Positions 1-48,626 of a DNA stretch of 48,626 nucleotides are shown here, piece after piece. Every line of letters starts with the position of its first letter. Position 1 is the stretch's first letter. The notes beneath the pieces are model-generated. The model made no database searches. It saw only the letters and a list, made by a program, of their open reading frames with translations, and had not been told where the DNA came from. The stretch is from contig JAOOJU010000003.1 of assembly GCA_028407765.1 (NCBI GenBank), positions 1 to 48,626 of the forward strand. Reading direction: 5' to 3'. A program made the position numbers and the translations under genes. Origin of the DNA: Rickettsiales bacterium. Lineage in GTDB: Bacteria > Pseudomonadota > Alphaproteobacteria > Methylaequorales > Methylaequoraceae.

Positions 1-1405
1 AAAGATGAAATCGCAAATAATATTTCTTTGATATTTTTTGATAACCTTTGTTTGATCTAGATAAACAATCTTGACCTCTAATTATTTTTTTCTCTGCATC
101 AATATGTATCTTTCTTGAATGAATAAGCCCAAAAATATCTTTATAACCAGAATGGGCAGCATTAATCCAATGGTAATTTTTTTCTTTTTTTCTCTGTGAC
201 CATACATTTGCTATTCGTGAATTTTTTTGCTTCTTGTTAAAAAAAATATCTGAAGAATTTATATTATCAACTGATAGGGTGCTATGTGCTGCAGTAGATT
301 TCATCGCCTCTGTCCAGGTTTTATTGTTTATATATGGAGAGCCGCAATTTACAATGATTGGATTTTTACCAATTGATAATTCAAATGATAAAGATCCTGC
401 ATATGTATCTTCTTTTACTGGGGGGCCACAATCCATGAAGAAATTAATTTTGTTCTGTGATACTTTCTGAAAACCAGAACAAGATAATGATTCTGGAATT
501 TTAAGCTTAGAGTTAGCTCTTAAAATTATTTGATTTAATAGCTTTTTATCAATGCTTTTCGAGTTATTGAAAGTTGCCAATGTTTCCCCACTAATTTTAT
601 AAAATTTCAAAACTGATGCCATAATTAAAATACATTCGTTTATTTTTTTTGGGGTTTTATATTTCGCTTCTGCTAGATAACTTCTAATATCTATTAAATT
701 TTGTAAGAATTCTGAATGTTTGCTTGGAGACTTTAAGTAATGACTGCCATCATTTAAAACTTGATTGTTTATTTCAGTTAAAAGAAGTTTAATTGCAAAA
801 TCTATATATTCATTAAATTTAGTATATGTAATTGAGACAGCTATTAAGCCTTTAATGGCGAAAATCCTTTCATATCCATGTATGTCCTGTAGTTTATTTT
901 TAATTAGGTGATTTCCTTGTTTAAAAAGACTCTCAAGCACTAGTTTTTGAAAATCATTTTTGGCACTTGAATAAAAAAAACTGAAATTTCCTAACAAAGA
1001 ACATACTCTTTTCCCAATTATATCGCTTCTCCATTCTGTCAAACTCCATTTATTATATTTCAAAACCCAATCATAAGTTGATTTTCTCAAGAAAGATCTT
1101 GCTTTATTCGTTCCAACAGCCCTTAAATCTCTAACCCAACTAAAACTATGAAGTTCTTCTTTCCATAAGTTCGTAGAAATATTTTTTTCCCATATAGAAT
1201 TTTTATAGTTGATTGTTTCTCCAAAAAAAGAAATATATCCTTGTAAAATATCATAACCTATTTGAGAATCTCCTTCCCATGTGTCGTCAAATATATTTGA
1301 TATTTCCGTCGATAAACTATGCTTGAGAATAAAATCATATATTGGGGTTTTATAATACAATAAATGCAATGATTTTTTTAATATTGTGGTATCGATAAGT
1401 TTCAT
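1..1405 (-). CDS. Heparinase II/III family protein, 3' end runs off the window
   Basis: Not in ORF track (no stop in window). ATG at 1405 overlaps the rsmB stop (TAATG). Hand translation begins MKLIDTTILKKSLHLLYYKTPIYDF and includes LHSFSWVRDLRAVG. Position directly downstream of rsmB matches the usual alphaproteobacterial arrangement. Confidence 0.8.
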   Translation of the reverse strand, partial: MKLIDTTILKKSLHLLYYKTPIYDFILKHSLSTEISNIFDDTWEGDSQIGYDILQGYISFFGETINYKNSIWEKNISTNLWKEELHSFSWVRDLRAVGTNKARSFLRKSTYDWVLKYNKWSLTEWRSDIIGKRVCSLLGNFSFFYSSAKNDFQKLVLESLFKQGNHLIKNKLQDIHGYERIFAIKGLIAVSITYTKFNEYIDFAIKLLLTEINNQVLNDGSHYLKSPSKHSEFLQNLIDIRSYLAEAKYKTPKKINECILIMASVLKFYKISGETLATFNNSKSIDKKLLNQIILRANSKLKIPESLSCSGFQKVSQNKINFFMDCGPPVKEDTYAGSLSFELSIGKNPIIVNCGSPYINNKTWTEAMKSTAAHSTLSVDNINSSDIFFNKKQKNSRIANVWSQRKKEKNYHWINAAHSGYKDIFGLIHSRKIHIDAEKKIIRGQDCLSRSNKGYQKISKKYYLRFHL

Positions 1406-2700
1406 TATACTTCAATTTTTTCTATGCACGCAACAAAAAAACCGTCCATTCCACCTTTGTAATCATAGTCATCAGGTTTAATTGTTAACATTCCGTTAGA
1501 AAGTTTGTATTCTAGACCCTCTAAAATTTTTTTTGAGATTTCTTTTATTTTGAAACCCTTATTATTTTTAAGAAAGTTTTTAATTTGATTTTTTCCTTCA
1601 TCGGAAATCAAAGAACAAACGGTATAGACTATTATGCCTTTAACTTTTATGAGACTTGAGCATTTTTCTAAAATCTTCATTTGTTTATTTAATAACTGTT
1701 CTAGCAAATCCTCTTTTTTTCTTATTAGAATATCAGGGTTCTTTGATATAATTCCTGATGCAGAACACGGAGAGTCAATCAAGATGGAATCAAACTTTTG
1801 ATCTGTATTAAAACTTAAGATGTCCAAATTGATTATTTTTGGAGAGAAATTTAATCTTTGAAGGTTTTCTTTCAGTAATTTTATTCGTTTATCCGAGACC
1901 TCAATTGCAGTTACGTTATAATTATAGTCGCATAGTTGGCATGTTTTACCTCCTGGAGCAGCACCAACTTCTAAAACGTGAATTTGTTCTTTTAATTTTT
2001 TCTCAAAAATTTTATTAATCACTTCAACTGGAATAGAAGCTGCAGCACTTTGAACCCACCAAAAACCATCATCAAAGAAAGGAAGATTTTTTATTTCTCC
2101 AAAATTTTTTAATCTTAATATTTTCTTAAAAAATAAATCTCCATTTAAAGCTTTTTCCCAATCTCTATCTTCAAACATTTTTTCTTTAATATTAATATCT
2201 AGCGGTGGTTTTTTTATAAATTGTCTTGCAAATTTTTCAGTTTTTTCTTTACCATAATTTTTAACCCAATTTCCCCTGATCCATTTTGGTAAGTTCATTA
2301 TAGGTTTTATTTCATCATGATGATTTATCTTGTTTTTAGAAATATTTCGTAATACTGCATTAACAAGACCTGATAGTTTCGGAAGAGTTTTTTTAGCGAG
2401 ATTAACAGAAATATTAATTGAAGAATAATCAGGTATATTTAAGAATAAAATTTGAGTTGTTCCGACTCTTAAAATATTCATAATTTTTTTGTCCAGGCTT
2501 TTTTTAAGATATTTCTTAATTATATGATCTATCTCTCCATTTCTTCTGAGAAAAGTTAAAATAATCATTCTAACCAATGATTTGTCTTTATATGAGAGTC
2601 GTCTGTAATCTGGATTATTATTAACAGCATTCTCAAATGATTGATCATTATATATTTTGCTGATGATTTGAACTGCAATCTCTCTAGTATTTTTGTACAA
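1405..2700 (-). CDS. rsmB: 16S rRNA m5C methyltransferase RsmB/Fmu (NusB-like N-terminus plus NOL1/NOP2 domain)
   Basis: Motifs GLVNAVLR, WWVQSAAA, EVGAAPGGKT, DSPCSASG, YTVCSL, MDGFF; TTG start. Confidence 0.92.
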   Translation of the reverse strand: MYKNTREIAVQIISKIYNDQSFENAVNNNPDYRRLSYKDKSLVRMIILTFLRRNGEIDHIIKKYLKKSLDKKIMNILRVGTTQILFLNIPDYSSINISVNLAKKTLPKLSGLVNAVLRNISKNKINHHDEIKPIMNLPKWIRGNWVKNYGKEKTEKFARQFIKKPPLDINIKEKMFEDRDWEKALNGDLFFKKILRLKNFGEIKNLPFFDDGFWWVQSAAASIPVEVINKIFEKKLKEQIHVLEVGAAPGGKTCQLCDYNYNVTAIEVSDKRIKLLKENLQRLNFSPKIINLDILSFNTDQKFDSILIDSPCSASGIISKNPDILIRKKEDLLEQLLNKQMKILEKCSSLIKVKGIIVYTVCSLISDEGKNQIKNFLKNNKGFKIKEISKKILEGLEYKLSNGMLTIKPDDYDYKGGMDGFFVACIEKIEV

Positions 2701-2751
2701 TGATTGACCAAAGGTTGTTGAATTTTAAAAAAAAATCTTTATTTGTAGAGT

Positions 2752-2889
2752 ATGACATTTAAAAACAAAAAAAAAATAATTACAAAAAAAAATAATAAAT
2801 CTAAAAATAAAGAGATTGGAGGTCCTGACGGACCTGAACCAACAAGATATGGTGATTGGGAAAGAAAAGGAATTTGTTATGATTTTTAA
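2752..2889 (+). CDS. DUF1674 protein (SDHAF4/Sdh8 homologue), 45 aa
   Basis: Below ORF-track cutoff. Hand translation [45 protein letters not shown]; the E(I)[16 protein letters not shown]...DF C-terminus is the family signature. Confidence 0.93.
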
Positions 2890-2894
2890 CTTTC

Positions 2895-4820
2895 TTAACC
2901 CCTATTCTTAATAAGTTCATCAACAACGGATGGTTCATTTAAAGTTGATGTGTCACCTATAGAGTCTTCTTCATTACATGCAACTTTTCTCAATATTCTT
3001 CTCATTATTTTTCCTGATCTAGTTTTAGGTAGACTAGGGGCCCATTGGATTTTATCGGGTGTTGCAATTGGCCCTATTATCTTTCTGACCCAGCCTAACA
3101 ACTCTTTCTTTAGCTCATGACTATATTTTTCATCTTTCATAAGAGTAACGTAAGCATAGATTCCTTGACCTTTAATAGCGTGAGGAAAACCAACAACTGC
3201 TGCTTCAGAAACTTTATTATGCAGGACTAAAGCACTTTCTACTTCAGCTGTTCCTAACCTGTGACCAGAAACATTTATTACATCGTCAACTCGTCCGGTA
3301 ATCCAATAATAACCATCTTCGTCTCTTTTACATCCATCTCCTGTAAAATATTTTCCATTAAATGTGGAAAAATATGTATTAACAAACCTTTTATGATCTT
3401 TATATAAAGTTCTCATCATACCTGGCCATGCATCAATCATACATAAATTACCTTCACACTTACCTTTCAATTCTTTTCCGTCATTATCAACTATCATTGG
3501 CTGAATACCAAAAAAAGGAAGAGTTGCTGAACCTGGTTTAGTAGGTGTTGCACCAGCAAGTGGACTAATTAATGCAGCTCCAGTCTCAGTCTGCCAATAA
3601 GTATCTACGATTGGGCAGTTTTTTTTTCCAACTACCTCATAATACCATTTCCAGGCTTCTGGATTTATAGGTTCACCAACAGTACCTAAGATTCTTAATG
3701 ATTCCCTACTTGTAGAGTTAACTAAATCATTTCCTAGTCCCATTAGTGCTCTAATTGCTGTTGGAGCAGTATAGAATATAGAAACTTTATGTTTATCAAT
3801 TACTTCCCAGAATCGTGATGCACTAGGATAGGTTGGCACTCCTTCAAACATAAGAGTTGTAGTCCCGTTACATAATGGACCATAAACTATATATGAATGA
3901 CCTGTAACCCAACCAACATCTGCTGAGCACCAGTAAATATCATTATCCTTTATATCAAAAATATATTTATGCGATAAGGATGAGTGTAGAAGATATCCAG
4001 CAGTGGTGTGCAATACACCCTTTGGTGCCCCTGTTGAACCGGACGTATATAGTATAAAAAGAGGATCTTCAGAAGATTGACTTTCAGGTTTACATTCTGT
4101 TGGTTTACCTTCGATAGCCTCATGATACCAAATATCAGTTTTTTCATTAAAATGATTAAGAGATTCTGTTCGTTTTACGACAAGAACATTTTTAATAAAG
4201 CTGAGATTTGAAATACTTTCTTTAACATTTTGTAATAATGGAATTTTTTTGTTTCCCCTTATGCCTTCGTTAGCAGTAATTATTGTTGTTGATTCACAAT
4301 CTTTTATTCTGTTTCTTAGCGATTCGGGAGAAAAACCTCCAAATACGACCGAATGAACGGCCCCAATTCTTGAACATGCTAACATTGAAATTGCAGCCTC
4401 TGGTATCATAGGCAAATAAATGGTGACACGATCTCCTTTTTTAATACCTAAATCTTTCATTGCATTAGCAAGTTTACATACTTCTTCATAAAGTTGTGTA
4501 TATGTATAAACTTTGCTTTTTTCTGGACTATCTCCTTCCCATATAATTGCTGGTTTAGATCCCTTATTTTTTAGGTGTCTATCAAGACAGTTATATGAGA
4601 CATTCAAAACTCCATCACTAAACCATCTAATACTTATTTTTTCAGAAAAACTAGTTTTTTTTACTTCTTTGAATTCTCTAATCCAAGTAAGAGTTTTAGC
4701 TTGTTCTCTCCAAAATTTATCAGGGTCCTCTATAGAGCTTTTGTATAGCCTCTCATATTCTGAAAAAGTTATATTTGCTTTTTCTTTTATTTTATTTGGA
4801 ACCAAATATTTATTTTTCAT
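2895..4820 (-). CDS. acs: Acetyl-CoA synthetase (acetate-CoA ligase)
   Basis: [14 protein letters not shown]-binding loop, [21 protein letters not shown] acetylation-site motif; 641 aa. Confidence 0.98.
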
Positions 4821-4885
4821 AGTTTTAGATACATCTCAATAATAATACCAATTGATTCCTTTTTGTTAAGTAAACTTTTTAAAAA

Positions 4886-5158
4886 TTAGAAAACTTTTTT
4901 AAACTTATTTATTAAAACCTTCTCAAAAAGACCTCCTAAAAAATAAGGGTCGTTTTTGGAAAAGTCGTCTACATCCTTCCTATTTGAAAACTTAACTACA
5001 ATCAGGCTTCCTAAAACATCTTCTTTTTCATTCATTATTGGCCCGGCAAATAAAATTAAGTTTTTAAAATTATTCAGATATTTAATGTGACTTTGCCTAA
5101 GATTATTTCTTTTTTTAGATGAATTAGGTATGTCATAACAAATAATAGAGTAGTACAT
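4886..5158 (-). CDS. YciI family protein
   Basis: R..H..YL, AGP, GSL.V, NDPY motifs; 90 aa; conserved position after gpsA. Confidence 0.9.
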   Translation of the reverse strand: MYYSIICYDIPNSSKKRNNLRQSHIKYLNNFKNLILFAGPIMNEKEDVLGSLIVVKFSNRKDVDDFSKNDPYFLGGLFEKVLINKFKKVF

Positions 5159-6138
5159 TACTTTTCAAATTGTAAAGGTCTAGATAATAATTTAGAAATT
5201 ATATTTGAAATTGAATTTCCTTCAAGAACTTCTTTAACAGAGTTACAAATTGGAAGGTTAATTTTATTTAATTTTCCTATTTCACATATTGAAGCGCACG
5301 AATTAATTCCCTCATTAAGAATATTACTTTTAATCAGAGTTTTAATAGATAGTCCTCTGCCAAGTTTATAACCAAGCATCATATTTCTAGATTTTAATGA
5401 ATTACATGATAGATTGAGATCTCCTAAACCAGATAAACCCTTGAAGGTTTCTTCTTTTGCTCCTAGCTTTACTCCAAGAGAGGTAATCTCTCTTAATCCT
5501 CTGGTTAAAATTGAAGCCCTGGCGTTTTCACCCAATTTTTTTCCAAGAACTATTCCACAAGCTATTGCAATAACATTTTTAAAAGAGCCACCGATTTGGG
5601 TTCCAATTACATCATCATTAAAATAAGGTCGAAAATTTTTACTAGAAATTGAATTCCCCAAAGAGCTTAATTCATTTTTATTTGTCGAGGATAGAACAAA
5701 TGCAGTTGGTAAATTTTTTGCAACTTCACTCGCGAAATTAGGTCCTGAAAGAATTATAACTTTATTTTTCGGAAGAACCTCATTAAAAACTTCAGTCATT
5801 AATTTATTGGTTTTTTTTTCAATGCCTTTTGAACATATTACAAATTTTTTAGAAATAATTTTTTTCCCCCTAATTAATTCTAAATTTTCCCTTAATCTCT
5901 GAGATGGTGTAACTAAAAAGATATAGTCATTTTCAATTATAAAATCCAACTCATCGGTTAATTTTATTTTTCTTGGGATTTTTATTTTAGGTAAATATTT
6001 AGAAACTCTTGTTTTTTTTAGTTCCATGAGTTTTTTGTTTGAATTTATCCAGACAGCAACTTGAGAGTTAGATCTGTTGATAGCAAATGATAGTGCTAAT
6101 CCCCAAGAACCGCTTCCTATTATACCTATCTTACTCAT
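5158..6138 (-). CDS. gpsA: NAD(P)H-dependent glycerol-3-phosphate dehydrogenase
   Basis: GSGSWG, CSKGIE, LSGPNFA.EVA, KNVIAIACG, GLSGLGDL...SRN. Confidence 0.96.
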   Translation of the reverse strand: MSKIGIIGSGSWGLALSFAINRSNSQVAVWINSNKKLMELKKTRVSKYLPKIKIPRKIKLTDELDFIIENDYIFLVTPSQRLRENLELIRGKKIISKKFVICSKGIEKKTNKLMTEVFNEVLPKNKVIILSGPNFASEVAKNLPTAFVLSSTNKNELSSLGNSISSKNFRPYFNDDVIGTQIGGSFKNVIAIACGIVLGKKLGENARASILTRGLREITSLGVKLGAKEETFKGLSGLGDLNLSCNSLKSRNMMLGYKLGRGLSIKTLIKSNILNEGINSCASICEIGKLNKINLPICNSVKEVLEGNSISNIISKLLSRPLQFEK

Positions 6139-7168
6139 TACTTAATTTACTTAATGACCATCTTGGTGATGGTACAATTGCAATGTCATTAGATTTACTA
6201 TTACACAAAAGTTTTTCTATTCCTGCCCATGCTACCATGGTTGCATTATCAACACATAATTCTGGCTTGGGAGAAAAAAATTCCATCCCTTTTTTTTTAC
6301 TCAAAATTCTAAGTCCTTCTCTTAAGAATTGATTTGATGCAACACCACCTGATAAAATGAAATGGCCATTTTTATGGTTTTCTTTAAACAAGTCCATTGC
6401 TTTACCACACCTATCTTTTAAACATTCTAATACTGTATATTGAAAATCATAAGCAAGATTATATTTTTGCTCTTCTGTTATTCCAGATTCAATAATTCTT
6501 CTGATTGCTGTTTTTAAACCTGAAAAAGAGAAATCTAAATTATTTTTTTTAAATAATGGTTTGGGAAGGTTAAAAGTATTTTTCTTATTATGTTTTAGAG
6601 CATATTTTTCAATTTCAGGTCCTCCGGGATATTTTAAGCCAAAAAGCTTCGCAGTTTTGTCAAAACTTTCTCCTAGAGCATCATCAATACTTTCTCCTAA
6701 TAGCTCAAATTCATTAAATTTTTTGGCTATTAGTAGTTGGGTATGTCCTCCGGAAATTAGAAGTACCAAAAAAGGAAAGAAAAGTTCATAGTCCATTCTT
6801 GAAACTAAAATGTGAGCTTGTAGATGATTAATTGCCAGAAAAGGTTTATTATTTGCAATGCTTAAAGCTTTTGCGAAATTTGAACCTATTAATAATCCAC
6901 CAAGTAAACCTGGCCCTAATGTTGCTGCTATTGCATCTAATTCTTGAATTTTAATTCTAGATTGTTTAAGAACTTGTTTAGTTATTTTATCTATGAATCG
7001 TATATGCTCTCTCGATGAAAGTTCAGGAACTACTCCTCCAAAAGGAATATGATTTTCAACTTGTGAATAAATAATTTCTTTTATTATTTTACCTTTACTT
7101 TTTTTTTTCTTCTCAACTATAGCGACAGCCGTTTCGTCACAACTACTTTCGATACCCATTACTAACAT
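6131..7168 (-). CDS. tsaD: tRNA N6-threonylcarbamoyladenosine transferase TsaD
   Basis: GIESSCDET, GGVVPE, HLQAH, ISGGHT, DFSFSGLKTA, CVDNATMVA. Confidence 0.97.
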   Translation of the reverse strand: MLVMGIESSCDETAVAIVEKKKKSKGKIIKEIIYSQVENHIPFGGVVPELSSREHIRFIDKITKQVLKQSRIKIQELDAIAATLGPGLLGGLLIGSNFAKALSIANNKPFLAINHLQAHILVSRMDYELFFPFLVLLISGGHTQLLIAKKFNEFELLGESIDDALGESFDKTAKLFGLKYPGGPEIEKYALKHNKKNTFNLPKPLFKKNNLDFSFSGLKTAIRRIIESGITEEQKYNLAYDFQYTVLECLKDRCGKAMDLFKENHKNGHFILSGGVASNQFLREGLRILSKKKGMEFFSPKPELCVDNATMVAWAGIEKLLCNSKSNDIAIVPSPRWSLSKLSNE

Positions 7169-7244
7169 TTATAAACCTACTAATTTTCTCTACTTTATAA
7201 TTATACATAGCATTTAAAATACTATCGTAATAATATTTTAATAA

Positions 7245-8156
7245 ATGTTTAATACTAGTAAAAAAATTACAATTGGATCTCGAAAAAGTCCCCTTGCAAA
7301 AAAACAGGTAGAAATTTTTAAAGATATTTTCTTCCAAAAGTATAAAAATCAAAAGATAGACTTTTTCAAAGAAATTTATATTACAACCGAGGGAGATCAA
7401 ATTCTTGACAGAAAATTATCAGATGTCGGTAATAAAAGCCTTTTTACTAAAGAAATAGATCAGGCTCAATTAGATCATAAAATTGATATTTCTATACACT
7501 CCTTAAAAGATCTCCCCTATAATCTACCAAAAGGACTTTTTATATGTTCTTATCTTAGGCGAGAAGACTACAGGGACGCAATTGTATCAAGAAGTAATCT
7601 ATGTCTCTCAAAATTAAGTAAGGGTTCCGTGATAGGAACCTCTTCAATTAGAAGGGAAATTCAACTAAAGAATTTAAGACCGGATCTTAAAATTAAACTA
7701 ATAAGAGGAAATGTAGAGACAAGAATTAATAAAGTACTCGAAGGTGAATATGATGCAACTTTATTAGCAATGGCAGGCCTGAATCGTTTAGGGATCAAAA
7801 AACATGTTAAACCATTGAGTACACAAGAGTTTTTGCCAGCGGTTGGTCAAGGAATAATTGCGGTTATTGTTAGAGAAGATGATGAAGACATAATAAAACT
7901 TTTAAATGTAATATCAGACAAGCAAACTAATATTCAAGCAACATGTGAACGTTCTTTTATGAACGGAATTGACGGTTCTTGTCAAATGCCGCTGGGTGCT
8001 TTGGGCATTGTATTGGATAAAAAAGTGAATTTTAGTTATTTTGCGGCAAATAGTGATGGCAGTATCGTGAAAACTGGAAAAAAAATAATGCTTATAGAAG
8101 ATGCTACAAAAGAATGTTTTGAACTTGGGAAAAAAATGAGAGAGATATTATATTAA
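7245..8156 (+). CDS. hemC: Hydroxymethylbilane synthase (porphobilinogen deaminase)
   Basis: GSRKSPLA, HSLKDLP, GTSSIRR, RGNVETR, cofactor-binding Cys in GSCQMP. Confidence 0.97.
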   Translation: MFNTSKKITIGSRKSPLAKKQVEIFKDIFFQKYKNQKIDFFKEIYITTEGDQILDRKLSDVGNKSLFTKEIDQAQLDHKIDISIHSLKDLPYNLPKGLFICSYLRREDYRDAIVSRSNLCLSKLSKGSVIGTSSIRREIQLKNLRPDLKIKLIRGNVETRINKVLEGEYDATLLAMAGLNRLGIKKHVKPLSTQEFLPAVGQGIIAVIVREDDEDIIKLLNVISDKQTNIQATCERSFMNGIDGSCQMPLGALGIVLDKKVNFSYFAANSDGSIVKTGKKIMLIEDATKECFELGKKMREILY

Positions 8157-8172
8157 AGTAGAGGCCTTTTGT

Positions 8173-8877
8173 ATGAAAATTTTATTGACTAGACCGGATA
8201 TTGACTCAAAAAATTTAGCCTTTAAATTAAAAAATTTAAGACATACTGTTGAGATCACTCCATTAATCAGAATAAATAAAGTGAAATCTAATAAAGAGAT
8301 TAATTTTGGCGATTTTGACGTTGTGGTTTTTACGAGTAAAAATGGAATAAAGTATTTAGAAAGCAATTCTCTTAAAAAAAAACTAATATTTACGGTGGGT
8401 GAAGGTACTTATAATGAAGCAAAGAAAAAAGGTTATAGAAACATCAAGAACACAAATGGAGATGCTGTAAATTTGATCAATTGTATTAAGAAAAAATTTT
8501 ATCAAGAAGAAATAAACTTGTTACACGTAACTTCTTTAGAACCAAATAAAAATTTTGTTGGTGGTTTTAGTAATACAAATATCAGTTATGAAACTTTATC
8601 AGTTTATGAAAGTAGAAAAATTGATTTTTTTAAGTTGAAAGTTGAGAAATTTTTAATTCAAAATAATGGAGTTTTAACATTTTTTTCATCAAAAACCGCA
8701 GAATCATTCCTTGATATAGTTACCCAATTGAAATTGCATAAATATTGTACTAGGCAGATTATCATTGTTTTAAGTAATCAAATAATCAATAGATTAAAGA
8801 ATCTGAAATTTAAAAAAGTATACATAGCAGAGAAACCTAATGAAGAAAGTTTACTAGGCATTATTAATAATTTATGA
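8173..8877 (+). CDS. hemD: Uroporphyrinogen-III synthase
   Basis: ILLTRP, FTSKNG, VGEGT, FFSSKTA, P.EE.L; directly after hemC. Confidence 0.9.
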   Translation: MKILLTRPDIDSKNLAFKLKNLRHTVEITPLIRINKVKSNKEINFGDFDVVVFTSKNGIKYLESNSLKKKLIFTVGEGTYNEAKKKGYRNIKNTNGDAVNLINCIKKKFYQEEINLLHVTSLEPNKNFVGGFSNTNISYETLSVYESRKIDFFKLKVEKFLIQNNGVLTFFSSKTAESFLDIVTQLKLHKYCTRQIIIVLSNQIINRLKNLKFKKVYIAEKPNEESLLGIINNL

Positions 8878-8899
8878 TTAAAACTAAGGTTTTTAAATA

Positions 8900-9928
8900 A
8901 TGGAGAAGAATAATAAAGAAACAAAAAAAGCAGATTTTATTGATTTAGACAAAAGCCAATTTAGAAAAAAACCGTCGATTTTCATTTTTTTATTCTTTGG
9001 TTTATTCGTTATTGTCGTCATTTGCTCATATTTTTTAAAAGAGAGGTATCAGAGTTTTACTGAAGAAATTAAAAATTTAAAGATTTCTTTGGAAGAGAGT
9101 CAAAATAATTTAAAGAATTATCAAACATTAAATGTTAAACAGGAAGATGTTAAAAAAAATTCTAAAATAGCAGATGATATTTTCTTAGAATCATCCAAAG
9201 GCTCTAATCGAGACACCCTTGATGAAATTAAACAGGAGTTTTTAAGAATAAAAGATACTATAGAAAATGATTTTTCACTGGAAGAAAGAAATAAATTGAA
9301 AAGTATAATTCAAGATGTAACTGATAAACAAAATAAACTCTATACTTTCATCATTTTCAAAAAAAAAATTATAAATGACGAATCTTTTGAAAGGGAGATT
9401 AATAGTCTAAAAGATTTTTTTTTAAATGATGAAGAAGTATTTAAATTACTTGATTTTTTTTCTAATACGCCAGCTTCAAAAAACTTAGTTACGTTGTATA
9501 AACAATTGGATATGGTTACCAAAGGTAGAGAGGTTCAAATAATTGAACTATCAAGAGATGGAACTAAAAATCAGGAAGAAACGATATCAAAAAGATTATT
9601 TTTTTCCAAAGAATCAATTGAGACTTATTTTAAAGATATTTTGAATTCAAACTTTAGAATAAAGAAAATAAACAAGGAATCAGATTTAAGTGATTACAGT
9701 GACTTGGATAATGACGGAATTTTTGATTTTGAAAATGCTTTAGACAATGCAAAAAAATCTCTAATTCTTAAAGATATAGAAAGTGCAATAATTGAAATTG
9801 AAAGCATTTCTTCTCCTTTAACTTACGGTATCGAAAAATGGATTATAGATGCACAAAAACTCCAAGAACGTAATATTAAATTAGATTTCTTGGAAGAAAA
9901 AATATTAGAACATTTAATAGATAATTAA
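8900..9928 (+). CDS. Mitofilin/Mic60-like (COG4223) membrane-anchored coiled-coil protein, highly diverged
   Basis: One N-terminal TM segment, long coiled coil, C-terminal ALDNAKKSL..KDIESAI.EIE.I.......KWIIDA resembling the mitofilin motif; hemC-hemD-X-hemY synteny. Confidence 0.7.
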   Translation: MEKNNKETKKADFIDLDKSQFRKKPSIFIFLFFGLFVIVVICSYFLKERYQSFTEEIKNLKISLEESQNNLKNYQTLNVKQEDVKKNSKIADDIFLESSKGSNRDTLDEIKQEFLRIKDTIENDFSLEERNKLKSIIQDVTDKQNKLYTFIIFKKKIINDESFEREINSLKDFFLNDEEVFKLLDFFSNTPASKNLVTLYKQLDMVTKGREVQIIELSRDGTKNQEETISKRLFFSKESIETYFKDILNSNFRIKKINKESDLSDYSDLDNDGIFDFENALDNAKKSLILKDIESAIIEIESISSPLTYGIEKWIIDAQKLQERNIKLDFLEEKILEHLIDN

Positions 9929-11200
9929 ATGATAAGAATTTTTAAGACTTTTGTTCTAATACTACTTTTTATCATTCCTATTGTATGGCTTTCTAATTAT
10001 CCGGGAGAAGTGAAAATTCTTTGGGGGGATTATTTTATAGAAACCAGTTTCACTTTATATATTTCAATTCTTATATTTATGTCATTTTTATTGAGTTTTA
10101 TATATTTACTATTTAAAAAAATTATTAGTTTTCCAGAAAATTATAAACTTAAAAAAAATACTCAAAGATTAGAAATTATTAAAAATTCATTAAATGAGAT
10201 TACTAAATCTATAAATTCTGGAAATAAAAAGAAAATTGATTTAAATGCAAGAAGAATTAAGAAGCAAATAGGCAGCAATTTTTTTTCAACTTATATTTTA
10301 TCACAGAATGCAATATTAAATAGTGACTTTGTAAAAGCAAAGAAATACATGAAGTTATTATTAAACGAAGAAGAAGGAAAATTCATAGGCTTAAAGGGTC
10401 TTTCATTAATTGCATTGAAAGAGAACTCTTTGAAAGAGGCACAATATTATTTGGAAGAAAGTCTTAAAATTGAACCTGATAATTTATGGTCTTTAGATAA
10501 ACTTTCTAATCTTTTAGCACAATCTGAAAAATGGGAGAAAGCTGCAAAATTATTAGAAAGTGTAAAGAGCAATAATAATGAAAAGGTCATTGAAAATAGA
10601 GCAAATTTTCTAATGCAATCTGGTGCTTCTCCTTTAGAAGTATGGAAACTTTCCAAAAATATTATACCGATTGTCATTAAAATTATCAGACATTATATAA
10701 ATGAGGATAAAGAAAAAAAAGCATATGAGGTCTTGGAACAAACATGGGAAAAATTACAATATGTCGGTTTGGTCAAAGAATTTATTTATACCAAGAAGCC
10801 AAATACTAAAATCTCTTTAAGAAGGTTTAAATTAGTTCTAAAAGCATTAAAGCCAAGTTTAGAATCAAATGAAACTAAACTAGGTTTAGCCATTGCAGCA
10901 TTCCATGCGTCATTGTGGGGAGAAGCAAAAAAATATTTAGAGAAAATTAAACAAGAAGATTGGGATAGTAGGATAATTGATTTATGGAAAAAGCTGGAAA
11001 ATAGTAGTGACAGGCTAGAAATACCTGATATGCCAGAAATAATAAAAACTGAACCGCAATGGATTTGTAAAAACTGCGATAAACTTACTGAATCTTGGTG
11101 TATAAAGTGTAAAAATTGTGGTGAAATAGGCCAAGTAATCTGGTCAAGAAGTAAATTGGAAAAGACAAAGAAAAAATTTCTTGAAAACTTATTTGATTAA
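9929..11200 (+). CDS. HemY-like TPR membrane protein (COG3898 type)
   Basis: Two N-terminal TMs with WL...PG.V.I.W..Y.IETS, TPR-like helices, C-terminal WICKNC...W...CKNCG metal-binding motif. Confidence 0.85.
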   Translation: MIRIFKTFVLILLFIIPIVWLSNYPGEVKILWGDYFIETSFTLYISILIFMSFLLSFIYLLFKKIISFPENYKLKKNTQRLEIIKNSLNEITKSINSGNKKKIDLNARRIKKQIGSNFFSTYILSQNAILNSDFVKAKKYMKLLLNEEEGKFIGLKGLSLIALKENSLKEAQYYLEESLKIEPDNLWSLDKLSNLLAQSEKWEKAAKLLESVKSNNNEKVIENRANFLMQSGASPLEVWKLSKNIIPIVIKIIRHYINEDKEKKAYEVLEQTWEKLQYVGLVKEFIYTKKPNTKISLRRFKLVLKALKPSLESNETKLGLAIAAFHASLWGEAKKYLEKIKQEDWDSRIIDLWKKLENSSDRLEIPDMPEIIKTEPQWICKNCDKLTESWCIKCKNCGEIGQVIWSRSKLEKTKKKFLENLFD

Positions 11201-11787
11201 TCACAAACTTTCCAAAGGTGGAGTGCAAGAATAGATAAATAAGGTGAAAATATTTTTTTATAATTAATAGAAACTTTCTCCTTTTCATTAATTATTTTAA
11301 TCATCTTTTTAATTACAAAGTCTTTTTCTGGCCAAATATTATAATTTGTTAAATAGAATATTTCTATCATGTCTAAAGTCCATGCTCCAATTCCTCGATA
11401 TGAAAGTAGTTTTTTTTTTAGATTTTGACTATTTAGAGTTGACATTTTAACTTCATTTATTTTTTTTTGAGAAATGGCTAAGTCAAATTCCTTTATATAG
11501 CTTAATTTCTGTCTGGAGATACCAATATCACTTAATTTATTTTTTTTTAATAATTCACTTAGACTTAGATTTTCTAATTTACCTATTTTTATAACATTTT
11601 TCCAAATACTAATTGCTGCTTTATTTGAGATTTGCTGGGATATTATTGTTTTACAAACAAATGAAAGTAAGTCTAAATTAGTTTTTTTCTGAATAATTAT
11701 TCCATTTACGATAATTAAATCTTTTAAGAACGGAAAAGGACTAGCTTTTTTTATCAATAGAGAATGTATTTTTTTAAAATCTTTCAA
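11197..11787 (-). CDS. DNA-3-methyladenine glycosylase (AlkA/HhH-GPD family)
   Basis: IISQQIS..AA, GIS.QK..Y, RGIGAWT, WP..D, PY.S..ALHLW. Confidence 0.9.
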   Translation of the reverse strand: MKDFKKIHSLLIKKASPFPFLKDLIIVNGIIIQKKTNLDLLSFVCKTIISQQISNKAAISIWKNVIKIGKLENLSLSELLKKNKLSDIGISRQKLSYIKEFDLAISQKKINEVKMSTLNSQNLKKKLLSYRGIGAWTLDMIEIFYLTNYNIWPEKDFVIKKMIKIINEKEKVSINYKKIFSPYLSILALHLWKVCD

Positions 11788-11793
11788 CTTACC

Positions 11794-12102
11794 CTATAAT
11801 TTCATTATATCACTTGGATCTGACTGTTTCTTTTTATTCTTCTTTCCTTTTTTAATAAGATAAAGATTTCTTGCATAGATAAGGAAACCACATGATTGAC
11901 CTACAATAAAAACAGGATCCTCTTTATGAATGGCATAACTTAAAAGAACAAAACTTCCTAATATACTAATCCACCAGAATATATTAGGTATTATGCTCTT
12001 GGATGCCCTTTCACTGACTATCCATTGAATTAGAAAACGCGAGGCAAAGATAGTTTGACCAATGAAACCAATTATAATCCACATTTGACTAGTGAAAACC
12101 AT
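11794..12102 (-). CDS. Lipid A biosynthesis N-terminal (LAB_N) domain membrane protein
   Basis: GFIGQ.IF.SRFLIQW..SE...S.IP..FW..S..G...L.YA....DPVFI.GQ......Y.RNL signature. Confidence 0.92.
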   Translation of the reverse strand: MVFTSQMWIIIGFIGQTIFASRFLIQWIVSERASKSIIPNIFWWISILGSFVLLSYAIHKEDPVFIVGQSCGFLIYARNLYLIKKGKKNKKKQSDPSDIMKL

Positions 12103-12105
12103 ATA

Positions 12106-12801
12106 TTACTCCTTTTTTTTATTAATTAGTAAACGTACTTTTATTAAATCAGTAATACCAACCCAAAAACGATTATTAAAATTATATTTAGAAACCCCTA
12201 CCAACCTGGGTCTATCAGAAACTGGAATATTAATAATTCTTGATTTTTTCATTTTAAAAAGAGCAGGAAGAAATCTGTGCATATTATCGATGTAAGGAAG
12301 TTCTAAAAATTTTTTCTTCCTAAATACTTTTAATGCACATGCTGTATCAAAGCAGTCATCGTTTAATATATGTTTCCTGACTTTATTCGCAATTTTTGAG
12401 GAAATTCTTTTGATCAAAGTATCCTTTCTATTTACTCGATGTCCACATATCAATATGCATTCTTGATTATTTTTATGCCAGCATTCTAATAGTTTTCTTA
12501 TTTCTGAGGGAGGATTTTGACCGTCTCCGTCCATTACAGCTATAACATCATTTTTTGAATATTTTACACCTGTCTGCATTGCTCTGCATTTTCCTAGATT
12601 TTCCTTGTGATTTATAACTTTAACATTCTTGTTAACGATTTTTTCTTTGAAAGTATCCCTAAATTCATCTGTGCTTCCGTCATTGACTATAATAACCTCT
12701 GGTTTTTCTATTTCAAACTCGGATATAATTTCATCAATTAATGAGAAAATTGCTTCAACTTCATTGTAAATAGGGATAATTATAGTAAATTTTAAATTCA
12801 T
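12106..12801 (-). CDS. GT2 polyprenyl-phosphate glycosyltransferase (DPM1/ArnC/RgtE-like)
   Basis: IIPIYNE, VNDGSTD, MDGDGQNPP, DTACALKVF, MHRFLP, SKY. Confidence 0.9.
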   Translation of the reverse strand: MNLKFTIIIPIYNEVEAIFSLIDEIISEFEIEKPEVIIVNDGSTDEFRDTFKEKIVNKNVKVINHKENLGKCRAMQTGVKYSKNDVIAVMDGDGQNPPSEIRKLLECWHKNNQECILICGHRVNRKDTLIKRISSKIANKVRKHILNDDCFDTACALKVFRKKKFLELPYIDNMHRFLPALFKMKKSRIINIPVSDRPRLVGVSKYNFNNRFWVGITDLIKVRLLINKKKE

Positions 12802-12842
12802 AGGATGCTATATATACCTAAATAATAAAGAAGGTTCAAATT

Positions 12843-14492
12843 GTGAGTAGAATTAAATCCCAAAATAAAAAAATATATTTTTTTATTTTCTTCGCATTAA
12901 TTATTTTTTTGCAGGGTATTTTTTTAATTCCTCCATTGGATAGAGATGAATCAAGATTCGCCTCAGCATCAAAGAATATGATTGAAACTAATGACTATAT
13001 TGATATTAGATTGGAAAACGAATCAAGATATAAAAAGCCAGTGGGAATTTATTGGGCTCAGTCACTCACCACAATTTTACTAGGAAAACCACCATATGAT
13101 AAAATATGGACTTATAGAATACCTTCTTTATTTGGGATTTTATTAAGTATAATCTTAATTTTTTTATCTATTAAGAAAATTTTCAATCAGGACATTGCGC
13201 TTCTAACTTCTTTCTTTCTCTCAACGTCCTTACTTTTAATAAGTGAAATTAATCAAGCAAAATCAGATGGATTATTATTCTTATTTATAAATATATGTAA
13301 TCTGATAATTTTAAAAAATATCTCAAGATATGAAAATAATAAATTTTATGATCAGTCTAATTTAGATAATCTTATTTTTTGGTGTTCACTTGGGCTTGGC
13401 ACTCTCATTAAGGGTCCAATAATCATAATATTTGTCGGTGTTCCCTTACTCTCGTTTTGTCTAATTAAAAAAGACTTTTATTTTGTCAAATCACTTCATT
13501 CATTTTCTGGCTATTTAGTATATTCTTTAATTGTTTTTCCATGGTTTATATTAATCACTATCAAATCTGGAAGTTCTTTTTGGCATGAATCGGTGATTAA
13601 TGATCTCCTAAATAAGGTAAAATCAGGACAGGAGTCTCATGGTTTTTTCCCAGGTTATTATACTCTACTTTTATTTTTATTTTTTTGGCCTGGATGTACT
13701 TTCTTAACAACTACAATTAAATCAATTTTTTTAAATTTTAGTAATGACTATAAAGGAAATTTGAAGCTTTTATATTTAATATGTTCTTTTTTACCATGTT
13801 TTTTGCTATATGAATTAATTCCAACGAAGTTGCCGCACTATGTTTTACCCGCATATCCAGCTTTAAGCATTTTAACTAGTATTTTTATTATTGACGCTAT
13901 TAGAGAAAATAAGGACTTTCTTTATTCGAAAGTTAACACTTTTTGTTTATTGTTATACCCAATAGCTTTTATATCTTTACTATTAATTGCGATTATCCAA
14001 TATTCAAAATTTGAATTTTCAACAATGATTATTTCCTTATACCTAATGGCAATTACTTTGTTTATTGCATATCAGTTTTTCTTGAAAAAAAATATTAAGA
14101 AATTCTTTATTTCGTGCTTTGTTTTTCAGATTTCAGTATATCTCTGCCTTGTTCATTATATGACACCTAAACTTGAAACATTTTGGATTGCAAAAAAAAT
14201 AAATAATATTATCGAAATAAACTCCGAAGAACTTGAAAATATTTATCATTATGGTTTTAATGAACCTAGTCTTGTTTTTATGATAGGACATAAATCCCAG
14301 AGGCTAATACCAGAGGTTATGTTAAAAAAAATAAGGAATTTTGAGGAGGGTTTGTTTGTTTTAACTGAGAAAGAGGCGAGTATTTTTGACGATCTTTTGC
14401 AGAATGATCAGCAACTTAAATTATTAAATTCATTTGAGGGGTTTAACTACTCTAAAGGAAAGAAAATAAAATTTTATATTTTTAAGAATTAA
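12843..14492 (+). CDS. ArnT/GT39-type lipid A or LPS glycosyltransferase (Rgt-like)
   Basis: PPLDRDESRF, RYKKPVGIYWAQ, YRIPS, LIKGP, GQESHG, PTKLPHYVLPAYP, EPSLVF, GFNYSKG; multi-TM; GTG start. Confidence 0.9.
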   Translation: MSRIKSQNKKIYFFIFFALIIFLQGIFLIPPLDRDESRFASASKNMIETNDYIDIRLENESRYKKPVGIYWAQSLTTILLGKPPYDKIWTYRIPSLFGILLSIILIFLSIKKIFNQDIALLTSFFLSTSLLLISEINQAKSDGLLFLFINICNLIILKNISRYENNKFYDQSNLDNLIFWCSLGLGTLIKGPIIIIFVGVPLLSFCLIKKDFYFVKSLHSFSGYLVYSLIVFPWFILITIKSGSSFWHESVINDLLNKVKSGQESHGFFPGYYTLLLFLFFWPGCTFLTTTIKSIFLNFSNDYKGNLKLLYLICSFLPCFLLYELIPTKLPHYVLPAYPALSILTSIFIIDAIRENKDFLYSKVNTFCLLLYPIAFISLLLIAIIQYSKFEFSTMIISLYLMAITLFIAYQFFLKKNIKKFFISCFVFQISVYLCLVHYMTPKLETFWIAKKINNIIEINSEELENIYHYGFNEPSLVFMIGHKSQRLIPEVMLKKIRNFEEGLFVLTEKEASIFDDLLQNDQQLKLLNSFEGFNYSKGKKIKFYIFKN

Positions 14493-15271
14493 TGAAACAT
14501 TTAGAACAAAAATTTGAATTACTATTATCTGTTAAATTATTCATTTTGATTGTTATTTTCACGTTATTATTTTTCCATTTTATTGATTTACCGCTTTATG
14601 AATACTCAAGATCTTTAAATGAAGTATTTTTTTTTTTTTTTCAGGAAATTATTGACCCTTTTTCAGATATCGTTGATCCAGGCAATGTAATAGTAATTTG
14701 TATTTTTTTATGGTTGATGATAAATCAAACTAGAAAAATTTTAAATGAGCCAAAAAAAATTAGAATCCTAACGGAGAAACTTGGTTTTAAAAAAGAGTGT
14801 ATTGTTGAGTCAATGAGATATTATTTATTGATAATTAAACATATAATTTCATCGATTCTGATAACTGGAACTATCCTTCATATTTTGAAGTATATATTGG
14901 GCGTGGCAAGGCCTAAGTATTTCTTTTTAAAAGGATACGAAAGACAAGATTTCTTTAATTTTGAGCATAAAGTTAATTCATTGCCGTCGGGTCATACTCA
15001 AGCTGCATTTACAATAGCTATACTTTTTATATTATATTTTAACAGGTATAACTTAATTATTTTGACCATTGCTTGTTTATTGGGTTTGGCAAGAATTTTT
15101 ATGAGTGCACATTTTCCAAGTGATATAATTCTAGGAGCATACATTGGATCTTTTTTTCCAATTATTATATACAAACTTTATTTCCTTGATAAATTTAAAG
15201 ATTTAGATGGTGAAAAAATTTTTGATTTTAGGAATTTTTTAAAAATGTTATATTTAAAGATTTTAGTATGA
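14492..15271 (+). CDS. PAP2 phosphatase, probable lipid A 1-phosphatase (LpxE-like)
   Basis: All three PAP2 motifs: KYILGVARP, SLPSGH, ARIFMSAHFPSD; coupled to the ArnT-like gene (TAATG). Confidence 0.85.
   Translation: MKHLEQKFELLLSVKLFILIVIFTLLFFHFIDLPLYEYSRSLNEVFFFFFQEIIDPFSDIVDPGNVIVICIFLWLMINQTRKILNEPKKIRILTEKLGFKKECIVESMRYYLLIIKHIISSILITGTILHILKYILGVARPKYFFLKGYERQDFFNFEHKVNSLPSGHTQAAFTIAILFILYFNRYNLIILTIACLLGLARIFMSAHFPSDIILGAYIGSFFPIIIYKLYFLDKFKDLDGEKIFDFRNFLKMLYLKILV
14627..14641 (+). repeat. T15 homopolymer inside the PAP2 gene, in frame (FFFFF)
   Basis: gaagta-T15-cagg read directly; longest homopolymer I found in the window. Confidence 0.9.
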
Positions 15272-15600
15272 AAACGAAATATTTCTTTTGCCTTTTGTTT
15301 CTAAGTTTCTTTCCACTAAAAGACTCTCTATCGGCTAATTGGTGTAAAGCAATATACCCATTTAGTAAAGAAGCTTTTGATGGTGATTTTAATAAACAAT
15401 TATCACTATGTAAAAACAATGATAATTTATTTTTATCTATCCATTCAAGATATGATAATGCATTGCATTTACTTCACACAAGTATTGCTAGTTTTTGTGA
15501 CTTGTCAAAGCAAGTTATTAAATCAGAAGTGAAGAAGAATGATTCTTCTTTCTACTCTTCTGTATGTGTATTTAGAAGACATAAATTAAGAGAAGAGTAA
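15268..15600 (+). CDS. Hypothetical small secreted protein with four Cys in the mature region
   Basis: Signal-peptide-like N-terminus ending SLSA; start overlaps PAP2 stop (ATGA). Confidence 0.7.
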   Translation: MKTKYFFCLLFLSFFPLKDSLSANWCKAIYPFSKEAFDGDFNKQLSLCKNNDNLFLSIHSRYDNALHLLHTSIASFCDLSKQVIKSEVKKNDSSFYSSVCVFRRHKLREE

Positions 15601-15644
15601 ATTTATTAAAGCTAAACTATTTCATAATATGTCGTTTATGATTT

Positions 15645-15809
15645 ATGCTTAGTTTAATATCGAATATAAGACTCAATAGAATCAAAGAAGATAGACTTGT
15701 TGGATTTAAAAAAGAAATTAATAATTATACAACTTCAGAATTAGTCGGGCAAACTGACGATGGTTTGAACAATTTTACTTCAGAGGTTTGGTTAGCCCTA
15801 TATAGATAA
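15645..15809 (+). CDS. Putative 54-aa small protein
   Basis: Hand translation MLSLISNIRLNRIKEDRLVGFKKEINNYTTSELVGQTDDGLNNFTSEVWLALYR; stop abuts the terminator hairpin; no SD. Confidence 0.5.
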   Translation: MLSLISNIRLNRIKEDRLVGFKKEINNYTTSELVGQTDDGLNNFTSEVWLALYR

Positions 15810-15842
15810 CAATAAAACCCTGTTTAAATCAGGGTTTTATTG
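15810..15842. terminator. Bidirectional intrinsic terminator
   Basis: Perfect 13-bp inverted repeat CAATAAAACCCTG-tttaaat-CAGGGTTTTATTG; GC core with U-rich tails in both directions, between two convergent small ORFs. Confidence 0.88.
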
Positions 15843-15849
15843 GAGGAAA

Positions 15850-15924
15850 TTAAAATAGACTAGAGATTAATAAGAAAAAGAATATTGAACTAAGGCTAAT
15901 TGCACAAATTCTAGTTAAATACAT
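15850..15924 (-). CDS. Putative 24-aa hydrophobic single-TM peptide
   Basis: MYLTRICAISLSSIFFFLLISSLF; GGAG 6 nt upstream of ATG; own promoter upstream and terminator downstream. Confidence 0.62.
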   Translation of the reverse strand: MYLTRICAISLSSIFFFLLISSLF

Positions 15925-15942
15925 ACTAATCTCCAATTATAC

Positions 15943-15971
15943 AATATATAGATTATAAATATTCAAGTCAA
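15943..15971 (-). promoter_or_regulatory. Sigma70-type promoter for the small-peptide transcript
   Basis: Minus strand TTGACT (15971-15966), N17, TATATT (15948-15943); each box 5/6 consensus. AT-rich background lowers specificity. Confidence 0.6.
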
Positions 15972-16031
15972 TCAATATATAGTTTTTTTTTTCTTTAATT
16001 TACAAATAATTTTCCTATTATCATATGGATT

Positions 16032-17306
16032 ATGAAAAAAAAAATGAAAATTGCCGTAGTTGGTAGTGGGATAAGCGGACTATCTTCTGCATGGTTGATA
16101 TCAAAAAAATATGACGTTTGTTTGTTTGAAAAGAATGATTATTTGGGTGGACATTCAAATACTCAAACAATAATAACTAATTGTGAAAAAAAAAAAATAA
16201 ATGTAGATACCGGTTTTATAGTTTTTAATGAACAAAATTACCCTAATCTTAAGGAGTTTTTTAAACTTTTAGAAGTTGATACATATGAGAGTAATATGTC
16301 TTTTTCAGTTTCTATGTTTAATAAAAAATTTGAATATGGAGGCGAAAATATAAACTCACTTTTTGCCCAAAGGAAGAATATTATTAGTTTAAACTTTTGG
16401 ATTATGATATTTGATCTGGTAAGGTTTTACAATAATGCATCTATCGATATGTTTAAGTTTCAAAACATATCTGTTGGAGAATATTTATCAAAAAAGAAAT
16501 ATAGTAAAACTTTTATTTATAAGCATTTATATCCAATGGCTGCAAGTATATGGTCATCAAATGTCAATGAAATTGAGAATTTTCCATTTCCATTTTTTAT
16601 AAGATTTTTCAAAAATCATGGTCTCTTAAGTTTAAGAGAAAGGCCTAAGTGGAGGACAGTAAAAAATGGTAGTAAGTCATATGTTAAAAAAATACTCGAA
16701 AAATCTAAAATTAAAATACATAAATCTGAAGCCGTGATAAATATTTCAAGAGCCAATAGAAGAGTTCATTTACAAACTAATAAAAATAAATACATTTTTG
16801 ATCATGTCGTACTAGCATCTCATCCAGATGAATCACTCAAACTGTTAAACGATCCGAGTAAAGATGAACAAACATCATTATCAAAAATAAAATACCAAAA
16901 AAATACTGTGTATTTACATAGTGATAATAAATTTATGCCAAAAAACAGAAAAGTCTGGTCAAGTTGGAATTATATTGATTTTAATGAAAAACCTAATCAA
17001 GATCTCTGTGTGACATATTGGATGAATAATTTACAAAACTTAAATACAGGGGATGAAATTTTTGTATCCCTTAATCTACCAGAATTACCGGATAAAAATA
17101 AGATCTTTAAAACAATTCATTACTCACATCCATTATATTTATGCGACACTATCTCTGGGCAAAAAGGACTATCAAAAATACAAGGCCATAATAATACTTG
17201 GTATTGTGGAGCATATTGTGGAATGGGTTTTCATGAAGATGGAATAAAATCTGGCTTGACTATTGCCGAAAAAATAACAGATACCAAACGACCATGGATA
17301 AAATAA
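16032..17306 (+). CDS. FAD-dependent oxidoreductase COG2907 (UfaD-like fatty-acid desaturase)
   Basis: IAVVGSGISGL, LGGHSNT, VDTGFIVFN...YPNL, FFKNHGLL, W.SWNY, TYWMN.LQ, GFHEDG. Confidence 0.9.
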   Translation: MKKKMKIAVVGSGISGLSSAWLISKKYDVCLFEKNDYLGGHSNTQTIITNCEKKKINVDTGFIVFNEQNYPNLKEFFKLLEVDTYESNMSFSVSMFNKKFEYGGENINSLFAQRKNIISLNFWIMIFDLVRFYNNASIDMFKFQNISVGEYLSKKKYSKTFIYKHLYPMAASIWSSNVNEIENFPFPFFIRFFKNHGLLSLRERPKWRTVKNGSKSYVKKILEKSKIKIHKSEAVINISRANRRVHLQTNKNKYIFDHVVLASHPDESLKLLNDPSKDEQTSLSKIKYQKNTVYLHSDNKFMPKNRKVWSSWNYIDFNEKPNQDLCVTYWMNNLQNLNTGDEIFVSLNLPELPDKNKIFKTIHYSHPLYLCDTISGQKGLSKIQGHNNTWYCGAYCGMGFHEDGIKSGLTIAEKITDTKRPWIK

Positions 17307-18049
17307 GTTTTGTTGAAGATAGTATTTATCGAGGTAAGGTTTTTCATAAACGCTTTATTCCTTTTGAGCATAGTTTTTCTTACAATCTATCCTATCTCTG
17401 GATAGACGTTCAAGTTAAGGAATATAGGTTTCTTAAATATAATAAAGTTTCTTTAATTAGTTTTTTTGATTGTGATCACGGTGAAGTTGGAAGAGATAAA
17501 GGAGAATCTCTGTTTTCGTATCTAAAGAAGGAATTGAGGAAAAAAAAAATTTATAATACTTTTTTCATTAAAGTCCTATGCTTACCACGAATTTTGAATT
17601 ACCAATTTAATCCGATTTCCGTTTTTGTATGTTTTTCCAAAAATAAACAACCTGTAGCAATAATTTACCAGGTATCTAATACCTTTGGAGAAAGGCATGC
17701 CTATATAAGAAAGTTACCCAGCAAAAATTTCAAGAGTTTAAAAAAATTCCATGTTTCGCCATTCTTCGGAGTAAGAGGTCACTATAAGATAAGTTTTGAG
17801 ATTTCAGAAGAAATGTTAAGATTAATGATTAATTACGGTATTAGAGAAAAAAAACTTCTTACTGCCAGTTTCAATGGAGAGGCCAAAACTATTAATGAAC
17901 TTAATTTATTAAAACTAATCTTTGTTAATTGCCTTCAAAATTTTAAAGTGACATTAGGAATTTATTATGAAGCATTGAAATTATGGTTCAAAGGTGCAAC
18001 TTATAATAAGAAACCAGGCAAACCAGAAAATTTTTCCACGAAAATATGA
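17294..18049 (+). CDS. DUF1365 family protein (UfaO-like)
   Basis: G.V.H.RF.P..H.F.Y, LPR...Y.FNP.S, VSNTFGERHAY, KKFHVSPFF, IYYEALKLWFKG. Confidence 0.92.
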   Translation: MDKISFVEDSIYRGKVFHKRFIPFEHSFSYNLSYLWIDVQVKEYRFLKYNKVSLISFFDCDHGEVGRDKGESLFSYLKKELRKKKIYNTFFIKVLCLPRILNYQFNPISVFVCFSKNKQPVAIIYQVSNTFGERHAYIRKLPSKNFKSLKKFHVSPFFGVRGHYKISFEISEEMLRLMINYGIREKKLLTASFNGEAKTINELNLLKLIFVNCLQNFKVTLGIYYEALKLWFKGATYNKKPGKPENFSTKI

Positions 18050-19224
18050 CTAAAATTAATTCTTTAAACCTTTTTTTCTCTGTTTTATCGCAATCAAGTT
18101 ATGGTGAGATTTTTATACTGCATAATAAAAAATCCATATTCCATTTTAATGCAAAAGGTCGAGGACCGAGAGCAATTGTTAATATTAAAGATTTCAAATG
18201 TATAGAAAATTTTTTTCTGAAGGGAGATTTAGGTTGGGCAGAAAGTTATATCCAAGGTTTTTGGGAGACTACAAACCTATCTGATTTTTTAGAATGGGGA
18301 GCTAAAAATTTTCATAGTTTTTCAAACTTTATTAGGGGTAAGTGGTACATAATTTTATATTTACGTTTTAAGCATTATTTAAATATGAATTCTAAAAAGG
18401 GTTCACAAAAAAATATAAAATTTCATTATGACCTTGGAAACGATTTTTATAAAAGCTGGTTAGATGAATCAATGACATATTCCTCAGCTATTTTTGAGGA
18501 TAGTGATCAAAAGTTATTTGATGCACAAATAAATAAATTTAAAAATTTATCAAACCTCTGTGATATTAATGCAAACGATAAAGTATTGGAAATAGGTTGT
18601 GGTTGGGGTTCTTTTTCAATTTTTTTGGCAAAAACAATAAAAGCAGACGTAACAGCAATTACTATTTCAAAAAAGCAATACCAAGTAGTACAACAAAGAG
18701 TTTTTGAGGAAGAATTAAGTGATAAGGTGAATGTTAAACTTTTAGATTACAGAGATCTAAAAGGTACATTTGATAAAATCGTCTCCATAGAGATGTTTGA
18801 AGCGGTTGGGGAAAAATATTGGTCATTATATTTTGAAATTTTAAAAAATAATTTAAAAAAGAATGGAAAAATTGGAATTCAAACTATTACTATTAAAGAT
18901 GATTATTTTCAAACATATAAAAAATTTCCGGATTTTATTCAGACATATATATTTCCTGGAGGCATGCTACCTTCAATAAATTCATTAAGAAATACTTTAA
19001 ATAGAACAGGATTAAAATTGATTGATAAGAACCTTTTTGGTCAGCATTATGCGAAAACCTTATCTCATTGGAAGAAATCCTTTGAACATTCTTGGCATGA
19101 GATAAAAAAAAATGGATTTGATTCCGATTTTAAAAGATTATGGCAGTACTATTTAAGTTACTGTGAAGGCGGGTTTAGGTCAGGAAATATTAATGTTGGT
19201 CAATTTTTAATTGGAAAAGAATAA
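18046..19224 (+). CDS. Cfa-family SAM-dependent fatty-acyl methyltransferase (UfaM-like)
   Basis: NI.FHYDLGNDFY..WLD.SMTYS, VLEIGCGWG, IVSIEMFEAVG, FIQ.YIFPGG.LP, YYLSYCEGGF. Confidence 0.93.
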   Translation: MTKINSLNLFFSVLSQSSYGEIFILHNKKSIFHFNAKGRGPRAIVNIKDFKCIENFFLKGDLGWAESYIQGFWETTNLSDFLEWGAKNFHSFSNFIRGKWYIILYLRFKHYLNMNSKKGSQKNIKFHYDLGNDFYKSWLDESMTYSSAIFEDSDQKLFDAQINKFKNLSNLCDINANDKVLEIGCGWGSFSIFLAKTIKADVTAITISKKQYQVVQQRVFEEELSDKVNVKLLDYRDLKGTFDKIVSIEMFEAVGEKYWSLYFEILKNNLKKNGKIGIQTITIKDDYFQTYKKFPDFIQTYIFPGGMLPSINSLRNTLNRTGLKLIDKNLFGQHYAKTLSHWKKSFEHSWHEIKKNGFDSDFKRLWQYYLSYCEGGFRSGNINVGQFLIGKE

Positions 19225-19227
19225 TCT

Positions 19228-20517
19228 TTGAAAAAGTTATCTTTATCAAAGTTAATTTACTGCTCGCCTGCTTTTTCATTTGCTATTCCAACATTTCCTG
19301 TAATGATCTTGTTGCCACAAATTTATGTGACAGATTATAACCTTGCTTTTGCAACAATAGGAAGTGTACTATTTTTAGCAAAAATTATTGATATGTTTTC
19401 TGATCCTTTAATGGGATGGGTATGTGATAAAAATTTTTTGTCAAAAAAAAGTTGGATAGTAATTGGAACATTTATATCTGGGATAGCCTTTTATAAATTA
19501 ATCTTACCTGATGTTATACCTGATGCAATTTATCTATTTGTTTGGATCTCTTTATTGTATTTTGGTTATACCGTGTTTCAAGTATCATATCTTTCCATAG
19601 GTTATGATTTAGAAATTGATTATGAAAAACGAAGTAAGTTGAGCGCGGGTAGAGAATTTTTTGTAATATTAGGATTACTTTCATCAGTTTCTTTACCAGT
19701 ACTATTTAAAGACATTACAATAGCATCAGAGTTATTCCTTTTGTATTTAGCTCTTTTCTCTGGCTCGATCACAATACCTATGTTTTTGATGTTTATTAGA
19801 GAAACAAAAGGTGAAACATCAAAAGATTTAAAGTTTAATAACCTTTTAGTTGAACTCAGGGAAAATGAATCTCTATTTAAACTTTTAATTCCATGGTTCT
19901 TAAATTGTCTTGCAAACGCTTTTCCAATGCTGTTATTTGTCTTCTTTGTTACTTCAATTTTAAATGGAACAGAAGAAGAAAAAGAGCTAATTTTATTTTT
20001 ATATTTTTTATCGGCTTTACTTGGTATGGCATTTTGGGTTCTTCTCATAAAGTATATTGAAAAGAAAGATATATGGCGTTTATCAATGACCATTTCTTCC
20101 CTGGTGTTTGTTTTTGTTTTTTTCTTAGAAACTGGTAATATAATATATTTTTTGATTATTTCCTGTTTGACGGGTTTCTGTCTAGGGGCTGACTTGGCAA
20201 TTCCTCCCTCAATGCTTTCTGATGTAACAGATTATCATAAAAAAAAATTTAAAAGCGATATATCAGGGTTATTATTTTCCATGCTGATATTAATAAATAA
20301 ACTAACATTTGCTCTTGCAACGCTTGTTGCCTTTAGTATATTGGATTATTTTGACTATAATGCGGAAAAAACATCATCTGAAAATGCAAAATACATTTTA
20401 GTTTTTATGTATGCAGGTGTGCCAATAACATTAAAACTGATAATTGTGAATAATTTAAAAAAATTTTCCTTATCTAAAAAAGAGATGGCTAAAATCAGAG
20501 AAAATCTTTATGGTTAA
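19228..20517 (+). CDS. MFS transporter (GPH/MelB-like)
   Basis: About 12 hydrophobic segments, D.FSDPLMGW..D, Y.KRSKL...RE, LGADLAIPPSM..DV; TTG start. Confidence 0.88.
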   Translation: MKKLSLSKLIYCSPAFSFAIPTFPVMILLPQIYVTDYNLAFATIGSVLFLAKIIDMFSDPLMGWVCDKNFLSKKSWIVIGTFISGIAFYKLILPDVIPDAIYLFVWISLLYFGYTVFQVSYLSIGYDLEIDYEKRSKLSAGREFFVILGLLSSVSLPVLFKDITIASELFLLYLALFSGSITIPMFLMFIRETKGETSKDLKFNNLLVELRENESLFKLLIPWFLNCLANAFPMLLFVFFVTSILNGTEEEKELILFLYFLSALLGMAFWVLLIKYIEKKDIWRLSMTISSLVFVFVFFLETGNIIYFLIISCLTGFCLGADLAIPPSMLSDVTDYHKKKFKSDISGLLFSMLILINKLTFALATLVAFSILDYFDYNAEKTSSENAKYILVFMYAGVPITLKLIIVNNLKKFSLSKKEMAKIRENLYG

Positions 20518-20543
20518 ATCAAATTTTTTTTTAGGTAACATTT

Positions 20544-21071
20544 ATGAAAAAACTTATAATACTTATCTTGCTGTTTGTAATCAGCGGTTGTGCAAAAGAA
20601 ATGAATATAGATAAATTTGTTAACAATAAACCTGAATTAATTCTTGAAAACTACTTTGATGGTAAAGTTGAAGCTTGGGGATTATTTCATGATAGATTCG
20701 GAAATCTCAAGAGACAATTTAAGGTAAGTATAATTGGCACTAGAAAAGATGATCAGATCATTTTAGATGAGAATTTTCTATATGATGATGGTGAGAGAGA
20801 CCAGAGAATATGGACTATAGATATATTGGGAAATAATAAATATAGAGGTAAAGCAGACGATGTTGTAGGTATAGCAAGTGGTGAGTCAAAAGGTAACGCA
20901 CTTAATTGGAAATATGAATTATTACTAAAAGTAAAAGATAAAAAGATAAAAGTGAGTTTTGACGATTGGATGTTCCTTCAAGAAAAGGGTGTGCTTTTAA
21001 ATCGTGCTGAAGTAAACAAGTTTGGATTAAATCTAGGTATTGTTAGTATAACATTCTTAAAAATTGAATAA
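20544..21071 (+). CDS. DUF3833 family lipoprotein
   Basis: Lipobox ISGC; YF.G...AWG.F.DR.G...RQF.V, LDE.F.Y.DG....R.W, FDDWM.L. Confidence 0.92.
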   Translation: MKKLIILILLFVISGCAKEMNIDKFVNNKPELILENYFDGKVEAWGLFHDRFGNLKRQFKVSIIGTRKDDQIILDENFLYDDGERDQRIWTIDILGNNKYRGKADDVVGIASGESKGNALNWKYELLLKVKDKKIKVSFDDWMFLQEKGVLLNRAEVNKFGLNLGIVSITFLKIE

Positions 21072-21072
21072 T

Positions 21073-21471
21073 TTATTTGTGGATTTTTTTAAACAAAAAA
21101 CCAATTAAAGGTATTTCACAATAAAAGTTCTTCCCACTATCCCAATAATCAATATGTTTGATTATAAGATTATTTTTAATCTCAATTTCACTCACACCCT
21201 TAAAAGAAAATTTTTTCTTGTAAGTCCCAGAAAATGACCATTTGATGAAGAATACTGATTTATTTTGAGAAAAATTAATTATTTTAAATTTTGGATTTTT
21301 AATTTTTTTTAAAATATCATCAAAAAGACTTTTAAACTCTTTTTTACCTTTAATACTATTAAAAGGGTCTGAAAAATAAAAGTCTTTATCAAGGTATTCC
21401 ATGATTTCTTTTGCAGATGAAAGATTTATGTTTTCATAACATTTTATATATTTTTGAACTATTCTATTCAT
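21073..21471 (-). CDS. SnoaL-like / NTF2 family protein
   Basis: F.DPFN...G, G.S, H.DYWDS, E.P..G. Confidence 0.88.
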   Translation of the reverse strand: MNRIVQKYIKCYENINLSSAKEIMEYLDKDFYFSDPFNSIKGKKEFKSLFDDILKKIKNPKFKIINFSQNKSVFFIKWSFSGTYKKKFSFKGVSEIEIKNNLIIKHIDYWDSGKNFYCEIPLIGFLFKKIHK

Positions 21472-22241
21472 TTTGGAGGTAATTTGACTGCATTATTTAG
21501 TATCTTACTCATGATAAAAAAGTAGATTCTGTATGGTAGTATACTCAATATTTTCATCGGAATTATTAATCTTTTCGGAAAATAAATTTCAAAATCGGAA
21601 GAGAATAATTTTTCATATATTCTTTTAGCTGCTTTCTGTGACGTCATTAAGAACGGCATCGGAAAGTTATTCTTGTCTGTCATTGGTGTTTTTATAAAAC
21701 CAGGATGAATAACTTGGACTTTTATTTCTGTTTTTAAGAGTTCTAAGAACATTGATTCTGCCAAGAATGTTAATGCTGATTTTGTTATTCCGTAAATCCC
21801 TGCATTGGGTAAACCTTTAAATCCTGCTGGTGATGATACAAAGACAATATGACCTGAGTTTCTTTTCTTCATAGATGGTAAAATAGAACTTATACAATTC
21901 ATTTGGCCCATTAAATTAGTATCCATTACATCTTTGATTTTTCTTAGGTTATTAAAGTTTAGATGCCCAGGGTTATAAGCCGCAGCATTAAGAATAATTA
22001 AGTCAATTTTATTGAATCTTTTCATTATTTTCATTGCAATATTTTTACAGGAAATTTCTGATGTAATATCAAGTTTGAATAAAGAAATCTTTTCTTTATT
22101 ATATTTCTTAATTTGACGTAATTTATCCTCTCTTCTCCCACTTATTGATACATTCCAACCATTATCAACCAGTATTTTAACTAACTCAGCACCAATTCCA
22201 GTGCCTCCACCCGTCACCCATGCTACTTTATCTTTTTTCAT
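21468..22241 (-). CDS. Short-chain dehydrogenase/reductase
   Basis: WVTGGGTGIG, YGITK catalytic motif, PGFIKTPMTDKN.FPMPF. Confidence 0.93.
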   Translation of the reverse strand: MKKDKVAWVTGGGTGIGAELVKILVDNGWNVSISGRREDKLRQIKKYNKEKISLFKLDITSEISCKNIAMKIMKRFNKIDLIILNAAAYNPGHLNFNNLRKIKDVMDTNLMGQMNCISSILPSMKKRNSGHIVFVSSPAGFKGLPNAGIYGITKSALTFLAESMFLELLKTEIKVQVIHPGFIKTPMTDKNNFPMPFLMTSQKAAKRIYEKLFSSDFEIYFPKRLIIPMKILSILPYRIYFFIMSKILNNAVKLPPK

Positions 22242-23022
22242 GATATTTATCTAAGAAATACTCGATTTCACTTCCATCTTTTACAAAAATCATTTTAACC
22301 CAATTTTCTTTATTATCATACCAAATATCGATATTAACATCTTCACCTGAAGATTCTTTGCCTTTTAATTTATATCTATCTGTCTCTAGTAAGTTATTAT
22401 AAATTTTTTCCTTACCTAAATTTTGAATTGTAAAATTAATTTTGCTACAATCCTGAGAATTAAAAACTATTTTTCTTTTTATAAGATCTGTCTCATTAAT
22501 TATCAGTGACTTTTTATTATATTCTCTTGTTACAAGTTGAAAATTCCAATAGCTTGTTGGAAAGGTATAGATATGAGAAAATGATGGTACGCTATTTTGA
22601 CTCCCTATCGCTGATAGTAAGTTAACACTTTCCTTTTTGTTTCTTTCAATTTTACAAGAGAATTCTGATCCATTTTTATTTGTTACTGAGTCAAGATATA
22701 ATAGCACTCTTAGATTAGTACATTTTTTACAAACATCACTTACTAATTCATTAGGTATTATTTCCCATATCTCGTTATTGGAGTGCTTATAGTTATATAC
22801 TGAAAAACCTAGGAACTTGACATCGAAATTTATTTCTATATTAGCTCTTATTTTACTTAACTCATTTTCGTTGGTTTCAAGAGAAAAATTTATTTTATGG
22901 AAACCAATTTTAGTGCCGTTTCTGTAAACATGAAAATATATATCCTCTGGGAGTAATATTCTACTGTAAGACTCCTTTGCAACTATTAACAAACAGACGA
23001 GAAAAAAAAAAAATTTCTTCAT
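22228..23022 (-). CDS. Exported protein, DUF6134-like
   Basis: Signal peptide; F.V.RNG..IG.H...F, VKFLG...Y.Y.H...E.W, PTSYWN, IWYD. Confidence 0.72.
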   Translation of the reverse strand: MKKFFFFLVCLLIVAKESYSRILLPEDIYFHVYRNGTKIGFHKINFSLETNENELSKIRANIEINFDVKFLGFSVYNYKHSNNEIWEIIPNELVSDVCKKCTNLRVLLYLDSVTNKNGSEFSCKIERNKKESVNLLSAIGSQNSVPSFSHIYTFPTSYWNFQLVTREYNKKSLIINETDLIKRKIVFNSQDCSKINFTIQNLGKEKIYNNLLETDRYKLKGKESSGEDVNIDIWYDNKENWVKMIFVKDGSEIEYFLDKYHEKR

Positions 23023-23025
23023 AAA

Positions 23026-23059
23026 TTTAGGTTGATTAAGTTTGTTTAACCAACCTAAA
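23026..23059 (-). terminator. Hairpin after the BI-1/YccA gene; possible terminator or mRNA stability element
   Basis: Minus strand UUUAGGUUGGUUAA-acaaac-UUAAUCAACCUAAA (14 bp with one G-U), followed by only UUU and then the next ATG. Confidence 0.55.
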
Positions 23060-23065
23060 AAATTA

Positions 23066-23800
23066 TTATCGTCTGTTCCCGAAGAGTTGAATGAGCATTA
23101 TAAATAAATTAATAAAGTCCAGATAAAGTCTCAAGGAACCCATTATAGCTTTTTTTCCTTGATTTGCATCACCTTCGAAATACATATTTTTAATTTGTTG
23201 TGTATCGTAAGCTGTTAAACCAGCAAAAACTAAAACACCAATAACAGAAATAGCAAATTGTAGGATACTGCTCGCCATGAATATATTAACTATTGACGCT
23301 ATAATGATACCTATTAAACCCATAAATAGAAATGAGCCCCATCCTGAAAGATCCTTTTTCGTGGTGTAGCCGTATAGACTTAACGCACCAAAAGAACCGG
23401 CAGTTATGAAGAAAACTCTCGCAACAGATTCTCCTGTGTACTGTATGAAAATACTACCAAGAGAAACGCCCATAACTGCAGCAAAAGACCAATACAATAT
23501 TTGCACTGTCGATTCTTTCATTTTATTAATTCCAAAGCTTATAGCTAGCATAAACCCAAGGGGTGCAAGAGCAATAATTAAACCTAAAGGGGAACCATAA
23601 ATAGATGAACCCAAAGGTGTGTATTGGTTTGTTTCAAAATTGAATGCTAATTGCGAAAACATGTGAGCGATAGTTCCAGTTAGAGCAAGTCCCACTGCCA
23701 TAAAAGAATAAACTTTATTCATGTAGGCTTTAAGCCCTAGATCAATGTCTGTCTCTGTTCTGACATTAGTACGAATATTTTTTTCAAAATCAAAAGCCAT
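23066..23800 (-). CDS. Bax inhibitor-1/YccA family membrane protein
   Basis: D.GL..YM..VY..MA.GL.LTG, YT..S.ARVFFITA, YGYTTK.DL, YDTQ.IK, LYLDFINLF; AGGAG SD upstream. Confidence 0.95.
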   Translation of the reverse strand: MAFDFEKNIRTNVRTETDIDLGLKAYMNKVYSFMAVGLALTGTIAHMFSQLAFNFETNQYTPLGSSIYGSPLGLIIALAPLGFMLAISFGINKMKESTVQILYWSFAAVMGVSLGSIFIQYTGESVARVFFITAGSFGALSLYGYTTKKDLSGWGSFLFMGLIGIIIASIVNIFMASSILQFAISVIGVLVFAGLTAYDTQQIKNMYFEGDANQGKKAIMGSLRLYLDFINLFIMLIQLFGNRR

Positions 23801-23905
23801 TAAAAATCTCCTAAATGTTATTTTGAAGCCAGTTTACAATATTATTACTGACTTTAATAGTATAAATATGTTACATTCTACTAAATTTCAACTCATTTAT
23901 AGAAT

Positions 23906-24946
23906 ATGAAGTATAAGAAGCTAGGTAACACTGAGATCGATGTGAGCCTTATATGTTTAGGAACAATGACATGGGGTGAACAAAATTCTGAGCAGGAGGC
24001 ATTTGCACAAATGGATTTTTCTTTGGATAAAGGAATTAATTTTTTTGATACAGCTGAGCTTTATTCTGTTCCCCCTAAAAAAGAAACATTTGGATCAACA
24101 GAAAAAATAATTGGAAATTGGTTCAAGGAAAGGAAAAATAGAGAAAAAATAATCCTAGCATCAAAGGTTGTTGGCCGGTCTGGGATGAAATGGTTTAGAG
24201 GTAAAGAGACAAGATTGAATAAAGAACAAATCTTGGATGCTGTTGAAGGAAGTTTGAAGAGGCTGCAGACCGATTATATAGACCTTTATCAAATACATTG
24301 GCCGGATAGAAAATCTAACTTTTTTGGAAAACTCGGTTACGAACATCACGAAGAACTAGATTTAATTAGTATTAAAGAACAATTAGAAACATTAAATAAT
24401 ATTGTTAAGAGTGGCAAAATTAGATTTATCGGACTTTCTAACGAAACACCTTGGGGATTAATGAAGTTTATTTCTTTAGCAGAACAATACAATTTGCCAA
24501 GGGTGGTTTCTATCCAAAACCCGTATTCTTTGTTAAATAGGAGTTTCGAGGTTGGTCTTGCAGAAGCATCGATCAGGGAAAAATGTGGACTTTTAGCTTA
24601 TTCTCCTTTGGGGTTTGGAATGCTGACTGGCAAATATGATGATGGACAAAAACCAAATGATGCAAGATTAACTCTTTTTGGTGATATGTTTACACGTTAT
24701 ACTAAACCAAAGGGTCGCAAAATAGCTTCAAAATTCAATGAATTAGCGAAACAAAATGGTCTATCCCCAGCACAAATGTCTTTATCTTATGTAAATAGTA
24801 GAGCGTTTGTAACTAGTAATATAATTGGTGCGACAACAATGGATCAGTTAAAAGAGAATATAGAATCTGTTGAAATAGAACTAAGTGAAGAAATTATCAA
24901 GGAGATTGAGAATATTCATCTACAAGATCCTTATCCTTGCCCTTAA
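23906..24946 (+). CDS. tas: NADP(H)-dependent aldo-keto reductase, Tas-like
   Basis: CLGTMTWGEQN, DTAELY.VPP, DLYQIHWPDR, GLSNETPWG, SIQNPYSLLNR. Confidence 0.9.
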   Translation: MKYKKLGNTEIDVSLICLGTMTWGEQNSEQEAFAQMDFSLDKGINFFDTAELYSVPPKKETFGSTEKIIGNWFKERKNREKIILASKVVGRSGMKWFRGKETRLNKEQILDAVEGSLKRLQTDYIDLYQIHWPDRKSNFFGKLGYEHHEELDLISIKEQLETLNNIVKSGKIRFIGLSNETPWGLMKFISLAEQYNLPRVVSIQNPYSLLNRSFEVGLAEASIREKCGLLAYSPLGFGMLTGKYDDGQKPNDARLTLFGDMFTRYTKPKGRKIASKFNELAKQNGLSPAQMSLSYVNSRAFVTSNIIGATTMDQLKENIESVEIELSEEIIKEIENIHLQDPYPCP

Positions 24947-25794
24947 CGGTTTTTTTTATGATAACTCTTCACCAAGAATGCAGAAAATAAAATAAAAATT
25001 GTCCCAATGAAGAAGTTTACATCAAGGTTTTCATTTAGTACTAAGAAACCTAATAAAAAAGAAAATAATACTCTTGTATACCCTGCAATTACGATAACAC
25101 TTGCTTCACCTGATTTATAACTCATTGTATTAAAAAACTGCCCTATTAAAGCTGTGATTGTTATCAAGGTTAGTGAAAGAAAGTCAGTAAAGTTGATTAG
25201 ACCAAGCTTTGTGTTAAATAGAACTAAACATATAAATGTTGAGAAAATTGAATGATAAAAGATAATTGTTATAGCTCTATGTTTTTTTATTAAAACTGAG
25301 GAACAGATAATTCCTCCTGCAACAAAAAAAGCCGAAATTATAGATAATGATGACCCATATAAGTTATTAAATTCTGTCGGATTTATTATTATAAAAATAC
25401 CAACAAAACCTACTAAAGATGAAATAAAAATATTTTTTCGTATTATTTCTTTTAAGAATAGAGTTGCCAAAATACTCACAAAAAAAACTTTTGTAAAACT
25501 TATTGTACTTGCTTGTGCTAGAGGAATTAAGTTTAGAGCAGAATAACCAAAGTACATAGCTATCGTCCCAAATAAAGCTCTAAGAAATTGAATATTTATG
25601 TTTTTTGTATAGAGGAGTTTTAAATCCTTTTCTTTAAAGATCACTATAAAAAAAATGATTACTGTTCCAAATAAACATCTATAAAAAACTATGTCTTCAG
25701 TGATTAATTTTTCCCCTAATATTTTTATCTCCATTCCCAGCACAGAGAAAAAAAACGAACTAATTATCTGCAAAGAAAAACTATTAACCTTCAT
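24943..25794 (-). CDS. DMT/EamA family transporter
   Basis: About 10 TMs; F.R, LRA.FG, IPLAQA..ISFT, L.E motifs. Confidence 0.88.
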   Translation of the reverse strand: MKVNSFSLQIISSFFFSVLGMEIKILGEKLITEDIVFYRCLFGTVIIFFIVIFKEKDLKLLYTKNINIQFLRALFGTIAMYFGYSALNLIPLAQASTISFTKVFFVSILATLFLKEIIRKNIFISSLVGFVGIFIIINPTEFNNLYGSSLSIISAFFVAGGIICSSVLIKKHRAITIIFYHSIFSTFICLVLFNTKLGLINFTDFLSLTLITITALIGQFFNTMSYKSGEASVIVIAGYTRVLFSFLLGFLVLNENLDVNFFIGTIFILFSAFLVKSYHKKNR

Positions 25795-25798
25795 AATT

Positions 25799-26647
25799 TT
25801 ACTTTTTTGCTATTAATATATTACAAACTATTAACCCTAAACCACCGATGAAAGTAATTGGGCTTACTTCTTCATTAAAAAAAAAGAATCCTATAATAGT
25901 AGCAAAAATAAGTTTTGAAAAATCAAAAGGCATTATATTTGTCATTTGAGAAATGCTAATTGCTTTAGTCCAACAAAAATTCCCAAGTGTACCTATTACA
26001 GCAAGTGAAACTAGAGATAACCATATTTGAATATCATTTGGTAATTCCCAAACAAAAATCGCAGGAATAAATGTTATTGGAGTCATAAATAATATCATAT
26101 AGGTCATAATGGAAAAGATTGATTCCGTTTTTGTTAGGTCTTTTACCATAAGACCTGCTATCGCATGAGTGATCGCAGCGAGTAGGGCTATTAATGTTCC
26201 AAATTGAAAAGATGAATCAGGTCTAATAATAATAACAGTTATTAAAAAACCTAAAATTAATCCAAAAAGGCTCATTGGAGTTGGTTTTTCCTTAAAAAAA
26301 AAGATACTTCCAAAGAAAATAAAAAGTGGGGTTGTAAAGCTTATAACCATAGCTTGAGACAGAGGAATTAAAGTATAAGACCAAAAGAGAAGTAACATTG
26401 TTATTCCTCCAAATAAGCTTCTAATGACTAAAAATTTTTTTCTTTCAGATTTTATAGATTTCCTTTTGCGAGAAAATAGTAAAATTGGAACAAAGAAAAA
26501 TATACAAAAAAAGTTTCTAAAAAAAGCTTGCTCAAATGGATGCACTGCATTTCCAATAAATTTTATGACACCACCTAGTAACGAAAAAAAAAAACAGGAT
26601 GCAATCATTAGGAATATTGGAGAATATTTTAGATTCATTTGTTGCAT
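25799..26647 (-). CDS. DMT/EamA family transporter
   Basis: HPFEQAFFRN, IPLSQA..ISFTTPLF, IIRP, PFDF.KLI.A..IG..FF.E. Confidence 0.9.
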   Translation of the reverse strand: MQQMNLKYSPIFLMIASCFFFSLLGGVIKFIGNAVHPFEQAFFRNFFCIFFFVPILLFSRKRKSIKSERKKFLVIRSLFGGITMLLLFWSYTLIPLSQAMVISFTTPLFIFFGSIFFFKEKPTPMSLFGLILGFLITVIIIRPDSSFQFGTLIALLAAITHAIAGLMVKDLTKTESIFSIMTYMILFMTPITFIPAIFVWELPNDIQIWLSLVSLAVIGTLGNFCWTKAISISQMTNIMPFDFSKLIFATIIGFFFFNEEVSPITFIGGLGLIVCNILIAKK

Positions 26648-26706
26648 TTTTTATTAGTAATTTCATGAACCCTTGCAATTTTGTTGGTATATGTGTAAAA
26701 AAAATT

Positions 26707-27237
26707 ATGGGTCATAAAAGAGTATATATTTTCAGGATTATTTTTGTATTCAATTTATTTTTTTGTCTTCTAAACTACAATGCTGTTCATTCAAAACAAC
26801 TTTTAAGTGTCAAAGACTGGAAAGCTTATTCAGAAGGAGAGGCAAAAAATAAGGCTTGTATGGTAGTTTCAAAACCATTGAAGCATGAGGGAAATTATAC
26901 AAAAAGAGGTGATATATTTGCTATTGTTACGCACTTACCAGGTCAAGAGAAATGGAATGAATTTAGCATTGTGGCAGGTTATAATTATAAAGCAGGAAGT
27001 AATCCAGATATCCAGATAGGTGATTTAAAGTTACAACTGTTTACATCTGGTTCTAGAGCTTGGAGTTTTAGTGTTAGGGATGACCTTAAGATCATAAATG
27101 CGATGAAGACTTCATTAAAGATGAAAGTTATTGGAACCTCCTCAAGAGGAACAATAACTACAGACACATATTCATTACTAGGATTCAGCAAAGCTTATCA
27201 AAGGATTAATGAAGAATGTAATAAGAAGAATAATTAG
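26707..27237 (+). CDS. Invasion-associated locus B (IalB)-like exported protein
   Basis: KDW.AY......C...S.P, RGD....VTH.P, GTSSRGT.TTDTYSL.GF..A...I...C. Start moved from 26599 to the in-frame ATG at 26707, which removes the overlap with the divergent gene and exposes a signal peptide. Confidence 0.82.
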   Translation: MGHKRVYIFRIIFVFNLFFCLLNYNAVHSKQLLSVKDWKAYSEGEAKNKACMVVSKPLKHEGNYTKRGDIFAIVTHLPGQEKWNEFSIVAGYNYKAGSNPDIQIGDLKLQLFTSGSRAWSFSVRDDLKIINAMKTSLKMKVIGTSSRGTITTDTYSLLGFSKAYQRINEECNKKNN

Positions 27238-27249
27238 ATCGTTAAAATT

Positions 27250-28458
27250 GTGAGTATAGAAAAAATTGATAAGGTAGTTTTAGCATTTTCTGGTGGATTA
27301 GATACATCCATAATTCTTAAATGGCTTCAAGATAACTATAAATTTGAAGTTATAGCTTTTACTGCTGATATTGGTCAAGGAATTGAAGTTGAAGAAGCAA
27401 AAGAAAAAGCAAAATTACTTGGTTGTAAGCAAATTTTTGTAGAAAATTTGACAGAGGTTTTTGTAAGGGACTATGTGTTCCCAATGTTTCGAGCTAATAC
27501 ACTTTATGAGGGTTATTATTTGTTAGGAACTTCAATAGCTCGACCATTAATTGCAAAAAGACAAATTGAAATTGCTGAAGAAGTCGGAGCTAAATATGTT
27601 TCGCATGGAGCCACAGGAAAAGGAAATGATCAGATAAGATTTGAGTTGGGGTATTATGCGAATAATCCTAAAATAAATGTTATAGCGCCTTGGAGGGAGT
27701 GGGAATTAAATTCAAGAAATTCATTATTAGAATATGCAAAAAAACATAATATTGAAGTTCCTAAAGATAAACTTGACTCTCCACCTTATTCAATGGACGC
27801 AAATCTATTACATACTTCTTATGAGGGAAAAGTTTTGGAAGATCCTTCAAAATCCTCAGAAGAAAGTATGTTTACAAGATCGGTATCCCCTGAGAATGCA
27901 CCAGATCAATCTAAAGAAATTTTGATTGAATTTAAGAATGGAGATCCAGTTAAAATTGACAATGAAACTTTGTCTCCAGCAAATTTACTAAAGAAATTGA
28001 ATAAAATTGGAGGTTCTAACGGAATAGGTAGAATAGATATTGTTGAAAATAGATTCATTGGGATGAAATCAAGGGGTGTTTATGAAACGCCTGGAGGAAC
28101 AATCTTGCTTATAGCTAGAAGGGCAATTGAAAGTTTAACTTTGGATAAAGGTGCTGCACATTTAAAAGATGAGATAATGCCTAAGTATGCTGAGTTAATC
28201 TATAATGGTTTTTGGTTCTCTCCAGAAAGAGAGATGCTACAATCTTTGATTGATAAGAGTCAAGAGTTTGTTAACGGAAAAGTATTACTAAAATTATATA
28301 AAGGTAATGTTGAAGTATTAAGTCGGTCATCTGATTATAGTTTGTATTCAAATGAAATGGCAACATTTGAGTCTGATGAAATCTACAATCAAAAAGATGC
28401 TCTTGGGTTTATCAAGTTAAATGCCCTTCGTCTTAAATTATTGAAGCAAAGATCCTAA
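27250..28458 (+). CDS. argG: Argininosuccinate synthase
   Basis: [41 protein letters not shown]; GTG start. Confidence 0.98.
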
Positions 28459-29337
28459 GTCTGGTTGTTGCATATTATTTTGGGAGTGTGTGGCATTTAA
28501 AGTATTTACCAAAAGACAAGCAATGGTCATTGGGCCTACTCCACCTGGGACAGGAGTAATTAAAGATGCTTTATCAATGGCTTCTTTAAAGTCAACATCA
28601 CCCACTAATTTAGTTTTCCCGGCGATTTCCATTCTATTGATACCAACGTCAATAACTACACAGTCTTTCTTGATCCATGAACCTTTAACCATTTCTGGAA
28701 CTCCTACAGCAGCTACCAATATATCAGCCTCTTTACATATACTTTCAATGTTTTTTGTTCTCGAATGAACTATGGTTACAGTTGCATTCATTTTTAACAA
28801 TAAAGAAGCCATTGGCTTTCCTACTATGTTTGATCTGCCAACAATTACAGCATTTTTTCCAGATAGATCGTTATAAATCTTTTTGATCATTATACTACAA
28901 CCAAGGGGTGTGCAAGGCACAAGTGCATCTAAACCAGACCATAATTTTCCAACATTCATTGCATGAAAACCATCTACATCTTTTTCGGGTAAAATTTTAT
29001 CGAGGACTTTATCGGAATTAATATGATCTGGAAGAGGAAGTTGTACAAGAATACCATTCACATCTCTGTTTTTATTCAAAGAATCAACTATATTTAATAA
29101 ATCTTCTTCAGTAGTATCAATAGGAAGTCTATGTTCAAAAGATTTGAAACCAACCTCTTCAGTTTGTTTAATTTTATTTTTTACATAAACTTTACTTGCC
29201 GGATGTTCTCCAATGAGAACAACTGCTAATCCCGGAGTAATACCTGTTTTTTTTTTAAAGTCATCACCTAAAAGTTTTAGCTTACTTCTGATCTCACTAG
29301 CAAGTTTTTTTCCATCGATTATCTTTTCATTTTCCAT
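28438..29337 (-). CDS. folD: Bifunctional methylene-THF dehydrogenase/cyclohydrolase
   Basis: [42 protein letters not shown]. Confidence 0.98.
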
Positions 29338-29339
29338 AT

Positions 29340-29618
29340 CTAAATACCATATTTCATTATTGATCTTTGAATTGTATCTACTATTATCAATAAAACAACT
29401 GGAGACAAATCTAAACTACCAAAAATGGGAATAATTTTTCTGATCTGAACTAATAATGGTTCTATCATTTTATATAAAGAGTCCATTATTATATTAATGA
29501 ATCTATTACTATCATTAATTATATTAAATGAAATAAAAATATTTATTAGTACATATGCTATGATTAAGTAACTGTAAACACCAAGAATTCTATATACAAA
29601 ATACCCTAAAATTGACAT
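29340..29618 (-). CDS. YggT family membrane protein
   Basis: EPLL..IRK.IP.FG.LDLSP; usual position upstream of folD. Confidence 0.92.
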   Translation of the reverse strand: MSILGYFVYRILGVYSYLIIAYVLINIFISFNIINDSNRFINIIMDSLYKMIEPLLVQIRKIIPIFGSLDLSPVVLLIIVDTIQRSIMKYGI

Positions 29619-29663
29619 TATATTAATATATATTTTTTTTAATCTTACTCAATAATTTCTTTT

Positions 29664-31097
29664 ATGAAAAATAAAGATGTCCAATTAGATTTTAATTTCT
29701 GTAGAAATCTAGATTTTCAAAAAAATCTAAATATCTCAACTATAAATGATTTTATATCCTTGATTTTTAAAAAAAATCAACTTGATTCATCTGTTATAAG
29801 AAAACATTTAAAATTCTTAATAATCGAACTTTTTTGTTGTTGGTATGAGGCTCAAGACCAATTCCTTGCAGTTTCTATGTCAAAAAGAGGTTACAGAGCA
29901 AAATCTAGATACAATCCAAATATGATCTCGTCTCATTGTATAAGTGCCATTAAATTATTGAGAAATAACAGTTTAATTGAATTTTATCCTGGCTTTTATG
30001 ATTATAAAAATGGATTTAGTAGACTCTCGAGGATAAAGGCGTCCAAAATACTGGTGAAAGAGTTTAAAAAAATTAATTTTAATATTTATGAAATATTAGA
30101 TTTAAAAAAAAGAGAAACTTTGATGTTATATGATAGAGAATCTAAACTGCAAGAATATGAAGACAATTTTGAAACACATGAGATTAGAGAAGTAGTTAGA
30201 AATTATAATAAGACATTAATCAAAACATTTTTTGATATTCCTAGTCTTGAAGACCCTTGTATTATAAGAGGAGACAATGCAAAAATACCTATTTCGCAAT
30301 TATGTATGATTTGTTCAAAAGACTATAGTATGAATTGGAGTTTGGGAGGAACTTTTTCAGGAAGTTGGTGGAATAAACTTGATATTAAATCAATATCATA
30401 TTTATCTCGACACATGCTGATAAATAATTCAGATACAAGTCACGTAGACCTATCAAATTTGTTTGTACATTTCTTATCAAAAAAAATAAGTATAAAAAAT
30501 TTAAATTTAAATTTTGACTTTTTTAGAAAAAGGATACAATTTATTTCTGAATTAGACCAACTTAATTATTTAATTTTAAAGGGTATAAATTCAAAAAATT
30601 TTTCCGGTTTTTTTAGATCTTTTTGTAATGATAAAAAAAAACTTGGTATAGAAAAAAAAATAACTAAACACGACTTACAAAACTTTATAGACTTAGTTGA
30701 AAGAACTAATAATCAAATTTTTAGAAGATTCTTTTCAAATTCTAATTTAAGTTGGGATATATTTGTTTCAAAAATTTTTTATGATTTGATGAGAAGTATA
30801 GGTACGACTAATATACCTTTAATTAAAGTTAAGGATAAGGTTTTTTTCCAAACAAAATTTGAAAAAAATATTATTGATAGATTAAGTGGTTGCTTAACAA
30901 AACTAATAGGAATTGATGATATTAATATAATTAGTAAAAAGTGTTTTAAATATGAATTCGAAAAGAAAAATTCCATACTCGATACATTTATTGGAAAAAA
31001 TCTGTCTTTTTCAAAAAGATATATTGAAAATAAGAAGAATTTTTTTAAATTAATAAAGACTAATAAAATTTTAATAAACCAAAGTTTAAAATATTAA
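29664..31097 (+). CDS. Hypothetical 477-aa protein, possibly a degenerate family-A-polymerase-fold protein
   Basis: Long ORF filling the gap between yggT and the cNMP gene. Segments SRYNP, GGTFSGSWW, INNSDTSHVDL and IPLIKVKDK resemble motifs of a mobile-element protein family (see findings). The ORF itself is well supported; the function is not. Confidence 0.5.
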   Translation: MKNKDVQLDFNFCRNLDFQKNLNISTINDFISLIFKKNQLDSSVIRKHLKFLIIELFCCWYEAQDQFLAVSMSKRGYRAKSRYNPNMISSHCISAIKLLRNNSLIEFYPGFYDYKNGFSRLSRIKASKILVKEFKKINFNIYEILDLKKRETLMLYDRESKLQEYEDNFETHEIREVVRNYNKTLIKTFFDIPSLEDPCIIRGDNAKIPISQLCMICSKDYSMNWSLGGTFSGSWWNKLDIKSISYLSRHMLINNSDTSHVDLSNLFVHFLSKKISIKNLNLNFDFFRKRIQFISELDQLNYLILKGINSKNFSGFFRSFCNDKKKLGIEKKITKHDLQNFIDLVERTNNQIFRRFFSNSNLSWDIFVSKIFYDLMRSIGTTNIPLIKVKDKVFFQTKFEKNIIDRLSGCLTKLIGIDDINIISKKCFKYEFEKKNSILDTFIGKNLSFSKRYIENKKNFFKLIKTNKILINQSLKY

Positions 31098-31098
31098 G

Positions 31099-31509
31099 AT
31101 GAGTAGTTATTCAAAATCAGGTCTGGAACAATTGAAATTTTCAAGAGGTTCCAAAATTTATTCAAAAGGTGAAAAAGCTTTTTTTGCGTATTATGTTCAT
31201 TCAGGAAAAGTAAATATTTATAGTCCTGGAGGTTTACTACTTGGGCAGATCGGTGAAGGGGAAATTTTTGGTGAAAGAGGACCTTCTTTGAGTGAAGCAA
31301 GATCTGTGACAGCTGAAGCCGCTTCAAACTGTATCTTATTTCCTATAAGCGAAAAAACAATAAAGGAAAAGATCGAAAAAGCTGATCCAGTTATAAGGGC
31401 TATGGTAAGAAGTTTATTAATTCGGCTTAATGATATGAATGTAAAAGGTGAAGATTTCTGGAGAAATCTAAACATCATGACTTCTTTGACAGAAAAAATA
31501 GATAAATGA
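31099..31509 (+). CDS. Stand-alone cyclic nucleotide-binding domain protein (no HTH)
   Basis: F..G..IY..GE....AY.V.SG.V.I, GEIFGE, RSVTA.A; 136 aa ending in a CRP-like C-helix. Confidence 0.9.
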   Translation: MSSYSKSGLEQLKFSRGSKIYSKGEKAFFAYYVHSGKVNIYSPGGLLLGQIGEGEIFGERGPSLSEARSVTAEAASNCILFPISEKTIKEKIEKADPVIRAMVRSLLIRLNDMNVKGEDFWRNLNIMTSLTEKIDK

Positions 31510-31527
31510 AACAATTTTTTAAAATAA

Positions 31528-32808
31528 CTAAAGTGTATTTTTTCCTTGTCTGTGAAGAGTATTATCTTCTCCATTAACTAAATTCCAAAACTGATCCATG
31601 TAATCTTTACCGAACCTATTAATTGAGAATTTTTTGTAGTTAAACTTTTCAGTAATATCCGGTTCATTTAGAATATTTTCCGCAATTGACTCTCCAAGTA
31701 GTGGTGAGTATTTCATAGCTTGTCCAGAACCCAAAATGTGAAATAGGTTTTTGTATTGACTATCATTTCCAAGAATAAATCTAAGATCAGGCGTTATGTC
31801 AAAAAAAGATCTATAACCATTAGAGTATACTGTATTATCAATATTAGAAAATCTTTTTCTCGCTATATCTTCATATGTTTTGATTTGATTATATGCTAAG
31901 CTTTGGTTCATAGGTTCATTTAAATACTCTCCGCCATTTACAGCACATAAATCATTAATGAAACTTTTTGCAATCTCGTATACTGAACGTTTTCTTGGCC
32001 TATGAGCATGGAGCTTATTTCCTCTCCATGATCTAAAATAACAAAGATTCACATAATCAGCTATTATGGGGTACTCATGTCTAATTTGTTTTGGACTTTC
32101 CATCCAATTTACAACGGAAACCGGTTCTATGGTTACTGGAATTTTAAGTCCTATTTTTTGGAAAAGTTGAGGGCTCCAAGCACCAACAGCATTAACAAAA
32201 TTTTTCGCAGAAAATTTTCCTTTATTAGTAATACATGTAGTAATATCGCTCGATTTATGAAGTATACTATCTACTTCCGTTTTTTCAAAAACATCTACTC
32301 CATTGAAATCTAATGCATCATAAATTGTGGATCTAAGGATACTTGGATCAATTTGAAGTGCTTCTGGCTCGAAATAATATGATTCATTCTCATTGACTAT
32401 AAGACTGTCACCACATAAATCTGATGCAATTACGTTGTCAATTTCTTTAAAAGAGACATTTATAGATTCCATACGTTTTGAAAGTTTATTCCACGCAATA
32501 TTCTTCCCGTCTTGATTTTTTTTTGCAATCCAAATGGCTCCAAATTGCTCCAAGTCCATATCTATTCCCCAAATGGATCCTAGGTTTTTCCATAGCTTAA
32601 TACTTTCGGTAGCCATTATTGATGCATCTTGATCTGCATTAGCTGCTCTAACTATGCCTGAGTGTCTTGATGACTCTGCTGCACATAGTACTGATTTATC
32701 AATCAAACAAACTTTCTCTTTTTTGTTTCGTTTATTTAATTTATGCTGTAAAGAAATAGCAGTTGATGCGCCTAAACAACCCCCACCGATAACTAAAGTA
32801 TGATACAT
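31528..32808 (-). CDS. FAD-dependent oxidoreductase, DAO/sarcosine oxidase beta-like; substrate unknown
   Basis: VIGGGCLGASTA, SSRHSGIVR, VNAVGAWS, FDITPD..FILG, GSGQAMKYSP.LGE.IA. Confidence 0.85.
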   Translation of the reverse strand: MYHTLVIGGGCLGASTAISLQHKLNKRNKKEKVCLIDKSVLCAAESSRHSGIVRAANADQDASIMATESIKLWKNLGSIWGIDMDLEQFGAIWIAKKNQDGKNIAWNKLSKRMESINVSFKEIDNVIASDLCGDSLIVNENESYYFEPEALQIDPSILRSTIYDALDFNGVDVFEKTEVDSILHKSSDITTCITNKGKFSAKNFVNAVGAWSPQLFQKIGLKIPVTIEPVSVVNWMESPKQIRHEYPIIADYVNLCYFRSWRGNKLHAHRPRKRSVYEIAKSFINDLCAVNGGEYLNEPMNQSLAYNQIKTYEDIARKRFSNIDNTVYSNGYRSFFDITPDLRFILGNDSQYKNLFHILGSGQAMKYSPLLGESIAENILNEPDITEKFNYKKFSINRFGKDYMDQFWNLVNGEDNTLHRQGKNTL

Positions 32809-32858
32809 TTTCTACCCCTCTGACAAAAATATGATATAAAAAAAAATAAATACAAGCT

Positions 32859-34256
32859 ATGAAAAAAATAGAAAATAATGAAATAATTGGCAAAGGATTT
32901 TATATCAATTTTGTAACAAATATTGATATAAAATTTGATATTTTAGATTTTTTTGATTTAGACCCAGAAAAATACCCATTTTTACTTGAGAGTGTTGCAA
33001 AAGGAAACGAAAGAGCAAGATATTCAATACTTTTTAGGAAACCAAATATAATTTTAGAAAAAATTGGTAACCATTCAAAAAACTTCCTGGAAGATCTGGA
33101 TAAAGAAATAGAAAGAAAAAAAATTTTCCAAGAGGACGTTACTATAAATGGAAAAAAAATTGAACTTCCATTTCTCGGTGGATGGTTTGTTTATTTAGGA
33201 TATGAATTAGTTATGGAAATTGAAAAATCACTTAAACTTCCGAATTCTCCTCATCAAATCCCAACTGCCTTTGCCGCAAGAGTAAGCGCTGCAATAATTT
33301 ATGATAAAATTGATAGAATTTTATTTTTTATAACTGAAGGTTCAAAGGAAATTGCTAAAGACATGGCAAAGGATTATGAAAGAATAAACAAGAAAGTCAT
33401 CAAAACTTTTTCCAAAAAGAAAATTGAAGTCACAAAAAAAGGAACAGATAAACAACATCAAGATGATATAAAAAAATGTATTGAATATATTTTTCAGGGA
33501 GAGATTTTTCAGGCAAATCTGTCCAGACTATGGGAGTTTAAAATTGATACCAATCTATCTGATTCTGACATATATAGAGAATTAAGGAAAACTAATCCTT
33601 CACCATTTTCGGGTTTATTGATGTTAAAGGAAGGATCAATCATTAGTTCCTCTCCTGAGAGATTAATAAGTGTAAAAGAAAATGTTGTAGAAACAAGACC
33701 TATCGCAGGAACAAGACCAAGAGGCAAAAGTGGAATTACGGATGTAGAGCTTTCTAGAGAATTAATAAGTTCAGAAAAAGAAAGAGCTGAACATTTGATG
33801 TTAGTTGATTTGGAAAGAAATGATATTGCCAGAGTTTGCGAAGCTGGATCAGTTAAAGTAGACGAAATGATGGTAGTAGAATCATACTCACATGTACATC
33901 ACATTGTTTCAAATATAAAAGGAAGACTAAAAAACTCAATGAAACCTGGAAAAATAATATCTGCGGTTTTTCCTGGTGGTACAATCACTGGATGTCCAAA
34001 AGTAAAGTGTATAGAAATTTTAGGTGACCTTGAAAAAATTGGAAGGGGACCATATACAGGATCTTTTGGTTATATTAACCATAATGGAGATCTTGATTTA
34101 AATATACTAATTAGAACTTTGGTACGTGAAGATAATAAGTTATCTTTAAGAGCAGGAGGTGGGATTGTTGCTGATTCAATTCCAGAGAAAGAAACGCTTG
34201 AAACAGAAGCAAAAGCAAATGCAATGTTAAAAGCATTACAGAATCTTCGTTTTTGA
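32859..34256 (+). CDS. pabB: Aminodeoxychorismate synthase component I (PabB/TrpE family)
   Basis: [55 protein letters not shown]; abuts pabC. Confidence 0.85.
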
Positions 34257-35123
34257 ATGGAACCTATATCCTTAATAAATGGAAAGTTTAGTGATAAGAT
34301 CTCTGTTTTTGACAGAGGTCTATCATATGGAGATGGCTTTTTTGAGACAATGATTTGGAAAAAAACAAATAATCAAGATGTTTTTTTTGTTGAGTTTTGG
34401 AGAAGGCATTTAAAACGTTTAAGTAATGGTTGTAAAATGTTGGCTATAAATCTTCCGCCTGAAATTATTTTAGAGAAATACAAAGATAAGATAATTAAAA
34501 GGGCTATTAAATTAGGTTATCATTCCGGTGTTATTAAAATAATAGTTACAAGAGGTTCTGGAGGAAGAGGCTACAAATATGAAGAAAATATGATTCCAAC
34601 AATTATTCTTATAATTTCAGCAATGCCTATCTATTCAGAAAAGAACTTGTTAAAAGGCGTAAATGTAAAATTTTGTAAAACTAAAATGTCAAATAATATT
34701 AATATAGCAGGTTTTAAGCATTTAAATAGACTGGACTCGGTATTAGCACGGTCAGAGTGGACTGAAAAGGAAATTTTTGAAGGTTTAATAACTGATAGTC
34801 AGAATAATGTGATAGAGGGTACAATGACAAATGTTTTTGCTTTAACTAACAACATTCTCTACACTCCAATTATTAACGAGATTGGTATAAAGGGTATTAT
34901 GAGAGAAATAGTAATAGAAAAATTTAGTAATTATTTTAGAGATATAGTCCAATGTCAACTATCAAAGAAACAATTACTTAATTCGGAAAGTGTATTTTTA
35001 ACTAACTCTGTCATAAAGATAGTTCCAGTTAGGAATATACAGGGAAGAATATTTAGAATTGACGAAAGAATTAAAAAATTAATGAAATCCATAAACAGTG
35101 TAGATTTTTTAAAGGGCAATTAG
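34257..35123 (+). CDS. pabC: 4-amino-4-deoxychorismate lyase (class IV PLP enzyme)
   Basis: DRGLSYGDGFFETM, HL.RL, TRGSGGRGY, AG.KHLNRL..VLAR, EGTMTNVF, G.MR. Confidence 0.93.
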   Translation: MEPISLINGKFSDKISVFDRGLSYGDGFFETMIWKKTNNQDVFFVEFWRRHLKRLSNGCKMLAINLPPEIILEKYKDKIIKRAIKLGYHSGVIKIIVTRGSGGRGYKYEENMIPTIILIISAMPIYSEKNLLKGVNVKFCKTKMSNNINIAGFKHLNRLDSVLARSEWTEKEIFEGLITDSQNNVIEGTMTNVFALTNNILYTPIINEIGIKGIMREIVIEKFSNYFRDIVQCQLSKKQLLNSESVFLTNSVIKIVPVRNIQGRIFRIDERIKKLMKSINSVDFLKGN

Positions 35124-35125
35124 TT

Positions 35126-35725
35126 TTATCTTAACATTTCCAATTCTTTTATTATGTCCGGTTTAATATTTTTGGATTTTAAATTATCTATTAATTCTCT
35201 AAATTTTTCCTTGTTATCTGCATCAAAATAAAGTTGTGCTAAAAAAATTAAATTGTCAATGTCATTAGGATCTATTTGTCTAACTTTTTCTGAAATTTCT
35301 AGTGATTTAGTTAGATCATTATTATTTCTTTTAAAAAAGGCATATTCAGACAATAATTGAACATTTTCTGGTAACAACGCTAAAGCTTTGAGATAATATT
35401 TATTTGCTTTTTGTGTATATCCACTGAGCATGCATGTGCGAGCAAGAATCTTCCAACCCTCAGAGTCTTTTGGATTCTTGCTAAGCTCTTTTTCTAGAAA
35501 AAGTATTAATTTAGTGGTATCTAATTCAGAAGAGTTTTTTAGATCAATTGCTAACGAATCAGAATAACCAAATATTTCACTGTTACCTTTATAATTATAG
35601 ATAAGAAATAAAATTGAAATACTTATGAAGAAACTGATAAATATTTTTTTTTTATTTTTTCTGAATATATACCAGTTAAAAGAAAAGCATAAAATAATGC
35701 TAATCAAGAAAAATAGGATTTTCAT
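35126..35725 (-). CDS. Short CcmI/CycH-like TPR protein
   Basis: Two N-terminal TMs, Y...G, L..NP.D.EGW.ILAR TPR pattern; last gene of the ccm operon, overlapping ccmH. Confidence 0.75.
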   Translation of the reverse strand: MKILFFLISIILCFSFNWYIFRKNKKKIFISFFISISILFLIYNYKGNSEIFGYSDSLAIDLKNSSELDTTKLILFLEKELSKNPKDSEGWKILARTCMLSGYTQKANKYYLKALALLPENVQLLSEYAFFKRNNNDLTKSLEISEKVRQIDPNDIDNLIFLAQLYFDADNKEKFRELIDNLKSKNIKPDIIKELEMLR

Positions 35726-36111
35726 TTCTTTTTTTTCCTTCTAAAGAAGAAATAAATAAAGAAAGAAAACATGATAAAAGGAAAAGTCCACAGAAAAAGG
35801 GTGTCAATCCTTATGGGTGGTTTGTATAAAACATAGTCTCCATATTTAGAATGTATAAAAGATATTATCTGTTCATTAGTCTCTCCCTCTAATAACTTCT
35901 TTCTCACCAATAACCTCAAATCTCTTGCAATATCGGCATTAGAGTTATCGATATCTTCATTCTGGCAGACTAAGCACCTAAGTTCTTTGCTAATTTTTCT
36001 CGCTCTATCCTCTAAACTTTTATTTTTTAAAACTTCATCTGGTTCGATAGAATATCCAGGGTTAGAAAAAAAAGGAAAAAGCACTAATAGTAAAATAATC
36101 TTTTTATTCAT
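35722..36111 (-). CDS. ccmH: Cytochrome c biogenesis protein CcmH/CycL
   Basis: LRCLVCQN..I..SNA..A.DLR, YGDYVL..PP. Confidence 0.96.
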   Translation of the reverse strand: MNKKIILLLVLFPFFSNPGYSIEPDEVLKNKSLEDRARKISKELRCLVCQNEDIDNSNADIARDLRLLVRKKLLEGETNEQIISFIHSKYGDYVLYKPPIRIDTLFLWTFPFIMFSFFIYFFFRRKKKK

Positions 36112-36628
36112 TCTTAAGTTTATAAATTATTTTTTCAATTTTTTCCATGTCTCGGTCCATTATTGGGCCTAAATGTTTATGTCTAATTTTTCCTTTTTGA
36201 TCAACAATAAATGTTTCAGGCAAACCATATACTCCCCAGTCAATACTTACTAAACCGTCTGGGTCACTTATAATAGAATGAAAAGGATCTCCCAATTCAG
36301 ATAAAAATTTTTTTAAGTCATCGGGGTTATCCTTTTTATTTATACCTAAAACCAAAAGATTTTCATCAATTGAAAGTTCTTGTAATTGAGGATGTTCAAT
36401 TCTACAAGGAGGGCACCAAGATGCAAAAAAATTAATAATTTTAATTTTATCATTCTCAATAAGAGTCGTTTTATCAAATCCTTTTTTCGAAGCAATGTTA
36501 TGTGTCGAGAAAGAAGGTATTTCTTGATCTATCAGATTCGAAGGAATTTTTTTGGGATCTTTGTATAAACCATTAAAAAATATATAAAGTAAAAAGCATC
36601 CTGAAAAAAATAAAAAAAACTTTTTCAT
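36104..36628 (-). CDS. ccmG: Thiol:disulfide interchange protein CcmG/DsbE
   Basis: NFFASWCPPCRIEHP, DWGVYGLPETF. Start moved from 36700 to ATG 36628, overlapping the ccmF stop (ATGA). Confidence 0.94.
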   Translation of the reverse strand: MKKFFLFFSGCFLLYIFFNGLYKDPKKIPSNLIDQEIPSFSTHNIASKKGFDKTTLIENDKIKIINFFASWCPPCRIEHPQLQELSIDENLLVLGINKKDNPDDLKKFLSELGDPFHSIISDPDGLVSIDWGVYGLPETFIVDQKGKIRHKHLGPIMDRDMEKIEKIIYKLKNE

Positions 36629-38565
36629 TTTGACTTTTTTGAACTTAATAATGAAATAGTACCACCAGTTGACATAAATAAAACACCCAGCCAGATCCAT
36701 AAAACAAATGGATTATACCAAATCCTTGTTGTCCAAGATTTTGGGTAACTTGAATTCGTGTTTTTGTCACCTATTGCAACATAGATATCACCAAATATAG
36801 TGCTATGGATAGCTGCTTCTGTGGTTACTTGCTTTCCTGCATTGTAATATCTTTTTTCGGGATGAATTGACTTAATAAATTTATTATCTTTATACAATTT
36901 AAAGGAAGCAAAGTCAGATTCATAATTTTTAATCCGTTTATTTTCAACACCGATAAATTCTAATTGATAATTGTCTATACTAATTTTTTCCCCAAAGGAT
37001 TGAAATTGTATTTTCTCTTCCTTTAATATAGATCCTCCTGTTGCTCCTATTATTAGAAAAGCAACTCCAAGGTGAGCAATAGATTGTGATAAAACTTTTT
37101 TTGGTATTCTCCAAAATTTAAAAAGATTATTTCTAGATCTAATTTTAATTTGACTAAATAATTCAAAAATAGAACCAGTAATGAGCCAAATAGCAAATGT
37201 AAAAGAAACTATTGCAAGCACTGGACCTTTATTTTGAAAATACCAAAAGCATAATGAAATAATAAAAATCATTAAAAGAAAAACTTTTAATCTCTTCATT
37301 AGTTGGTAGAAGTCATCTTTTCCCCACTTTAAGAAAGGACCAAAAATCATTCCTAGAACTAAGGGAAAAATAAAAGGTAAAATTACAGAATTAAAGAAGG
37401 GAGCTCCGACCGAGATTTTTTTATTGAACAAAACATCAGAGACCAATGGGTAAATAGTACCAATAAATATAGTTCCAGTAATAGTAACCATAAAAATATT
37501 ATTTAGTGATATTGCACCTTCTCGCGATAGTGGCTCAATGAATTTATTTTTATTGAAATTTTCTGAGTTTTTGAAAAAAATATATAAACCAAAACCACAA
37601 ATTATTGCTAGCAGTAAAAGAATAAAAAGTCCTCTTCCAGGATCATTTGCAAAAGCATGGACTGAAACTAATACTCCAGAACGTACTAAGAAAGTTCCAA
37701 GAAGACTTAAAGAGAAAGTTATTATTGCGAGAAGTAATGTCCAAGATATTAGTGAATCTTTTTTTTCTGCAACAATCACTGAATGAAGTAATGCAGTACC
37801 AGTCAGCCATGGCAGTAAAGAAGCATTTTCTACCGGATCCCAAAACCAGAAACCTCCCCAACCAAGTTCATAATAAGCCCACCAACTACCAAGGCCAATT
37901 CCACAAGTTAAAAATGTCCAGGATAAATAGATCCAAGGCTTCATAATAGTAATAAATTCTTTTGTGATTTTCTTTTTTATTAAGGCTCCAACTGCCATAG
38001 AATATACAATAGAAAACCCAACATATCCTAAATATAAAAAAGGTGGATGAATAGCTAAACCTGGATCTTGCAATAAAGGATTTAAATCTTTTCCTTCAAT
38101 TTGAGGAGGAAAAATTCTATCAAACGGATTAGATGTTAAAATAATAAATAAACTTATCAGAAAACAGAGACTTCCTTGAATAATAAGAATTATTTTCTTA
38201 AGCTCAGAATCTTTGATGTTGCTTTTAGACAGTAAATAATTAAAGAATGTCATCACTAACAACCATAAAAGGATAGATCCTTCGTGGTTTCCCCACACAC
38301 CAGTAATTTTGTATAATAAAGGTAACTCGCTATTAGAGTTTTGAGAGGTGATTAAAAGAGAGAAGTCAGACACAATAAAACTATAAGTAAGACAAAGAAA
38401 AGACAGTAAAGTCACAAAAAAAGTGGTATTTGCAAGTTTCATATAAATATCAAGATCGTCAAAAAATTTATAATTAAAAATATTTTGACTTAATGGTTGG
38501 AAAAGTTGAAAAAAACTGAATATCATTGAAAATACAAGAAATATTAAACCAAGTTCTGCAATCAT
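36625..38565 (-). CDS. ccmF: Heme lyase CcmF
   Basis: WGNHEGS, IHPPFLYLGY, WGGFWFWDPVENAS, SVHAFA.DP. Confidence 0.98.
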   Translation of the reverse strand: MIAELGLIFLVFSMIFSFFQLFQPLSQNIFNYKFFDDLDIYMKLANTTFFVTLLSFLCLTYSFIVSDFSLLITSQNSNSELPLLYKITGVWGNHEGSILLWLLVMTFFNYLLSKSNIKDSELKKIILIIQGSLCFLISLFIILTSNPFDRIFPPQIEGKDLNPLLQDPGLAIHPPFLYLGYVGFSIVYSMAVGALIKKKITKEFITIMKPWIYLSWTFLTCGIGLGSWWAYYELGWGGFWFWDPVENASLLPWLTGTALLHSVIVAEKKDSLISWTLLLAIITFSLSLLGTFLVRSGVLVSVHAFANDPGRGLFILLLLAIICGFGLYIFFKNSENFNKNKFIEPLSREGAISLNNIFMVTITGTIFIGTIYPLVSDVLFNKKISVGAPFFNSVILPFIFPLVLGMIFGPFLKWGKDDFYQLMKRLKVFLLMIFIISLCFWYFQNKGPVLAIVSFTFAIWLITGSIFELFSQIKIRSRNNLFKFWRIPKKVLSQSIAHLGVAFLIIGATGGSILKEEKIQFQSFGEKISIDNYQLEFIGVENKRIKNYESDFASFKLYKDNKFIKSIHPEKRYYNAGKQVTTEAAIHSTIFGDIYVAIGDKNTNSSYPKSWTTRIWYNPFVLWIWLGVLFMSTGGTISLLSSKKSK

Positions 38566-38567
38566 AG

Positions 38568-39026
38568 CTAATTCCCTTCTACAAGATTTTTAATTTCAGG
38601 TGGAATATAATTCTCATCATGTTTAGCTAATACTTTTTTTGCGTTAAAAATTTTTTGATCTTTCATAAAAAATCCTTCTACTATAACTCCTTGTCCTTCT
38701 TTAAATAAATCTGGAAGAATTCCAATATATTTTATGTCTATAGCATTCTCTAAGTCAGTTATTCTAAAGTTAATCTCTTCTACTTGTTTTTCATTTCTTA
38801 ATATTAATTTTCTTTTGATACTTAAATCTTCAACGAGTCCACCGATTCTTGCTTTTTTGTTTAACTCATTTTCTTTCATTAACATTTCTGTTGGAGAATA
38901 AAAGTACACAAGATTATCTCTTAGATTTATAATTAAAACACTGAATCCGATAAAAAAAGATATTAATAATAGTGAAACAAAATAAAGTCTTTTATGTTTA
39001 CTTTTCATGATCATTGACCATTTCAA
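38568..39026 (-). CDS. ccmE: Heme chaperone CcmE
   Basis: LPDLF.EGQG, LAKHDENY.P. True start probably ATG 39014 or 39008. Confidence 0.96.
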   Translation of the reverse strand: MKWSMIMKSKHKRLYFVSLLLISFFIGFSVLIINLRDNLVYFYSPTEMLMKENELNKKARIGGLVEDLSIKRKLILRNEKQVEEINFRITDLENAIDIKYIGILPDLFKEGQGVIVEGFFMKDQKIFNAKKVLAKHDENYIPPEIKNLVEGN

Positions 39027-39165
39027 GGTATTTTTTTTTTATTTTTTTATTTTGTATTTTAGAACTTATTACTAAAAGAGCAATTATAAAAAATGCTATC
39101 AAATATGATGAAACAACATAGGGCAAGTGTTTTTCAGATTCTAAAAGTTCAAGAAAATATTTCAT
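38998..39165 (-). CDS. ccmD: Heme exporter protein CcmD, 55 aa
   Basis: Below ORF-track cutoff. Hand translation MKYFLELLESEKHLPYVVSSYLIAFFIIALLVISSKIQNKKIKKKYLEMVNDHEK: H..YV..SY, one TM, basic tail; exactly between ccmC and ccmE. Confidence 0.85.
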   Translation of the reverse strand: MKYFLELLESEKHLPYVVSSYLIAFFIIALLVISSKIQNKKIKKKYLEMVNDHEK

Positions 39166-39166
39166 T

Positions 39167-39883
39167 TTAATTATTTTTATTAATTCTTATTATTTCTATC
39201 TTTCTTTTTAAAATTTCCGATGAAATTCTATTTAATAAAATAGAGATAAATAGTAACATCATAGATAACGCCATAATCAAAAGAGGCTTTAACATTAGAG
39301 GATCGATCGAAGGACTAGAAAATTTGGTTATACTTGCTGTCTGATGAAGTGTGTTCCACCAATCAACTGACCATTTAATAATTGGAAGATTTATAACACC
39401 AATTAAAGTTAGTATAGCAGCATTCCTGTCTCCTTTTCTCACATCCTCAAAAGAATTCGATATTAAAATGTGCCCGAGATAGATAAATAAAAGAATGAGT
39501 TCTGAAGTTAACCTAGCATCCCATACCCACCATGTTCCCCAAGTTGGTTTACCCCAAATAGAACCGGTAATAAGTGTTATCAGAGTGAAGCATGCACCTA
39601 TGGGTGCACTAGAACGGGCAATTATGTCTGCCAGTGGATGTTTATAAACAATTGATATAAAACTACAAATAGCCATTATCAAATAAATTTGAAGCGATAA
39701 CCAGGCACACGGTACATGAATATACATAATTCTGACTGTTTGTCCTTGTAAGTAATCTGGGGGTGACTTAAAAAAAGAAAAATAAAGACCAATTGTAATT
39801 AAAATAAAAGAACTATAAAAAACCCATGGGTATATTGCTTGGGAGAAATTTTGGAATCTTTTTGGATTTGATAGATTAAACAT
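39167..39883 (-). CDS. ccmC: Heme exporter/channel CcmC
   Basis: IMYIHVP, WGKPTWGTWWVWDARLT, WWNTLHQ. Confidence 0.98.
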   Translation of the reverse strand: MFNLSNPKRFQNFSQAIYPWVFYSSFILITIGLYFSFFKSPPDYLQGQTVRIMYIHVPCAWLSLQIYLIMAICSFISIVYKHPLADIIARSSAPIGACFTLITLITGSIWGKPTWGTWWVWDARLTSELILLFIYLGHILISNSFEDVRKGDRNAAILTLIGVINLPIIKWSVDWWNTLHQTASITKFSSPSIDPLMLKPLLIMALSMMLLFISILLNRISSEILKRKIEIIRINKNN

Positions 39884-39884
39884 T

Positions 39885-40562
39885 TTATTTATTTACTTCT
39901 TTTAAAGCATATCTTCCAGAAATTAATGTTATTGGTAATGTAATTAAAAAAATTGCAATTAAAACTAAAAAATTAGACTCGTTGTCATTTATTGACTGAG
40001 ATAATTTAACTGATCCAACGCCAAAGATGAGAATTGGAACAATGATTGGATAAACTAAAATTAAAAGAAGAACTTTGTTATTTTTTGATTGAAGGGTTAA
40101 CAAAGTCCCAATACTTGTGATTAATAAAATTGAAGGACTTCCTAGAATAATAGAAAAAACTAAAACTATAATCTCATCTGATTGCAATTGTAGCATTAAA
40201 GATAGTAAAGGCGTGAATAATAATAATGGTAAAATTAAGAAAATCCACATCACTAATACTTTAGATATTATTATACTCTCGGGTGAATAACCAATTATTT
40301 GTAATTCTTTGAGACTTCCGTCTAGAAAGTCTTTGAGAAAAAATTGTTCAGTACTCAAAATGATTGTAAATATAACTGTTGCCCATATTATTGCAGAACC
40401 GATATTTGACAATATTTCTGGATTTGGACCTAATGATAGAATAAAAATGATAATACTTATTAAAAAAAAAGAAAGGCTTATCATCAAATTTCCGATACTT
40501 CTGATGCCTATAAACATTTCTCTGTAAAACAGAGCAGAAAAATTTCTCATAGATTCTTCCAA
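39885..40562 (-). CDS. ccmB: ABC permease CcmB
   Basis: LGP....L..I...IIW, F..D..DGSL, P..VPILIFG; six TMs. Confidence 0.93.
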   Translation of the reverse strand: MEESMRNFSALFYREMFIGIRSIGNLMISLSFFLISIIIFILSLGPNPEILSNIGSAIIWATVIFTIILSTEQFFLKDFLDGSLKELQIIGYSPESIIISKVLVMWIFLILPLLLFTPLLSLMLQLQSDEIIVLVFSIILGSPSILLITSIGTLLTLQSKNNKVLLLILVYPIIVPILIFGVGSVKLSQSINDNESNFLVLIAIFLITLPITLISGRYALKEVNK

Positions 40563-41200
40563 TTATTTGGGTTTATGTAGGTTTCTGCTTTTTTTACTAA
40601 TAAATCTAAGTCAATTTTTATAAATGACTTTAAAGTAAAATCAAGATGAGTTGTAATTAAAGTAGATCCATTTTTCTTTTGATGTTTTTTAATTAGAATA
40701 TTAAATTGATTTTGCGAATCTTTATCCAAGCTATTAGTAGGCTCATCCAAAATCCATAGGTTGCAATTCGAAAATAATAATTTACTGAGAGCAACTTTTC
40801 TTTTTTGACCAGCTGAAAGAAGATTTATTTGATGATCAAAAAGATGATTGATTTTAAAAAAACTTAATTTACTAATAATCTCTAAATCTTCAAAATACTG
40901 ATCGTTTAATTTTAACCATAATTTTATATTTTCTATTACAGTAAGCTCTTCTTTTAAACTATTATTATGCCCTATAAAAGTGAACAATTTACATGTATTT
41001 AGATTACTTTCTCCGTTTATTTTTATTTCTCCACTACTAAGTTCTAACATACCGATTATTGCTTCAAGTAAACTAGATTTTCCAATTCCATTCGAACCTT
41101 TTAAAATCATGATTTGAGATTTTTTTAAATTTAAATTAAGATCCTTAAATAAAAGTTTCTTATTTCGTTTTAAGGAGACTGATTTAACTTCTAATACCAT
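40547..41200 (-). CDS. ccmA: ABC ATPase CcmA
   Basis: GSNGIGKS, GH.N.LK..LTV.EN, LSAGQKRK, WILDEP. Start moved from 41272 to ATG 41200 to avoid overlap with divergent acnA. Confidence 0.94.
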   Translation of the reverse strand: MVLEVKSVSLKRNKKLLFKDLNLNLKKSQIMILKGSNGIGKSSLLEAIIGMLELSSGEIKINGESNLNTCKLFTFIGHNNSLKEELTVIENIKLWLKLNDQYFEDLEIISKLSFFKINHLFDHQINLLSAGQKRKVALSKLLFSNCNLWILDEPTNSLDKDSQNQFNILIKKHQKKNGSTLITTHLDFTLKSFIKIDLDLLVKKAETYINPNNWKNL

Positions 41201-41260
41201 AATTATTTTTTTTACGTTTTTTGAAAATAATAATTTAATATTATTAATAAAGGTAAATTC

Positions 41261-43885
41261 ATGAACAATCATTCAAATAATTTTAAAAGTTTGGATAAAA
41301 TTAATATATTAGACAAAGATTTTTGTTTTTATAACATTAATAATATCGATTTTTTGGAATCATTAAAGATAAAGAGTCTCCCTATATCTTACAAAATTTT
41401 GTTAGAAAACTTAGTTAGAAACTTTGATAATCAAACAGTTAGGAAAGAAGATATTGAAAATTTAATTGAGCGCAAAGTTGGTTCTGAAATTCAATTTAAA
41501 CCTTCAAGAGTTTTGATGCAAGATTATACAGGAGTCCCGGCAGTTTCTGATCTTGCAGCAATGAGGGACTCAGTAAAGGAGAGAAAAAAGGATCCTAAGA
41601 TAATAAATCCATTAGTTCCAGTTAGTTTAGTTATTGATCATTCAATTATTGTAGATAACTATGGGCAAGATGACTCTATTAGTAAAAATGTAGATAAAGA
41701 GTTTAGAAGAAATACAGAGCGATATCAATTATTGAAATGGGCTCAATCATCATTCAAAAATTTTAAAGTTTTTCCACCTGGCTCAGGTATTTGTCATCAA
41801 ATTAACTTGGAATTTTTATCAGATGTGGTAATTAAAAATAATGACTTTTTGTATTTTGATTCAGTTGTTGGAACAGATAGTCATACAACAATGATAAATT
41901 CTTTATCCATATTGGGATGGGGTGTTGGAGGTATTGAAGCAGAATCAGTAATGCTTGGACAATCCATTTCAATGTTAATTCCAGATGTTATTGGCATTAA
42001 ATTATCAGGAGAGTTAAACGAGGGGATAACTGCAACAGATTTAGTTTTATCAATAACTCAGAAACTTCGTAAACTCGGAGTAGTAGGAAAATTTGTAGAG
42101 TTTTTTGGGCATGGCTTGAAAAATTTATCATTGTCAGAAAGATCAACAATATCAAATATGGCACCTGAGTACGGAGCTACGTGTGGTATTTTTCCAGTGG
42201 ATAAAGAAACACTTGATTACCTAAAGCTAACTGGAAGAAACTTAGATGATATTAATTTGATAGAGAAATTTAGTAAAATTCAGGGAACTTGGATGGATGA
42301 TAAGTCATACCCAATAAGTTATGATAAAGTAGTGGAAATTAAACTTGACCAAATTAAAGCTGCGATGGCGGGGCCAAAAAGACCACAAGATAAAATTAAT
42401 TTAGAGGATGTAAAGGAAGTTTTTCTGGATCAATTATCTAGTACTGAGAATGAAAATTTAGAATTAATGAGAGAAGAAAATAAGGTAAAACATGGTTCAG
42501 TATGTGTTGCTGCAATAACAAGTTGTACAAATACGTCGAATCCTTCTGTACTAATTATGGCTGGCTTAATTGCAAAGAAAGCAATAGATCTTGGTATTAA
42601 AATTCCATCATGGGTAAAAACTTCTCTCGCACCCGGGAGTCAAGTAGTTGAGGAGTATTTAGAAAAAGCGAATTTGATTAAACCATTAAATCAATTAGGA
42701 TTCAATATCGTGGGTTACGGTTGTACGACATGTATTGGAAATTCAGGGCCACTTAGAAAAGATATAGAACAAGAAATAAAGACACGAAACTTAAATGTTT
42801 GTAGTGTAATTTCCGGGAATAGAAACTTTGAAGGCAGAATACATCCTTTAATCAAATCAAACTTCCTCGCTTCTCCGCCACTAGTTATGATCTATGCAAT
42901 TGCAGGCAAAGTAGATTTAAATATTTATTCTGAACCAATAACTTCAGTAAACGGTAATGATTTATATTTGAAGGATTTTTGGCCATTAATGAAAGATGTT
43001 AATGTAATTATGGAAACTGTTTTATCGAGGAAAATGTATGTAGATAAATATTCTAAGATTTTTGATGGAGATGAGAACTGGGAAAAAATTAAAACTGTTA
43101 ATTCAGAAACATATGATTGGTCGGTATCATCAACATATATAAAGAAGCCTCCATTTTTAGACCAAAATAGACAAAAAAAAACAACTATAACAAATGCAAA
43201 ACCTTTACTTATACTTGGTGACTCTGTTACAACAGATCATATCTCTCCTGCTGGTGTTATAAAAGAAGATAGTGCAACCGGAAAGTATTTAACAGAAAGA
43301 CAAGTAAAAAATTTAGATTTTAATTCTTTTGGTGCGCGTCGGGGTAATCATGAGATCATGGTTAGAGGAACTTTTGCAAATGTAAGAATCAATAACAAAA
43401 TGGTAAATAAAGAGGGTGGATATACTATTCACTATCCTAGTGGATATGAGGATGAAGTATACAATGTTGCCCAAAAGTATGAAAAAGAAGGAGTTCCATT
43501 AATAGTGGTTGCTGGGAAAGAATATGGTACAGGTTCTTCAAGAGACTGGGCGGCAAAGGGCACTAAGCTTTTAGGAATAAAAGTTGTCATAGCTGAGAGT
43601 TTTGAGAGGATACATAGATCAAACTTAGTTGGAATGGGTGTATTGCCACTTGAAATGATAAATAATACAGTTGAAGACCTAGGTTTGTTGGGTTCGGAAA
43701 GCTTTGATATTGGTGATTTATTGTCCTTTCAAAAAGAGCCAAATATAAGAAAGAGTATAACAATAAATTATAAAGATAAAACTTGTAAGAAAATAGAGGT
43801 TGTTTCAAGGATTGATACAGTCAATGAAATTAATTATTTCAGAGAGGATGGCATTTTACCTTATGTCTTAAATAAAATAAGTTAA
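41261..43885 (+). CDS. acnA: Aconitate hydratase AcnA
   Basis: RVLMQDYTGVP, GTDSHTT, AITSCTNTSNP, GCTTCIGNSG, TTDHISPAG, GSSRDWAAKG. Confidence 0.98.
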   Translation: MNNHSNNFKSLDKINILDKDFCFYNINNIDFLESLKIKSLPISYKILLENLVRNFDNQTVRKEDIENLIERKVGSEIQFKPSRVLMQDYTGVPAVSDLAAMRDSVKERKKDPKIINPLVPVSLVIDHSIIVDNYGQDDSISKNVDKEFRRNTERYQLLKWAQSSFKNFKVFPPGSGICHQINLEFLSDVVIKNNDFLYFDSVVGTDSHTTMINSLSILGWGVGGIEAESVMLGQSISMLIPDVIGIKLSGELNEGITATDLVLSITQKLRKLGVVGKFVEFFGHGLKNLSLSERSTISNMAPEYGATCGIFPVDKETLDYLKLTGRNLDDINLIEKFSKIQGTWMDDKSYPISYDKVVEIKLDQIKAAMAGPKRPQDKINLEDVKEVFLDQLSSTENENLELMREENKVKHGSVCVAAITSCTNTSNPSVLIMAGLIAKKAIDLGIKIPSWVKTSLAPGSQVVEEYLEKANLIKPLNQLGFNIVGYGCTTCIGNSGPLRKDIEQEIKTRNLNVCSVISGNRNFEGRIHPLIKSNFLASPPLVMIYAIAGKVDLNIYSEPITSVNGNDLYLKDFWPLMKDVNVIMETVLSRKMYVDKYSKIFDGDENWEKIKTVNSETYDWSVSSTYIKKPPFLDQNRQKKTTITNAKPLLILGDSVTTDHISPAGVIKEDSATGKYLTERQVKNLDFNSFGARRGNHEIMVRGTFANVRINNKMVNKEGGYTIHYPSGYEDEVYNVAQKYEKEGVPLIVVAGKEYGTGSSRDWAAKGTKLLGIKVVIAESFERIHRSNLVGMGVLPLEMINNTVEDLGLLGSESFDIGDLLSFQKEPNIRKSITINYKDKTCKKIEVVSRIDTVNEINYFREDGILPYVLNKIS

Positions 43886-43890
43886 TTAAT

Positions 43891-46284
43891 ATGTTTGAAA
43901 AAATTTCAGCGATACTTGGTCCAACTAATACAGGAAAAACTTTTTTTGCTGTGGAGAAAATGCTTTCATATAAAAATGGAGTAATAGGTTTTCCGCTAAG
44001 ACTTTTGGCTAGAGAGAATTATGAATTAGTTGCTCAAAAAATTGGAAAAAACAAAGTTGCCCTAATTACTGGTGAAGAAAAGATTATACCAAAAGATGCT
44101 GAATACTTTTTTTGTACAGTAGAAGCAATGCCTGAAAAACAACAGTTTGAATTTTTAGCTATTGATGAAGTTCAACTAGCTGCAAATTTCGAAAGAGGGT
44201 ATCAATTTACTGATAAAATAATAAATTCAAGAGGAAGTTTAGAAACATTACTTCTAGGTTCTCTCTCAATTGAATCATTGTTGAAGAAAATTTTCCCTAA
44301 ATTGAAAGTTATAAAAAAATCGAGATTATCAAACTTAAAATATTATGGGTATAAGAATTTAACACGACTACCACCAAGATCAGCAATAATAGCTTTTTCA
44401 CAGATTGATGTATATTCAATTGCAGAAAAAATAAAAAAATTTAAGGGAGGCGTCTCAGTTATTACAGGCGCTTTATCACCAGATGCGAGAAATGCTCAAG
44501 TAAAACTATTCGAAAAAGGCCATGTTGATTATATTGTAGCTACAGATGCAATAGGATTAGGATTAAATTTAGCAATCAAGTATATATTTTTTACAACTCT
44601 AATAAAGTTTGATGGATTCAAGAGAAGATACTTAACTAATGATGAAATTTCACAAATAGCTGGGAGAGCTGGAAGATATGTTAATGATGGTTTTTTTGGT
44701 GTAACACAAAATTTAAAGGAGCTTGATAACGATTTAATAAAATTTGTAGAAGAACATCGGTACAGTGTGATTGATAGAATCTTCTGGAGAAATTCAAATT
44801 TAAATTTTAGTTCCAGTAAAACTTTAATAGAGAGCCTTAAAAAAAAACCAAAATCCAGTTACTTTATTTATAAAAAAAATGCTAATGATTTAAACCAATT
44901 AAATCTATTACTTCAAGATAAGCGAATAAAAAAACAAGTAACAAATAAAGTTCATCTCAAAGCTTTGTGGGAGATTTGTGGAATACCAGATTATATGAAG
45001 ACAATGGATGAATACCATACAAGATTTTTGATAAAGATTGCTAATTTTTTATTAATTGAAAAAAGCTGTATTCCTGAACCTTGGATTGATATGCAGGTTA
45101 AACAAATACAAAAAGTTCAAGATAAGATCTCTGTTATTAATATGAAGATTTCACAGATAAGGACTTGGTCTTATATTTCTTTTAAAAAAAGTTGGATAGA
45201 AAACTCTCAACAATATCAAATTAAAATAAAAAAGATTGAGAATTTTCTTTCTAATAAATTGCATGAAAATTTAGTTAATAAATTTGTTGATGAAACAATT
45301 AAAAACCCAAACCAAACATTATTTGAAAATGATCAAAATTTTGTTTATCTAAATAAAATGAATGATCTTTTCTTTAGTAAGAAGAAAATAGGTTTTGTGA
45401 AAGGGTTTAAGTTTTTTTTCGTAAATAAAAAATTAGAAATCAAAAAAAAATCTTTTTCATATAAATATATAAAAAACTCTCTCGCAAAGGTCACTGGTGA
45501 AATTATAAAAGGTTTCTTATCATCAGATATTAGTTCTTTAAATTTCAGTATAGAGGGAGAAGTTTTCTGGAAACATGAGAGAATTGCATGCTTTCAAAAG
45601 GGAGACGATATATTATCGCCAAAAATTAAAATCTTATCAGACAACTATTTTTCAAGTAAAGATAATTTGATGATAAAAAAAAAAGTTCAAAATTATTTAG
45701 ACATTATCATCAAACGTAAAATCAGAATTATTAAAGATATTTTTGACGATTCATTCAAAAAAGACTATTCCTCTTCATATAGAGCTATTTGTTTTGGACT
45801 ATACGAAAATATGGGTCATTGCCTAAAAAAGAATTATGAGTATTACTATAAAAACCTAAATAAGGATGAGATTTTTTTATTAAAAGATTATGGAATAACT
45901 AATGGAAATAATTTTTTATTCTTAAAAAATGAGAATTTAGCACTTTTAAACATAAAGCAGATGCTAATAAATATTTTTTATAACTTAAGAATAAAAAAAA
46001 AAATTGAAAGAAAGTTAATTTCAATAAATAAAATAAAGTTAGCAGGAAACATTCCAATAAACTTGTATAATAAAATCGGATATTATGAAATTGATGTAAA
46101 TAATGATTCATATCTTATTTACTACAACTTTTATGAGAAATTGATAGACTCAATATATTTTTCAAAGAAAAAGAAAATATCCTATAGCAAGAAAATACTA
46201 GAAGAATGTTCAAATGAAGAAGATTTCTTGAAAAATTGTTTTAAAAATCCTAGATTATTAGATTTAAAACCATCGATTATGTAG
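43891..46284 (+). CDS. SUV3-like SF2 helicase
   Basis: GPTNTGKT, PLRLLARE, CTVEAMP, DEVQ, VATDAIGLGLNL, QIAGRAGR; diverged C-terminal half. Confidence 0.92.
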   Translation: MFEKISAILGPTNTGKTFFAVEKMLSYKNGVIGFPLRLLARENYELVAQKIGKNKVALITGEEKIIPKDAEYFFCTVEAMPEKQQFEFLAIDEVQLAANFERGYQFTDKIINSRGSLETLLLGSLSIESLLKKIFPKLKVIKKSRLSNLKYYGYKNLTRLPPRSAIIAFSQIDVYSIAEKIKKFKGGVSVITGALSPDARNAQVKLFEKGHVDYIVATDAIGLGLNLAIKYIFFTTLIKFDGFKRRYLTNDEISQIAGRAGRYVNDGFFGVTQNLKELDNDLIKFVEEHRYSVIDRIFWRNSNLNFSSSKTLIESLKKKPKSSYFIYKKNANDLNQLNLLLQDKRIKKQVTNKVHLKALWEICGIPDYMKTMDEYHTRFLIKIANFLLIEKSCIPEPWIDMQVKQIQKVQDKISVINMKISQIRTWSYISFKKSWIENSQQYQIKIKKIENFLSNKLHENLVNKFVDETIKNPNQTLFENDQNFVYLNKMNDLFFSKKKIGFVKGFKFFFVNKKLEIKKKSFSYKYIKNSLAKVTGEIIKGFLSSDISSLNFSIEGEVFWKHERIACFQKGDDILSPKIKILSDNYFSSKDNLMIKKKVQNYLDIIIKRKIRIIKDIFDDSFKKDYSSSYRAICFGLYENMGHCLKKNYEYYYKNLNKDEIFLLKDYGITNGNNFLFLKNENLALLNIKQMLINIFYNLRIKKKIERKLISINKIKLAGNIPINLYNKIGYYEIDVNNDSYLIYYNFYEKLIDSIYFSKKKKISYSKKILEECSNEEDFLKNCFKNPRLLDLKPSIM

Positions 46285-46300
46285 GGAATATTTTATTATC

Positions 46301-46330
46301 TTGAAAATAAAAGAAATAGTGATATATAAA
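46301..46330 (+). promoter_or_regulatory. Candidate sigma70 promoter for fdxA-carD
   Basis: TTGAAA at 46301-46306 followed after 16-18 nt by TATATA/TATAAA with an upstream TG; weak in an AT-rich background. Confidence 0.35.
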
Positions 46331-46353
46331 AATCATATTGATCACATAGTTTA

Positions 46354-46692
46354 ATGACATACATAGTTAAAGATAATTGCGTTAAATGTAAATTCATGGA
46401 TTGCGTAGAGGTTTGCCCGGTAGACTGTTTCTATGAAGGTGAAAATATGTTAGTTATTCACCCTGATGAGTGCATTGATTGTGGAGTATGTGAACCAGAA
46501 TGTCCCGCAGAGGCAATAAGCGATGACAACTGCGATGATGCTCAAAAGTGGATAGACATTAACCGAGAATTTTCTGAAAAATGGCCAAATATTTCCAGAA
46601 TAGGCGAACCTCCTAAGGATGCCGAAGACTGGAAAGGCAAAGAAAATAAGTTTGAAAAATACTTCAGTCCAAAACCGGGAAAAGGGAACTAA
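46354..46692 (+). CDS. fdxA: 7Fe ferredoxin FdxA
   Basis: [37 protein letters not shown]. Confidence 0.96.
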
Positions 46693-46744
46693 TAAACTGG
46701 TATTTTTTTTCTAGTCTAATGAAATTAAAATAATAAAATTATAA

Positions 46745-47269
46745 ATGGAGAAAAATTTGAAAAAAAGTAATGAGGACTTGAATCTAGAAGTAGGAGATTT
46801 AGTTGTTTATCCAACATACGGAGTAGGTCAAATTGAAGAATTTGATACTCATCATATTGATGGTGATGATCATGAATTTGTTATAATAAATTTCAAGCAA
46901 GACAAAATGAAACTGAGAATTCCTATGAACAAAACAGCAAATTCTGGTTTGAGAAAACTAAGTAATAAAAATAGGCTATCTAAAGCTTTAGAGGTGCTGG
47001 GTGAAGTTCCAAATCTAAAAAAAGATATGTGGATAAAGAGAGCTAAAGAATATGAAAAAAATATTAATAGTGGAGACCCTGTATTAATAGCAGAGGTAGT
47101 GAGAGATTTACATAAAACTGAGGAATCACTGGAGCAACAATCTTACTCGGAAAGACAAATTTATCTTACTGCCCTCAACAGATTAAGTAATGAATATGGT
47201 GCCGTTCAGGACATAGATAAGAAGGCTGCAAAAAAGAAACTTGAGGAACTTTTAAATAGTCCATCTTAG
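46745..47269 (+). CDS. carD: CarD family RNA polymerase-binding regulator
   Basis: GD.VVYP.YGVG.I, GLRKL, W..RA.EYE..INSGD....AEVVRDL, QSYSERQ.Y..A..RL..E. Confidence 0.95.
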   Translation: MEKNLKKSNEDLNLEVGDLVVYPTYGVGQIEEFDTHHIDGDDHEFVIINFKQDKMKLRIPMNKTANSGLRKLSNKNRLSKALEVLGEVPNLKKDMWIKRAKEYEKNINSGDPVLIAEVVRDLHKTEESLEQQSYSERQIYLTALNRLSNEYGAVQDIDKKAAKKKLEELLNSPS

Positions 47270-48626
47270 TTATTAACTATAATTTTTACTTTTTGACCTA
47301 TTTGAAGTTTGCCTTGAATACTATTTATTAATTTAAAAATTTCTTCAGAATACTTTTTTTGAATACTCTGTCTTTTGTTTAAAGAATCAATCGTATCTCC
47401 AGGTTTCACTGTGATTATTTTAATTCTGTTTGGAAGTATTTTTTCAAAATATTTTGTATTTTTGACGTTAAAACTCGTTTTGATATCTGATATTTCTATA
47501 CTATATTTACTAAATTTTTTTTCACCGTCTGATAATAGAACAAATCGATAAAGAACTGACTTATTTCTTATAATTAATATTTTAATATTTTTTTCTTTGA
47601 CTTTTAAAATTGCTTCAGCTGTTTTTAATCCTGATACTATTGATTCTTTGTATTCAACTAGTTTTGAATTTCCACTCCATTTTTCAATGTAACTTCTTAA
47701 TTTATTGAAAGGAATTGTTTTTTTATCGATATCAAACACAATTTTAGCGTCATCATTTGATATACCTATCAAGTTTTTAGAAGTGTTGATAAAATAGAAA
47801 TTATCTGGAAGTTTAAATGAGATCCCTAGGTCTGAATGCAGAAAATAATTATTTTTTATTAACCCTTCTTCAATCTTCTCACCAAAGTCTAGTCCATCAA
47901 TTTTTTTTAAAAAAATTTCTTTTGCAATTATCGGATTAGAAACAGGCTTAGTTTTTGATTCATTTATAACTTCCAATATTCTTTTTGAGGATGATGGATG
48001 GGTCAATAGTAAGTCTGACCGAGAATTTCTACTCTTACGTTCCATTATTTTGCTCTGTAAAATAGAGTATTTTTCCATATTTTTAAGAAAATTAGACATT
48101 TCTCTTGGTTCAAAGCCTGCTCTTGTCATGTATCTTACAGATAATTTATCTGCTTCATATTCTTGCTTCCTGGAATAAGATAGTAGATAGAGACCAGAAG
48201 ACTGATTTAAAAAATTAGTAATAATTTGATTTTTACTTATGACACTCAGAATATTATTAAGTACCCCTACTCCTATTGATTTAGTATAACGATTTGCTGC
48301 ATGTCGAGCAGTAACGTGACCAATTTCATGAGCAAGAACTCCTGCAAGTTGGGCTTCATTCTGGCATATAGATAGTAAACCTCTGGTAATATATATATAT
48401 CCTCCAGGCAGTGCGAATGCATTTACTATTGGGGTATCAAGGAGGGTAAATGTAAACTCTAAGTTTGGTAATTCAGAAGTACTGACCAAAAAGGTACCAA
48501 TGGAATTTATATAATTTTGTAATTTAGCATTTTTATACTGACCACCATATTGTTTAATTATTTTTAAATGTTCTTCTCTACCTATCAATTTTTCTTCTTC
48601 ACTCGTCATTAGAGTTATTTCATTTA
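47266..48626 (-). CDS. M48 family metalloprotease with C-terminal LysM-like segment, 5' end probably outside the window
   Basis: NAFALPGG, AHEIGH, YSR.QE.EAD, THP, TVKPGDT. Frame stays open upstream of ATG 48609 to the window edge (NEITL-MTSEEE) and no signal peptide is present, so the start probably lies beyond the window. Confidence 0.9.
   Translation of the reverse strand, partial: NEITLMTSEEEKLIGREEHLKIIKQYGGQYKNAKLQNYINSIGTFLVSTSELPNLEFTFTLLDTPIVNAFALPGGYIYITRGLLSICQNEAQLAGVLAHEIGHVTARHAANRYTKSIGVGVLNNILSVISKNQIITNFLNQSSGLYLLSYSRKQEYEADKLSVRYMTRAGFEPREMSNFLKNMEKYSILQSKIMERKSRNSRSDLLLTHPSSSKRILEVINESKTKPVSNPIIAKEIFLKKIDGLDFGEKIEEGLIKNNYFLHSDLGISFKLPDNFYFINTSKNLIGISNDDAKIVFDIDKKTIPFNKLRSYIEKWSGNSKLVEYKESIVSGLKTAEAILKVKEKNIKILIIRNKSVLYRFVLLSDGEKKFSKYSIEISDIKTSFNVKNTKYFEKILPNRIKIITVKPGDTIDSLNKRQSIQKKYSEEIFKLINSIQGKLQIGQKVKIIVNN

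Follow-up and report, generated by a model that had tools for sequence, protein, structure and literature searches.

Does the minus-strand stretch at positions 15810 to 15971 of a Rickettsiales contig hold a gene of its own, and if so, what kind of gene is it? The window, meaning the whole stretch of DNA analyzed here, comprises 48,626 nucleotides of contig JAOOJU010000003.1 (assembly GCA_028407765.1). Streamlined ocean bacteria are thought to be sparsely regulated, and hardly any of their small genes and RNAs have been annotated. An original prediction, drawn from this one sequence, described a miniature transcription unit encoding a hydrophobic 24-residue peptide, with a Shine–Dalgarno (SD) motif masked by the 3′ end of the same RNA, and proposed a type I toxin-like gene, a small membrane regulator, or a dual-function sRNA. 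Our comparison with relatives establishes a real gene, independent and core at the level of the order; the reading of it that we place first but hold tentatively is a self-masked mRNA for a small membrane peptide, probably endowed with a second function at the RNA level.

Layout of the Locus

When the sequence was re-read, every element named in the original prediction (TTGACT-N17-TATATT, ATTGGAG, the ORF, CCTCC, and a 13-bp hairpin) was found on the minus strand, within a unit that spans approximately 15805–15982 and is wider than first delimited (Table 1). The stop codon is followed by TTTCCTCCAAT, which contains CCTCC at 15846–15842. Taken alone, the parts visible in this single sequence amount to no more than chance. 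Promoter-like sites between 13000 and 19000 number 39 versus 39.8 expected from the shuffled rate, terminator-like sites number 2 versus 1.6 expected, and a 24-codon open frame has about a 1-in-8 chance as estimated from the base composition of AT-rich DNA (such frames are common at a G+C content of 25–29%). Three features are unusual even so: the hydrophobicity of the peptide and the GGAG motif, both taken up below, and the fold, which has an energy of −33.6 kcal/mol (z = −5.5), with none of 200 shuffles equally stable. The observation stands above chance because it is conserved in relatives.

Two statements about the surroundings fared differently. A clear SD was said to be uncommon here, and the genome does make little use of SD motifs: among 990 crudely called genes, 6.8% have an upstream GGAG, versus a 2.8% background. 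The interval 15601–16031, described as the sole large intergenic gap, is not empty, as it holds a conserved plus-strand gene of 54 aa (15645–15809), and the crude gene call of the window has other gaps of more than 150 nt. No Rfam family was matched over 15850–15940 at E up to 10 or across the window at the gathering score, and no tRNA or tmRNA was found in the window.

Table 1. Features of the small gene and its flanks, in window coordinates.
Feature	Position	Strand	Remarks
Upstream 10-bp near-palindrome CTATATATTG	15973–15982	−	adjoins the −35 hexamer; candidate operator or UP-like element
−35 hexamer TTGACT	15971–15966	−	TTGACA in most relatives; 17 nt to the −10 hexamer
Second copy of the 10-bp near-palindrome	15942–15951	−	contains the −10 TATATT
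−10 hexamer TATATT	15948–15943	−	inside the second near-palindrome
Short leader with SD-like ATTGGAG	15925–15937	−	inferred transcription start ~15936, ± a few bases
SD-like ATTGGAG	15937–15931	−	6-nt spacer to ATG
Predicted helix 1, 5′ arm	15924–15932	−	part of the SD through the A of AUG; from RNAalifold and pair counts; reaches 15937 in the window's genome
ORF, 24 codons plus stop	15850–15924	−	ATG at 15924; TAA at 15852–15850
Predicted helix 1, 3′ arm (codons 18–20)	15864–15872	−	extends to 15859 in the window's genome
Invariant 26-nt stretch AGTCTATTTTAATTTCCTCCAATAAA	15836–15861	−	last three codons, stop, and linker with CCTCC
Intrinsic terminator	15805–15842	both directions	13-bp stem (15842–15810), then U-run (TTATC)

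Distribution and Gene Neighborhood

A DNA search with window positions 15788–16001 gave matches at 71–79% nucleotide identity (E ≤ 1e-23) in 20 of the 24 other genomes of the family. The remaining four (54–89% complete) returned chance-level matches only (best E 0.002–0.006), and nothing beyond chance level was retrieved from 16 genomes of other families in the class. A covariance model combining structure and sequence (R1), built from 19 sequences, matches 36 of the family's 42 genomes, and the family is also the whole order in the collection. The 36 include all nine genomes that are at least 90% complete and cover 13 of 14 genera. Completeness is 54–89% in the six that the model does not match. 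One copy is present per genome, except in two genomes (5–6% contamination) that have two full copies on separate contigs. The same model found no match in 149 genomes representing 149 other families of the class.

The original prediction had proposed looking for conservation in close relatives; the ORF is kept there, and gene order is identical in all 19 loci examined, running from a PAP2 phosphatase (0.6 kb from the small gene) through a 110-aa ORF, the 54-aa ORF, and the hairpin to the oppositely oriented small gene, and on to a divergent FAD/amine-oxidase-like gene and DUF1365. Because the flanking proteins share only 34–60% amino acid identity among loci, the small gene is easily the best-conserved DNA of the region. 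Neither the 54-aa nor the 110-aa ORF matches a family in Pfam or NCBIfam.

An exact 20-mer from the invariant part of the gene occurs in 97 stretches of the genome collection. Among the 80 that were read, 32 are marine alphaproteobacterial homologues, in records of uncultured Alphaproteobacteria single-cell genomes, "Pelagibacteraceae bacterium TMED13", and "Rickettsiales bacterium", while the other 48 are chance look-alikes, namely ribosome-binding sites read on the opposite strand in Clostridia, Bacteroidota, and others. The full 26-mer is present in 96 metagenome contigs and was not found in viral contigs. A literature search on sRNAs and small proteins of Pelagibacter, SAR11, HIMB59, and AEGEAN-169 retrieved no description of this element; the portion of PMC5069720 consulted contained nothing relevant, and the supplementary transcription start site tables of that paper could list small RNAs of related plankton. 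Judged by this distribution, the gene is core and single-copy in one lineage, of the rank of an order, within the marine Alphaproteobacteria with small, low-GC genomes, and it represents a new lineage-specific family of structured RNA encoding a small peptide.

Promoter, Palindromes, and Terminator

Both promoter hexamers occupy the same aligned position, with a 10/12 match, in all 19 complete loci. The terminator stem is paired in 97% of alignment cells and covaries, with GC in 20 sequences and AU in 14 at one pair and changes on both sides at six pairs. So far as sequence comparison can indicate, this conservation bears out the prediction of a self-contained mini gene that has a promoter and a terminator to itself. 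The conserved 54-aa gene converges on the small gene and uses the same hairpin, which probably terminates both.

The 10-bp near-palindrome C[A/T]ATAT[A/G]T[A/T]G occurs twice, in copies 31 nt apart. Around the −10 hexamer, CTATAT[A/G]TTG is found in 19 of 19 complete loci; the upstream copy is likewise kept in all 19, in some with symmetric variants, and reads CAATATATTG or CTATATATAG in relatives. The arrangement suggests a possible operator pair for a DNA-binding protein, whose control might possibly extend to the divergent oxidoreductase/DUF1365 operon. Genome-wide, 10-mers of this pattern number 16 versus 33 expected, and a scan of the genome for a regulon revealed no second locus with paired copies.

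A Conserved Helix over the Start Site

In the RNAalifold consensus, codons 18–20 pair with the stretch that runs from the SD purines of the leader to the first base of the AUG, and the terminator forms as well. This first helix (helix 1) is paired in 98% of cells in 34 distinct genome sequences, versus 29–51% for slid controls, and shows compensatory changes at three pairs together with many G·U pairs; pair types include GC 15, GU 11, and AU 7 at one position, CG 27, UA 6, and UG 1 at another, and GC 30, AU 3, and GU 1 at a third. For the whole structure including the terminator, none of 500 shuffles matches the paired fraction or the covariation score. In a divergent metagenome variant (L235), the ORF is frameshifted, yet the helix is rebuilt from entirely different bases. 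The structure belongs to the minus-strand RNA because its G·U pairs would be C–A mismatches on the other strand and because folding energy favors the minus strand (5′ domain −15.8 kcal/mol, z = −2.0, versus −6.7 kcal/mol, z = −0.1, for the plus strand).

Opening the region from the SD to AUG+5 is calculated to cost 12.4 kcal/mol versus a median of 3.2 over 397 genes of the same genome, only two of which cost as much; the median over homologues, 9.8, lies at the 98.5th percentile. By these folding calculations, the start site is predicted to be among the most occluded in the genome. Relatives retain a purine-rich stretch in the leader but not its sequence.

The proposal of a masked SD therefore needs a change of partner: the start region is predicted to be occluded as foreseen, by pairing with codons 18–20 and not with the 3′ CUCCAAU. 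In the window's own genome, CTCCAAT (15845–15839) is exactly complementary to ATTGGAG, as had been pointed out. Across relatives, the pairing of the SD with CCUCCAAU involves 61% of cells, no better than slid controls (38–55%); it displays no covariation, and the pair G10–C102 exists in only 3 of 19 sequences. Folding, which had been suggested as a check on 5′–3′ sequestration, gave a median of 0.03 pairs joining leader and 3′ UTR in the predicted ensemble, versus 13.4 joining the leader to the ORF's 3′ part. An inner helix (ATAACAAAA with TTTTTGTTAT) is paired in 83% of cells and is common in minimum-energy folds; its covariation does not exceed that of controls, and it is not claimed here.

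The Open Reading Frame Is Probably Coding

The peptide, MYLTRICAISLSSIFFFLLISSLF, has a GRAVY of 1.83, which places it in the top 1.3% of 2606 ORFs of 20–30 aa in the genome, and carries Lys or Arg as its fifth residue, after which ~19 hydrophobic residues form a span sufficient to cross a membrane. Homologues follow the pattern M-x-[IL]-T-[KR]-x-C-A-x-[ST]-x-S-S-x-F-...-L-L-[VI]-x-S-L-F. Frame and stop are kept in all of the first 19, with ATG at the same place in 15, ATG one codon later in two, and an upstream GTG in two. A larger set was assembled from 125 pooled genome and metagenome rows by dropping 26 duplicates, 17 rows cut short at the 5′ end, and 2 with an N; its metagenome rows (80) were picked by the exact 26-mer, a selection bias under which the stop and the three codons before it cannot vary. 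Open frames with a start are found in 77 of the 80 distinct DNA variants, encoding 45 distinct peptides: 69 have an ATG-started frame of 22–27 codons, and eight have only an upstream GTG start, without an SD. The other three (L152, L218, and L235) are broken or lack a start.

Column entropies of 0.48, 0.27, and 0.80 at codon positions 1, 2, and 3 were obtained, and the synonymous share of pairwise codon differences is 0.445 in frame versus 0.11 and 0.075 out of frame. Ser alternates between AGT and TCN, and Ala appears as GCA, GCC, GCG, and GCT. The hydrophobic character named in the original prediction is thus joined by a codon signature that shows purifying selection on the peptide, and we infer a single-pass hydrophobic membrane peptide. 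It matched no family in Pfam at E up to 0.1 or in NCBIfam at E up to 10, and an exact look-up of four forms of the peptide among ~15 billion predicted proteins returned none.

These data weigh on the possibility that the locus is a purely non-coding sRNA with an open frame that arises incidentally from the hairpin and the AT-rich composition. The deeply buried start would agree with such an RNA, as would the eight of 80 variants without ATG, the three of 80 broken ones, in which helix 1, the tail, and the terminator are all retained, and an overall shape that is classical for sRNAs (5′ stem, single-stranded linker, terminator). An incidental frame would not, however, be expected to have a three-base periodicity in which conservation peaks at position 2 and is lowest at position 3, the in-frame excess of synonymous differences, serine codons that switch families, or frames that stay open in 77 of 80 variants across 45 peptides; moreover, most of the ORF lies outside the sole helix supported by covariation. 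We consider a non-coding RNA very improbable.

A hydrophobic peptide behind a masked start also recalls a type I toxin–antitoxin locus, where a membrane-damaging peptide would be silenced by the fold of its mRNA and by an unseen RNA antitoxin; for the latter, an antisense RNA and read-through out of the converging operon are two possibilities. The size and hydrophobicity of the peptide (24 aa, GRAVY as above) fit, the 5′ end pairs with the 3′ part of the ORF and hides the SD as in aapA1, and a weak antisense promoter-like site exists. Known type I toxins are patchy in distribution and often multicopy, whereas this gene is single-copy, sits in the same place at 19 of 19 loci, and is present in nine of nine near-complete genomes of the order. 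Furthermore, no conserved antisense promoter scores above 8/12, the plus strand is without a stable fold (z = −0.1), no toxin family of Pfam or NCBIfam is matched, and the element is absent from viral contigs. Since it is single-copy, syntenic, and nearly universal in the order, a housekeeping or regulatory role fits better than that of a toxin. The toxin-like label of the original prediction is left unsupported, with no antitoxin evident; the alternatives that it named, a small regulator in the membrane and a dual-function sRNA, suit the data better. We rate a type I toxin as less likely than these and as unlikely overall.

An Invariant Tail with an Anti-SD Core

Of 34 distinct genome-derived rows, 33 have the 26-nt stretch AGTCTATTTTAATTTCCTCCAATAAA unchanged, and no variation at all is seen in 20 consecutive columns, third codon positions included; the mean column entropy is, in contrast, 0.99 for the leader and 0.52 for the ORF. 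CCUCC is the core of the 16S anti-SD, and the 16S rRNA of a family member, its 3′ end located by an Rfam model search, ends in ...GGATCACCTCCTTTCT. In 33 of 33 sequences, four of the five CCUCC bases are predicted to be free of pairing, and the remaining one closes the terminator stem. Searches for targets were conducted in the 67%-complete genome: exact complementarity of at least 9 nt to the tail and RNAduplex of the tail against 988 start regions both yielded nothing beyond the level expected of AT-rich or Gly-Gly coding sequence, and no coherent target set. Hfq was not found in any of 16 family genomes, five of them at least 93% complete; the same search was positive in nine of nine genomes of other families.

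A rival account of these observations is a small-protein gene and nothing else: a self-masked mRNA without an RNA function in trans, the tail of which is kept for reasons in cis, such as bidirectional termination, mRNA stability, a protein-binding site, or a plus-strand element. Its coding signature is clear, helix 1 masks the start, the target scans are without convincing targets, and the terminator is common to the converging gene. A weak plus-strand promoter-like site (TAGACT, 16–18 nt, AAAAAT; 8/12) also starts in the invariant stretch; it occurs at spacing 16 in 14 of 20 sequences, and 8/12 is the best antisense score. Yet an 8/12 match is at chance level in the DNA of the window, and 20 invariant bases exceed the normal need of a terminator approach or stop-codon context. 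The invariance spans genera whose proteins are ~50% identical, and the tail is predicted to be single-stranded in every homologue, like the seed of an sRNA. We regard a gene with no function beyond its peptide as doubtful, if a serious contender. Invariance of the tail might instead reflect a protein site or a DNA-level element of the other strand.

Comparison with Known Systems

The hok/Sok pair is a self-masked type I toxin mRNA system. In Helicobacter, the fold of the full-length aapA1 transcript impedes translation (PMC5416894). The mRNAs of the aapA1/IsoA1 type (PMC5416894) and, by prediction, the small gene alike have a tiny hydrophobic peptide and a ribosome-binding site hidden by long-range pairing of the 5′ end. 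Unlike in the aapA1/hok type, the pairing partner of the small gene lies within the ORF and not at the 3′ end, an antitoxin RNA was not found, there is no sign of activation by 3′ processing, and the gene is a single-copy syntenic core gene without a match to a sequence family.

Dual-function RNAs offer a second comparison; ten dual-function small proteins are listed in the review PMC12310071. In common with SgrS/SgrT, RNAIII/Hld, SR1/SR1P, AzuCR, and rnTrpL/peTrpL, the small gene is predicted to give a short RNA with its own promoter and terminator, and, as in those RNAs, a conserved small ORF is combined with a separate conserved stretch predicted to be single-stranded. The invariant unpaired CCUCC is a candidate for the base-pairing region that defines such RNAs, for which the target scans were uninformative. 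In contrast to dual-function sRNAs, the ORF fills most of the RNA and forms part of the masking hairpin, and the lineage is without detectable Hfq.

In the CcsR or "cuckoo" RNAs, which lie after a DUF1127 gene, CCUCCUCCC occupies the loops of two hairpins; like the small gene, they are alphaproteobacterial and have a C-rich anti-SD motif, and CcsR derives from the 3′ UTR of a small-protein mRNA (PMC8034643). The small gene differs in having a single CCUCC, located in an unpaired linker after a hydrophobic 24-aa ORF without a Pfam family. Neither CCUCCUCCC in hairpin loops nor an association with DUF1127 was found, the latter by Pfam searches with the ORF and its two small neighbors.

Small inner-membrane regulator peptides include PmrR, which acts on the PAP2-family enzyme LpxT, as well as AcrZ, MgtS, and KdpF. 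The small gene resembles them in size, in its one hydrophobic span, in being a chromosomal single copy, and in its conserved neighborhood, and the nearby PAP2 gene provides a parallel to PmrR; unlike their likenesses in form, sequence similarity to these peptides is absent. Neither a self-masking helix with covariation nor an invariant CCUCC tail is known for their genes. The element can be assigned to none of the type I toxins, dual-function sRNAs, or CcsR RNAs, whether from its sequence or from the features that define them.

A Possible Mode of Action

In the reading we favor, a self-masked mRNA with a probable second function, a near-consensus promoter of the σ70 type would drive an RNA of ~125–130 nt ending at the intrinsic terminator. 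Helix 1 would hold translation low, as in other self-masked mRNAs of small hydrophobic peptides, and a ribosome that gets through would open it. The peptide would enter the inner membrane and serve there as a subunit or a small regulator. The tail, left exposed, would have a role at the RNA level, most likely Hfq-independent pairing to G-rich, SD-like sites of other mRNAs, and the paired roles of peptide and tail would make this a dual-function RNA. A DNA-binding protein at the paired palindromes may control the promoter, possibly jointly with the divergent operon.

A more specific proposal, which we regard as a speculative and rather unlikely extension, is that the CCUCC tail is a trans-acting mimic of the anti-SD that tunes a small SD-dependent regulon alongside self-controlled synthesis of the membrane peptide, in an order apparently without Hfq and with little use of SD motifs. 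The tail would then act as a decoy or silencer for the few mRNAs that have kept a strong SD. If the tail does act in trans, this would amount to Hfq-free riboregulation in a genome that barely uses SD motifs; if the peptide is a membrane regulator or a toxin, a new small-protein family would be added. Being core to the order and endowed with a covariation-backed structure, the element is therefore a concrete and testable regulatory candidate.

Matches in a Seawater Metatranscriptome

One seawater metatranscriptome run (0.12 of sampled words) contributed four contigs; they show no strand, ends, or expression level and are therefore not counted as evidence of transcription. One contig of 171 nt covers 15687–15856 with two differences. 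Others cover 15808–15856 and 15827–15888, and their ends continue as a relative's version of the ORF.

Gene neighbourhood and small ORFs

The small gene, a minus-strand RNA gene encoding a 24-aa hydrophobic peptide, sits between two membrane-related clusters, and the gene next to the FAD/amine-oxidase-like and DUF1365 cluster may be a cyclopropane-fatty-acid-synthase-like methyltransferase. The original prediction had described the stretch around it (15601-16031) as an intergenic gap, but a 54-aa ORF lies within it. This ORF is kept in 19 of 19 related loci at 34-55% amino-acid identity and has no family match in Pfam or NCBIfam, and is therefore likely an unannotated small protein gene. Beside it, a 110-aa ORF is likewise kept in all 19 loci (identity 37-61%), with no matching family in the same two databases. 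At the promoter, an AT-rich near-palindrome occurs in two copies, the sole such pair in the 1.13-Mb assembly; the upstream copy is located between the small-gene promoter and the divergent oxidoreductase operon.

Features around the small gene (window coordinates)
Feature	Position	Strand	Remarks
PMT_2 glycosyltransferase and PAP2 phosphatase	12843-15271		Cluster on one side of the small gene
110-aa ORF	15268-15600	+	Signal-peptide-like N-terminus; 4-nt overlap with PAP2 gene end
54-aa ORF	15645-15809	+	3′ end at shared hairpin
10-bp near-palindrome, two copies	15942-15951 and 15973-15982		Flank the -35 hexamer on both sides
FAD/amine-oxidase-like gene and DUF1365	16032-18049		Cluster on the other side

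Hfq and Shine-Dalgarno use in the lineage

An Hfq gene (PF17209) was not found in any of 16 genomes of the family Methylaequoraceae (the genome containing the window and 15 relatives) and is present in all nine genomes from other families of the class. Shine-Dalgarno use in the window's own genome is very low: of 990 crudely called genes, 6.8% are preceded by GGAG and 1.0% by GGAGG. Despite this, the 16S rRNA of a family member (L163) retains the canonical CCUCC 3′ end.

Look-alikes and a divergent variant

Among 80 genome-contig loci (L029-L108) that match a 20-mer from the element's invariant tail, there are 48, from Clostridia, Bacteroidota and others, in which the opposite strand reads as a ribosome-binding site (GGAGG, spacer and ATG). 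These 48 have no relation to the element and match it by chance or convergence. A divergent variant on a metagenome contig (L235:126-257) carries a 2-nt deletion that puts the second half of the ORF out of frame; despite the frameshift, other bases re-form the 5′/3′ helix, and both tail and terminator are preserved. Either the variant is a descendant that is RNA-only, or the contig contains an assembly error.
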